Part shown: in pieces, positions 1 through 64,000 of the stretch | Numbering within the stretch: position 1 is the first letter of the stretch | Layout of the letters: each line of letters begins with the position of its first letter | NCBI RefSeq assembly: GCF_056712565.1 | Contig: NZ_CM160072.1 | Direction: 5' to 3' (one strand) | Length of the DNA stretch: 64,000 nt | Notes under the pieces: generated by a model | The model's database searches: none | What the model saw: only the letters and a program-made list of their open reading frames with translations | What the model was told of the DNA's origin: nothing | Translations under genes and position numbers: made by a program

Positions 1-196
1 CGCGCCAGGTATTGTTACCAAAGGCAACCACCGCACCAAGATGCGCGTCCGGGAATTTCGCTTCAAAAGTTGCCAGTTTGTCGGCAAATGTTTTACTGGC
101 CGCACGCAGGGCGTCAACTTCCCCTTTCACGTTGGCTTCGATCCAAATCGCCGCGCGGCAATGTTCTGGCAAAATGCCACTCTGAACCTGAGACAT
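1..196 (-). CDS. yfeX: Dyp-type peroxidase YfeX, N-terminal part only (gene continues beyond window start)
   Basis: Reverse-complement of 150..196 translates to '[27 protein letters not shown]', the YfeX N-terminus as I recall it; AGGAGG RBS 5' of the ATG at 194..196. Confidence 0.85.
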
Positions 197-291
197 TGTT
201 CCTCCTGAAAATAATAATGCCACGCAATCCGTGGCATTGTTGGGCGCTATTTTACGTGTTTTTTCGCGGCGGCGGTTTGTTCAGACGCAAA

Positions 292-867
292 TTAACGCCG
301 CCAGATAATTTTACTGACTTTCCAGTTTTTCAGGGTATCGTCCGAAGGCATTAACCCTTCAGGACCACTCCATTCCCCGCTGAACTGGTAGCTAATATGT
401 TGACTGCCTTCGGCTTTACATTCGACGGCACGATTATCATCACTGTCGGCCTTTTGGCAATTGCCAAATGCTTTGCTGTAAAGGTCACTAAACGGTGTAC
501 CGATTTTAACACCGGTGTCAGCAGGAATATCGCTATCCAGCACATCAATGCGGCTGATCGTGCCTTGATCACCGTTAATCACCATCGCCACGTTGTCGCC
601 TTTCATCACTTCAAAAAAGCGCACCACGTTGCCGTTCGCGGTTTTCATTCCGCTGCGCAGGCGATAATCGCCATCAAGCGCATCAGCAATGGCTTGTTCT
701 TGCAGTGGTGTGGACGCCGTTAATTCACCCACGCCCTGCTCGCTCACTTTGGTGGATGATCCAAACCAGTTCCACGGGTTAGCGGCCGACCAGTTAACTG
801 ACGACATCGTGGAACAGCCGGTCAGCATCAACGGCATAGCGCATAACATTAAACGCAGCGATTTCAT
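292..867 (-). CDS. yfeY: Lipoprotein YfeY (lipobox LTGC)
   Basis: 191-aa ORF 'MKSLRLMLCAMPLMLTGCST...' matches recalled YfeY; K-12 synteny. Confidence 0.9.
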   Translation of the reverse strand: MKSLRLMLCAMPLMLTGCSTMSSVNWSAANPWNWFGSSTKVSEQGVGELTASTPLQEQAIADALDGDYRLRSGMKTANGNVVRFFEVMKGDNVAMVINGDQGTISRIDVLDSDIPADTGVKIGTPFSDLYSKAFGNCQKADSDDNRAVECKAEGSQHISYQFSGEWSGPEGLMPSDDTLKNWKVSKIIWRR

Positions 868-927
868 GTCACTTCCTTTGGTTATTCAATAACGTTGCTT
901 GGAGTGCAAATTCACCAAAAAGTGCCG

Positions 928-1383
928 TTATTCTTTTTCTTCATTAAAACAAGCGCGTAAACGTCGATTGGTCAGCAGCCAGATTAACGCCACGATATCC
1001 GCCACTACCAGTGCCAGACCGATACCGCTAACGGATTCACCGTTCAGCCACAGCCACGGTTGCCAACAAAGTAAAACCACTTGCGCCAACAGCAACAGAA
1101 AATAGAGCACATGCCAGATACGGGGAAATGAAGCCCGCCGACCACTCAGCAAAAATGCCAGCACCGCCGGAATACCGGGAATCAACCCCAGCCAGAAATT
1201 ATCGTGATCGGGATAAAACAGATTTAGCAGCGCAGTACCCTGCTCGCGCGACGCTCCGGCAATGACAAACAGCACCCAGGTTCGCGCCTGAAGCAATAGC
1301 ACAAGCCAGAAGAGCAAGGGTAAACGCAGGCGACCGTGCGCATCATAATGGACAGGATAAAACTCAGTACTCTTCATCTTCAA
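928..1383 (-). CDS. yfeZ: Inner membrane protein YfeZ
   Basis: 151-aa hydrophobic ORF in the K-12 yfeZ position. Confidence 0.85.
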
Positions 1384-1789
1384 TCAAACGCTTACCCAGA
1401 CTCAGCACGTCGGCGTGTTCATATCCCAGGCGTTCATACATTCCGAGCACCATGTCGTTATCTTCCGGCACGTTGATCTGAATTTTCGGACAGCCGCGAG
1501 CAATCAGCTTTTTCTCCAACCGATTAAGCAACGCATTAGCAATCCCACGCCCACGAAACTCGGGATGCACGCCAAGATAATAAGCAGACCCGCGATGCCC
1601 GTCATAACCGCCCATCACCGTTCCGACCACTTCACCGTTCACCTCAGCGACCAGAAACAAACTGACGTCATGGTTCATCTTACGCTCGATGTCCATTTCC
1701 GGATCGTTCCACGGACGCAGCAAGTCGCAACGCTCCCAAAGGGTGATGACCTCTTCGAAATCTTCCTGGCGAAATACGCGTATCTCCAT
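1364..1789 (-). CDS. ypeA: GNAT acetyltransferase YpeA
   Basis: ORF track 1364..1900; start trimmed to the ATG giving '[14 protein letters not shown]...' (141 aa) as in recalled YpeA. Confidence 0.85.
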
Positions 1790-2002
1790 GGTATTCGTTA
1801 CCTTTTTGCGGGTTAAAAGGCTGATTATGGCGTGAACGGTCGAATTAGCCAATATCTGACGAAAATCGGTTGAAAAAGTGGCATAATGGGGAGTTGTCAA
1901 CTATTGAAATGAAAAGTAAAACAATTCTCAACAGCAAACCGTCGTAACGGATTACGCGATACGATATAACATCTGGAACTTTATTATTACAACTCAGGCC
2001 GT

Positions 2003-2872
2003 ATGAGCACTTTTAAACCACTAAAAACACTCACTTCGCGCCGCCAGGTGCTGAAAGCCGGTTTGGCTGCCCTGACGTTGTCAGGAATGTCGCAAGCCAT
2101 CGCCAAAGAAGAACCGTTAAAAACCAGTAACGGACACAGCAAGCCGAAAGCAAAAAAAAGCGGCGGCAGACGTGTCGTTGTTCTCGATCCAGGCCACGGC
2201 GGGATTGATACCGGAGCGATCGGACGCAACGGTTCGAAAGAAAAACATGTGGTGCTGGCAATTGCCAAGAATGTCCGTTCCATATTGCGTAATCATGGCA
2301 TTGATGCGCGTTTAACGCGTTCTGGCGATACGTTTATCCCACTGTACGATCGCGTTGAAATCGCCCATAAACACGGCGCAGACCTGTTTATGTCAATTCA
2401 CGCCGACGGTTTTACCAACCCGAAAGCTGCCGGTGCTTCGGTATTTGCCCTCTCTAACCGTGGGGCAAGTAGCGCAATGGCGAAATACCTGTCTGAACGC
2501 GAAAACCGCGCCGATGAAGTTGCCGGTAAAAAAGCGACTGACAAGGATCACCTATTGCAGCAAGTGCTGTTTGATCTGGTGCAAACCGATACTATTAAAA
2601 ACAGCCTGACGCTCGGCTCGCATATTCTGAAAAAGATTAAGCCGGTGCATAAACTGCACAGCCGCAATACCGAACAAGCCGCGTTTGTGGTGTTGAAATC
2701 GCCGTCGGTTCCGTCGGTGCTGGTGGAAACCTCGTTTATCACCAACCCGGAAGAAGAGCGGCTGTTAGGCACTGCAGCGTTTCGCCAGAAAATCGCCACA
2801 GCGATTGCCGAAGGCGTGATCAGTTATTTCCACTGGTTTGACAACCAGAAAGCACACTCGAGAAAGCGGTAA
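2003..2872 (+). CDS. amiA: N-acetylmuramoyl-L-alanine amidase AmiA (Tat signal)
   Basis: 289-aa ORF with 'SRRQVLKAGLAAL' Tat-type signal and amidase_3 features; synteny. Confidence 0.95.
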   Translation: MSTFKPLKTLTSRRQVLKAGLAALTLSGMSQAIAKEEPLKTSNGHSKPKAKKSGGRRVVVLDPGHGGIDTGAIGRNGSKEKHVVLAIAKNVRSILRNHGIDARLTRSGDTFIPLYDRVEIAHKHGADLFMSIHADGFTNPKAAGASVFALSNRGASSAMAKYLSERENRADEVAGKKATDKDHLLQQVLFDLVQTDTIKNSLTLGSHILKKIKPVHKLHSRNTEQAAFVVLKSPSVPSVLVETSFITNPEEERLLGTAAFRQKIATAIAEGVISYFHWFDNQKAHSRKR

Positions 2873-3775
<903 letters not shown>

Positions 3776-3780
3776 CTCCC

Positions 3781-4833
3781 TCACCCCCACTCTCGCATCC
3801 GCTGATGCAGCGTCAGTGACGGCTTCTCGGCAAACAGTTGCTGATAATCCGTGGCAAATTGCCCAAGATGCCAGAATCCCCACTGCATGGCGGCGTCTTT
3901 TACCGTTGTGCTTTGTGACCACGGACTTATGAGTTCGCGGCGCACGGCGTTCAGGCGAATACGTTTCAGCCACGCGTTCGGACCAATGCCCAAAATGGCG
4001 TGAAACGCGTTTTGTAGCGTGCGGCGGCTGACATGCAGTTGATTACACAAGTCCAGCACCGTCACCGGTTCGGACATGTTTTCCAGCACATATTCACGGG
4101 CGCGGGAAAGCAATCGACGGTAACTCTGATGACTGATGCTTTCCGCCGTCACCATTGGCTGCGCTTCTTCCAGCATCGCCCCCATCGCCATTAGCAAATT
4201 ATCCCCCAGCACTTTTCGCACTGCAGGCTGATGGAGATTTTCCGGGTTTTCGCAAAACGTCGCCAGCGCCTGTTGGACAAAGCCCCACAGAGCGGCTTTA
4301 TGCTGCTCTTTCACTTCCAGCGCCGACTGGCTACGCAGCATATGTAATACCCGATCCGGATTATGCAAAAAGTTAGCCTGACGAGTGATGACATCTTCAG
4401 AAAGCACTACGCCAAGGATCGTGTAATCGTCCGGCGTACTTAATTCAAACTCGGTTCCACCAGGGCGCGTCGCAATTTCTGCGCTTCCCAGACATTGCGA
4501 ACCGATAAATCCCTGCTCACCGCGCGTCGCCGGAATGCCAAACCAGAACGAGTTCGGCCAGACCAGGCACGACTGACGCAGCGCCAGACCAGTGTATTCA
4601 CGAAAAACCTGAATATCATCGAGTAGAATTTCCGTAAATTCACCATGAAACTTGCCCGGATGCAGTTGATCGTAAATCTGCTGCCAGGCGGTAATTGTCA
4701 AAGCATGTTCATAGACGTCCGTTGTCTGTCGTTGATGAACATTATCCACTTCGACCTTCGGCGTGAGCTTCAGGTTTTCGGGTAAGGGTTCATGATAAAG
4801 ATGGTGCAAATTGGCTGTACGGGTCTTTTTCAT
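3781..4833 (-). CDS. eutR: AraC-family transcriptional activator of the eut operon, EutR
   Basis: 350-aa ORF '[23 protein letters not shown]...' matches recalled EutR; last gene of eut cluster. Confidence 0.95.
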
Positions 4834-4878
4834 GATGTTAATGCCGGGTGTTGTAGGACACCCGGCACCTCCGACAGG

Positions 4879-5379
4879 TTAATGGGGCTTGAGACGGTAA
4901 CGACTACTGCGTTTACGTAACGTCCCGGCAGAAAAGAGCTGTTCGAGCGCATTTCTGGCTTTTTCCAGCGGCCAGCCAAAGTGGGCAGCCACTTCTCCTG
5001 CCGTCATTCCCTGACGTACTGATGTTAACAGCGCCAACAACTCGTCAGCAGATTCCGCGACGATAACTGGCGCGTCGGGTTCCTTTACGGGTTGCTTCGG
5101 CTGGCGGTTAAAGCCAGTAACCAGCCACTGGGTGTCATCGTCTGGCCGACCGATCTCCTTACGGCTGATGACACGCCCGGTACGCATCGCGGCAGCACAA
5201 CCTGCGTCCAGCGCCGCACGACACGCCGCCAGATCGCCTTCCACCACCAGCGTTAGGCGACCAGGGTCAAGCACTTCGTGACTGAGCAGACGAACGTTAG
5301 CTGCTTTGAGCATGGCATCAGCTGCATCTATCGCGGCGACCATGCCGTCCACTTCCAGCAATCCCAGTGCATTGATCAT
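4879..5379 (-). CDS. eutK: Bacterial microcompartment shell protein EutK
   Basis: ORF 4879..5385; recalled EutK starts 'MINALGLLEVDG' (166 aa); BMC domain plus C-terminal helix-turn-helix-like tail. Confidence 0.9.
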   Translation of the reverse strand: MINALGLLEVDGMVAAIDAADAMLKAANVRLLSHEVLDPGRLTLVVEGDLAACRAALDAGCAAAMRTGRVISRKEIGRPDDDTQWLVTGFNRQPKQPVKEPDAPVIVAESADELLALLTSVRQGMTAGEVAAHFGWPLEKARNALEQLFSAGTLRKRSSRYRLKPH

Positions 5380-5391
5380 CGGCAACCTCCG

Positions 5392-6051
5392 TTACGCACG
5401 CTGGATTGGATTACGCGCGATTTCCAGCACTGCATCGGTAAAGGCGTTACAGGCTGCTTTACACGCGGCCTGGCTACCGGTTAAAAATGCTGCCGAGTAG
5501 TTGGTTTCAGACGGTGGCGGGACATAGGTCACCAACTGCACGTCGGCAGATTTCAACGCTGCATCAATGCCGTAGGTCGCTTCCAGCGGCGGTGCCACCA
5601 GATACGCCATCGGATCGCCAAGCGTGATCCCGGCGGTTGATGAGAGATAAGAACCGGTACGCGAAACTACATGTGCCAGGAAGGCTGTGTTTTCTGCGTC
5701 GTTTGCCCACTGGAAAGCAGCGCCATTTTCAATATTCGCAACCATCGCATCCAGACCAGCACGCACTTCCGCCGGGTTTGGTCCACCAAGCATAATCAGC
5801 ACCTCACCGGCAGTCGGTGACGGGCCGTGTGCAGCGCCCGCATACAGCGAGCGACCATATACCACTTCGACCATCGCCTGCTTGGTCGCTTCGTCAGCCG
5901 CAATGTAGGTGACGTCATCTGAATCAGCAGAAATCAGCCCGAGGCTACGAATATGCGGCGGCAATTTCAGTTCACGTGCAAATTCGGCGTTAACGGAGGC
6001 AATCACCCGCATGGCGGTTACCGACGGTCGAATCAAATCTAAAGCTGGCAT
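5392..6051 (-). CDS. eutL: Microcompartment shell protein EutL
   Basis: 219-aa ORF matches recalled EutL. Confidence 0.95.
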
Positions 6052-6060
6052 GATGCCTCC

Positions 6061-6948
6061 TTATCGGGTCATGTTGATGCCGGATGCTTTCTGCTCCAGC
6101 ATACGTTTCGCCAAATCCACAATGACGGCTGCGGCTTCAACCGGCGGCGTGCCGCCCTGGTGAATATTAGATATACAGGTGCGATCGGCCTCAACGGTGG
6201 TCGCCATACGCGGCGAGTAAACGGCGTAGCAGGAGAGGCTTTCTGACTGCCCCAACCCCGGACGTTCGCCCACCAGCAGGATCACTACTTTCGCGCCTAG
6301 GATCTCACCGATCTGATCTTCAATCTTCACGCGACCATAACGTACAAAGAATGGCGTACCGACTTTCAGCCCGGCTTGCTTCAGGCCCGCCATCAGCGGC
6401 GGCAGGATCTCTTCGTAGTTCACGGTGATCGCATCAGTTGACAGGCCATCAGAAATAACGACCTGCACGTCCGGATTAGCAACACACTGTGCTTTCAGCG
6501 CTTCAACAGCTTCTGCACACAGGCGGCGGCCCATATCCGGACGAGTCAGGTAGAGATTTTTGTCGCTGATTTCGGAGCGGACTTCCAGCAAGCCCTGCGC
6601 TTTCACCCACTCTTCCGGTACTTCTTTCAGAACGGTATCTTTCGAACGAGAGTGATCGGCCAGGAAACGCAGCAACGCCTGGGTGCGCGGACGCGGACCG
6701 GCACGACCGGTACAAACGCGGGCCACGGTGCTGCGACGCAGTTCTGTTAATACGTCTGCGCGATGCGGGTTTTCAACACCAATCCACGCTTTTGCTTCCG
6801 CAGAACCTAAATCCAGCGCGCAGCTTTCCGAGGTCACCGGTGCCGCACAGTTGGTGGTGGCGCACTTTGCTTCTGACGGCGCGGGGGCCGCTTGTCCCAT
6901 TGACGCCATCACGCTGCGTACAATTTCTTCAATCTGTTTTTGATCCAT
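6061..6948 (-). CDS. eutC: Ethanolamine ammonia-lyase small subunit EutC
   Basis: 295-aa ORF matches recalled EutC. Confidence 0.95.
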
Positions 6949-6968
6949 GATGTGTTATCTCCGCGTCA

Positions 6969-8330
6969 TCAGAAGAACAGTGACGGATCGCCCGCCCGTT
7001 TGGTCAGGCGACCGTTTGCCATAATGCCCATGCTTTCCAGCCAGCGTTCAAACTCCGGTGACGGGCGCAGGTTGAGTAACTGACGCACAGTGGCTGTGTC
7101 GTGGAATGCGGTGGTCTGATAGTTGAGCATGATGTCATCGCCCAGCGGCATCCCCATGATGTAGTTGCAGCCTGCGGTGGCGAGCAGGATCATCAGGTTT
7201 TCGTTGAGGTTCTGGTCAGCGTCAGCGTGGTTGGTGTAGCAGCAGTCACAGCCCATAGAGATGCCGCTCAGCTTACCCATAAAGTGATCTTCTAAGCCTG
7301 CGCGGATAATCTGGCGGTCGTTGTAGAGATACTCCGGCCCAATAAAACCGACCACGGTGTTGACGATAAACGGATCGTAATGACGCGCCAGCCCATAGTT
7401 ACGCGCTTCCATCGTCACCTGGTCTGCGCCGAAGTTAGCGCCAGCGGATAGCGCCGAGCCTTGTCCGGTTTCGAAGTAGAGACAGTTTTCCCCGGCGATA
7501 CGGTTGAACTCCGCGCCCACTGCGCGTGCTTCAGCGAGCATCGCCAGCTCTACGCCAAACTCTTTCAGCCCTTTTTCGCTGCCGCAGATACTCTGGAAAA
7601 TCAGCCCGCCTGGTGCGCCACGACGGATCGCTTCGATCTGGGTGGTGACGTGCGCCAGTACGCAGCCCTGAGTTGGGATGTTGAATTTGTCGATCACGCC
7701 ATAGATGGTATCCAACACGCGGCTTAAGTTTTCCACGTCGTCAGTCACCGGGTTAACGCCGATCACCGCATCGCCCACCCCGAAGGAAAGCCCTTCGTAG
7801 ATTTGCGCGGCGATACTTTGCACGTCGTCACGGGTATCATTCGGCTGCAAACGGGCGCTAAAGGTGCCCGGAATACCAATGGTGGTATTGGCCTTTTTGA
7901 TCACCGGCATTTTCTTCGCGCCGTAGATCAGGTCCGCGTTGGAGCAAATCTTCGCTACCGCCGCCACCACTTCCGAGGTCAGCCCTTTGCGGGTAAAGGC
8001 AATGTCGTCCACGCTGGTTTCATCGCTCAGCACATACTCACGCAGTTCGCTGATGCTCCAGTTTTTAATCTGGTTGTAGGCCGTTTCGTTAACGTCGTCC
8101 TGAATCAGCCGCGTCACGCAGTCATCTTCATAGGCAATCACCGGATTATTGCGGATGTCCGCTACGGTCATTTCCGACAACACCTGCTTTGCCGCCACGC
8201 GCTCCTGTGAGCTTGCCGCAGCAACGCCCGCCAGCACATCCCCCGAACGCAGTTCGTTGGCTTTAGCCAGCACCTCTTTTACATCCTTAAACTGATATAC
8301 ATTGCCGAACAATGTGGTCTTTAGTTTCAT
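6969..8330 (-). CDS. eutB: Ethanolamine ammonia-lyase large subunit EutB
   Basis: 453-aa ORF 'MKLKTTLFGNVYQFKDVKEVL...' matches recalled EutB. Confidence 0.97.
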   Translation of the reverse strand: MKLKTTLFGNVYQFKDVKEVLAKANELRSGDVLAGVAAASSQERVAAKQVLSEMTVADIRNNPVIAYEDDCVTRLIQDDVNETAYNQIKNWSISELREYVLSDETSVDDIAFTRKGLTSEVVAAVAKICSNADLIYGAKKMPVIKKANTTIGIPGTFSARLQPNDTRDDVQSIAAQIYEGLSFGVGDAVIGVNPVTDDVENLSRVLDTIYGVIDKFNIPTQGCVLAHVTTQIEAIRRGAPGGLIFQSICGSEKGLKEFGVELAMLAEARAVGAEFNRIAGENCLYFETGQGSALSAGANFGADQVTMEARNYGLARHYDPFIVNTVVGFIGPEYLYNDRQIIRAGLEDHFMGKLSGISMGCDCCYTNHADADQNLNENLMILLATAGCNYIMGMPLGDDIMLNYQTTAFHDTATVRQLLNLRPSPEFERWLESMGIMANGRLTKRAGDPSLFF

Positions 8331-8341
8331 AAGTCGTTCCC

Positions 8342-9745
8342 TCAGGAAGGAAATGCGAGTGATTTCACCGTCACCGGCACAACCGATCCGCCAAAAAGAG
8401 GCGTACCAATGTCGATATAGTCCCCCGCGCGGACAATCACTTCGTCAATGACTGCCAACGGGAGTTGTTGTAGCTGTGGGCGCAACAACATGCCCAGAGC
8501 TTTACCAAAGTCCTGCCCGGCCACCACCAGCAGGGGATGCGGATTCGGAAAACGCGCGACGAAATCGACCAGCGCGTTGATGACCGTCAGTACCGCGGCG
8601 TAACGCACAGGCAGCGAGGCGGGAAGCGCCAGCACATACGCGTCAGTTTTGGGGCAAAGATCCAGTTGAATCAGCGCCTGTTGCCAGGCACTGACCAGAT
8701 CCGTTTCATCAATCGGGATCGCCACCGGCAAATTGCGCAGCGGCAGTTGTACGCCCTCCAGCCAGATTGTGCTGCCAGAGAGCGAAAGGGTATGAGCACC
8801 CGCGCCAATCACCGTGGCGCGCACGGTTTGCGCCGGAAACTGCACGTTCATCTCACGCAGACGCGGATGGTCATGCAGCGCCGTTGCCAGAAGCGGGCCT
8901 ATATCGGCAAAACAGAACGGGTCGGCGGGCTGGTGGCGATAACATTCGCCCACGCCGCCAGAAAGCGTAATGATTTCGGGCGTAACACCTGCGGGCAGCA
9001 AACCGGTTTGCATCAATGCCTGCGCGAGCGGCGAGAGCGTTCCGTCAATCACTTCGACAATCAGCTCTGCCATCCGGCGAGTAACCTGCACCAGCTGCGC
9101 GCCGGTCAGCGAACGGGCGTCAGTACCGGCACCGAAGCACTCATCCACAATCATCTGCCCCGGTTTATGAGCGTAAACCACGCGCCCCTGGCTGTCGGTT
9201 TCCAGCAGGCGACCGCCGACGTTGAGGCAGGCAGTGCCGCTGATTTTTCCGGCATCGAACAGGGCGTAGTTCGCGGTGCCACCCCCGATATCGATATTCA
9301 GGACCCGACACAGCCGTTGTTCAGAAAGGGTTTGCGCCCCGGCACCGTGTCCGGCGATCACGGATTCAAGATGCGGCCCGGCGCTGGCGACGACAAAATC
9401 GCCCAGCGACCGGGAGAGCGCCATCACCGCCGGGCGAGCGTTGCGGGTTTTTGCGCTTTCACCGGTGATAATGATGGCACCAGAATCAACGCTTTCCGGC
9501 GCAATGCCCGCAGCCTGATATTGCTCGAGGATTAAGGTTTTCAGTTCCGCTTCTTTTAAACCACCCTGTTTATCGACAGGGGTAAAAAACACCGGGCTTT
9601 GCCAGCTAATTTCGCGTTTGATGAATTCGTAGCGCGGCACCTGCGACACCGCCGCACGGTTAACCAGCTCCAGGTGGGAGAAGATCACCTGGGTGGTGGT
9701 GGTGCCGATATCGATACCGACGCTCAGTAGCTGGCGAGTGTTCAC
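8342..9745 (-). CDS. eutA: Ethanolamine ammonia-lyase reactivase EutA
   Basis: 467-aa ORF matches recalled EutA; lies 11 bp from eutB. Confidence 0.95.
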   Translation of the reverse strand: MNTRQLLSVGIDIGTTTTQVIFSHLELVNRAAVSQVPRYEFIKREISWQSPVFFTPVDKQGGLKEAELKTLILEQYQAAGIAPESVDSGAIIITGESAKTRNARPAVMALSRSLGDFVVASAGPHLESVIAGHGAGAQTLSEQRLCRVLNIDIGGGTANYALFDAGKISGTACLNVGGRLLETDSQGRVVYAHKPGQMIVDECFGAGTDARSLTGAQLVQVTRRMAELIVEVIDGTLSPLAQALMQTGLLPAGVTPEIITLSGGVGECYRHQPADPFCFADIGPLLATALHDHPRLREMNVQFPAQTVRATVIGAGAHTLSLSGSTIWLEGVQLPLRNLPVAIPIDETDLVSAWQQALIQLDLCPKTDAYVLALPASLPVRYAAVLTVINALVDFVARFPNPHPLLVVAGQDFGKALGMLLRPQLQQLPLAVIDEVIVRAGDYIDIGTPLFGGSVVPVTVKSLAFPS

Positions 9746-10968
9746 GATTGCGCCTCCGCTTCAGTTTTAGCCGCGGTCGCGTCTTCTTTTGGCACCAGCA
9801 TCATCGCCACGCCAATTGCCGTTACGCCGCCGATCAATTTGCCGACAATCATCGGGAAGATCATGGCGTTCATGTTGGCAGCGGCGAAGCCTAAATGGTC
9901 GCCCAGGGCGAAAGCAGCGGAAACGGCGAAGGCGCAGTTGATGACTTTGCCGCGGGTATCCATCTGCTTCATCATGCCAAACATCGGAATGTTGTTGGCA
10001 AGCGTTGCCACCATGCCGGCTGCCGCGATATTGTTCATATTCAGCACGTTACCGACACTCATCAGCGGTTTTTCAAACCAGCGAGTCAGCAGCAGTACCA
10101 TCGGATACGCCCCTAACAGAACGCAGGAGATCGAGCCGATAACTTCAATGGCGCGCATCACTTCACCGGGTTTATCGCCAGGGGCCATAAAGATAGGATC
10201 AAGACCCGGGATCAGTTCCCAGCCAAGGAGGAATTTCACTACCGCAGCGGCAAGACCGAGGGTGATCAATGCAACGAGGAATTTGGCGAAGATCTGGAAG
10301 CCGTTGATCATTTTTTCCGGGATGAATTTCAGTCCCAGCGCCACCAGCACCGCAACGATAAGTACCGGGATCATGTTCATCAGGATCAGCGCAAAGGTGA
10401 ATTCAACAGGCTGGCCGTTGATCTGCACACCGGAGTACATCGCTACCAGACCACCAGCGATACAGCCAATCGGAATGGTCACTATGCCCGCCAGCACGCC
10501 GAGCGCCAGATAACGACGGTCAGAAGGTTCGATAATGCCGAGCGCCACTGGAATGGAAAACACAATCGTTGGCCCCATCATCGACCCGAGAATTAACCCA
10601 GAGTATAGCCACGCTGCTACGTCACCGCCCGCCAGCTCTTTGGCGAGGAAGAAGCCGCCCATATCGCACGCCAGCAGTGTTCCGGCGAACATTGACGGGT
10701 TTGCGCCGAGCATTTCGTAAACCGGGATAATCACCGGTCCGAGAACGTGGGCCAGTACCGGTGCCAGTGCGGTCATACCGACCATCGCCAGGCCCAGAGC
10801 GCCCATTGCCATAAAGCCTTCTTCGAACTGACCGCCGGATCCTTCGATACTTTTACCGAACTTACCGAGGAAACGAGCAGAACCGCCGAACTGCGACAGG
10901 ATCCTGTCTACGGCAGCTATCAGCATAAAGAACATCATGATGTACATGATGATTTCGTTAATTCCCAT
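9742..10968 (-). CDS. eutH: Ethanolamine permease EutH
   Basis: 408-aa polytopic membrane ORF matches recalled EutH; 4-nt overlap with eutA. Confidence 0.95.
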   Translation of the reverse strand: MGINEIIMYIMMFFMLIAAVDRILSQFGGSARFLGKFGKSIEGSGGQFEEGFMAMGALGLAMVGMTALAPVLAHVLGPVIIPVYEMLGANPSMFAGTLLACDMGGFFLAKELAGGDVAAWLYSGLILGSMMGPTIVFSIPVALGIIEPSDRRYLALGVLAGIVTIPIGCIAGGLVAMYSGVQINGQPVEFTFALILMNMIPVLIVAVLVALGLKFIPEKMINGFQIFAKFLVALITLGLAAAVVKFLLGWELIPGLDPIFMAPGDKPGEVMRAIEVIGSISCVLLGAYPMVLLLTRWFEKPLMSVGNVLNMNNIAAAGMVATLANNIPMFGMMKQMDTRGKVINCAFAVSAAFALGDHLGFAAANMNAMIFPMIVGKLIGGVTAIGVAMMLVPKEDATAAKTEAEAQS

Positions 10969-10998
10969 CGCCTTTACTCCCTGTTAGTTGTTATTTAT

Positions 10999-11184
<186 letters not shown>

Positions 11185-12372
11185 TTATTGCGCCGCTGCG
11201 TACAGGCCGACAATCTGCTCCAGGCTGGCGGTACGCGGGTTACTGCGCAGACAAATATCTTCCAGCGCGGCCTGCGCCCATGCGCCGTAATGCGCAGATG
11301 TCGCACCAACATCGCCCAGTCGTTTACCAATCCCAACTTCAGCAATCAGCTCACTTACCGCGTTAATAGCGTCACGATCGTCGGATTTTTTAGTTCGCAG
11401 CGCCCGACCAATCTGACTAAACCGATCACGACAAACCATCCGGTTAAATTCCATCACCGTTGGCAACAACATGGCGTTCGCCAGACCGTGCGGAATATGC
11501 AGCGCCGCCCCTGGCTGATGCGCCATCGCGTGGCATAACCCAAGCCCGGCGCTGGAAAACGCCATTCCCGCCATACATGAAGCCAGCAACATGCTCTCGC
11601 GCGCGGCAAGGTCATGGCCGTAGCCCACCGCTTTCGGCAGTGATTTGCCAATCATCGCAATGGCACCAATCGCCAGGCTGTCGGTAAACGGTGTAGCGTT
11701 CAGCGCGCTGTACGCTTCAATGGCATGGGTTAACGCATCAATGCCAGTCATCGCCGTGACATGCGACGGCACGCCTTCGGTCAGCGCAGCGTCGAGAATC
11801 GCCACATCCGGCATCAGCGAGGCATGGGCTAACACCTGTTTGCGCCCGCTTACCGCATCGATAATCACCGTCACGTTAGTCGTTTCAGAGCCGGTTCCGG
11901 CGGTCGTTGGAATGGCAATCAACGGCAGGCGCGGTTGCAGGACGCTGGTTTCTGACATTTCTGCCAGCGTGCTATCGGGGTTCGTCACCAGCAACGCAAC
12001 GGCTTTCGCCGCATCCAGCACCGAGCCGCCGCCAAACGCGATCACCCCGTCACAACCTGATTCACGCAACTGCGCCACGGCTGCACACACGTCGGTGATG
12101 CACGGTTCGCCCACCGGACATGGCCAGAGCGTCATGGCGATACCTTTAACGGCCAGGCTACGTGTCAGCCCGGCGGTCATCCCTGCCTGATGCAAAAAGC
12201 TGTCTGCCATCACGAACAGATGTTTCAACCCACGCGTTTGCGCTTGCTGCCCGCAACTGCTCACCGCGCCCGGACCGCAAAGCGTCACCGGTGGAACGCT
12301 AAATGTTTTTACCCGTTGCAGATTCAGGGTATCGAACGCCTGAAAAAGCGCCGTTTGCAATTCACTTTGCAT
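11185..12372 (-). CDS. eutG: Iron-containing alcohol dehydrogenase EutG
   Basis: ORF 11185..12399; recalled EutG starts 'MQNELQTALFQAF' (here MQSELQ..), 395 aa. Confidence 0.9.
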   Translation of the reverse strand: MQSELQTALFQAFDTLNLQRVKTFSVPPVTLCGPGAVSSCGQQAQTRGLKHLFVMADSFLHQAGMTAGLTRSLAVKGIAMTLWPCPVGEPCITDVCAAVAQLRESGCDGVIAFGGGSVLDAAKAVALLVTNPDSTLAEMSETSVLQPRLPLIAIPTTAGTGSETTNVTVIIDAVSGRKQVLAHASLMPDVAILDAALTEGVPSHVTAMTGIDALTHAIEAYSALNATPFTDSLAIGAIAMIGKSLPKAVGYGHDLAARESMLLASCMAGMAFSSAGLGLCHAMAHQPGAALHIPHGLANAMLLPTVMEFNRMVCRDRFSQIGRALRTKKSDDRDAINAVSELIAEVGIGKRLGDVGATSAHYGAWAQAALEDICLRSNPRTASLEQIVGLYAAAQ

Positions 12373-13198
12373 AGATCCCCTCCGCTTTCTCTCGCCCACT
12401 ACTGGCGATTGCCAGCGGGGTCATAAACAAACTGTGCTGCGGTAAATGCACCTGTAACGCCGGAAATTGTTTGCAAAACAGCGCAGCTACGCCCGGTTGC
12501 ATACAGGAACCGCCCGCCAGCCATAAATCCGTAATGCCCTGCCCTTCAATATGCCGGGCCACAATGTCCGCCATTTTTTCGTACACCGGTTTCACCGCGG
12601 GCCAAATCTCGTCACCGTGACCGCGTTTGTACTGCTCTGCCTCTTCCAGCGAAATACGGCGATTTCCGGCGAGAGTCAGAGAGATGTGATGTCCGCCGGT
12701 GGCTTCATCCGCCGAGTACGTCACCTTGCCCTTTTTCACGATGGCAATACCAGTAGTGCCACCGCCGATATCCACTACACCGGCGTTGTCCAGTTGCAGC
12801 AGATCCGCGACTGCGGTTGGCTCATCCAGCACATGGCTCACTTCCAGTCCAGCAGACTCCAGCACGTTGATGGAAATACGCGGGTCCGTACCAGGAGGAA
12901 ATGAGGTCGCCGCATGGCTAAAACGGCGACCGAATTGCTGCTCAAGGGTGTCGAGATGGCGACGAACAATGGTGACCGCACCGAAGAAATCCCAGACGAT
13001 GCCGTCGCGGACCACATCGGCCCAGTCGAGGCATACCGCCACCGGCTGACCGTCGCGGTCGACAACCATCGACACCACATCGCAAGTGCCCAGATCCACC
13101 CCCAGCCACAGCGGAGATTCCGTCGCGGCAGGCGTCTGGTTACACAGCGTTGCCGCCGTTTGCAGACGTGGGGTGAGCCATTGTTCATCGTGCGCCAT
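12362..13198 (-). CDS. eutJ: Chaperonin-like (Hsp70/actin fold) protein EutJ
   Basis: 278-aa ORF matches recalled EutJ. Confidence 0.95.
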   Translation of the reverse strand: MAHDEQWLTPRLQTAATLCNQTPAATESPLWLGVDLGTCDVVSMVVDRDGQPVAVCLDWADVVRDGIVWDFFGAVTIVRRHLDTLEQQFGRRFSHAATSFPPGTDPRISINVLESAGLEVSHVLDEPTAVADLLQLDNAGVVDIGGGTTGIAIVKKGKVTYSADEATGGHHISLTLAGNRRISLEEAEQYKRGHGDEIWPAVKPVYEKMADIVARHIEGQGITDLWLAGGSCMQPGVAALFCKQFPALQVHLPQHSLFMTPLAIASSGREKAEGIYAK

Positions 13199-13208
13199 CG
13201 GTTACTCC

Positions 13209-14612
13209 TTAAACAATGCGAAACGCATCGACTAATACACAGCGACGCAGACGGACAAACGTCCGCGCGCTGGTTACCCCTTCACCGGTTGGCGTGGTGA
13301 TGGTCATCGTGGTCCAGCCTTCCCCGCCCAGCCCCAGCCCGGCAATACACGGTCCGTTCTTAACGAAAATGCTGGTATCAATGGCGTTCGCCATCTGGTT
13401 CATGTTTTCGATATTGCGCGAGTGCATTGCCGCCGTGTGGTGGCAACCGCCTTCCAGTTTCACCGCCAGCGCAATGGCATCCGCCACGTTGGCGACGCGC
13501 ACGACGGGCAGCACCGGCATCATCAGTTCGGTCACGGCAAACGGATGTTCTGCGGTGGTTTCTACAAACAGCAGTCGCGTTTGTTCCGGAACTTTAAGGC
13601 CGATTGCCGCCGCGATTTTCGCCGCATCGCGACCAACCCAGTCACGGCTGACGGTGCCTTTTCCGCGCTCGTCGATATTTTTCAGCAACACCGGTTGCAG
13701 TTGCTGCGCCTGCTCTGCGGTCAGTTTCACCGCATGCTGGCCTTCCATCAGACGCATCAGTTCATCGGCTACGCTATCAACAACAATCAGTACCTTTTCG
13801 TCGGCACAAATGATGTTGTTATCGAAAGACGCGCCTTTGACGATGGACTGAGCAGCACGGGCGAGGTCGGCGGTTTCATCCACCACTACCGGCGGGTTGC
13901 CAGCGCCTGCGGCAATCAGACGTTTATTGGTGTGTTTGCGCGCCGCTTCCACTACCGCTTCGCCGCCGGTCACCACCAGCAGGCCGATACCCGGAAACTT
14001 GAACAAGCGTTGCGCGGTTTCGATATCCGGATTTGCTACGGTAACCAGTAAGTTTTCCGGCCCGCCTGCGGCAACAATCGCCTGGTTGAGCAGCGTGATC
14101 GCCCGCTGGGAGACTTTTTTCGCCGCCGGATGCGGGGCAAAAATGACGCTGTTGCCCGCGGCAATCAGGCTGATGGCGTTGTTAATTACGGTTGCCGCCG
14201 GGTTAGTGGAAGGCGTCACCGAAGCCACCACGCCCCAGGGTGCGTTTTCAATTAGGGTCAGGCCGTTGTCGCCAGTCAGCACTTGCGGAGAGAGGCACTC
14301 AACGCCTGGTGTGCCGCGCGCCTGAGCGACGTTTTTGGCAAATTTATCTTCAACGCGCCCCATGCCGGTTTCACTGACGGCAAGTTCCGCTAAATCTCTG
14401 GCGTGTTTTTCGCCTGCTTCACGAATGGCAGCAATGGCTAACTGGCGCATTGCCACGCTTTTTAACCCTTGCTGGGCGACTTTGGCTGCCGCAACGGCGT
14501 CATCCAGGGACGCGAAAACGCCCATCTCATGAACGGCGGCGGGCGGCGTGTCACTGCTTTGCATTTTCAGCAGTACCGCTTTCACCACCTGTTCAATATC
14601 CTGTTGATTCAT
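13209..14612 (-). CDS. eutE: CoA-acylating acetaldehyde dehydrogenase EutE
   Basis: 467-aa ORF matches recalled EutE. Confidence 0.95.
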   Translation of the reverse strand: MNQQDIEQVVKAVLLKMQSSDTPPAAVHEMGVFASLDDAVAAAKVAQQGLKSVAMRQLAIAAIREAGEKHARDLAELAVSETGMGRVEDKFAKNVAQARGTPGVECLSPQVLTGDNGLTLIENAPWGVVASVTPSTNPAATVINNAISLIAAGNSVIFAPHPAAKKVSQRAITLLNQAIVAAGGPENLLVTVANPDIETAQRLFKFPGIGLLVVTGGEAVVEAARKHTNKRLIAAGAGNPPVVVDETADLARAAQSIVKGASFDNNIICADEKVLIVVDSVADELMRLMEGQHAVKLTAEQAQQLQPVLLKNIDERGKGTVSRDWVGRDAAKIAAAIGLKVPEQTRLLFVETTAEHPFAVTELMMPVLPVVRVANVADAIALAVKLEGGCHHTAAMHSRNIENMNQMANAIDTSIFVKNGPCIAGLGLGGEGWTTMTITTPTGEGVTSARTFVRLRRCVLVDAFRIV

Positions 14613-14623
14613 GATGTTCTGCC

Positions 14624-14911
14624 TTATTTGTGGAAAATGACCTGACCGCCAGACACCACCTCATCGACGATGCCAATCACGCACAGATCGACCGGTGACG
14701 TTTCGCTTTTATGCGCCTGGCGGGCGGAACTGCCACTCACCAGTAACACCCACTCCCCGGTTCCCGCGCCAATATTGTCGATGGCGACGGCGCATTGCCC
14801 GTCAGGATTACCTTGTGGATCAATCATTTCCACCATCAGCAATTTGTCATGCGCCAGTCCGTGATGGCGTACGGTACAAACAATTTGTCCAGTGACGACT
14901 GCCAGTTTCAT
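14624..14911 (-). CDS. eutN: Microcompartment vertex protein EutN
   Basis: 95-aa ORF 'MKLAVVTGQIVCTVRHHGL..' matches recalled EutN. Confidence 0.95.
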   Translation of the reverse strand: MKLAVVTGQIVCTVRHHGLAHDKLLMVEMIDPQGNPDGQCAVAIDNIGAGTGEWVLLVSGSSARQAHKSETSPVDLCVIGIVDEVVSGGQVIFHK

Positions 14912-15017
14912 ACCCGCCTCCGTGGCGTATTTCAGGTAAAAGCTCCCCCTACCCTCCGCAGAAGGTAAAATGAAAAAGGAGAGAGCGTGACGCCCGAATC
15001 GACGTCACACAGGGTGA

Positions 15018-15311
15018 TTACAGGTTGCTGCTATCGCCTTTCAGGCCGATCGGGAAGACTTCTTCCAGGTCGCCGTGCGGACGCGGGATAACGTGTACAG
15101 ATACCAGCTCGCCGATACGCTGTGCCGCTGCGGCACCTGCATCGGTCGCGGCTTTACAGGCTGCAACATCACCACGAACCATGGCAGTACACAGGCCGCC
15201 GCCAATCTGCTTAACACCAACCAGCTTGACGCGCGCAGCTTTAACCATCGCGTCAGAAGCCTCTATCAGTGCAACCAGGCCCCGGGTTTCGATCATTCCT
15301 AATGCTTCCAT
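15018..15311 (-). CDS. eutM: Microcompartment shell protein EutM
   Basis: ORF 15018..15353; trimmed to '[13 protein letters not shown]..' (97 aa) as in recalled EutM. Confidence 0.9.
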
Positions 15312-15349
15312 TGTGCTTTCCTCTTTATCAGGGTCCAGAACGGGACCGT

Positions 15350-16366
15350 TCATTCAACCAGTGTTTGTAAACTGCTTTCGCGGTTCACTTCTGTCTGACG
15401 CGGCACAGCTGCCACCAGCGCCAGTTCGATAATTTCCTGCACGCTACAACCACGAGAGAGATCGTGCATCGGCGCGGCAAGTCCTTGTATCAATGGCCCG
15501 ACGGCACGATATCCGCCAAGTCGTTGTGCGATTTTGTAGCCAATATTTCCGGCTTCCAGCGACGGAAAAACCATCACATTAGCTTTGCCCTGTAACGGGC
15601 TGGCAGGCGCTTTTTGCGCCGCCACTTCCGGCACGAAGGCGGCGTCAAACTGCAACTCGCCATCGACAACCAGCTTTGGTGCGCGCTCACGGACGATTTC
15701 TGTCGCCTGCTGGACGTTGGCAACGCAGGGGTGACGGGCACTACCGTTACTGGAAAACGACAGCATCGCCACGCGCGGTTCTTCTCCGGTGATGGCGCGC
15801 CAGGTTTCGGCGCTGGCAAGCGCGATATCCGCCAGTTGTGCCGCCGTCGGCTGCGGCACCACGCTGCAATCGGCAAAGCCCAACGCCGGACCGCTGTACT
15901 GTGGCAGCATCAGGAAAATGGATGAGAGCGTTTTACAGCCTGGCTGCAAGCCGATAATGCGTAATCCGGCACGCAGCACATTCGCCGTGGAAGAGAGGTT
16001 GCCCGCGATACAGACATCCGCTTTACCGGCGCTGACCATTGCGGCGGCGAACATCAGCGGATCGGTAAGTTTTTCCAGCGCATCCGGCGGCGTTTTTTCG
16101 CCCGCGCGGGCCAGCCAGCGATGAGCAAATTCTTCCCGCATTGCGAGGTTGCCATGCGGATCTATCACCTGTAGCCCGTCCATCGCCACGCCGTGACTGA
16201 GCGCAAACTGACGAAGTTCAAACGGATTGGCGACCAGAATGGGCGTTGCCAGACCTTGTTGATGTAAATATTGCGCAGCTTTCAGCACACGTTGATCTAA
16301 CGCATCCGGAAAAACTACTCTGGCGGGCGCTCGCAACGCCAGTTCACGACAACGTTTAATAATCAT
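15350..16366 (-). CDS. eutD: Phosphotransacetylase EutD
   Basis: 338-aa ORF matches recalled EutD. Confidence 0.95.
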
Positions 16367-17166
16367 TGCGTTTCCCCCAGTCGTTGTTGGATCTGCTTCA
16401 CCGTTAGCGGCTGCTTCGTTACGCTCAGGATCATCATCACGTAGACCGTGCTGGAAAGGCGGTTCAGCGCCTGCAAAATGTCCGGGCGTAATACTTCAAA
16501 GCTGCGGGTGATAAAGACCTGCGCCGCTACGGTTTCGGTTTCCCGCACTTTGGTGCGTAGCAGATTCAGCAACGCCGCATCGCGCCCGTGGCTGGCTTCC
16601 GGCACCAGATGATCGTGGTCGAGATAACGCAGCGGCTGGTGAGAAAGCCGATGCAGATCTTCGTCAGAAAGCCCGACAATCGCCTGGCAGGCCAGCGGTT
16701 CCCCCAGCGCATCGGCACGCATAATGTTGCCAAGACGCGAACGGATATCCGCCAGCCACGGCTGCCACGGTTCCGCCAGTTCAATTTGCAGCCACACTGC
16801 CAGCGCAATGGTGCTGTCGAGAACAGCGCGAAAAGCCAGGCGCGGATCGCTTTTGGCGACCATTTTTTCCGCCGACAGGTGAGTCAGCGTATCCGGCTTT
16901 TTTGCTACCGGCTGGCGGCACAGTTCGCAGCACGCCTGCGGATGTTCATCGCTACTGGTCAGCCCGTGAACGGGCTGCGGCTGCTGCTGTTCATCGTCAA
17001 CAAACAGGCGGCCCTGCTCGTCAATAAACTTGATGCGCAGATGGCGGCTTTCCAGTAACTCCCGGGCAGAGGGCGTCAGGCGACTGTCCGCAGGGAGATG
17101 GATCTCTGCGCCTTCGCTGAGCGTATGGTTCGCTCTTAGCCATGCTTCGGTGATGAAATCTTTCAT
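16363..17166 (-). CDS. eutT: Cob(I)alamin adenosyltransferase EutT
   Basis: 267-aa ORF matches recalled EutT; 4-nt overlaps with eutD and eutQ. Confidence 0.95.
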
Positions 17167-17864
17167 AGGGATTGCCAGTTAGCCGGCCAGGCGACATACA
17201 GGAATTTCACGCTGGATGTCGTACCAAATTCGATACTGGAGCCTTTCGGGATAAACATCACATCGCCCGCTTTGGCGATCATAGTTTCGCCTTCGTGGCG
17301 AACATGCAGCTCCCCTTCCAGCACCATGTCGATTTCGTCGTAGTTCAGGGTCCACGGAAAGAAGGCGTTCTCCCACTGCATGAAACCAGCGGCCATACTG
17401 CTGCCGTCGTCTCCGGTCACGAGATCAGTCAAGCCTACGCAGTGCGGTTGTGCGCCGTCGAAACGACCAAACTTGACGCTGCTGCCATCAATAACTTTGA
17501 TGCCGCCTTTGCCGGTCACCGATTTAAAGCTCGGCTGCAGTGCACCCTGTTCCAGCGACTGTTTTTCCTTCATCACTTTTTCCATCAGCTGCGCGACCAG
17601 GCTTTCGGTAAACTGACCTTCCGGCAGTTGGGCGATAATGGTTTCACGGATGCGCTGGCTTTCGGTTTTATCGGCTGATGCGCTGGCGGGAACAGACGCC
17701 GTTACCGGGATCGATTCATCACATTCGGTGATGGTAAAACCCAACAGATCAGCCATTTCACGAGCTTCCGGGGTAATAATGCTGGCGCGCAGAACCACGG
17801 ACATTGCCAGTTCGCCGCGCGCGTGTGCTTCACGAATATCATTCGCTGTGATGAGTTTTTTCAC
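17163..17864 (-). CDS. eutQ: Cupin-fold protein EutQ
   Basis: 233-aa ORF matches recalled EutQ. Confidence 0.95.
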   Translation of the reverse strand: MKKLITANDIREAHARGELAMSVVLRASIITPEAREMADLLGFTITECDESIPVTASVPASASADKTESQRIRETIIAQLPEGQFTESLVAQLMEKVMKEKQSLEQGALQPSFKSVTGKGGIKVIDGSSVKFGRFDGAQPHCVGLTDLVTGDDGSSMAAGFMQWENAFFPWTLNYDEIDMVLEGELHVRHEGETMIAKAGDVMFIPKGSSIEFGTTSSVKFLYVAWPANWQSL

Positions 17865-18318
17865 CTGCTTCCTCCTGTTTGGTGAGAGATGCCAGATAAT
17901 CCACCAGTTGCTGCACGCTTTGCGGGTCGTGGCTGTTTAGCTCGAAAATCGGCTCTTCGAAGCCCGTCTCAAGCAATAACTTTCGCGTTGCGGCGACGTC
18001 AGCATCTGGCATGTCCGTTTTACTGATGACGGCGATTTGCCGTTTGCTGACGCCAATATCCAGCAACCCGGCAGGCAACCGACTTTCCGGGTCATTCGCG
18101 CCGTGGACATAGATCAGCATGTCCACATCCTGTAGCGTGGTAATTAAGGCGTGATACCAGCGGGGATGGCTAAAATATTCACCCGGCGTATCAATATCGC
18201 CATTATCATTAAATTCCACGGCCTGTGTTTTTCTTGCGAGGGTATAATTCCCCTGCAACGCATTAAATAACGTTGTTTTTCCTGCCCCGACGGTACCCAC
18301 AAACGCAATTCGTTTCAT
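17839..18318 (-). CDS. eutP: P-loop NTPase EutP
   Basis: 159-aa ORF with Walker A 'GTVGAGKTT'; matches recalled EutP; 26-nt overlap with eutQ. Confidence 0.95.
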   Translation of the reverse strand: MKRIAFVGTVGAGKTTLFNALQGNYTLARKTQAVEFNDNGDIDTPGEYFSHPRWYHALITTLQDVDMLIYVHGANDPESRLPAGLLDIGVSKRQIAVISKTDMPDADVAATRKLLLETGFEEPIFELNSHDPQSVQQLVDYLASLTKQEEAGEKTHHSE

Positions 18319-18330
18319 GAATGCCCCATA

Positions 18331-18666
18331 TTAACTTTTGGTCATTTCACAAAGCGTATAATTTAATAAGCGTCCTAAACCACTGACGGTTTGTGATAAC
18401 GCTTCTTCTACTGCGCCCACCGAACCATAAATCACCAGCGCGCCGCTAAAACGGTCGAGAAAACCGATATGCACACCGGCGGCTTTCAACGCTAAATCAC
18501 CGGCGATCATCGCCGTTTCTCCGGGAGTTAGCGTCATAATGCCGATTGCGCCCGCATCCGGAACGCCGATTTTCTTCGCCAGTTCCTCGCCGGGATGCGC
18601 GATGAGATGCGCCAGTGTGACCTGTTTACCGGGCACAAATTCCTGAATGATGCGTTCTTTATCCAT
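18331..18666 (-). CDS. eutS: Microcompartment shell protein EutS
   Basis: ORF 18331..18738; trimmed to '[15 protein letters not shown]..' (111 aa) as in recalled EutS; first gene of the eut operon. Confidence 0.9.
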
Positions 18667-18913
18667 GAGTCGCCGCCTGTGAAAAACTTTCGTGTATCGT
18701 GACAATTTTTCGTCAGAGTAAATAACAAAATTCGGCAAGCGCGTTTAAAAGGTGAGGTAGATCACTAAGAATGGAGAGATATTTGCTGTGGTGCATAAAC
18801 TTTCATATGCAACGCATGAATATAAATAAAATAATATCGAGATATTTTATATACTGATTTTTTTATTATTCGCAAACTCAGTAATAAACTTTACTAATAT
18901 ATTGCAGCTAAAC

Positions 18914-18941
18914 CGCTTACCCTGAATATTCAGGGTAAGCG
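18914..18941. terminator. Perfect 11-bp-stem hairpin (CGCTTACCCTG-AATATT-CAGGGTAAGCG) just 3' of maeB; U-tract weak on both strands
   Basis: Inverted repeat read directly; position immediately downstream of the maeB stop. Confidence 0.4.
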
Positions 18942-18958
18942 TGAGAGTTAAAAAAGAA

Positions 18959-21238
18959 TTACAGCGGTTGGGTTTGCGCTTCAACCACGGCCAGCGCCAC
19001 CATGTTGACGATACGACGTACCGATGCGATCGGCGTTAACACGTGAACCGGTTTCGCCACGCCCATCAGCACCGGACCGACAGTCACACCTTCCGAGCTG
19101 GAAACGCGCAGTAAGTTGTAACTAATGCGGGCAGCTTCCATGTTCGGCATCACCAGAATATTAGCGGAACCTTTCAAAGGGCTGTCCGGCATACGGTCGT
19201 TGCGAATCGCTTCCACCAGCGCTGCATCGCCGTGCATTTCACCATCAATCATCAGTTCTGGCGCACGTTCCCTGACCAGTTCCAGCGCCTGACGCATTTT
19301 GCTCGACGACGGGCAGTCAGAAGAACCAAAGTTGGAGTGCGACAACAGAGCCACACGCGGTTCAATACCAAAACGACGAACAGTTTCTGCCGCCATCAAG
19401 GTGATCTCCGCCAGCTCTTCTGCATCAGGCTCATCATTGACGTAGGTATCGGCAATAAAGGTGTTACCACTCGGCAACAGCAGCGCGTTCATTGCACCTG
19501 CGGTGTGAACGCCATCGCGATAACCAAAGACATTTTTCACCACGCTAAAGTGTTCATGATAATCGCCCACCGTACCGCAAATCATTGCATCGGCTTCGCC
19601 ACGCTGAACCATGATCGCGCCGATCACTGTCGGGTTACTGATCAGCGCACGCTGCGCCTGCTCCTGAGTGACACCGCGACGCTTCATGATCTGGAAGTAT
19701 TCGGTCCAGTACTCTTTAAAACGCGGATCGGATTCGTTATTGACGATCTCAAAATCAACGCCCGACTTGATCTGCAAGCCCAGTTTCTGAATGCGCATTT
19801 CGATCACGTTCGGACGACCAATAAGGATCGGTTTCGCCAGTCCCAGCGTTACCAGTTCCTGAGTGGCATGCAGAACGCGCGCCTCTTCCCCTTCCGGCAG
19901 AACTACGCGCTTCGGCGCTTTGCGAGCCTGGGAGAAAATCGGCTTCATAAACAGGTTAGTTTTGTAAACGAACTCTGTCAGCTTGTCGATGTAGACGTCG
20001 AAATCAGCAATCGGACGCGTCGCCACGCCCGACTCCATCGCCGCTTTCGCCACCGCAGGAGCGATCTTAACGATCAAGCGCGGATCAAACGGTTTTGGAA
20101 TGATGTATTCCGGACCAAAGCTCAGATCCTGATCGCCATACGCTGAAGCCACCACTTCACTCTGTTCCGCATGGGCCAGTTCTGCAATCGCGCGTACCGC
20201 CGCCAGTTTCATCTCTTCGTTGATGGCGGTTGCGCCAACGTCCAGCGCGCCACGGAAGATAAACGGGAAGCAAAGGACGTTGTTCACCTGGTTCGGGTAG
20301 TCGGAACGGCCGGTACAGATGATGGCATCCGGACGCACTTCTTTCGCCAGCGGCGGCAGAATTTCCGGTTCCGGGTTCGCCAGCGCCAGGATCATTGGCG
20401 CACGGGCCATTTTCTTCACCATTTCCTGGGTCAGCACTTTCGGGCCGGAACAGCCGAGGAAAATATCCGCGCCTTCAATCACATCATCGAGGGTACGTTT
20501 ACCGTCATCCACCACCGCGTATGCAGCTTTGGTTTCCGCCATGTTTGGCTCACGGCCCTGATAGATAACGCCTTTTGAATCGCAAACCACGATGTTATGT
20601 TTTTGCAGACCCAGCGCTACCAGCAGGTTCATACAGGCGATTGCTGCGGCACCCGCGCCAGAAACCACCATCCGCACGTCGGAGATGTTTTTCTCCACCA
20701 CGCGCAAGCCGTTGAGGATGGCGGCAGTGCTGATAATTGCCGTGCCGTGCTGATCGTCGTGGAATACCGGAATATTCATCCGCTCGCGCAGTTTCTGTTC
20801 AATATAGAAACATTCTGGCGCTTTAATGTCTTCGAGGTTGATGCCGCCGAAGGTCGGTTCGAGCGCAGCGACGACTTCAATAAATTTGTCCGGGTCGAGT
20901 TCATCAACTTCAATGTCAAATACATCAATCCCGGCGAATTTCTTAAACAGAACGCCCTTGCCTTCCATCACCGGTTTGCCTGCCAGCGCGCCAATGTTGC
21001 CTAACCCCAGCACCGCCGTACCGTTAGAGATCACCGCTACCAGGTTACCGCGCGCGGTATATTTGTAGGCTTTTAACGGGTCTTTTTCGATTTCAAGACA
21101 AGGTGCGGCAACGCCTGGTGAGTAGGCCAGCGCCAGATCGCGCTGCGTTGCCAGAGGCTTGGTTGGAGAAACCTGGATTTTCCCTGGAACTGGAAATTCA
21201 TGGAAATCAAGTGCACTTTGTTTTAACTGGTCATCCAT
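18959..21238 (-). CDS. maeB: NADP-dependent malic enzyme MaeB
   Basis: 759-aa ORF (malic enzyme plus C-terminal PTA-like domain) matches recalled MaeB. Confidence 0.97.
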
Positions 21239-21526
21239 TTGGTTGTTCCTTTCACGTAACGTTCACAAATAAAGTGTGTGGGCAACAGCCCCTGTCCACA
21301 ACGTGGCGCACATTATTACCCTGCCGGAGTCTACAGACTTTGAGCAAGTCCAAACTCTCACCATTAATATAATGTTTTGGTAATAATCCTATAACACTGA
21401 TGTTACCTGCTTAATCCAGCAATACCATGCCTGTCTGCTATGCTTTTTTGATGCGTTTAGCGAAATTTCTCAGAAGTGTGAATTAACGCACTCATCTAAC
21501 ACTTTACTTTTCAAGGAGTATTTCCT

Positions 21527-22477
21527 ATGAACGAGTTAGACGGCATCAAACAGTTCACCACTGTCGTGGCAGACAGCGGCGATATTGAGTCCATTCGCCA
21601 TTATCATCCCCAGGATGCCACCACCAATCCTTCGCTGTTACTCAAGGCTGCCGGATTATCACAATATGAGCATTTAATAGACGATGCTATCGCCTGGGGT
21701 AAAAAAAATGGCAAGACCCAGGAACAACAGGTGGTCGCAGCGTGTGACAAACTGGCGGTCAATTTCGGTGCTGAAATTCTCAAAATCGTACCCGGTCGCG
21801 TGTCAACAGAAGTTGATGCACGCCTCTCTTTTGATAAAGAAAAGAGTATTGAGAAGGCGCGCCATCTAGTGGACTTGTATCAGCAACAAGGCGTTGAGAA
21901 ATCGCGCATTCTGATCAAGCTGGCTTCGACCTGGGAAGGAATTCGCGCGGCAGAAGAGCTGGAAAAAGAAGGTATCAACTGCAACCTGACGCTGCTGTTT
22001 TCTTTTGCACAGGCGCGGGCCTGTGCAGAAGCAGGCGTTTTTCTGATTTCGCCGTTTGTCGGGCGTATTTATGACTGGTATCAGGCACGCAAGCCGATGG
22101 ACCCGTATGTGGTGGAAGAAGATCCAGGCGTTAAATCAGTACGCAATATCTACGACTACTATAAGCAACACCACTATGAAACCATTGTGATGGGCGCGAG
22201 CTTCCGTCGCACCGAACAAATCCTCGCCTTAACCGGCTGCGACCGACTGACTATCGCACCGAATTTGCTGAAGGAGCTACAGGAAAAAGTTTCGCCAGTG
22301 GTACGTAAATTAATCCCACCTTCTCAGACGTTCCCACGCCCAGCTCCCGTGAGCGAAGCGGAGTTCCGTTGGGAGCACAATCAGGATGCGATGGCGGTAG
22401 AAAAACTGTCTGAAGGCATTCGTCTGTTCGCCGTTGATCAACGCAAACTGGAAGATCTTCTTGCCGCCAAACTATAA
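21527..22477 (+). CDS. talA: Transaldolase A
   Basis: 316-aa ORF '[23 protein letters not shown]..' matches recalled TalA. Confidence 0.97.
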
Positions 22478-22496
22478 ACCAGCCACGGAGTGTTAT

Positions 22497-24500
22497 ATGT
22501 CCCGAAAAGACCTTGCCAATGCGATTCGCGCACTCAGTATGGATGCGGTACAAAAAGCCAATTCTGGTCATCCCGGCGCGCCGATGGGCATGGCTGATAT
22601 TGCCGAAGTGCTGTGGAACGATTTTCTTAAACATAACCCCACCGACCCAACCTGGTATGACCGTGACCGCTTTATTCTTTCCAACGGTCACGCGTCGATG
22701 CTGCTCTACAGTTTGCTGCATCTGACCGGTTACGACCTGCCACTGGAAGAACTGAAGAACTTCCGTCAGTTGCATTCGAAAACCCCTGGTCACCCGGAAA
22801 TCGGCTATACGCCAGGTGTTGAAACCACCACCGGTCCTCTTGGACAAGGTTTGGCGAACGCCGTCGGGCTGGCGATAGCAGAGCGTACGCTGGCGGCGCA
22901 GTTTAATCAGCCGGATCATGAAATTGTCGATCACTTCACCTATGTGTTTATGGGCGACGGCTGCCTGATGGAAGGTATCTCTCACGAAGTCTGTTCGCTG
23001 GCGGGCACGCTGGGGCTGGGCAAGCTGATTGGTTTTTACGATCACAACGGTATTTCCATCGACGGTGAAACCGAAGGCTGGTTTACCGACGATACGGCAA
23101 AACGTTTTGAAGCCTATCACTGGCATGTGATCCATGAAATCGACGGCCACGATCCGCAGGCGGTGAAGGAAGCGATCCTTGAAGCGCAAAGCGTGAAAGA
23201 TAAGCCGTCGCTGATTATCTGCCGTACGGTGATTGGCTTTGGTTCGCCGAATAAAGCAGGTAAGGAAGAGGCGCACGGCGCACCACTGGGGGAAGAAGAA
23301 GTGGCGCTGGCACGGCAAAAACTGGGCTGGCACCATCCGCCATTTGAGATCCCTAAAGAGATTTATCACGCCTGGAATGCCCGCGAAAAAGGCGAAAAAG
23401 CGCAGCAGCGCTGGAATGAGAAGTTTGCCGCCTATAAAAAGGCTCATCCGCAACTGGCAGAAGAGTTTACCCGTCGGATGAGCGGCGGTTTGCCGAAGGA
23501 CTGGGAGAAAACGACTCAGAAATATATCAATGAGTTGCAGGCGAATCCGGCGAAAATCGCTACCCGTAAGGCTTCGCAAAATACGCTTAACGCTTACGGG
23601 CCGATGCTGCCTGAGTTGCTCGGCGGTTCGGCGGATCTGGCTCCCAGCAACCTGACCATCTGGAAAGGTTCTGTGTCGCTGAAGGAAGATCCGGCGGGCA
23701 ACTACATTCACTACGGGGTGCGTGAATTTGGTATGACCGCTATCGCCAACGGCATCGCGCACCACGGCGGCTTTGTGCCGTATACCGCGACGTTCCTGAT
23801 GTTTGTTGAATACGCCCGTAACGCCGCGCGGATGGCGGCACTGATGAAAGCGCGGCAGATTATGGTTTATACCCACGACTCAATTGGTCTGGGCGAAGAT
23901 GGTCCGACGCACCAGGCTGTTGAGCAACTGGCTAGTCTGCGCTTAACGCCAAATTTCAGCACCTGGCGACCGTGCGATCAGGTGGAAGCGGCGGTTGGCT
24001 GGAAGCTGGCGGTTGAGCGCCACAACGGACCGACAGCACTGATCCTCTCAAGGCAGAATCTGGCACAGGTAGAACGAACACCGGATCAGGTTAAAGAGAT
24101 TGCTCGTGGCGGTTATGTGCTGAAAGACAGCGGCGGTAAGCCAGATATTATTCTGATTGCCACCGGTTCAGAGATGGAAATCACCCTGCAAGCGGCAGAG
24201 AAATTAGCGGGAGAAGGTCGCAATGTTCGCGTGGTTTCCCTGCCCTCGACCGATATTTTCGATGCCCAGGATGAGGAATATCGCGAGTCGGTACTGCCTT
24301 CAAATGTTTCTGCCCGCGTGGCAGTAGAAGCGGGTATTGCCGATTACTGGTACAAATATGTTGGTCTGAAAGGGGCAATTGTCGGGATGACAGGTTATGG
24401 GGAATCAGCTCCGGCGGATAAGCTGTTCCCGTTCTTTGGCTTTACCGCCGAGAATATTGTGGCAAAAGCGCATAAGGTACTGGGAGTGAAAGGTGCCTGA
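22497..24500 (+). CDS. tktB: Transketolase 2
   Basis: ORF 22434..24500; recalled TktB begins '[18 protein letters not shown]' (667 aa). Confidence 0.95.
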
Positions 24501-24519
24501 TGGTGATCGCAGGATGCTG

Positions 24520-24560
24520 ATTGTCGGATGTGACGCTGGCGCGTCTTATCCGGTCTACAT
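24520..24560. repeat. REP element (GTCGGATGTGACGCTGGCGCGTCTTATCCGGTCTACA)
   Basis: REP consensus recognisable between tktB and ypfG. Confidence 0.75.
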
Positions 24561-24576
24561 GTCCCCGCCATTTTTT

Positions 24577-25620
24577 TTAACGGGTGATCCACAACGTGGG
24601 CCAGGCGTCTGGCCCATGCCAGTTATCGCAGGTGGGTTCTGCGGCGTAACGCACCAGGCGAAAACGCTGACCGTCAAAGCGCCAGCGCGCCTGAATGCCA
24701 CAATCGCTTAATCCGCGCCCTTTTGCTAAGGTCACCAGTTCACGCGATTTTTCATCGAATGTTGCGTTCATCAGTTCCAGTTCATTGGTCTCCTGACCGT
24801 TGTTGAACGGCAAACGCAACCGTACCGGGCGCGAGGCCAGCGGCTTTTTACGCGACACAATCCATGCCAAATCAATGGTGTTATAGGCCCCTGCCTCACA
24901 GCTAATCATCATCAGCGCTTTATCATCGGTCAGCGCAGTGACATTCACCTCACGACGTAACGGATCAAGCGAACAGCGCAGACCATTCATCCGCCAGTTT
25001 CCATAATCCAGCAAATCGTTACGTTCTTCGAGTGAGAGTGGCGTCGGCGTTGGGTTAACCACCGCGACCTCTTTCAGCGCAGGCGCTGGCGGTACGCTGA
25101 GCGGCGGTTCGTCCCCTTTCTTTATCCACGCGGTCTCACTGCCAACGCGCTTTTGCTGGGCATCAATAAACAACAACGCCGCTTTTAAGCCACTCAGAGA
25201 AATAGTCTGATTGCCGTCGCGTAAGGTGATCGCCCTCCCTTCCTGAATCATCTGCAAAAACGCGGTGATGGTTGCCGTATCATCGGTTACTAATAACCAT
25301 GGTGAAATCCGCCACTTGTCACCACTTAACGCCAACGGCTCACCATCTAACAGCATCCGTGGCGCTATCTCCCCTTCTGACGCATCCGGCGACTTCAACC
25401 CGCCGCGCTCAATACGTAAAACGGCATCGGTATGCGCCCCGGCGCTGCGGCTCAGGGTCATCACCAGTCCATTATGATCGCCCGTATTGCGCGCTACACA
25501 GAAATTTTGATTATTACAGGTGACCTGCCAGTCGGAAAACGCCCGTTGCGCTGGTGCCGCCCACACCAAAGACATCGGCAACAAAGCGAAAAAAAAGAGA
25601 AGGAAAATGCGATATCGCAT
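24577..25620 (-). CDS. ypfG: DUF1176-family periplasmic protein YpfG
   Basis: 347-aa ORF with signal peptide; matches recalled YpfG; synteny. Confidence 0.9.
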   Translation of the reverse strand: MRYRIFLLFFFALLPMSLVWAAPAQRAFSDWQVTCNNQNFCVARNTGDHNGLVMTLSRSAGAHTDAVLRIERGGLKSPDASEGEIAPRMLLDGEPLALSGDKWRISPWLLVTDDTATITAFLQMIQEGRAITLRDGNQTISLSGLKAALLFIDAQQKRVGSETAWIKKGDEPPLSVPPAPALKEVAVVNPTPTPLSLEERNDLLDYGNWRMNGLRCSLDPLRREVNVTALTDDKALMMISCEAGAYNTIDLAWIVSRKKPLASRPVRLRLPFNNGQETNELELMNATFDEKSRELVTLAKGRGLSDCGIQARWRFDGQRFRLVRYAAEPTCDNWHGPDAWPTLWITR

Positions 25621-25745
25621 GGACGGTACGACCCCAGAAGTTCAAACAAACAGCACAAGTCGTATCTTCGTTGCGCAGGTAGCGCGGCTCAATCGGATTT
25701 GTCGGATTGAGCCAATAATAAACAACGAAATATTATTGTTATTTT

Positions 25746-26321
25746 TCAGTCCATTAAATGTGACATTTGCAAATAGTTAAGCAATAACACCGTCTTACCG
25801 TCACGTATCTCGCCGGTTTTAATCATCTCCAGCGCCTGGCTGAACGGCAGCTCAAGCACTTCAATATCTTCATCTTCGACACCACCACCGGCGTTAGCGC
25901 GCTGGCTGTCACTGTATTCGGCGATAAAAAAGTGGATTAGCTCAGTCACACCGCCTGGCGACATATACAGTTCAAATAATTTGCGGACTTCGCCAACTTC
26001 ATAGCCCGTCTCTTCAATCGCTTCTTTGCGAATGCACACTTCCGGTTCGTCGTTATCCAGCAGCCCGGCGCAGGTTTCAATCAGTTGCCCGCTTTCATTG
26101 CCATTAACCCAGGTAGCGACGCGGAACTGGCGAATCAGAACCACGGTCTTTTTCTTCGCGTTGTACAGGAGGATCGTCGCACCATTACCGCGATCGTAAA
26201 CTTCACGTTTATGGCGGATAACTTCGCCATCTTTGCGCGTGAGATCGTAAGTAATGTTGTGCAGGGTAAAATAGTTATCGGAGAGAATTTTGTCTTTAAC
26301 GAGGGTGATTTGTTGCGTCAT
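25746..26321 (-). CDS. nudK: GDP-mannose pyrophosphatase NudK (Nudix)
   Basis: ORF 25746..26348; trimmed to '[18 protein letters not shown]..' (191 aa). Confidence 0.9.
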
Positions 26322-26388
26322 ACCGACTCCACAGCGCGAAATGAACAATTATCTTACGCTGTGAAGTCGGGTTTGTCTGCGCAGGCTA

Positions 26389-28368
26389 TCAGTGAGATTT
26401 GACTGATTTTACGCCCAGCCAGTCAATGATCCCCTGTGCCGCATGACGTCCTTCTGCCATTGCGGTAACCACCAGATCCGCACCACACACGGCGTCACCA
26501 CCGGCGAAGATTTTCGGATTCGTGGTCTGGTAACGGTACTGGCTTTCCACATCCGCGATGATGCGGCCCCATTTGTCTACCGTTACACCGTGCGACTCCA
26601 GCCACGGCATCCCGTGCGGATTGAAGCCAAACGCCATAATCACCGCATCGGCTGGCATGACAAATTCACTGCCTTCCACCGGCACTGGACGCCGACGCCC
26701 CTGGGCATCCGGCTCGCCAAGACGCGTGCGCAGGAAACGAATCCCGCAGACGTGACCTTGTTCATTCAGTTCAAGCGCCACCGGCTGGACGTTAAATTCG
26801 AAGTTGGCCCCCTCTTCACGGGCGTTCTTCACCTCTTTCTTCGAGCCTGGCATGTTAGCTTCATCACGACGATAAGCGCAGGTGACGTTACTCGCGCCGT
26901 GGCGCAGCGCAGTACGCACACAGTCCATCGCGGTGTCGCCGCCGCCCAGTACCACGACGTTAAGTCCGGCAGTATTGATAAACGGCTCTTCCGGTAGCTC
27001 TTCGAGTCCCATCACCTGTTTAGTATTGGCGATGAGGAACGGCAGCGCGTCATAAACGCCCGGCGCATCTTCATTGGGTAAACCCGCTTTCATGGAACGG
27101 TAAGTGCCTACGCCAACGAAGACCGCGTCGTATTGTTCCAAAAGCGAATTCAAAGAGACATCTTTACCCACTTCACAATTGAGTTCGAAGTGAATCCCCA
27201 TCGCGCTGAAGATTTCCCGACGGCGTGCCAGCAGGGATTTATCCAGTTTGAAAGAAGGAATGCCGAAAGTGAGCAAGCCACCGATTTCTGGATGGCGATC
27301 GTACACCGTCACCTCTACGCCATTGCGGGTGAGAACATCTGCACAGGCCAGCCCTGCCGGACCCGCACCGATAATCGCCACCCGCTTGTCCACTTTGGTG
27401 ACATGGCTTAAGTCAGGACGCCAACCTTTCGCCAACGCCTGATCTGAAATGTAGCGTTCAATGTTACCGATAGTTACTGCGCCGTGCTCATCGCGAATAG
27501 TACAGGCACCTTCACACAAACGGTCTTGCGGGCAAACGCGTCCGGTAATTTCCGGCAGGGTGTTGGTCTGGTGAGAAAGCTCGACGGCGGCGTCGATGTT
27601 TCCGGCTTTCACCAGTTCAATCCACTGCGGTATATGGTTATGCAGCGGGCAGGTCCATTCACAAACGCTGTGCTCGCCGCACTTAAGGCAGCGCGAGGCT
27701 TCCCGTTGTGCCTGATCGGCACGGAATGGCAGATAAATTTCATCAAAACCGGTTTTGCGCGCTTCAATCGCCAGTTTATCTGGCTCGCCACGCGCGGGCG
27801 TTGCCTGCATTTGCTCGACTTTACTCATTACCGGCATTTCTTGCGCCGCGGTACTGGCATGCCACGGTTGTTGTTCCTGACGTGCGGTGCGCAAGCGGCG
27901 GGATTTCGCCATGCCGGAGAGTGCGGCGTCAGTGACCAGTTGCAGCGCGTCCGCCGGGCAATTTTCGACACAGGCAGGACCGTTTTCGCGCCCTGCACAA
28001 AGGTCGCATTTATGCGCCGTGGCTTTTACTTTTCCTGCCGCAACGGGTGTCAGAACGATTTGCATCGTACCAAATGGACAGGCCACCACGCAGGATTTAC
28101 AGCCAATACACTTTTGCTGATTGACCTGAATGCTGTCATCAACGTGGCTGATTGCGCCATTAGGGCAGCTACGGGCGCAGGGCGCATCTTCACAATGGTG
28201 ACAGGTCACTGCACTACGTTGCTGCTGATGTTTGATAACCGTAATTCGGGGATGAAAATGGTGTTGGCTCAGGACATGTTGCTCGTCATTGTGAGCCATG
28301 ACACAGGCGATTTCACAAGCATGACAACCCAGACATTGCTGACTGTTGGCCATAATAAAACGATTCAT
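26389..28368 (-). CDS. aegA: Fe-S/FAD oxidoreductase AegA (GltD-like)
   Basis: 659-aa ORF with multiple CxxCxxC ferredoxin motifs plus NAD(P)/FAD binding region; matches recalled AegA. Confidence 0.93.
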   Translation of the reverse strand: MNRFIMANSQQCLGCHACEIACVMAHNDEQHVLSQHHFHPRITVIKHQQQRSAVTCHHCEDAPCARSCPNGAISHVDDSIQVNQQKCIGCKSCVVACPFGTMQIVLTPVAAGKVKATAHKCDLCAGRENGPACVENCPADALQLVTDAALSGMAKSRRLRTARQEQQPWHASTAAQEMPVMSKVEQMQATPARGEPDKLAIEARKTGFDEIYLPFRADQAQREASRCLKCGEHSVCEWTCPLHNHIPQWIELVKAGNIDAAVELSHQTNTLPEITGRVCPQDRLCEGACTIRDEHGAVTIGNIERYISDQALAKGWRPDLSHVTKVDKRVAIIGAGPAGLACADVLTRNGVEVTVYDRHPEIGGLLTFGIPSFKLDKSLLARRREIFSAMGIHFELNCEVGKDVSLNSLLEQYDAVFVGVGTYRSMKAGLPNEDAPGVYDALPFLIANTKQVMGLEELPEEPFINTAGLNVVVLGGGDTAMDCVRTALRHGASNVTCAYRRDEANMPGSKKEVKNAREEGANFEFNVQPVALELNEQGHVCGIRFLRTRLGEPDAQGRRRPVPVEGSEFVMPADAVIMAFGFNPHGMPWLESHGVTVDKWGRIIADVESQYRYQTTNPKIFAGGDAVCGADLVVTAMAEGRHAAQGIIDWLGVKSVKSH

Positions 28369-28573
28369 AACGACCTTCTTTTTTGGTTGTAAAAACCTTA
28401 TTCTTTATATGAGTGTTGTTATTACCCGACTTACAGGGGAATCGGCAATGTTCATGTGCCCAGAATAAGTAACTATTTCGCTATAAACTGTGGCAGATCA
28501 AATAATCCCATCACTGACTAAATTTCGTTTCAGCGAACTGGAACATTAATGATTTTTTGTGGAGAAGACGCGT

Positions 28574-30274
28574 GTGATTGTTAAACGACCCGTCTCGGCC
28601 AGTCTGGCCCGGGCCTTTTTTTACATTGTGCTGCTGTCGATTCTTTCCACGGGTATCGCTCTGCTAACGCTGGCGAGCAGTTTACGCGACGCTGAGGCTA
28701 TCAATATTGCCGGATCGCTGCGTATGCAGAGTTACCGCCTGGGCTACGACTTGCAAAGTGGCAGTCCACAACTCAATGCACATCGCCAGTTATTTCAGCA
28801 GGCACTGCATTCACCGGTATTAACCAATCTCAACGTCTGGTATGTGCCAGAGGCAGTAAAAACCCGCTATGCGCATCTGAATGCCAACTGGCTGGAGATG
28901 AATAATCGGCTCAGCAAGGGCGACTTGCCGTGGTATCAGGCCAATATTAATAATTATGTTAATCAGATAGACCTGTTCGTGCTGGCTTTACAGCACTACG
29001 CTGAACGCAAAATGCTGCTGGTGGTGGCAATTTCCCTGGCTGGCGGCATCGGTATTTTCACGCTGGTCTTTTTTACTTTGCGCCGCATACGCCATCAGGT
29101 GGTTGCCCCGCTGAATCAGCTGGTTACCGCCAGTCAGCGTATTGAACACGGGCAGTTCGACTCGCCGCCGCTGGATACCAGCCTGCCGAATGAGCTTGGC
29201 CTGCTTGCAAAAACCTTTAACCAGATGTCGAGCGAGCTGCATAAATTGTACCGTTCGCTGGAGGCGTCAGTAGAAGAAAAGACCCGCGATCTCCACGAGG
29301 CCAAGCGTCGTCTGGAGGTGTTGTATCAGTGTTCGCAGGCGCTAAACACCAGCCAGATTGATGTGCATTGTTTCCGCCATATTTTGCAGATTGTTCGCGA
29401 CAATGAAGCGGCTGAATATCTGGAGTTAAATGTCGGTGACAACTGGCGGATTAGCGAAGGGCAGCCAAACCCGGAATTGCCGATGCAGATTTTACCGGTG
29501 ACAATGCAAGAGACGGTTTACGGCGAACTGCACTGGCAAAATAGTCACGTTTCATCATCAGAACCGCTGCTTAACAGCGTTTCGTCGATGCTGGGACGCG
29601 GTTTGTACTTTAATCAGGCGCAGAAGCATTTTCAGCAGTTATTGTTGATGGAAGAACGTGCGACCATCGCCCGCGAATTGCACGACTCGCTGGCTCAGGT
29701 ACTTTCTTACTTACGTATCCAGTTGACGTTACTGAAGCGTTCGATACCGGAAGATAATGCCACCGCACAAAGTATCATGGCCGATTTTTCCCAGGCGTTG
29801 AATGATGCTTATCGGCAGTTACGCGAGCTGTTGACTACTTTCCGCCTGACGCTGCAGCAGGCGGATCTCCCCTCCGCGTTGAGGGAAATGCTGGATACGT
29901 TACAAAATCAAACCAGCGCCAAACTGACCCTCGACTGCCGTCTGCCAACCCTGGCGCTGGATGCGCAAATGCAGGTGCATTTGTTGCAAATTATTCGCGA
30001 AGCGGTGCTGAATGCGATGAAGCACGCCAACGCCAGCGAAATCGCCGTTAGCTGCGTCACCGCGCCGGATGGCAATCACACAGTCTATATTCGCGACAAC
30101 GGGATTGGCATCGGTGAACCGAAAGAACCCGAAGGCCATTATGGTCTGAATATCATGCGCGAACGCGCGGAAAGATTGGGTGGGACGCTGACTTTTTCAC
30201 AACCTTCCGGCGGCGGCACGTTAGTGAGTATTAGCTTTCGCTCTGCGGAGGGTGAGGAAAGTCAGCTGATGTAA
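28574..30274 (+). CDS. narQ: Nitrate/nitrite sensor histidine kinase NarQ
   Basis: ORF track starts at GTG 28559; recalled NarQ starts 'MIVKRPVSASLARAFFY' (566 aa), i.e. the in-frame GTG at 28574. Confidence 0.9.
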   Translation: MIVKRPVSASLARAFFYIVLLSILSTGIALLTLASSLRDAEAINIAGSLRMQSYRLGYDLQSGSPQLNAHRQLFQQALHSPVLTNLNVWYVPEAVKTRYAHLNANWLEMNNRLSKGDLPWYQANINNYVNQIDLFVLALQHYAERKMLLVVAISLAGGIGIFTLVFFTLRRIRHQVVAPLNQLVTASQRIEHGQFDSPPLDTSLPNELGLLAKTFNQMSSELHKLYRSLEASVEEKTRDLHEAKRRLEVLYQCSQALNTSQIDVHCFRHILQIVRDNEAAEYLELNVGDNWRISEGQPNPELPMQILPVTMQETVYGELHWQNSHVSSSEPLLNSVSSMLGRGLYFNQAQKHFQQLLLMEERATIARELHDSLAQVLSYLRIQLTLLKRSIPEDNATAQSIMADFSQALNDAYRQLRELLTTFRLTLQQADLPSALREMLDTLQNQTSAKLTLDCRLPTLALDAQMQVHLLQIIREAVLNAMKHANASEIAVSCVTAPDGNHTVYIRDNGIGIGEPKEPEGHYGLNIMRERAERLGGTLTFSQPSGGGTLVSISFRSAEGEESQLM

Positions 30275-30437
30275 TGCCTCTTATTGACCAAAGAATAGTG
30301 GCACTTAAGGTTCAGTATAAAAGGGCATGATAATTTACATTAACTCCTTTTTTTCTCCACGATTGGCTCGTACCTTGCCGCTACAGTGAAGCAAGCCAAG
30401 CCTACAACGATACGCAGAAACACGAGGTCCTCTTTTA

Positions 30438-33400
30438 ATGGCGAATTTCTTTATTGATCGCCCCATTTTTGCCTGGGTGCTGGCAATCCTGTTGTGTCTG
30501 ACAGGTACCCTGGCGATTTTTTCATTGCCCGTTGAACAATACCCCGATCTCGCGCCACCGAATGTGCGAGTGACCGCTAACTATCCCGGCGCATCGGCCC
30601 AGACGCTGGAAAACACCGTGACCCAGGTTATCGAGCAAAATATGACCGGCCTCGATAATCTGATGTATATGTCATCTCAGAGCAGCGGCACCGGTCAGGC
30701 ATCTGTCACGTTAAGTTTTAAAGCAGGCACCGATCCGGACGAAGCCGTGCAGCAAGTACAAAACCAGCTGCAATCAGCCATGCGAAAGTTACCGCAGGCG
30801 GTGCAAAATCAGGGCGTGACGGTGCGTAAAACCGGCGATACCAACATTCTGACCATTGCCTTCGTCTCTACCGATGGTTCGATGGATAAACAGGATATTG
30901 CCGATTATGTTGCCAGTAATATTCAGGACCCGTTAAGCCGCGTGAATGGCGTCGGGGATATCGATGCCTATGGTTCGCAATATTCCATGCGTATCTGGCT
31001 GGACCCGGCGAAACTCAACAGTTTCCAGATGACGGCTAAAGATGTCACCGATGCCATTGAATCACAGAACGCGCAGATTGCGGTTGGGCAACTTGGTGGT
31101 ACGCCTTCCGTCGATAAGCAGGCGCTCAACGCCACCATTAACGCCCAGTCACTGCTGCAAACACCAGAACAGTTCCGCGATATCACCTTGCGGGTGAATC
31201 AGGACGGCTCAGAGGTAAGGCTGGGCGATGTCGCCACCGTCGAAATGGGGGCGGAGAAATACGATTATCTTAGCCGCTTCAATGGTAAGCCAGCCTCCGG
31301 GCTGGGGGTAAAACTGGCCTCCGGCGCGAACGAAATGGCGACAGCGGAGCTGGTGCTCAATCGTCTCGACGAGCTGGCGCAGTATTTTCCACACGGACTG
31401 GAATACAAGGTGGCGTATGAAACCACCTCTTTTGTAAAAGCCTCCATTGAAGACGTGGTGAAAACGCTGCTGGAAGCTATCGCCCTGGTTTTCCTCGTTA
31501 TGTATCTGTTCCTGCAAAACTTCCGCGCCACGCTGATACCCACTATCGCCGTGCCGGTGGTGTTGATGGGAACCTTCTCGGTGCTTTATGCCTTCGGCTA
31601 TAGCGTCAACACCTTAACCATGTTCGCGATGGTGTTGGCTATCGGCCTGTTGGTAGATGACGCCATCGTGGTGGTGGAAAACGTCGAACGTATTATGAGT
31701 GAGGAAGGACTCACTCCTCGCGAAGCCACACGTAAATCGATGGGGCAAATCCAGGGCGCACTGGTCGGGATTGCGATGGTGCTTTCGGCGGTATTTGTGC
31801 CAATGGCCTTCTTCGGCGGCACCACCGGTGCCATCTATCGCCAGTTCTCTATTACCATTGTTGCGGCGATGGTGCTGTCAGTACTGGTAGCGATGATCCT
31901 CACTCCTGCTCTGTGTGCCACGCTACTTAAGCCACTGAAAAAAGGTGAGCATCACGGGCAAAAAGGCTTTTTTGCCTGGTTTAACCAGATGTTTAACCGC
32001 AACGCCGAACGCTACGAAAAAGGGGTGGCGAAAATTCTCCACCGTAGCCTGCGCTGGATTGTGATTTATGTCCTGCTGCTTGGCGGCATGGTGTTCCTGT
32101 TCCTGCGTTTGCCGACGTCGTTCTTACCGCTGGAAGACCGTGGCATGTTTACTACTTCGGTACAGTTGCCCAGCGGTTCAACCCAGCAACAGACCCTGAA
32201 AGTCGTTGAGCAAATCGAGAAATATTACTTCACCCATGAAAAAGACAACATCATGTCGGTGTTTGCCACCGTGGGTTCTGGCCCTGGGGGTAACGGGCAA
32301 AACGTGGCGCGAATGTTTATCCGCCTGAAAGACTGGAGCGAACGCGACAGTAAGACCGGCACCTCGTTTGCCATTATCGAGCGTGCAACGAAGGCGTTTA
32401 ACAAGATTAAAGAAGCTCGCGTTATCGCCAGCAGCCCGCCAGCAATTAGCGGTCTTGGTAGTTCTGCGGGTTTTGATATGGAGTTGCAGGACCACGCTGG
32501 AGCGGGTCACGATGCGCTGATGGCAGCACGAAACCAGTTGCTGGCGCTGGCAGCGGAAAACCCGGAGCTAACCCGTGTGCGCCATAACGGCCTCGACGAC
32601 AGTCCGCAGTTGCAGATTGATATCGACCAGCGTAAAGCTCAGGCGCTGGGCGTTGCTATCGACGATATTAACGACACACTGCAAACCGCCTGGGGTTCGA
32701 GCTATGTGAATGACTTTATGGATCGCGGTCGCGTGAAGAAAGTCTATGTGCAGGCAGCTGCGCCGTATCGCATGCTGCCAGATGACATCAATCTCTGGTA
32801 TGTCCGAAATAAAGATGGCGGCATGGTGCCCTTCTCTGCTTTCGCGACCTCACGCTGGGAGACAGGCTCGCCGCGTCTGGAACGCTATAACGGTTATTCT
32901 GCGGTTGAGATTGTTGGGGAAGCCGCACCGGGGGTCAGTACCGGTACGGCGATGGATATTATGGAATCGTTAGTGAAGCAGCTGCCAAACGGCTTTGGTC
33001 TGGAGTGGACGGCGATGTCGTATCAGGAGCGGCTTTCCGGCGCGCAGGCTCCGGCGCTGTACGCCATTTCCTTGCTGGTGGTATTCCTGTGTCTGGCGGC
33101 ATTGTATGAAAGCTGGTCGGTGCCGTTCTCGGTAATGCTGGTCGTGCCACTGGGGGTTATCGGCGCGCTGCTGGCAACCTGGATGCGCGGGCTGGAAAAC
33201 GATGTTTACTTCCAGGTGGGCCTGTTAACGGTCATTGGTTTATCGGCGAAAAACGCCATCCTGATCGTCGAATTTGCTAACGAGATGAACCAAAAAGGCC
33301 ACGACCTGTTTGAAGCGACGCTCCACGCCTGCCGTCAGCGTTTACGCCCGATTCTGATGACCTCGCTGGCATTTATCTTCGGCGTATTGCCAATGGCAAC

Positions 33401-33551
33401 CAGCACAGGTGCCGGTTCCGGTGGTCAGCATGCGGTGGGTACTGGCGTAATGGGCGGGATGATTTCGGCCACTATTCTGGCTATTTACTTCGTGCCGCTG
33501 TTCTTTGTGCTGGTGCGCCGCCGCTTCCCGCTGAAGCCGCGCCCGGAATAA
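30438..33551 (+). CDS. acrD: RND-family aminoglycoside efflux pump AcrD
   Basis: 1037-aa ORF '[21 protein letters not shown]..' matches recalled AcrD. Confidence 0.97.
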
Positions 33552-33552
33552 G

Positions 33553-33590
33553 CAATAAAAAAGGCGACATGCCAATGTGTCGCCCTTTTC
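33553..33590. terminator. Bidirectional rho-independent terminator (A-run, GGCGACA-tgccaatg-TGTCGCC, T-run) shared by acrD and ypfM
   Basis: Hairpin and flanking A/T tracts read directly; sits between convergent acrD and ypfM. Confidence 0.8.
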
Positions 33591-33649
33591 AACTTTCCGA
33601 TTAAGAACCTGCTCAGCGGGTTCTTGCTGTTTGTACTTTGTCTCAGGAA

Positions 33650-33709
33650 TTACTTACGAAGCATAACTTCGATAAAGTCTTTCCAGTTCCCCAGTTCACG
33701 TTCAATCAT
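33650..33709 (-). CDS. ypfM: Small protein YpfM (19 aa: MIERELGNWKDFIEVMLRK)
   Basis: Not in ORF track (too short); hand-translated from the minus strand; GAGAGG RBS upstream; sequence matches recalled K-12 YpfM. Confidence 0.8.
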   Translation of the reverse strand: MIERELGNWKDFIEVMLRK

Positions 33710-34071
33710 AACAACCTCTCTTATAATTATGGGTATTCTACGGAAACAATATACCGTGGTGAAGCTAATTTACTCGATTGCTGCGATGACTACCTCCGGG
33801 GGACAAACCTTATGTAAATACTATGGTCCTGCGGTGATGATTTGTATGTGATACACCGCAACATTTCGAGATATTCATACGGCATCTAATACTGATTTAA
33901 TTCTGGTTAAAATACAGACAGATAACAAGATGAATATTCTTAATGTTTACGTTAAAAATGTTTAATGTTATTTAATAGTTGTTAATTTGAATACTTCGAT
34001 AATGTTATATTTCCTGATAATCATTTGCAGGCAAAATGTTTTCACCTTTAAATGAGTATTTATTCTCATAA

Positions 34072-34446
<375 letters not shown>

Positions 34447-34449
34447 TCT

Positions 34450-35577
34450 ATGTCGTGCCCGGTTATTGAGCTGACACAACAGCTTATTCGCCGCCCTTCC
34501 CTGAGTCCTGATGACGCAGGATGCCAGGCTTTGTTGATTGAACGTTTGCAGGCGATCGGTTTTACCGTTGAACGCATGGACTTTGCCGATACGCAGAATT
34601 TTTGGGCATGGCGTGGGCAGGGTGAAACGTTAGCCTTTGCCGGGCATACCGACGTGGTGCCGCCTGGCGACGCCGACCGTTGGATCAATCCGCCGTTTGA
34701 ACCAACCATTCGTGACGGCATGTTATTCGGGCGCGGTGCGGCAGATATGAAAGGCTCGCTGGCGGCGATGGTGGTAGCTGCAGAACGTTTTGTCGCACAA
34801 CATCCCAACCATACGGGGCGACTGGCATTTCTGATCACCTCTGATGAAGAAGCCAGTGCACACAATGGTACGGTAAAAGTCGTCGAAGCGTTAATGGCAC
34901 GTAATGAGCGTCTCGATTACTGCCTGGTTGGCGAACCGTCGAGTATCGAAGTGGTAGGTGATGTGGTGAAAAATGGTCGTCGCGGATCGTTAACCTGCAA
35001 CCTTACCATTCATGGCGTTCAGGGGCATGTTGCCTACCCACATCTGGCTGACAATCCGGTACATCGCGCAGCACCTTTCATTAATGAATTAGTGGCTATT
35101 GAGTGGGATCAGGGTAATGAATTCTTCCCGGCGACCAGTATGCAGATTGCCAATATTCAGGCGGGAACGGGCAGTAACAACGTTATTCCAGGTGAACTGT
35201 TTGTGCAGTTTAACTTCCGCTTTAGCACCGAACTGACGGATGAGATGATCAAAGCGCAGGTGCTTGCCCTGCTTGAAAAACATCAACTGCGCTATACGGT
35301 GGATTGGTGGCTTTCCGGGCAGCCATTTTTGACCGCGCGCGGTAAACTGGTGGATGCGGTCGTTAACGCGGTTGAGCACTATAATGAAATTAAACCGCAG
35401 CTACTGACCACAGGCGGAACGTCCGACGGGCGCTTTATTGCCCGCATGGGGGCGCAGGTGGTGGAACTCGGGCCGGTCAATGCCACGATTCATAAAATTA
35501 ATGAATGTGTGAACGCTGCCGACCTGCAGCTACTTGCCCGTATGTATCAACGTATCATGGAACAGCTCGTCGCCTGA
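34450..35577 (+). CDS. dapE: Succinyl-diaminopimelate desuccinylase DapE
   Basis: 375-aa ORF matches recalled DapE. Confidence 0.97.
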
Positions 35578-35604
35578 TGAGTGGTTCTGCAAGAGGAAAT
35601 AAGC

Positions 35605-35805
35605 ATGGACTGGCTGGCTAAATATTGGTGGATTCTGGTGATTGTCTTTTTGGTAGGCGTCCTGCTGAACGTGATTAAAGATCTCAAGCGCGTCGACCAT
35701 AAGAAATTTCTCGCCAACAAGCCGGAGCTTCCCCCGCATCGTGATTTCAACGATAAGTGGGACGATGACGACGACTGGCCGAAAAAGGATCAACCGAAGA
35801 AGTAA
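35605..35805 (+). CDS. ypfN: Small membrane protein YpfN (UPF0370)
   Basis: ORF 35581..35805; trimmed to '[17 protein letters not shown]..' (66 aa). Confidence 0.85.
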
Positions 35806-35810
35806 GCTAA

Positions 35811-35877
35811 GTGGCCGGATAAGGCGTTAACGCCCCGGCCATGATGCCTGATACAGTCTTATCAGGCCTACCCGGCT
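35811..35877. repeat. REP-like palindromic elements (GGCCGGATAAGGCGTTAACGCC.. and GCCTGATACAGTCTTATCAGGCCTAC)
   Basis: REP-type palindromes read directly between ypfN and ypfH. Confidence 0.6.
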
Positions 35878-35881
35878 ATTA

Positions 35882-36580
35882 TTACATCATTTCAATCACA
35901 TCATCATCGCCAGGCTTACCGCCACTTAGCGCTTCGTCGAAATAATGTTTCGGAATGGTATAACGCAAGTGATCCAGGGCTAATTGCATACTGCGATTGT
36001 CGATCGCATGGCCTAAATCCTCCACGATATCCAGCGTCACATCGCCACCGGCACTGATTAACGCTTCCTGCGCCGCAACCGCATGCGCCAGATCGATAAC
36101 CGGATCTTCACCGCCATGAATCAAGTGAATTGTTGTGGCTGTAGACGCGGTTTCCGGCAGGCTCGCGTAGCGTCCGTTGAAGGCAATGACGCGCGAAGCA
36201 AGGCCCGGTTCGGCTTTAATGCTCTCCAGCGCCATAATCGCGCCTTGTGAGAAACCGATTAGCGCCGTGGCATTAGCCCCTACTCCGCTTTGTTTCTGCC
36301 AGTAGCGCACCGTCTCAATAAACGTCGGCATGATGGCATTCACACGCGCCTGGCGATTATCTTCCGTAATACCCTGCACCGAAAACCACTGACGCCCCGC
36401 CGGATTACCGCTCGGCTCCGCGCCACCGACACTCACCACCAGCGCATCAGGAAACAGCGGCGCAAACCAGCTACCTATTTCCCCCATTGCCACCGGGTTA
36501 TCCCCGACACCGTGGAAAAGCAGTAACAACTGTTGTGCTGGTTTATCCGGGCTTTGAACAACAAAATGGTCATGTTTCAT
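35882..36580 (-). CDS. ypfH: Alpha/beta-hydrolase esterase YpfH
   Basis: ORF 35882..36604; trimmed to 'MKHDHFVVQSPDKPAQQ..' (232 aa). Confidence 0.88.
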   Translation of the reverse strand: MKHDHFVVQSPDKPAQQLLLLFHGVGDNPVAMGEIGSWFAPLFPDALVVSVGGAEPSGNPAGRQWFSVQGITEDNRQARVNAIMPTFIETVRYWQKQSGVGANATALIGFSQGAIMALESIKAEPGLASRVIAFNGRYASLPETASTATTIHLIHGGEDPVIDLAHAVAAQEALISAGGDVTLDIVEDLGHAIDNRSMQLALDHLRYTIPKHYFDEALSGGKPGDDDVIEMM

Positions 36581-36653
36581 GGCGAACTCCTTAACTGATG
36601 TCATTAATTTTACGCCGCTGACTCACAATGACCATGGGAGAAAATTGAAGGAG

Positions 36654-38669
36654 TCAGTGAAAAAATTGCCATTGCGTTATGCGATCGCGCAGACGCTCAG
36701 TGCGAACATCATCAAGTGCGAATAGCGCCTGCGCGGCCTCTTCCCGCTGGCGAACCAGTAACAGCTTACGGCCTGAAAGTTTAAGTGTGGTACATAACTG
36801 CGCGTCACTGGCGTTTTTCTGTAAACGCCCACGCAGCGCCGGTAATGCCAGTTCGCTGGTTTGTAGCAAACGCAATAAGCAACCTAACGATGTTAATAGC
36901 GGACGATGAGTGAAAGCAAAACCGGCCAGTTCAAGCCAGTCGTCGTCAGAAAGGACGGCATCGTTTAGTGGATCAACAGGAAGCATTTCGCCATTCCACT
37001 GCGCGAGAGCTTGCGCATCGCGACGTAAACGGTAATGCTCACGTTCAGCCAGTTGTTTACCCGCATCACTCATCGGTAACAGCGCCATCGCCGTATAGCA
37101 ACCGCTGCTGGCTTCACGATGATTACCCATTCGCACCAGCACAAAACCGCAGCGTTGCCAGAAACGCCATAACTCCTCGGTGTAACCAAAACTCACCGAA
37201 AGATAGTCGAGGTCATGAATATATTGCAAAGCACCAGCAATCAGTTGCTGACCTGTGCCTTCCCGCTGACGAGCCGGATGAACTGCTATTCGGCTGACCC
37301 GCCTTCCGCGCAATGTCGCCGCCAGTGGATTGCTGCCGTGCGCCGCCAGCGACTGGGCCACCAGATTACCCCGCGGGCGACGAAAACCTGCCCATACCGC
37401 CTGACTGAGTTCTTGAGATAATCCGCCCTCATCCACCAGCCACAGCGCCCCGGCAATCTCGTTTTCGCCAGCCGCCTGTAAAAAATGTTGACCTGGTGCA
37501 TCCATCATGCGGCGTAAATCCAGCGGCGAAGTCCGGTAGTGCGCACCAGACAATAATTGATAAACCTTTAACGGCGTTTCTGGCTCGCTTCGCCATAACG
37601 TCTGTTCAAATGCGGAAATAACGATATTGCCTTGTGGTGTATGGGTGAAGTTTTCATCGTCAAACACCAGTGCCTCACTAACCATTTTTTCCAGCGGGCA
37701 TCCCTGCGCCCAACGGATCGGCTGTTGTAGTTCAAAACGGTGTAAATGCGGAAAGCGAGCGCAAAATTTCAGCAAAAAACCACGTCCGGTGCCTTCGTAG
37801 CCCTGCACCGTAGTGGTTAACAACGTTCGAGGAAAACGCGATACCAGTTGATACAACAACGGCGCAGGTATAGCTGCGGCTTCATCGACCACCAGCCAGT
37901 CGGCTTGCTCATCGCTGGCTAACAAGGCATCCGGTGCAATAAAGCGAAACTTCTCACCCGCAAATTGTGCCAGTACATCCGTTGCCGCTTTTGCGGGCGC
38001 GGTGACAATCGCACTGCCCGCAATACGAGAAATGAGTTGCCCTGCCAACGCCGACTTACCGCGCCCACGCGCAGCAGTTACCGCTGCCACGCCCGGCGGC
38101 ATGGTCAGTAGCTGCTGTAAGAGTTGCTGTTGTTCTGGTTGTGGTGCGCCGGTAGCGGGGTGCCAGTCAGTACGGGGAGTAAAATGCGCCAACGAGAACG
38201 GCTGGTTTTGCCGCCAGAGGATAGCGTCGTTATTCGCCGTAAGTACGCGTTTGAAATGCTGGACAAAATGCGGCGTCGCAATAGGGTCAGGGCAATCACT
38301 CCAGCGCAGCGAGTCGGCATCAGGTTGGTTTTCCCACTCATCCCATACAGGGAGTAACAACACCAGCCAGCTTCCCGCTTTCAACGTTCCGCTAAGTGCC
38401 GCAAAGGCAGCGGCATCAAAGCCTTGGCGGGCGTCGAATACCGCATGCCGGAACTCGCGCCCAAGTAAAGTTTGTAGTGCCGAGGGAGAACAGTGGTTTT
38501 CAGCATCTGGCTGCGGCGAAATCCACAGCCAGTCGCCAGGTAAGGCATCACGCAACTTAAGCGCATGATCAAAACACCAACGCTCTTCCCCGCTCAACAC
38601 CAGCAAGCGGCGGATCCCTTCACGTTTCATTTGCGCTGTTAATGTGTGAAGCGCAGTCAGTTCAGCCAT
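36654..38669 (-). CDS. tmcA: tRNA(Met) cytidine acetyltransferase TmcA (YpfI)
   Basis: 671-aa ORF with helicase-like P-loop 'ARGRGKS' and C-terminal GNAT region; matches recalled TmcA. Confidence 0.93.
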   Translation of the reverse strand: MAELTALHTLTAQMKREGIRRLLVLSGEERWCFDHALKLRDALPGDWLWISPQPDAENHCSPSALQTLLGREFRHAVFDARQGFDAAAFAALSGTLKAGSWLVLLLPVWDEWENQPDADSLRWSDCPDPIATPHFVQHFKRVLTANNDAILWRQNQPFSLAHFTPRTDWHPATGAPQPEQQQLLQQLLTMPPGVAAVTAARGRGKSALAGQLISRIAGSAIVTAPAKAATDVLAQFAGEKFRFIAPDALLASDEQADWLVVDEAAAIPAPLLYQLVSRFPRTLLTTTVQGYEGTGRGFLLKFCARFPHLHRFELQQPIRWAQGCPLEKMVSEALVFDDENFTHTPQGNIVISAFEQTLWRSEPETPLKVYQLLSGAHYRTSPLDLRRMMDAPGQHFLQAAGENEIAGALWLVDEGGLSQELSQAVWAGFRRPRGNLVAQSLAAHGSNPLAATLRGRRVSRIAVHPARQREGTGQQLIAGALQYIHDLDYLSVSFGYTEELWRFWQRCGFVLVRMGNHREASSGCYTAMALLPMSDAGKQLAEREHYRLRRDAQALAQWNGEMLPVDPLNDAVLSDDDWLELAGFAFTHRPLLTSLGCLLRLLQTSELALPALRGRLQKNASDAQLCTTLKLSGRKLLLVRQREEAAQALFALDDVRTERLRDRITQWQFFH

Positions 38670-38683
38670 CCCTGCCCCGGAAG

Positions 38684-39547
38684 TTAAATGCTTTTACCAA
38701 AAGTATTGCATTGTGCCGGATCGCCGCTGTCGAAACCACGTTTAAACCAGCTGTAGCGTTGCTGAGAAGTGCCATGAGTGAAACTGTCTGGTACTACTCG
38801 CCCCTGACTTTGCTGTTGTAAACGGTCATCGCCGATGGCCTGCGCCGCGTTTAGCGCCTCTTCCAGATCGCCGGTTTCCAGAACACCTTGCTGCTGCATA
38901 CTATGCCCCCAGACACCGGCAAAACAGTCGGCCTGGAGTTCCATACGCACAGATAAGCGGTTTACTTCCGCCTGCGTCGCGTTTTGTTGCAGTTGACGAA
39001 CTTTCGGCTCGATGCCTAACAGTTTCTGCACATGATGACCGACTTCATGAGCGATAACGTACCCCTGGGCAAAATCGCCATCCGCGCCAAGTTTGTCTTT
39101 CATGTCATCATAGAAGGAGAGATCGATATAAACTGTGCCATCCGCCGGGCAATAGAATGGCCCCATTATGGACTGGCCCGCCCCGCAGCCGGTACGCGTC
39201 ATTCCACGGTACATGACCAGCTTCGGTTGCTGATAGGTTTTACCCATCTTCTCGAATTGCTGTCCCCAGGTGTCTTCCGTGGTTGCCAGAATCACCGAGG
39301 TGAATTTTGCGGCTTCGTCTTCATTAGGGCTAATTGACCGCGTTGATTGCTGTTGGGAAACCGGCTGTCCGGTCATCAACCCGGTTAAATCAACGCCATA
39401 GTAGCCTGCAACCAGCACGACTATCAGTAAAATCAGCCCGCCTTTACCGCTTGGCAGGCGAAAACCGGGACCGCCCATAGACGGACCACCAGAGCTGTTG
39501 CGCCTGTCTTCAACATTGTCACTTTCACGTCGCCCTTGCCAACGCAT
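38684..39547 (-). CDS. ypfJ: Putative zinc metalloprotease YpfJ (HExxH)
   Basis: 287-aa ORF with 'HEVGHH' motif; matches recalled YpfJ. Confidence 0.9.
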
Positions 39548-39714
39548 AGATACCTCAACATTATATTCATTATAGAAATGATCGTAGGTGGTTCAGAGGA
39601 AGATTACCACAGGAAAGCGGGATGAAATGGCGGAGGAATGAGCGTTCAATGCACATCTTATGAGAGCGGTTGTCTTGCCGTGCCAGCAGCACGGCAAGAT
39701 GATGAACAGAAAAA

Positions 39715-40428
39715 TCAGTCCAGCTGTACACCCAGGCGGCGGGCAACGGCTTCATAGGCTTCGATCAGGCCACCGAGGCTCTGTCGGAAACGGTCTTTGT
39801 CCATTTTCTCCAGCGTTTCTTTGTCCCACAGGCGGCTGCCGTCCGGGGAGAACTCATCGCCCAGTACCACTTCACCTTTGTACAGGCCAAACTCCAGCTT
39901 GAAGTCGACCAGAATGAGACCAGCATCATCGAACAGTTTTTTCAGCACGTCGTTCGCTTTGTAGGTCAGCTCTTTCATACGCGCCAGGTTCTCTTTGCTC
40001 ACCCAGCCAAAGGTTTCGCAGTAAGATTCGTTGACCATCGGATCGTGCATGGCGTCGTTTTTCAGGAACAGATCGAACAGTGGCGGGTTCAGCTCAATAC
40101 CTTCTTCGATTCCAAGACGTTTCACCAGAGAGCCAGCAGCACGGTTACGCACGACACACTCAACCGGCACCATATCCAGCTTTTTCACCAGACATTCGGT
40201 ATCGGAGAGCAGACGCTCCATTTGAGTCGGGATACCCGCTTCAGCCAGTTTGCTCATAATGAAGTAGTTGAACTTGTTGTTCACCATACCTTTGCGATCA
40301 AACTGCTCAATGCGCGCGCCATCCCCTGCTGACGTATCATTGCGGAATTCGAGCACCAACAGGTCCGGGTTTTCCGTGCTGTATACGGTTTTCGCTTTAC
40401 CACGATACAACTCAGCTTGCTTTTGCAT
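39715..40428 (-). CDS. purC: SAICAR synthetase PurC
   Basis: ORF 39715..40437; trimmed to '[18 protein letters not shown]..' (237 aa). Confidence 0.95.
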
Positions 40429-40482
40429 CTTTATCACTCCTGGGTGTGAATTAACGTTTTAAAATCTTTTGCTGTCTGGTGT

Positions 40483-40540
<58 letters not shown>

Positions 40541-40640
40541 AATTTCGTGCGAATTACCGCTAAAATCGCGTTTTTCTGCCGACGCACACGTTTGCGTATC
40601 ATATCAGAAAAAAGGGCCGGATGACTCCAGCCCTGTATTT

Positions 40641-41675
40641 TTACTTGCTAAACGCAGCCTGGAAGACAGCTACCAGCGCGTCGTTCTGACTCTGAGTCAG
40701 AGTATGACCTTTCGGATCGATGAACTGTAGGCTGCTGCGGTTATCTAAATCGCCAACCTGCAGTTTATAGTCACCGGATGCCAGACCTGGATCGCTCGCG
40801 CCCAGTTCGTGCCATTCGCTGTCAGACAGCGGCTTATAAGTTACGGCCATGTTGCCCTGCGAACGGGTGCTGTCAGTCACTTTCATGCCCACTTTTTCCA
40901 GCGCAGCTGGCAGACGTTGCCAAACCACATTGAACGGCCCGCGTACGACCAGCATTGGTAAACCGGTGTCATCAGCTGCACTTTGTACGTCCATAGTGGT
41001 GGAGGCACGATTTTGCGCAGCGTTCGCGGCGTCAGTGGCAGATTTATCCAGACCGGCGGAAATAACGTTCATCATCTCCGTGCTGTAACGCTGCATGGAC
41101 GCCGCGTCTGCAACCGGTTTGCCCGCCTGTTCCAGGTTCAGCAGTTTAACCGTAACCGCCTGCTGATAACCCTGCGGCTTAACAGAGATTTGATAACGAC
41201 CACGATACTGCTCGTCTTCATCCAGACGGTTCCATTGTACCCAATCGGTGGTCAGTGTCTGACCAGCATCATCACGTTGGGTGATGGTGTAGTTTTTCGC
41301 CTGCAGCACGCTAACCACCTGCGGCCACAGAGTATTGCCACGACCATTTTCCACCAGCAATGAAGCGGTATCGCCCGTGAACTGGGTACGCGCGCCAGAA
41401 ACCAGTGCCAGCGGCTGGGCTGGTGGACGAATGTCCAGCGCCTTACCGACGGCACCACTACCGTTGGTCACCGGGATTGCATAATCGCCGGAGGTCACCG
41501 GCAAGATCATTCCAGCCGGGGCATGAAGCTCCGCAAGCGGTGCCGCTTCCAGGTAGGCTTCATCACCACTGACCTGACGCTTATAGCGTGAGTCAGAACT
41601 ACAGGCAGCGAGTAATAAAACAAGCGAAACACCCGCAACCTTTGCCAGGCGCGACTTTTGAACAGAGTAAGCCAT
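40641..41675 (-). CDS. bamC: Outer membrane assembly lipoprotein BamC (NlpB)
   Basis: ORF 40641..41678; trimmed to '[27 protein letters not shown]..' (344 aa, lipobox LAAC). Confidence 0.95.
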
Positions 41676-41691
41676 CAAATCTCCCTAAACT

Positions 41692-42570
41692 TTACAGCAA
41701 ACCGGCATGCTTAAGCGCCGCTCTGACCGTCTCACGACCACTGTCGGTGATTGGTGTCATTGGCAGGCGCAGCGTATCGGTCGCCACAAGACCCAGTTCC
41801 TTACATGCCCATTTCACCGGGATTGGATTGGGTTCGACAAATAGTTTGTTGTGTAATGGCATCAGACGCTGATTAATAACGCGTGCCTCGGCAAAATGCC
41901 CTTCTGCTGCCAGTTTGCACATCTGGGCCATATCACGCGCTGCGACGTTAGCCGTAACGGAAATAACCCCATGACCGCCTAATTGCATGAAGTCCAGCGC
42001 GCTCGCATCATCGCCGCTCAGCAGAACAAAATCATCTGAAACCAGCTCTTTGATCTGGTTTACACGCGTTAAGTTCCCTGTTGCCTCTTTGATTCCGATA
42101 ATATTTTTTACTTTCGCCAGACGGCCCACCGTTTCCGGGAGCAGATCGCAGCCAGTACGGGACGGCACATTATACAGAATTTGCGGCAGGTCAGTATGTT
42201 CAGCGATGGCTTTGAAATGCTGATACAAACCTTCTTGCGACGGACGATTGTAGTAAGGGGTTACCGTCAGGCAGCCGACGATACCGCTGTCATTGAAGCG
42301 CTGCGTCAGGCTAATGGCTTCCGCAGTAGCGTTAGCACCGGTCCCGGCAATCACCGGAATGCGCCCGTCAGCCAGCTCCAGCGTCATCATCACCACATCA
42401 GCATGTTCGTCATGATTTAAGGTAGCGGACTCGCCAGTGGTGCCAACAGAAACGATCGCCGAAGTACCGCTGGCGACATGATAATCAATCAGTTTTTTCA
42501 AGCTAGCCCGACAGACATTACCTTTTTCATCCATCGGAGTAACAATCGCGACAATACTTCCCGTGAACAT
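41692..42570 (-). CDS. dapA: 4-hydroxy-tetrahydrodipicolinate synthase DapA
   Basis: ORF 41692..42588; trimmed to '[19 protein letters not shown]..' (292 aa). Confidence 0.95.
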
Positions 42571-42715
42571 GGGCCATCCTCTGTGCAAACAAGTGTCTCA
42601 ATGGTACGTTTGGTATGGCATTAAAAGCAAGCAGACAGAACCGTTCTGATTGTTGTATGCATGTTTTTTTTATGCTTTCCTTAAGAACAACTCACCCCTT
42701 GAAGGAATAACCAGT

Positions 42716-43288
42716 TTGACACTGTCATCGCAACATTATCTGGTGATCACTGCGTTGGGTGCCGATCGCCCTGGAATAGTGAACACCATCACCCGTCATG
42801 TCAGTAGTTGCGGCTGTAATATTGAAGACAGTCGCCTGGCGATGCTGGGAGAAGAGTTCACGTTTATCATGCTGCTTTCCGGTTCATGGAATGCCATTAC
42901 TCTGATTGAATCAACGTTACCGTTGAAAGGTGCCGAGCTGGATCTTTTAATCGTGATGAAGCGCACGACGGCGCGTCCGCGTCCGCCAATGCCAGCATCT
43001 GTCTGGGTTCAGGTCGATGTGGCAGACTCCCCGCATTTAATTGAACGCTTCACAGCACTTTTCGACGCGCATCATATGAACATTGCGGAGCTGGTGTCGC
43101 GCACGCAACCTGCTGAAAATGAAAGGGCTGCGCAGTTGCATATTCAGATAACTGCCCACAGCCCCGCATCTGCGGACGCAGCAAATATTGAGCAAGCGTT
43201 CAAAGCCCTATGTACAGAACTCAATGCACAAGGCAGTATTAACGTCGTCAATTATTCCCAACATGATGAACAGGATGGAGTTAAGTAA
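42716..43288 (+). CDS. gcvR: Glycine cleavage system transcriptional repressor GcvR
   Basis: ORF 42650..43288; recalled GcvR starts 'MTLSSQHYLVITAL' (190 aa), i.e. an in-frame TTG start at 42716. Confidence 0.85.
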   Translation: MTLSSQHYLVITALGADRPGIVNTITRHVSSCGCNIEDSRLAMLGEEFTFIMLLSGSWNAITLIESTLPLKGAELDLLIVMKRTTARPRPPMPASVWVQVDVADSPHLIERFTALFDAHHMNIAELVSRTQPAENERAAQLHIQITAHSPASADAANIEQAFKALCTELNAQGSINVVNYSQHDEQDGVK

Positions 43289-43758
43289 TGAATCCACTGA
43301 AAGCCGGTGATATCGCACCGAAATTTAGCTTGCCGGATCAAGACGGAGAACAAGTTAATTTGACCGACTTCCAGGGACAGCGTGTTCTGGTTTATTTCTA
43401 CCCGAAAGCCATGACCCCCGGCTGTACCGTACAGGCCTGCGGCTTACGCGATAACATGGATGAGTTGAAAAAAGCGGGCGTTGATGTGCTGGGTATCAGC
43501 ACCGATAAACCCGAAAAACTCTCCCGTTTTGCGGAAAAAGAGCTGCTTAACTTTACGCTCCTGTCTGATGAGGACCACCAGGTGTGCGAACAATTCGGCG
43601 TCTGGGGTGAAAAGTCCTTCATGGGCAAAACCTACGATGGTATTCATCGCATCAGCTTCCTGATTGACGCTGATGGCAAAATCGAACATGTCTTTGACGA
43701 TTTCAAAACCAGCAATCACCACGACGTTGTGCTGAACTGGCTGAAAGAACACGCCTGA
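43288..43758 (+). CDS. bcp: Thiol peroxidase / bacterioferritin comigratory protein Bcp
   Basis: 156-aa ORF 'MNPLKAGDIAPKFSLPDQDGEQV..' matches recalled Bcp; start overlaps gcvR stop. Confidence 0.97.
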   Translation: MNPLKAGDIAPKFSLPDQDGEQVNLTDFQGQRVLVYFYPKAMTPGCTVQACGLRDNMDELKKAGVDVLGISTDKPEKLSRFAEKELLNFTLLSDEDHQVCEQFGVWGEKSFMGKTYDGIHRISFLIDADGKIEHVFDDFKTSNHHDVVLNWLKEHA

Positions 43759-43775
43759 TTACTTTGCTCCATTCC

Positions 43776-43801
43776 GTGCTGGCTGCGCTTGCGGCCAGCA
43801 C
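43776..43801 (+). terminator. GC-rich hairpin (GTGCTGGC..GCCAGCAC) downstream of bcp; no clear U-tract
   Basis: Inverted repeat read directly in the 98-bp bcp-perM spacer. Confidence 0.4.
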
Positions 43802-43856
43802 ATCTCAAATCTTCTCACTGCCCTGCAACACTCGTTTAAAATTTTTTCGCTGAAGG

Positions 43857-44918
43857 TCAGTCTTGCGCGATTTGCCCATCAGGCCAGGCGTGAATCACGG
43901 CTTTGATCAGCGTCGCCAATGGAATAGCGAAGAATACGCCCCAGAATCCCCACAAACCACCGAAGATCACCACCGATAAAATAATCACCAGAGGATGCAG
44001 GTTAACCGCTTCGGAGAACAACACCGGTACTAACAGGTTGCCGTCCAGCGCCTGAATAATCAGATACACCGCGAAGCAGCTCCAGAATTCCGTGCCAGCA
44101 CCAAACTGGAATAGCGCCACGCCAACCACCGGAATGGTCACCACAAATGCGCCAATGTACGGAATAAGTACCGAGAAGCCGACCAGCACCGCCAGCAGCA
44201 GCGAATAGTTCAGCCCAAAGAGCAAGAACCCCAGCCAGGTGGCGATCCCTACCACGATCATCTCCAGCACTTTGCCGCGGATATAGTTGGTGATTTGTTG
44301 ATTCATCTCCTTCCACACCTGTCCTGCCAGTCCACGGTTGCGCGGCAGCACCCGGCGAACGGCGTTCAGCATCTGCTCTTTGTCTTTCAGCAGGAAGAAG
44401 ACCATCAATGGCACCAGCACCAGATAGACGGCAATGGTCAGCAAACCAACCAACGAGGCGAGGGAAATTTTCACCACCGAATCGCCCATGGTCAGCATCC
44501 GACTGCGCATATTTTCAGCCATTGCATCAATAATGCCCGCATCCATTAACGCCGGATAGCGGCGCGGCAACGTGGCGGCAAAGTCAGAAAGCTTATTGAG
44601 CATCCCCGGCATATCGCGGATTAAGTAGATGCCCTGCTGCCAGGCGATAGGCAGTACCACGAACGCCATCAGTAGCAGGATGCCCACAAACAGGATCAGC
44701 ACGATAGATGTCGCCCAAGGGCGGGAACAGCCAATAGACTGCAGGCGGACAGTCGGCCATTCCAGTAAATAGGCCAGCACAATAGCCACCAGCAACGGCG
44801 CGAGTAGGCCGCTAAAGAAAAAGATAATGCCAAAACCAGCAACCAAAATAACCAGCAAGGCAATCGCTTCCGGGTCGCTAAAACGGCGGCGATACCATTG
44901 CATCAACATTTCGAGCAT
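43857..44918 (-). CDS. perM: AI-2E-family permease PerM (YfgO)
   Basis: 353-aa polytopic membrane ORF matches recalled PerM. Confidence 0.93.
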   Translation of the reverse strand: MLEMLMQWYRRRFSDPEAIALLVILVAGFGIIFFFSGLLAPLLVAIVLAYLLEWPTVRLQSIGCSRPWATSIVLILFVGILLLMAFVVLPIAWQQGIYLIRDMPGMLNKLSDFAATLPRRYPALMDAGIIDAMAENMRSRMLTMGDSVVKISLASLVGLLTIAVYLVLVPLMVFFLLKDKEQMLNAVRRVLPRNRGLAGQVWKEMNQQITNYIRGKVLEMIVVGIATWLGFLLFGLNYSLLLAVLVGFSVLIPYIGAFVVTIPVVGVALFQFGAGTEFWSCFAVYLIIQALDGNLLVPVLFSEAVNLHPLVIILSVVIFGGLWGFWGVFFAIPLATLIKAVIHAWPDGQIAQD

Positions 44919-45130
44919 ACAGACCTTCCCTGAACCTCAAGAGCGGGATTGCGATCCGCAATTGTATCGAAATGTCACAAAAAAGACTTCGCTTTTTATG
45001 ACGGATTCAGGAAACTGAAAAGTCATTTGAGTGGGCTAATCTTCGCCGTTACACTCAAAGGCGGCGCGGTGGGAACGATATTTCACAGTATCGGTCAAAT
45101 GACTATCTCCAGAAATACAGGATAGAGGTT

Positions 45131-46594
45131 ATGTTCAGGCAGTTGAAAAAAAACCTGGTTGCAACCCTCATTGCTGCTATGACCATTGGTCAGGTAGCCC
45201 CGGCGTTTGCCGACAGCGCAGACACCTTGCCGGATATGGGAACCTCCGCAGGAAGCACACTTTCCATTGGTCAGGAAATGCAGATGGGCGACTATTATGT
45301 CCGCCAGTTACGCGGCAGCGCGCCGTTAATTAATGATCCGCTGTTAACGCAATACATTAATTCGCTAGGAATGCGTCTGGTTTCGCATGCCAATTCGGTT
45401 AAGACACCGTTTCATTTCTTTCTGATCAACAACGATGAAATTAACGCCTTTGCTTTCTTTGGCGGCAACGTGGTGCTGCACTCTGCCCTGTTCCGTTATT
45501 CCGATAACGAAAGTCAACTGGCTTCAGTTATGGCGCACGAAATCTCCCACGTCACCCAACGTCACCTGGCGCGAGCGATGGAAGATCAGCAGCGCAGCGC
45601 GCCGCTGACCTGGGTCGGCGCGTTAGGTTCTATTTTACTGGCGATGGCCAGTCCGCAGGCGGGGATGGCGGCGCTGACCGGTACACTGGCGGGAACGCGC
45701 CAGGGGATGATCAGTTTCACCCAGCAAAATGAACAGGAAGCGGACCGCATTGGTATTCAGGTGCTGCAACGCTCGGGATTCGATCCGCAGGCGATGCCGA
45801 CCTTCCTCGAAAAATTACTCGATCAGGCGCGTTACTCTTCGCGCCCACCAGAAATTCTGCTCACTCACCCACTACCGGAAAGCCGTCTGGCTGATGCCCG
45901 TAACCGTGCCAATCAGATGAGCCCGATAGTGGTGCAATCGTCAGAAGATTTCTATCTGGCAAAAGTGCGCACACTGGGGATGTACAATTCAGGGCGTAAC
46001 CAACTCACCAGTGATTTGCTGGATGAATGGGCGAAAGGAAACGTTCGTCAGCAACGAGCGGCGCAATATGGTCGTGCTTTACAGGCGATGGAAGCCAATA
46101 AATACGACGAGGCGCGTAAAACGCTGCAACCGTTACTGGCGGCAGAACCTGGCAACGCATGGTATCTCGATCTGGCTACCGATATCGATCTTGGGCAAAA
46201 CAAAGCCAATGACGCTATCAATCGCCTGAAAAATGCCCGCGATTTGCGCACCAATCCGGTGTTGCAGCTCAACCTGGCGAACGCTTATCTGCAAGGGGGG
46301 CAACCACAGGAAGCGGCCAATATTCTGAATCGCTACACTTTTAACAATAAAGATGACAGCAACGGCTGGGATTTACTGGCACAGGCGGAAGCCGCACTAA
46401 ATAACCGCGATCAGGAACTGGCTGCGCGAGCAGAAGGTTATGCGCTCGCCGGGCGACTCGATCAGGCTATTTCCTTGTTGAGTAGCGCCAGTTCGCAGGT
46501 GAAATTAGGCAGCCTGCAACAAGCGCGTTACGATGCGCGCATCGACCAGTTGCGCCAGCTGCAGGAACGCTTTAAGCCTTATACCAAGATGTAA
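45131..46594 (+). CDS. bepA: Periplasmic beta-barrel assembly-enhancing protease BepA (YfgC), M48 peptidase plus TPR
   Basis: 487-aa ORF with '[10 protein letters not shown]' zinc motif; matches recalled BepA. Confidence 0.95.
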
Positions 46595-46614
46595 TTCGCA
46601 TTAAAGGAAGAACA

Positions 46615-46974
46615 ATGACCAAACAGGTAAAAATCTACCATAACCCACGCTGTTCAAAGAGCCGGGAAACGCTGAACCTGCTGAAAGAAAACGGCGTGGA
46701 GCCAGAAGTGGTGCTCTACCTTGAGACACCCGCCGATGCGGCAACGCTGCGTGATTTGCTGAAAATGCTGGGGATGAATAGCGCTCGTGAATTGATGCGC
46801 CAAAAAGAGGATCTTTATAAAGAACTGAACCTGGCTGACAGTTCGCTTAGCGAAGAGGTGCTGATTCAGGCGATGGTAGAGAATCCGAAGCTAATGGAAC
46901 GCCCGATTGTGGTCGCGAATGGCAAAGCGCGGATTGGTCGTCCACCGGAGCAGGTACTGGAAATCGTGGGTTAA
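46615..46974 (+). CDS. yfgD: ArsC-family protein YfgD
   Basis: 119-aa ORF 'MTKQVKIYHNPRCSKSRETL..' matches recalled YfgD. Confidence 0.93.
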   Translation: MTKQVKIYHNPRCSKSRETLNLLKENGVEPEVVLYLETPADAATLRDLLKMLGMNSARELMRQKEDLYKELNLADSSLSEEVLIQAMVENPKLMERPIVVANGKARIGRPPEQVLEIVG

Positions 46975-47003
46975 GATGTGCTCCATCGCTAGTTGAAGCA
47001 CAT

Positions 47004-47099
47004 TGCCGGATGCGACGCTTGCCGCGTCTTATCCGGCCTACGAATACTATGGATTAACTTCGCGTAGGTCGGATAAGGCGTTCGCGCCGCATCCGACAA
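47004..47099. repeat. BIME: two REP elements in inverted orientation
   Basis: TGCCGGATGCGACGCTTGCCGCGTCTTATCCGGCCTACG and its inverted partner CGCGTAGGTCGGATAAGGCGTTCGCGCCGCATCCGACAA. Confidence 0.85.
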
Positions 47100-47111
47100 T
47101 AAACACCTTAT

Positions 47112-47813
47112 CTACAACTTCAGAATTTCTTTCACAAACGGAATGGTCAGCTTGCGTTGCGCGGTAATCGACGCACGATCCAGCTGATCCAGCGTCATAA
47201 ACAACGTGCGCATTTCTCTGTCGAGCCGCTTCAGCAAGAAACGCCCCACATCTTCCGGCAGTTCAAAACCACGCAAACGCGCGCGTAACTGTAGCGCCTG
47301 CAACTTATCTTCATCAGAAAGTGGCTGCAATTTGTAGATCTGCCCCCAGTCGAGACGCGACGCGAGATCCGGTAATCCCAGATTCAACTGCCGCGGTGGA
47401 CGATCGCCGGTGATCAACAACCGTGTTTTGCCCGATTCCAGAATTCGATTGTAGAGATCGAAAATCGCCATCTCCCACAACTCATCGCCGGCAATACACT
47501 CAATGTTGTCAATACAGACCAGCGACAAATGCTCCATACCGTCGAGCACTTCCGGAACAAACCAGGTGCGTTTATCCAGCGGGACATAGCCCACCGCATC
47601 GCCACGCTGTGACAATTCCGCGCAAGCCGCGTGCAGCAGATGGCTGCGCCCCGCGCCTTCGCGTGCCCAGAGATAGATGTAACCGCTATGTTCCTGACGC
47701 AGCACGTTTTGCAGCGCGGCCAGTAAAGAGGAGTTATCCCCCGGCCAGAAACTTGCAAAGGTTTCGTCGTCAGGAAGATAAAGTGGCAAAGAGAGCTGTG
47801 CCGGTGTGTTCAG
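47112..47813 (-). CDS. hda: DnaA-inactivating protein Hda
   Basis: ORF track 47112..47858 (248 aa); Hda is, as I recall, 233 aa initiating at a CUG 15 codons inside; the codon at 47811..47813 is CTG (read as cag on plus strand). Confidence 0.85.
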
Positions 47814-47907
47814 AGATACCTCAACCAGGATTTCACAAAATCGCGAGAAGTTTACCACAGAATCCCATGATGTTTGAACCGGGCAGCAACACTGCCCGGT
47901 CGGTACA

Positions 47908-64000: not shown

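Follow-up and report, generated by a model that had tools for sequence, protein, structure and literature searches.

An uninterrupted eutA-eutB junction with an empty attachment core for CPZ-55-type islands in a complete, apparently functional Escherichia coli eut operon

The closest described systems are the EUT1-type eut operon of Salmonella enterica LT2 and its counterparts in Escherichia coli (Nissle 1917, UPEC and prophage-free K-12), which have the same 17 genes in the same order between maeB and hemF, and the interrupted operon of E. coli K-12 MG1655 and BW25113. Other E. coli whose operon is uninterrupted have been found to show induction, microcompartments and growth on ethanolamine (PMC7617246, PMC11334477, PMC6652756). 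In BW25113 ethanolamine induces eutS and eutR and not eutB, and no microcompartments are formed (PMC7617246); after scarless removal of the prophage this strain grows with ethanolamine as its nitrogen source, as does a W3110 stock with an intact operon (PMC11334477). The insertion site itself is well documented. According to the E. coli W genome paper, the eutA insertion site is filled in Crooks as well as in K-12, and strains W and B have it empty. Conservation of the operon was reported for 47 of 47 UPEC isolates, one of which carries a novel prophage at the eutA/eutB site (PMC6652756). The 8-bp target duplication, the prevalence of about 8% (CPZ-55 in 8% of 638 genomes; PMC6379469), the label 'prophage insertion hot spot' given to the site (Dadswell et al.; PMC6652756) and the need of an uninterrupted operon for ethanolamine use are already published, and an empty junction and its interpretation are likewise known.

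The annotation of NC_000913.3 places 'cryptic prophage CPZ-55' (2558691-2565480, 6.8 kb) between eutB (b2441) and eutA (b2451) of MG1655, in agreement with the original prediction. The genes of CPZ-55, intZ and yffL to yffS, are oriented opposite to eut, with intZ at 2859-4067 of the extracted MG1655 locus, and CJ236 has a layout equal to that of MG1655 from eutB through CPZ-55 to eutA. Reading of the border sequences revealed TCAGGAAG as a direct repeat at both borders of CPZ-55 in K-12.

The window analysed here is the whole stretch of 64,000 nucleotides, and its positions 1-60009 are 99.99% identical to the reverse complement of the chromosome of the E. coli type strain ATCC 11775 (NZ_CP033092.2), from which they differ by three mismatches and a single 4-nt indel. 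Positions 8320-8359 of the window read TTTAGTTTCA TAAGTCGTTC CCTCAGGAAG GAAATGCGAG. Both genes lie on the minus strand, where eutA ends at 8342 (TGA stop codon, 8342-8344) and eutB starts at 8330 (ATG start codon, 8328-8330). Between them sequence reading found an intergenic spacer of 11 bp, AAGTCGTTCCC, at 8331-8341 (minus strand). Read on the minus strand the junction is ...TTC CTT CCT GA GGGAACGACTT ATG AAA..., in which the spacer stands between the eutA stop and the eutB start as TGA-GGGAACGACTT-ATG, and a GAGG Shine-Dalgarno-like motif for eutB spans the eutA stop codon. The letters at 8331-8341 thus bear out the predicted uninterrupted gap of 11 bp.

Comparison of the window with the K-12 borders (and with PMC6379469) identified the core TCAGGAAG, unassigned to a strand, at 8342-8349, where it occurs as a single copy at the junction and includes the eutA stop codon (TCA, the complement of TGA). 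The duplicated borders in K-12 against the single copy in the window indicate that the insertion took place at a core containing the eutA stop, and positions 8342-8349 are an empty attB for CPZ-55 and IntZ-type islands. The same 8-mer occurs at five distant places elsewhere in the window, against about two expected by chance (64 kb, both strands). Blastn found zero matches to CPZ-55 DNA in the window, and tblastn of IntZ against the window found no homologue (best E = 2.7), hence no IntZ-like tyrosine integrase gene beside eutB. A direct duplication of TCAGGAAG bracketing several kb between eutA and eutB was not found, the two genes being 11 bp apart. The window is like MG1655 and BW25113 in its eut genes and their lengths, in the position of TCAGGAAG over the eutA stop and in the spacer before eutB; it differs from them in having one core and no island, whereas those strains have a 6.8 kb island at a duplicated core. 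The CPZ-55 insertion harmed neither gene, eutA encoding 467 aa and eutB 453 aa, and it spared the ribosome-binding region of eutB.

The 17 eut genes extend from 18666 to 3781 on the minus strand in the order eutS-P-Q-T-D-M-N-E-J-G-H-A-B-C-L-K-R, flanked by maeB and hemF, as given by the ORF list, NCBIfam scans and the RefSeq annotation of the 99.99%-identical genome. All are minus-strand genes. The operon begins with eutS (18331-18666; NCBIfam subfamily model), followed by eutP (17839-18318), eutQ (17163-17864) and eutT (16363-17166), each assigned by NCBIfam and annotation, and by eutD (15350-16366), which matched a subfamily model and a generic pta equivalog. NCBIfam equivalogs identified eutM (15018-15311) and eutN (14624-14911), a subfamily model identified eutE (13209-14612), and NCBIfam together with annotation identified eutJ (12362-13198), eutG (11185-12372) and eutH (9742-10968). 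The ethanolamine ammonia-lyase reactivase gene eutA (8342-9745; GTG start, 467 aa) matched NF007991 over model positions 1-467 of 467 with 1074 bits (cut-off 799). Next are eutB (6969-8330), encoding the ethanolamine ammonia-lyase large subunit of 453 aa with one amino-acid difference from K-12 (NF011649, 664.6 bits, cut-off 554), and eutC (6061-6948; NF003971, 339.6 bits, cut-off 230). The operon ends with eutL (5392-6051) and eutK (4879-5379), both found by NCBIfam equivalogs, and with eutR (3781-4833), which encodes an AraC-type activator (NCBIfam and annotation).

Near-whole NCBIfam models were matched above their curated cut-offs by 17 of the 17 products, 14 of them by gene-specific equivalogs and three by subfamily models, the latter being the best models for EutB, EutE and EutS. 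The signature enzyme EutB and EutC and its reactivase EutA are thus all present above cut-off, and five microcompartment shell proteins were found, namely the hexamer-type EutM, EutK and EutS, the pseudohexamer-type EutL and the pentamer (vertex) EutN. When the type-strain gene coordinates were applied, each eut gene was an open frame from its start codon to its stop codon, free of internal stops. The EutS/M/N/L/K shell, EutBC, EutA and a distal AraC-type EutR are common to the window and the EUT1-type operon of S. enterica LT2 and E. coli, and no substantive difference from the latter was observed. By its gene content the window operon is of the EUT1-type microcompartment class.

Comparison with K-12 revealed 476 nucleotide and 50 amino-acid differences over the operon, with 94-99% nucleotide identity per gene and 0-7 amino-acid changes per protein; EutM, EutN and EutC show no amino-acid change, and 17 of 17 products have the length of their MG1655 counterparts. 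The large excess of nucleotide over amino-acid differences fits purifying selection. The original prediction that all 17 eut genes are intact was upheld by the full lengths equal to MG1655, the lack of internal stops and the strong NCBIfam matches. Its range of 4-26 nt for gene overlaps was right and its word 'frequent' slightly generous: overlaps occur at five of the 16 junctions (eutP/Q 26 nt, eutQ/T 4, eutT/D 4, eutJ/G 11 and eutH/A 4), and the other 11 have gaps of 9-216 nt.

Judged by its sequence, the operon looks complete and functional. The reading that we prefer, with a probability of about 0.93, is that the window holds an ancestral, unoccupied EUT1-type eut operon, and that the strain is expected to use ethanolamine with cobalamin. 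As E. coli lacks de novo synthesis of cobalamin, the phenotype needs an external supply, and the window strain would probably be phenotypically Eut+ when supplied with it. It is very unlikely, in our judgement, that the operon is intact in sequence yet non-functional, for example because of faulty regulation or a harmful missense change, which would leave the junction without phenotypic consequence. In principle one of the components could be impaired by its missense changes, which number 0-7 per protein, and both the 50 differences from K-12 and the variation among E. coli strains in ethanolamine use as carbon source (PMC7617246; PMC11334477) speak for such a defect; they are opposed by the full length and strong family-model scores of all genes, by a ratio of nucleotide to amino-acid changes that fits purifying selection and by the identity of EutM, EutN and EutC to those of K-12, whose operon works once uninterrupted (PMC11334477).

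In an ancestral, unoccupied operon the 11-bp spacing of eutA and eutB would allow eutBCLKR to be cotranscribed with the upstream genes from a promoter before eutS. The co-oriented array, the 11-bp spacing and the lack of a terminator-like site at the junction make such cotranscription possible. Scanning for promoters and terminators revealed no promoter-like or terminator-like minus-strand site at or beside the eutA/eutB junction, and the idea of the junction as a regulatory point was accordingly rejected. Operon-wide, three promoter-like sites were found against 8.8 expected from shuffled controls, and 19 terminator-like sites against 17.2 expected, which is no excess. By analogy with Salmonella and from a figure legend in PMC7617246, the main ethanolamine/B12-induced promoter PI, dependent on ethanolamine/cobalamin and EutR, presumably lies in the eutS-maeB intergenic region (18667-18958, minus strand, 292 bp). 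A consensus sigma-70 scan of this gap gave zero matches, as is expected for an activator-dependent promoter.

An island integrated at the core would harm no coding sequence and would keep the eutB ribosome-binding site. It would, however, separate eutA from eutB by 6.8-9 kb of DNA in the opposite orientation, so that eutB and the genes behind it, among them those for the lyase and two shell proteins, would no longer be coupled to induction. With the site empty, Eut microcompartments would be built and ethanolamine would be used, at least as nitrogen source, given cobalamin.

A query of 121 bp centred on the junction found it contiguous in 4962 of 5426 complete E. coli genomes (91.4%). A 2-kb query, which joins pieces up to 1.5 kb apart, found a contiguous junction in 4964 genomes; the 121-bp repeat served as the check for hidden small insertions, and the masking of such insertions in the 2-kb count was rejected on the close agreement of the two counts (4962 vs 4964). 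The uninterrupted junction is thus the majority state and does not distinguish the window strain. Full CPZ-55, defined as at least 80% of the 6.8 kb, was found in 213 of the complete genomes, and most of the records listed among these are laboratory strains of the K-12 lineage. MG1655 and BW25113 are atypical at this site, a reference bias through which K-12-based models underestimate the use of ethanolamine by natural E. coli. An intact operon in the window strain, a B2-like relative of the O1:K1:H7 type strain, is in keeping with the role in fitness that published work gives to ethanolamine catabolism in the gut and the urinary tract.

Another approximately 200 genomes have an intZ-like gene alone, at 80-90% identity. 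Both intZ-like genomes that were viewed (2021CK-01361 and 102651) have a different island at the eutA/eutB site. The island of 2021CK-01361 is about 9 kb long (13009-21972 of the extracted locus), has TCAGGAAG at both ends and carries a truncated intZ-like integrase. The cargo of this second island comprises gadC, murI (glutamate racemase), a frameshifted pyridoxal-dependent decarboxylase, IS3 and IS1. IS903B has rearranged the locus further in strain 102651, where both eutA and eutB are truncated. The IntZ-type islands of 2021CK-01361 and of UPEC U71 (its 'novel prophage') have the same 8-bp core at exactly the same position; their cargo is different, and none of it is present in the window. 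TCAGGAAG is therefore the common attachment site of a family of IntZ-type islands, and its empty state is the rule.

CPZ-55 is missing in some genomes of the K-12 lineage. NEB5-alpha (F'Iq) combines the K-12 EutA and EutB protein alleles with an identical 11-bp junction (4001-4011 of the extracted locus), and a strain named 'K-12' (NZ_CM170063.1) has an empty 11-bp junction with K-12 protein alleles; K-12 alleles together with the empty junction indicate precise loss of CPZ-55 in some K-12-lineage genomes. Loss of CPZ-55 is also reported for ER2796, by precise excision, and for XL1-Blue (PMC4444293; PMC11148124), and one laboratory's W3110 stock has an intact operon with a prophage-free junction (PMC11334477). 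The occurrence of the same uninterrupted junction in K-12, which had been foreseen as a counterexample, hence applies to the derivatives NEB5-alpha, XL1-Blue, ER2796 and one W3110, and not to MG1655, which is interrupted.

It is conceivable that the window junction, too, is a scar, left by precise excision of a CPZ-55-type island carried by an ancestor, so that the operon was restored rather than ancestral. Such excision is real, as the same 11-bp junction without CPZ-55 in NEB5-alpha, ER2796 and XL1-Blue attests (PMC4444293; PMC11148124), and when precise and site-specific it is traceless in sequence. We consider a scar highly improbable, because the empty site in 91.4% of complete E. coli genomes, from varied sources and serotypes, and the identity of at least 99% at the best place of the 121 bp round the junction in 5079 E. 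coli records make an empty ancestral site the most parsimonious assumption; the functional outcome is identical either way. That IntZ-type islands act as a reversible regulatory switch (integration off, precise excision on), with the window strain as the 'on' state of a population-level switch, is compatible with precise excision in K-12 lineages and with several islands of different cargo at one core, and is just as improbable, the window, from which the island is absent, holding no evidence for it.

The domains of IntZ (Arm-DNA-bind_3, Phage_int_M and Phage_integrase) are those of the arm-binding tyrosine integrase set. Its best relative among 50,697 deposited phage genomes belongs to Erwinia phage phiEt88, at 43% amino-acid identity; a phage relative by which CPZ-55 could be classified was sought, and none exceeded this identity to IntZ. 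YffO matches an Sf6-type small-terminase-like domain. There are hints that CPZ-55-type elements may be satellite-like islands rather than decayed full prophages, and a literature search found no report of CPZ-55 as a satellite.

Analysis of the intergenic regions and RNA scans gave further observations on the operon. The gap between eutG and eutH (10969-11184) is unusually long at 216 bp, as it also is in K-12, and consists of two REP/BIME copies; an 85-bp direct repeat within it (10999-11083 and 11099-11183) is 95% identical. The sole Rfam match in the whole window was the REP-derived naRNA4 (RF02564; 75.5 bits, 11049-11130, minus strand) in this gap, and an Rfam regulatory RNA in the operon was rejected on this result. 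A tRNA scan of the window found no tRNA. The gap of 106 nt between eutM and eutN (14912-15017, minus strand) folds at -43 kcal/mol (z = -3.2); within it a GC-rich hairpin of 10 bp precedes a U-run, a combination that resembles a terminator. No discussion of this hairpin was found in the cited eut literature. The gap is 100% identical to K-12, whereas most operon genes are about 94-98% identical. The hairpin could be a partial terminator or an mRNA stabiliser and could help to set the large EutM:EutN ratio, for which proteomics gave 96:1 (PMC11334477).

Single-base differences from ATCC 11775 were found at 16963 (eutT, synonymous) and 31635, and the 4-nt indel lies at about 35834 in a REP-like palindrome, which reads GCCGCATCCGGCC in the type strain and GCCCCGGCC in the window. 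Identity to ATCC 11775 over the whole window was rejected, as beyond 60009 the window enters a prophage that is missing there in the type-strain assembly. The end of this prophage (59995-64000) adjoins the last 15 nt of guaA (TCATTCCCACTCAAT, 59995-60009) and includes a DUF2514/Rz-like gene (60120-60602), a GH19 endolysin gene (about 60820-61446), two holin genes (61436-62135) and, from 62442 onward, the C-terminal portion of a tailspike that is a K1 capsule-specific endosialidase. It is absent at guaA in NZ_CP033092.2, 100% identical in the chicken isolate GPEC1337 and 99.4% identical to the podophage vB_EcoP_ZX5; other K1 strains with the module mostly carry it away from guaA.

Follow-up and report, generated by a model that had tools for sequence, protein, structure and literature searches.

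A hyf-less allele between bcp and perM in a B2-type Escherichia coli chromosome, probably an old deletion shared with Escherichia albertii

How did the hydrogenase-4 genes come to be missing between bcp and perM in some Escherichia coli chromosomes? We studied this question in a stretch of 64,000 nt from contig NZ_CM160072.1 (hereafter the window), in which the order of genes is purC, bamC, dapA, gcvR, bcp, perM (on the opposite strand), bepA, arsC, hda, uraA and upp. The stop codons of the convergent genes bcp and perM lie exactly 98 bp apart, and both flanking proteins are intact, with AhpC/TSA and AI-2E transporter Pfam domains, respectively. In K-12 MG1655, 13,871 bp separate the two stop codons and hold hyfA, hyfB, hyfC, hyfD, hyfE, hyfF, hyfG, hyfH, hyfI, hyfJ, hyfR and focB. 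The original prediction, made from the letters of the window, had placed about 13 kb of hyfABCDEFGHIJR-focB there, and these 12 genes bear it out. The opposite arrangement, with bcp directly adjoining perM in K-12, was checked as well and does not hold for MG1655. The ORFs and the spacer alignment likewise agree with what had been claimed for the window itself, namely a distance of 98 bp, a hairpin-bearing spacer and no remnant ORF. The features of the interval are collected in Table 1.

Table 1. Features of the bcp-perM interval, in window coordinates
Feature	Position	Strand	Basis
bcp, thioredoxin-dependent thiol peroxidase (AhpC/TSA peroxiredoxin), 156 aa	43288-43758	+	ORF; Pfam AhpC-TSA, E 1e-41; RefSeq annotation of the identical ATCC 11775 sequence
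hyf-less allele, 98-bp bcp-perM spacer	43759-43856	no strand	ORF coordinates
GC-rich stem-loop 3' of bcp, 11 bp, no U-tract	43776-43801	+	fold
putative relic of the distal hyfA upstream control region	43802-43848	+	alignments
CCCTGCAACAC, probable counterpart of the CCCTGCGACAC element of hyf+ alleles, inside the relic	43821-43831	+	alignments
GCTGAAG, junction hexamer GCTGAA (43849-43854) plus G	43849-43855	+	junction alignments; 1 nt before the perM stop codon
perM/yfgO, AI-2E family transporter, 353 aa, intact	43857-44918	-	ORF; Pfam AI-2E_transport, E 7e-88

Scans of the spacer revealed no canonical terminator or promoter and no Rfam match above chance. The small-ORF scan gave merely mechanical frames of 24-32 aa and none longer than 32 aa. 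No coding remnant of hyf or focB was found in the spacer, as its significant matches to the K-12 interval are confined to nucleotides 1-42. This part, which runs through the hairpin, is 100% identical to K-12. The hairpin forms 11 pairs in a consensus fold of five Escherichia alleles, one of them by way of a compensatory change from U-A to C-G, and it is the last element that the window and hyf+ E. coli have in common at about 100% identity. The other 56 nt of the spacer correspond in the alignment to the distal stretch between bcp and hyfA in K-12, as far as GCTGAA. Judging from this alignment, they appear to be a diverged relic of the non-coding region upstream of hyfA. The perM product ends in ...IAQD-TGA in the window and in E. 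albertii, as opposed to ...IAQE-TAA in hyf+ E. coli.

To place the hyf-less state within the species, we turned to 5,426 complete E. coli genomes. In 1,126 of them (21%) bcp, spacer and perM were contiguous, that is, aligned as one place at 97.5% identity or more; elsewhere the two genes formed separate places. Since the finding is one of comparison, chance plays no part in it. At least 80% of the K-12 hyf interval was held by 4,292 of the 5,426. The genomes that do not hold it match only its first 49-54 nt, which correspond to the bcp hairpin, so hyf has not been relocated elsewhere in them. Among the hyf-less genomes are the E. coli type strain as well as Nissle 1917 and an O25b:H4-ST131 strain, both of which we take to belong to phylogroup B2. 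In three other hyf-less E. coli the spacer is identical to that of the window at 96-97 of 97-98 bases (0-2 substitutions and one 1-nt indel). None of the loci of the Clermont B2 profile (arpA-, chuA+, yjaA+, TspE4.C2+) lies within the 64-kb window. Its positions 5-60009 differ from the type strain ATCC 11775/DSM 30083T, a member of phylogroup B2 (PMC4334874), by 3 mismatches and 1 gap.

The absence had been predicted to be lineage-informative and typical of B2, and both this near-identity and the literature support it. Gonzalez-Alba et al. (2019, PMC6896753) name the hyf operon as one of the losses of the F/G/B2 lineage, and hyf genes are listed among the genes associated with E. coli clades in a metagenome study of necrotizing enterocolitis (PMC4819403), their association with uropathogenic clades being negative. 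Pairing hyf with the names of B2 strains or with E. fergusonii or E. albertii in literature searches yielded nothing useful. The core observation, the absence of hyf-focB from B2-type E. coli, is confirmed as real; it is an already known and published lineage marker.

Phylogroup F, the sister of G+B2, calls for a correction. IAI39 and CE10, both of serotype O7:K1, carry hyf-focB with K-12-type junctions, and both are presumably members of F. Because these two strains carry the cluster, the absence of hyf does not extend to all of phylogroup F, provided that this assignment holds, and this qualifies the published F/G/B2 attribution. In the Clermont scheme, arpA is absent from B2, F and G. Among the complete genomes, arpA is missing from 1,320 and hyf from 1,126, and the larger number of arpA-less genomes fits the retention of hyf in part of F. 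The hyfR gene carries an internal stop and is annotated as a pseudogene in IAI39 (L099 16673-18685) and CE10 (L100 15447-17459); in both the cluster may be decaying although it is present. This correction and the genealogy of the allele are the sole new elements of our analysis.

Several observations concern other parts of the comparison. K-12 hyfG (L001 9676-11343) is annotated as 555 aa long, as against 571 aa in O157 (L006 8139-9854), IAI39 and others, and many hyf+ genomes align to the K-12 interval in two pieces that span about 13,918 nt rather than 13,871. K-12 hyfG seems, from these alignments, to carry a deletion of about 48 nt. In the window, eutA and eutB are contiguous (about 6970-9745). 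The cryptic prophage CPZ-55 is presumably inserted in the K-12 eut operon near the counterpart of this place; if so, the contiguity of eutA and eutB is another K-12-specific difference. At the far end (60010-64000), the sequence ceases to be homologous to the K-12 and ATCC 11775 chromosomes some 10 nt short of the guaA stop codon. The prophage end beyond guaA carries DUF2514 and GH19 endolysin genes, genes for two holins, and one for an endosialidase (K1-capsule-specific) tail protein. Same-site prophages of O1/O2:K1:H7 APEC/ExPEC, IHE3034, CE10 and IAI39 match it at 99% identity, and only 71 of the 5,426 genomes contain at least 80% of 59800-64000. The window therefore comes from a genome other than the finished ATCC 11775 assembly.

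How old is the hyf-less allele? It could be young: the ancestor of B2 (or of F/G/B2) would have lost 13.8 kb from a hyf+ allele through illegitimate recombination between GCTGAA hexamers. Within E. coli, parsimony favours loss in B2, as strains of A, E and F are hyf+, and a loss in F/G/B2 is what the literature describes (PMC6896753). We aligned the junction with the K-12 bcp-hyfA and focB-perM junctions, as had been proposed for mapping the breakpoints, and found the variable segment bracketed by GCTGAA. The hexamer occurs at both junctions in K-12 and in single copy in the window; it also marks both ends in O157, IAI39 and others, and GCTGAA(G) precedes the perM stop codon in hyf+ genomes, too. 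GCTGAA is, however, a common word, with 15 copies in the K-12 interval. The direct repeat at the junction is suggestive only, and a coincidence is possible.

The nucleotides around the junction argue against such a recent event. Up to the end of the hairpin, IAI39 and the window differ at 6 of 2,180 nt, and beyond it the spacers diverge sharply; this points away from a recent deletion of an E. coli hyf+ allele as the source of the B2 allele. Turning the predicted product of a GCTGAA deletion in the IAI39 or K-12 allele into the window spacer takes no fewer than 9 substitutions and some 21 nt of indels over the 55-76 nt at the junction. At the rate of the flank, that many spacer substitutions have a probability of about 4e-26. 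After a recent deletion the flanks should otherwise be identical to those of the nearest occupied allele, and this is not what we found. Nor is the region fast-evolving, since hyf+ spacers from phylogroups A, E and F agree at 97-99%. The junctions are nearly identical in hyf+ genomes of phylogroups A and E, in two unassigned strains and in IAI39.

The window spacer has the length and indel structure of E. albertii. After the hairpin, the next 55 nt of the two differ by 10 substitutions and one 1-nt indel (45 of 55 identical). The E. coli hyf+ spacer, aligned with many gaps, matches at just as many positions, so the weight of the argument lies on how the indels are arranged and on how sharply the spacer contrasts with the near-identical flank. 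The segment that decides on the genealogy of the allele is about 56 nt only, and among non-coli Escherichia with an empty slot the sample was a single E. albertii genome plus L010. On balance, we consider a recent deletion in the B2 lineage unlikely. L010, labelled E. coli SCPM-O-B-8794, is about 93% identical and has a spacer of 61 bp. If it goes back to a K-12-type allele, this spacer would represent a second deletion; if it goes back to an E. albertii-type allele, an internal deletion of 37 nt.

The likeness to E. albertii does not continue into perM. In the first 203 nt of the gene no special affinity was seen, with 10 mismatches between the window and E. albertii versus 11 between K-12 and E. 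albertii. Any imported tract would now be tiny, and no linked foreign tract is left in perM. A large imported tract was considered on account of the divergence of perM (95.1% identity between the window and K-12, with neighbouring genes at 98-99.8%) and was rejected, as 30 of about 52 mismatches fall into one patch of 200 nt. This hyperdivergent patch (44649-44848) has 30 mismatches to both K-12 and IAI39; in it the window groups with E. albertii, and K-12 and IAI39 group with L010. Since the patch is polymorphic among hyf-less genomes, with U14A being of K-12 type, it is a separate, small recombination mosaic, independent of the hyf junction.

Was the slot ever occupied in the ancestry of the window? 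We scanned about 70 genomes of Enterobacterales and Vibrionaceae, one per species, as outgroups, and in most of them, E. albertii, L010 and Vibrio among them, bcp directly adjoined perM. This at first favoured a primitive empty site, that is, a slot in which bcp and perM were ancestrally adjacent and into which hyf-focB was inserted later, as an acquired island, in other E. coli lineages. The 6-nt direct repeat that flanks the segment resembles a target-site duplication, and E. coli HyfF is without a close relative outside the species (nearest at most 84% identical). The idea was dropped once E. fergusonii, Citrobacter enshiensis and Kosakonia proved to carry hyf at this very position and the empty spacer proved to contain a relic of the hyf control region.

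In these three taxa, as well as in Enterobacter sp. Bisph1 and a soil MAG, the cluster has the same slot and orientation as in K-12, and in the first three the junctions are homologous. The E. fergusonii cluster (L089 4283-17038) is without focB and has, before perM, the same terminator-like hairpin. Klebsiella indica, with its hyf cluster at a different locus, is an exception to slot residency. Relative to K-12, the protein identity of Hyf and of the flanks is 79.5% versus 93.2% in E. fergusonii, 79.4% versus 92.6% in C. enshiensis and 73.3% versus 88.8% in Kosakonia; the divergence of the cluster thus scales with that of its flanks, although over four taxa only. One gene of the E. fergusonii cluster stands out: hyfG is 87% identical to K-12 in nucleotides and 97% in amino acids, with other hyf genes at 66-77% in nucleotides, which suggests gene conversion or unusually strong constraint.

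The layout upstream of hyfA is conserved as well. In the regions compared (L001 2138-2389, L089 4038-4282, L096 4021-4281 and L094 4008-4275) it consists of a CRP-like palindrome, a CGACAC...TGyCGA element, a GAACGTTAATGACCATCA box and TGGCAT-N5-TGCA, the last of which we take to be the sigma-54 promoter of the HyfR/FhlA-dependent hyf operon. The palindrome lies directly downstream of the bcp hairpin and reads GTGATCAAGATCAC in K-12, TGTGATTTAGCTCACA in E. fergusonii and TGTGACTAATATCACA in C. enshiensis; the empty alleles of the window and E. albertii are without about 20 nt of it. The element upstream of hyfA given in Table 1 is conserved in K-12, E. fergusonii, C. enshiensis, Kosakonia and K. 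indica. As it accompanies hyf even at the other locus of K. indica, it belongs to the hyf cassette. Its form CCCTrCrACAC is retained in the spacers of the window and of E. albertii, and the E. albertii copy equals the E. fergusonii element over 12 consecutive bases, CCCTACGACACT. Because the empty spacer retains part of the hyf control region, the empty allele most plausibly goes back to an occupied allele by deletion and does not represent a never-occupied site.

Neither mobility genes nor an attachment site mark the segment as an island. The K-12, O157 and IAI39 intervals contain hyf genes and focB only, with no integrase, transposase or IS, and a scan of K-12 (L001 1-18000) and of window positions 38000-50000 found no tRNA or tmRNA gene. 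The G+C content of the hyf segment is mildly different from that of the flanks (53.8% versus 50%), and its GC3 is inside the range of the flanking genes. In addition, phylogroup F, the presumed sister of B2/G, is hyf+ in IAI39 and CE10. Given the same slot in several genera, the divergence that tracks the flanks, the conserved upstream layout and the lack of integrase, IS and tRNA genes, we conclude that hyf has long been resident in the bcp-perM slot, was largely inherited vertically and has been lost many times. A primitive empty site seems to us more improbable still than a recent deletion. That the cluster was collapsed out of the sequence by an artefact of assembly or sampling is hardly credible: we found no point in its favour, and the identical junction is shared by 1,126 independent complete genomes, the finished type-strain chromosome among them, with no hyf elsewhere in them.

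In other genera the slot contains unrelated inserts of 1-8 kb (L011-L013, L022, L026, L035, L054 and L055). Inserts in the slot measure about 2.5 kb in Citrobacter werkmanii and C. youngae, 3.8 kb in strain RIT691, 7.7 kb in Pluralibacter gergoviae and 8 kb in Klebsiella sp. BIGb0407. In gene content, the slot appears to be a site of recurrent change.

The original prediction had left it to the junction alignment to distinguish deletion from insertion, and an old deletion is favoured. We assign a probability of roughly 0.68 to the reading that the window carries an old deletion allele shared with E. albertii and not a fresh B2 deletion. Several Enterobacteriaceae genera have hyfABCDEFGHIJR, with or without focB, in this slot. 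The segment missing from the window extends from just downstream of the activator-like element upstream of hyf to 1-8 nt beyond the perM stop codon, its end points being marked in hyf+ genomes by GCTGAA on each side. The bcp 3' stem-loop and about 47 nt of relic hyf control region are what is left. Since the allele class is common to E. albertii and to about 21% of complete E. coli (B2-type), the deletion was presumably ancient and a single event. B2 would then hold the null allele by inheritance or introgression, and not because an E. coli hyf+ allele was freshly deleted.

Two routes may have led there. The allele could have come by homologous recombination from a hyf-less Escherichia, with its flanks later overwritten by E. 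coli sequence, or it could have persisted as a long-lived polymorphism. A more specific version of the first route, which we put forward only tentatively and regard as somewhat doubtful, is that B2 lost hydrogenase-4 by allelic replacement: a hyf-less bcp-perM allele related to that of E. albertii would have been imported, and later recombination with E. coli would have erased all of it except the spacer of about 60 nt. If this is true, the spacer could not be 'repaired' without re-importing hyf, and the hyf+/hyf- polymorphism would be older than the species.

A strain with this allele would be without hydrogenase-4/FHL-2, HyfR and FocB, and would be left with hyc (hydrogenase-3) as its one formate hydrogenlyase and FocA as its one formate channel for formate-dependent hydrogen production. 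The hyf operon of K-12 is poorly expressed under laboratory conditions, so its loss probably costs little. The B2 lineage contains most extraintestinal pathogens. The absence of hyf-focB is a robust and easily scored marker of B2-type E. coli, though not a new one. Beyond this, the locus is of modest value as a small example of gene loss that may have come about through an inherited or imported null allele rather than through in situ mutation.

Three known systems can be set beside the window. The losses listed in PMC6896753 and the clade associations of hyf genes in PMC4819403 show the same presence/absence polymorphism of hyf, with the cluster missing in B2-type genomes. In PMC6896753, the loss is assigned to the whole of F/G/B2. 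Here, in contrast, IAI39 and CE10, presumed members of F, carry hyf. The K-12 hyf locus has the same flanking genes in the same order and orientation, and on the bcp side it is 99.3% identical to the window over 2,186 nt, hairpin included; it differs in that the window lacks the 13.8-kb cluster and has another allele class in the 56 nt after the hairpin and in the region of the perM stop. The spacer of E. albertii NBRC 107761 is likewise without hyf and is collinear with that of the window (99 versus 98 bp, 80 of 98 bases identical, one 1-nt indel). It shares the hairpin, with one compensatory pair, the relic element and the Asp-TGA ending of perM, although it belongs to another species, and its flanking genes differ from those of the window in 4-10% of nucleotides. 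We infer that the two alleles are related, either by descent or by transfer.

Follow-up and report, generated by a model that had tools for sequence, protein, structure and literature searches.

Which codon starts the hda gene, and does the longest open reading frame at this locus give the protein that the cell makes? The window analysed here is the whole stretch of 64,000 nucleotides from contig NZ_CM160072.1 (assembly GCF_056712565.1). The longest hda frame in it lies on the minus strand at 47112..47858, running from a GTG at 47858..47856 to a stop codon at 47114..47112 and coding for 248 amino acids. Codon 16 of this frame is a CTG at 47813..47811, which on the plus strand is read as 'cag' at 47811..47813. 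The preliminary description of this DNA had singled out the 248-residue frame with a CTG inside it, and direct reading gives the same coordinates and the same two lengths (248 and 233 residues). It had further stated that functional Hda has 233 residues and initiates at CUG, and this is borne out by the literature, by the RefSeq coding sequence, by the numbering of PDB 5X06 and Kim et al. 2017 and by cross-species comparison. It is almost certain that the product of hda (minus strand, 47813..47112) is the DnaA inactivator Hda of 233 residues, translated from the CUG at 47813..47811. The gene and its start are described as follows.

47112..47813, minus strand: hda reading frame from the CTG, 233 codons and a stop; DnaA inactivator Hda, 26.6 kDa
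47811..47813, minus strand: CTG (CUG) initiation codon, read as fMet, on the basis of sequence, literature and conservation
47814..47858, minus strand: 5' leader and probable promoter DNA, non-coding; 15 in-frame sense codons from the GTG at 47858 to the CTG

The 911 nt around the hda start belong to E. coli. They are 100% identical to ATCC 11775 and 95-100% identical to essentially every complete E. coli genome. The gene order is bepA (+), arsC/yfgD (+), hda (-) and uraA (-). Several side observations were made in this neighbourhood. The uraA gene (47908-49239, minus strand) has a longest frame of 443 aa from a TTG as against 1290 nt, or 429 aa, in RefSeq, and is thus a second local gene whose longest frame exceeds the annotated start. 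The plus-strand gene at 46615-46974 is named 'arsenate reductase (glutaredoxin) arsC' by PGAP and 'putative oxidoreductase YfgD' in the K-12 reference. The convergent intergenic region between arsC and the 3' end of hda (46970-47139) contains two REP-like palindromic units, which score 36.7 and 35.7 bits against the REP-derived naRNA4 family of Rfam (RF02564), below its gathering score of 59.5. In 1 of 5,426 complete E. coli genomes the hda region (47050-47960) finds no match, which may reflect a deletion of hda together with suppressors or an oddity of the assembly. One E. coli match to the region sits on a plasmid.

The CUG start of E. coli hda has been known since 2008 and is in the reference annotation, so the result for E. 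coli is not new. According to EcoGene 3.0, CTG as the hda start and a functional protein of 233 aa go back to Su'etsugu et al. 2008 (JBC 283:36118), where the native N-terminus of Hda was reportedly mapped to the CUG. The RefSeq coding sequence of 702 nt begins exactly at the position corresponding to 47813 in ATCC 11775, in two other PGAP-annotated strains and in K-12 MG1655 (proteins WP_001307333.1 and, for MG1655 at 2618075..2618776, NP_416991.2). The UniRef representative HDA_ECOLI is also the 233-aa sequence. In PDB 5X06 the Hda chain consists of a 20-residue tag followed by MNTPAQ..., its Met aligns with Leu16 of the long frame, and it is identical to the Hda of the window over 233 residues. 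The calculated mass is 26,632 Da and Kim et al. 2017 states 26.6 kDa. The residues numbered in that paper (6-QLSLPL-11, E17, W23, G55, R56, S57, N103, R153, W156 and R177) fit a count from the CTG, and residue numbers and mass together agree with the 233-aa numbering only. Literature searches for ribosome-profiling or N-terminal proteomics evidence specific to hda found none, and the supplements of Salmonella riboproteogenomics contain no hda entry.

The preliminary description had also expected automated annotation to miscall the N-terminus. This does not hold for PGAP and RefSeq, since the three PGAP-annotated E. coli genomes that were inspected all have the CTG start, as does the curated K-12 RefSeq record; it does hold for gene callers limited to ATG, GTG and TTG. 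By exact-sequence look-up, models of 248 aa (from GTG), 233 aa and 225 aa (from TTG) were each found on at least 1000 contigs in public collections. Further models include one of 241 aa in Salmonella, one of 200 aa in Yokenella and many variants of 235 to 272 aa, and the 235-aa models in other Enterobacterales look doubtful. Callers restricted to the three canonical codons thus give wrong hda N-termini, be it 248, 241, 235, 225 or 200 aa.

The identity of the protein is clear. It scores 476.6 bits against the NCBIfam Hda model NF005982 (cut-off 268) and 281.4 bits against TIGR03420 (cut-off 194.8). The AAA+ domain has the Box VII arginine finger Arg153 and the ADP-binding residues at their published positions, as R153, W156, G55, R56, S57, N103 and R177 all are. 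For the identical protein, the literature describes stimulation of the hydrolysis of DnaA-ATP with the DNA-loaded clamp, called RIDA (Kim et al. 2017). The choice of start bears directly on a short motif at the N-terminus.

47781..47798, minus strand: beta-clamp-binding motif QLSLPL, codons 6-11, from translation and Kim et al. 2017

Counted from the CTG, the window Hda matches the pattern QL[SP]LPL at residues 6-11, and in the crystal structure of Kim et al. 2017 6-QLSLPL-11 is bound in the clamp cleft. The start site therefore sets the place of the motif, at residues 6-11 rather than 21-26. In distant Hda homologues the clamp motif lies 1-12 residues from the N-terminus, a position that matches the short E. 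coli form. The start site also decides which protein gets expressed for biochemistry. Early work with the 248-aa form is reported to have yielded a protein that behaved poorly.

Translation from the GTG at 47858, with the 248-aa product of the longest frame as the real Hda, is one rival reading. GTG is a canonical start codon, the frame stays open over the 15 codons and the 248-aa model is widespread in public collections. Against it, the literature, RefSeq, UniProt and the PDB construct all have 233 aa, and the extension would move the clamp motif to 20 residues from the N-terminus as compared with 1-12 in the homologues. The comparison of the upstream DNA weighs further against the GTG. The set consisted of 80 Enterobacteriaceae loci from species-representative genomes (92-100% protein identity) and the window, making 81 sequences. 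In this alignment the extension (47814..47858) is broken by indels that disrupt the frame. An in-frame stop occurs within 15 codons upstream of the CTG in 60 of the 81, and in 46 there is no ATG, GTG or TTG between the nearest in-frame stop and the CTG. Klebsiella pneumoniae, for instance, has a TAA 7 codons upstream of the CTG and no canonical start after it. A GTG at codon -15 in an open frame was found only in E. coli, E. albertii and a few Citrobacter, 8 of 81 sequences altogether. The extension is non-coding in character.

A separate observation concerns one locus of the alignment that is labelled E. coli strain SCPM-O-B-8794 (L005:1431-1530). It carries a 1-nt insertion in the extension (AAATCCCTGG versus AAATCCTGG), which puts the upstream GTG out of frame. 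No complete E. coli genome among roughly 5,425 has the insertion, and every E. coli genome with a full-length match shows 97.0% identity to this form. Its absence from complete E. coli genomes indicates that this GTDB species representative belongs to a divergent lineage and is not E. coli proper.

The start position itself behaves quite differently from the extension. It is CTG in all 81 Enterobacteriaceae sequences, and ATG, GTG or TTG stands there in none. In the same alignment, none of the 30 invariant leucine positions keeps a single codon, and a single codon is kept at only 2 of the 162 positions with an invariant residue other than Met or Trp. The CTG is thus neither a leucine codon retained by chance nor a case of ordinary leucine conservation. 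Downstream of it the variation by codon position is 0.052/0.012/0.319 over the 81 sequences, which is the pattern of coding DNA. In front of the CTG stands a ribosome-binding sequence.

47818..47822, minus strand: Shine-Dalgarno GAGGT, with 5 nt between GAGG and the CTG, from alignment and duplex energy

GAGGT is present at -9..-5 in 80 of 81 sequences, with a shift of 1 nt in the remaining one. The duplex with the anti-Shine-Dalgarno was calculated at -6.9 kcal/mol for the CTG, the best of the three candidate starts; at the upstream GTG a weak GGGA, 4 nt ahead of the codon, gives -4.0 kcal/mol, which is a point in favour of the GTG. What is expected of a usable CUG is found here, namely a conserved CUG, orthologues without an upstream canonical start and a Shine-Dalgarno sequence at a working distance. 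No structured RNA of Rfam was found around the hda start, and the predicted fold of the leader is unremarkable at -10 kcal/mol.

The third candidate start lies inside the gene.

47787..47789, minus strand: TTG at Leu9, gene-caller start of the 225-aa model, not the real start

Translation from this TTG (47789..47787) would give a protein of 225 aa. In 43 of the 81 sequences it is the canonical start nearest downstream of the CTG, and the 225-aa model is one of those on at least 1000 contigs. Yet the codon for Leu9 is TTG in 43, CTG in 37 and TTA in 1, and is therefore not TTG in 38 of 81. The TTG has no Shine-Dalgarno sequence (-1.7 kcal/mol), and a start there would delete Q6-S8, half of the motif that binds the clamp in the crystal structure. 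With a variable codon, no Shine-Dalgarno sequence and a halved clamp motif, the internal TTG was rejected, and its chance of being the start is vanishingly small.

At the upstream GTG the alignment points to a probable promoter element.

47849..47859, minus strand: TGTGGTAAACT, probable extended -10, with TG at 47857-47856 and the hexamer TAAACT at 47854-47849, from conservation
47873..47878, minus strand: possible weak -35 TTCAAA with an 18-nt spacer, from reading of the sequence
47877..47901, minus strand: 11-bp G+C-rich hairpin, terminator-like and without a U-tract, just past the uraA stop codon

The element TGTGGTAAACT overlaps the GTG that opens the 248-aa frame. In the form TGnTAnAnT it is present in 81 of 81 sequences; its TG, TA and final ACT are 100% conserved and the n position is free. 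In TGgTAAACT a TGn precedes a hexamer with T at -12, A at -11 and T at -7, as in an extended -10 element. The motif also occurs in Yersinia, Erwinia, Hafnia, Xenorhabdus, Proteus, Serratia and Ferrimonas. Judged from this conservation, TGTGGTAAACT is the probable extended -10 element of the hda promoter. Transcription would then start near 47842 (about 2618805 in K-12), giving a leader of about 29 nt that would not include the GTG. The conserved motif accounts for the local conservation of the GTG without any coding role. A generic consensus scan of 47000..48400 for promoters and terminators called no promoter, and the putative -35 is weak, which is why such a scan would miss this one. The supplements of Cappable-seq contained neither an hda entry nor a coordinate matching a start near 47842. 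The overlap of the GTG with a conserved motif of this kind counts against it as a start codon, and with the evidence from protein and alignment it makes translation of a 248-aa Hda extremely unlikely. It also shows, with hda as the example, how a promoter element, here the TGn of a probable extended -10, may be mistaken for a start codon.

A compromise would be dual initiation, in which the CUG gives the main 233-aa Hda and the GUG gives a minor 248-aa form on transcripts that read through from uraA. The hairpin behind uraA bears on this proposal. It forms, at 47901..47877, in the minimum-free-energy fold of 47905..47770, and the alignment shows conservation both of the hairpin and of the TT that follows it. 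The hairpin has no run of T, and for this reason the terminator scan did not list it. A hairpin without a U-tract makes read-through transcripts that contain the upstream GUG plausible, and GUG by itself initiates far better than CUG. But even closely related genera do not keep the extension as coding sequence, the upstream GUG has a poor Shine-Dalgarno sequence, and literature searches found no report of a long form of Hda. Dual initiation is considered highly unlikely, and the CUG is retained as the start of hda.

Outside the Enterobacteriaceae the CTG is found in 7 further Enterobacterales and in [Pantoea] beijingensis. Yersinia, Erwinia, Hafnia, Dickeya, Xenorhabdus and Proteus (L085-L090) have GAGGTGCTT immediately before the CTG. 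These genes are like E. coli hda in being orthologous and in having GAGGT-N4-CTG, and most of them share the uraA-hda-arsC neighbourhood; they differ in that their models begin two codons upstream of the CTG. These 235-aa models (MLLNTPAQ...) start at a GTG about 6 nt upstream, which is the 3' end of the Shine-Dalgarno sequence itself (GAGGTG) and has no Shine-Dalgarno sequence of its own. The NCBIfam profile NF005982 likewise has 235 positions. Serratia aquatilis has a 2-nt insertion that shifts this GTG out of frame and a TGA into it; no canonical start lies in frame upstream there. [Pantoea] beijingensis has GTA in place of the GTG and lacks a canonical start all the way back to a TAA, 14 codons upstream. 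The same GTG is absent or out of frame in all the Enterobacteriaceae examined. Members of three families thus have no start available but the CTG, whose sequence is conserved across the order, and the 235-aa models may be two residues too long. The called starts in three distant homologues, from Ferrimonas, Corallincola and one 63%-identical gene, are GTG, TTG and GTG. All three being other than ATG may hint at weak start codons being general in hda, in a sample that is far too small for such a statement.

A simple course of initiation can be proposed from these data. The conserved GAGGU, 5 nt upstream, would position the 30S subunit with the CUG in the P site, and the initiator fMet-tRNA would read the CUG with a C:U mismatch at the first codon position. 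Hda would then begin Met-Asn-Thr-Pro and carry QLSLPL at residues 6-11, and the 15 sense codons upstream would stay untranslated, serving as 5' leader and as part of the hda promoter.

Why should a gene keep so poor a start codon? Initiation at CUG has been put at 1-2% of the AUG rate (bioRxiv 10.1101/063800) and at 0.86% of AUG in a second source, where CUG accounts for 0.024% of the start codons of bacteria (PMC11497404). The title of a paper cited in PMC5397184 states that overexpression of Hda inhibits multiplication. The stronger start codons TTG, GTG and ATG would give 10-100 times more protein than CUG, and none of them stands at the start position in the 88 other genomes examined, the window also having CTG. 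As these codons are one mutation away and are never seen, weak initiation seems to be selected, presumably to keep Hda scarce. The CUG would most likely be a built-in throttle on Hda, and an output of about 1% of that from AUG would explain the scarcity of the protein. A wider claim is that CUG is actively selected across the order Enterobacterales as a regulatory device that fixes how many Hda molecules there are and with it the rate at which DnaA is inactivated, and that the 235-aa models and NF005982 are too long. This we put forward tentatively, as possible and on the whole rather doubtful. If it were true, the CUG start, being probably sensitive to IF3, would perhaps tune the number of Hda molecules with the translational status of the cell; synthesis of Hda responding to IF3 through the CUG is speculation. 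The additions of the present analysis to what was known are small: the invariance of the CUG across the order, the proposal that the false GTG belongs to an extended -10, and a question mark over the 235-aa models.

Rare near-cognate start codons with a Shine-Dalgarno sequence and low expression are shared by hda with yfjD, which starts at CTG, and with infC and pcnB, which start at AUU. The AUU start of infC underlies the autoregulation of IF3. This regulatory loop marks a difference, as no such loop is known for hda. The yfjD gene is the second confirmed CTG start in E. coli (EcoGene 3.0). The hda gene of K-12 (b2496, UniProt P69931), whose CTG start is recorded in EcoGene, EcoCyc, RefSeq and UniProt P69931, is the same gene as in the window, with the same protein, CTG, Shine-Dalgarno sequence and upstream sequence, and the two differ by strain-level SNPs only, at about 98.9% identity over 911 nt.
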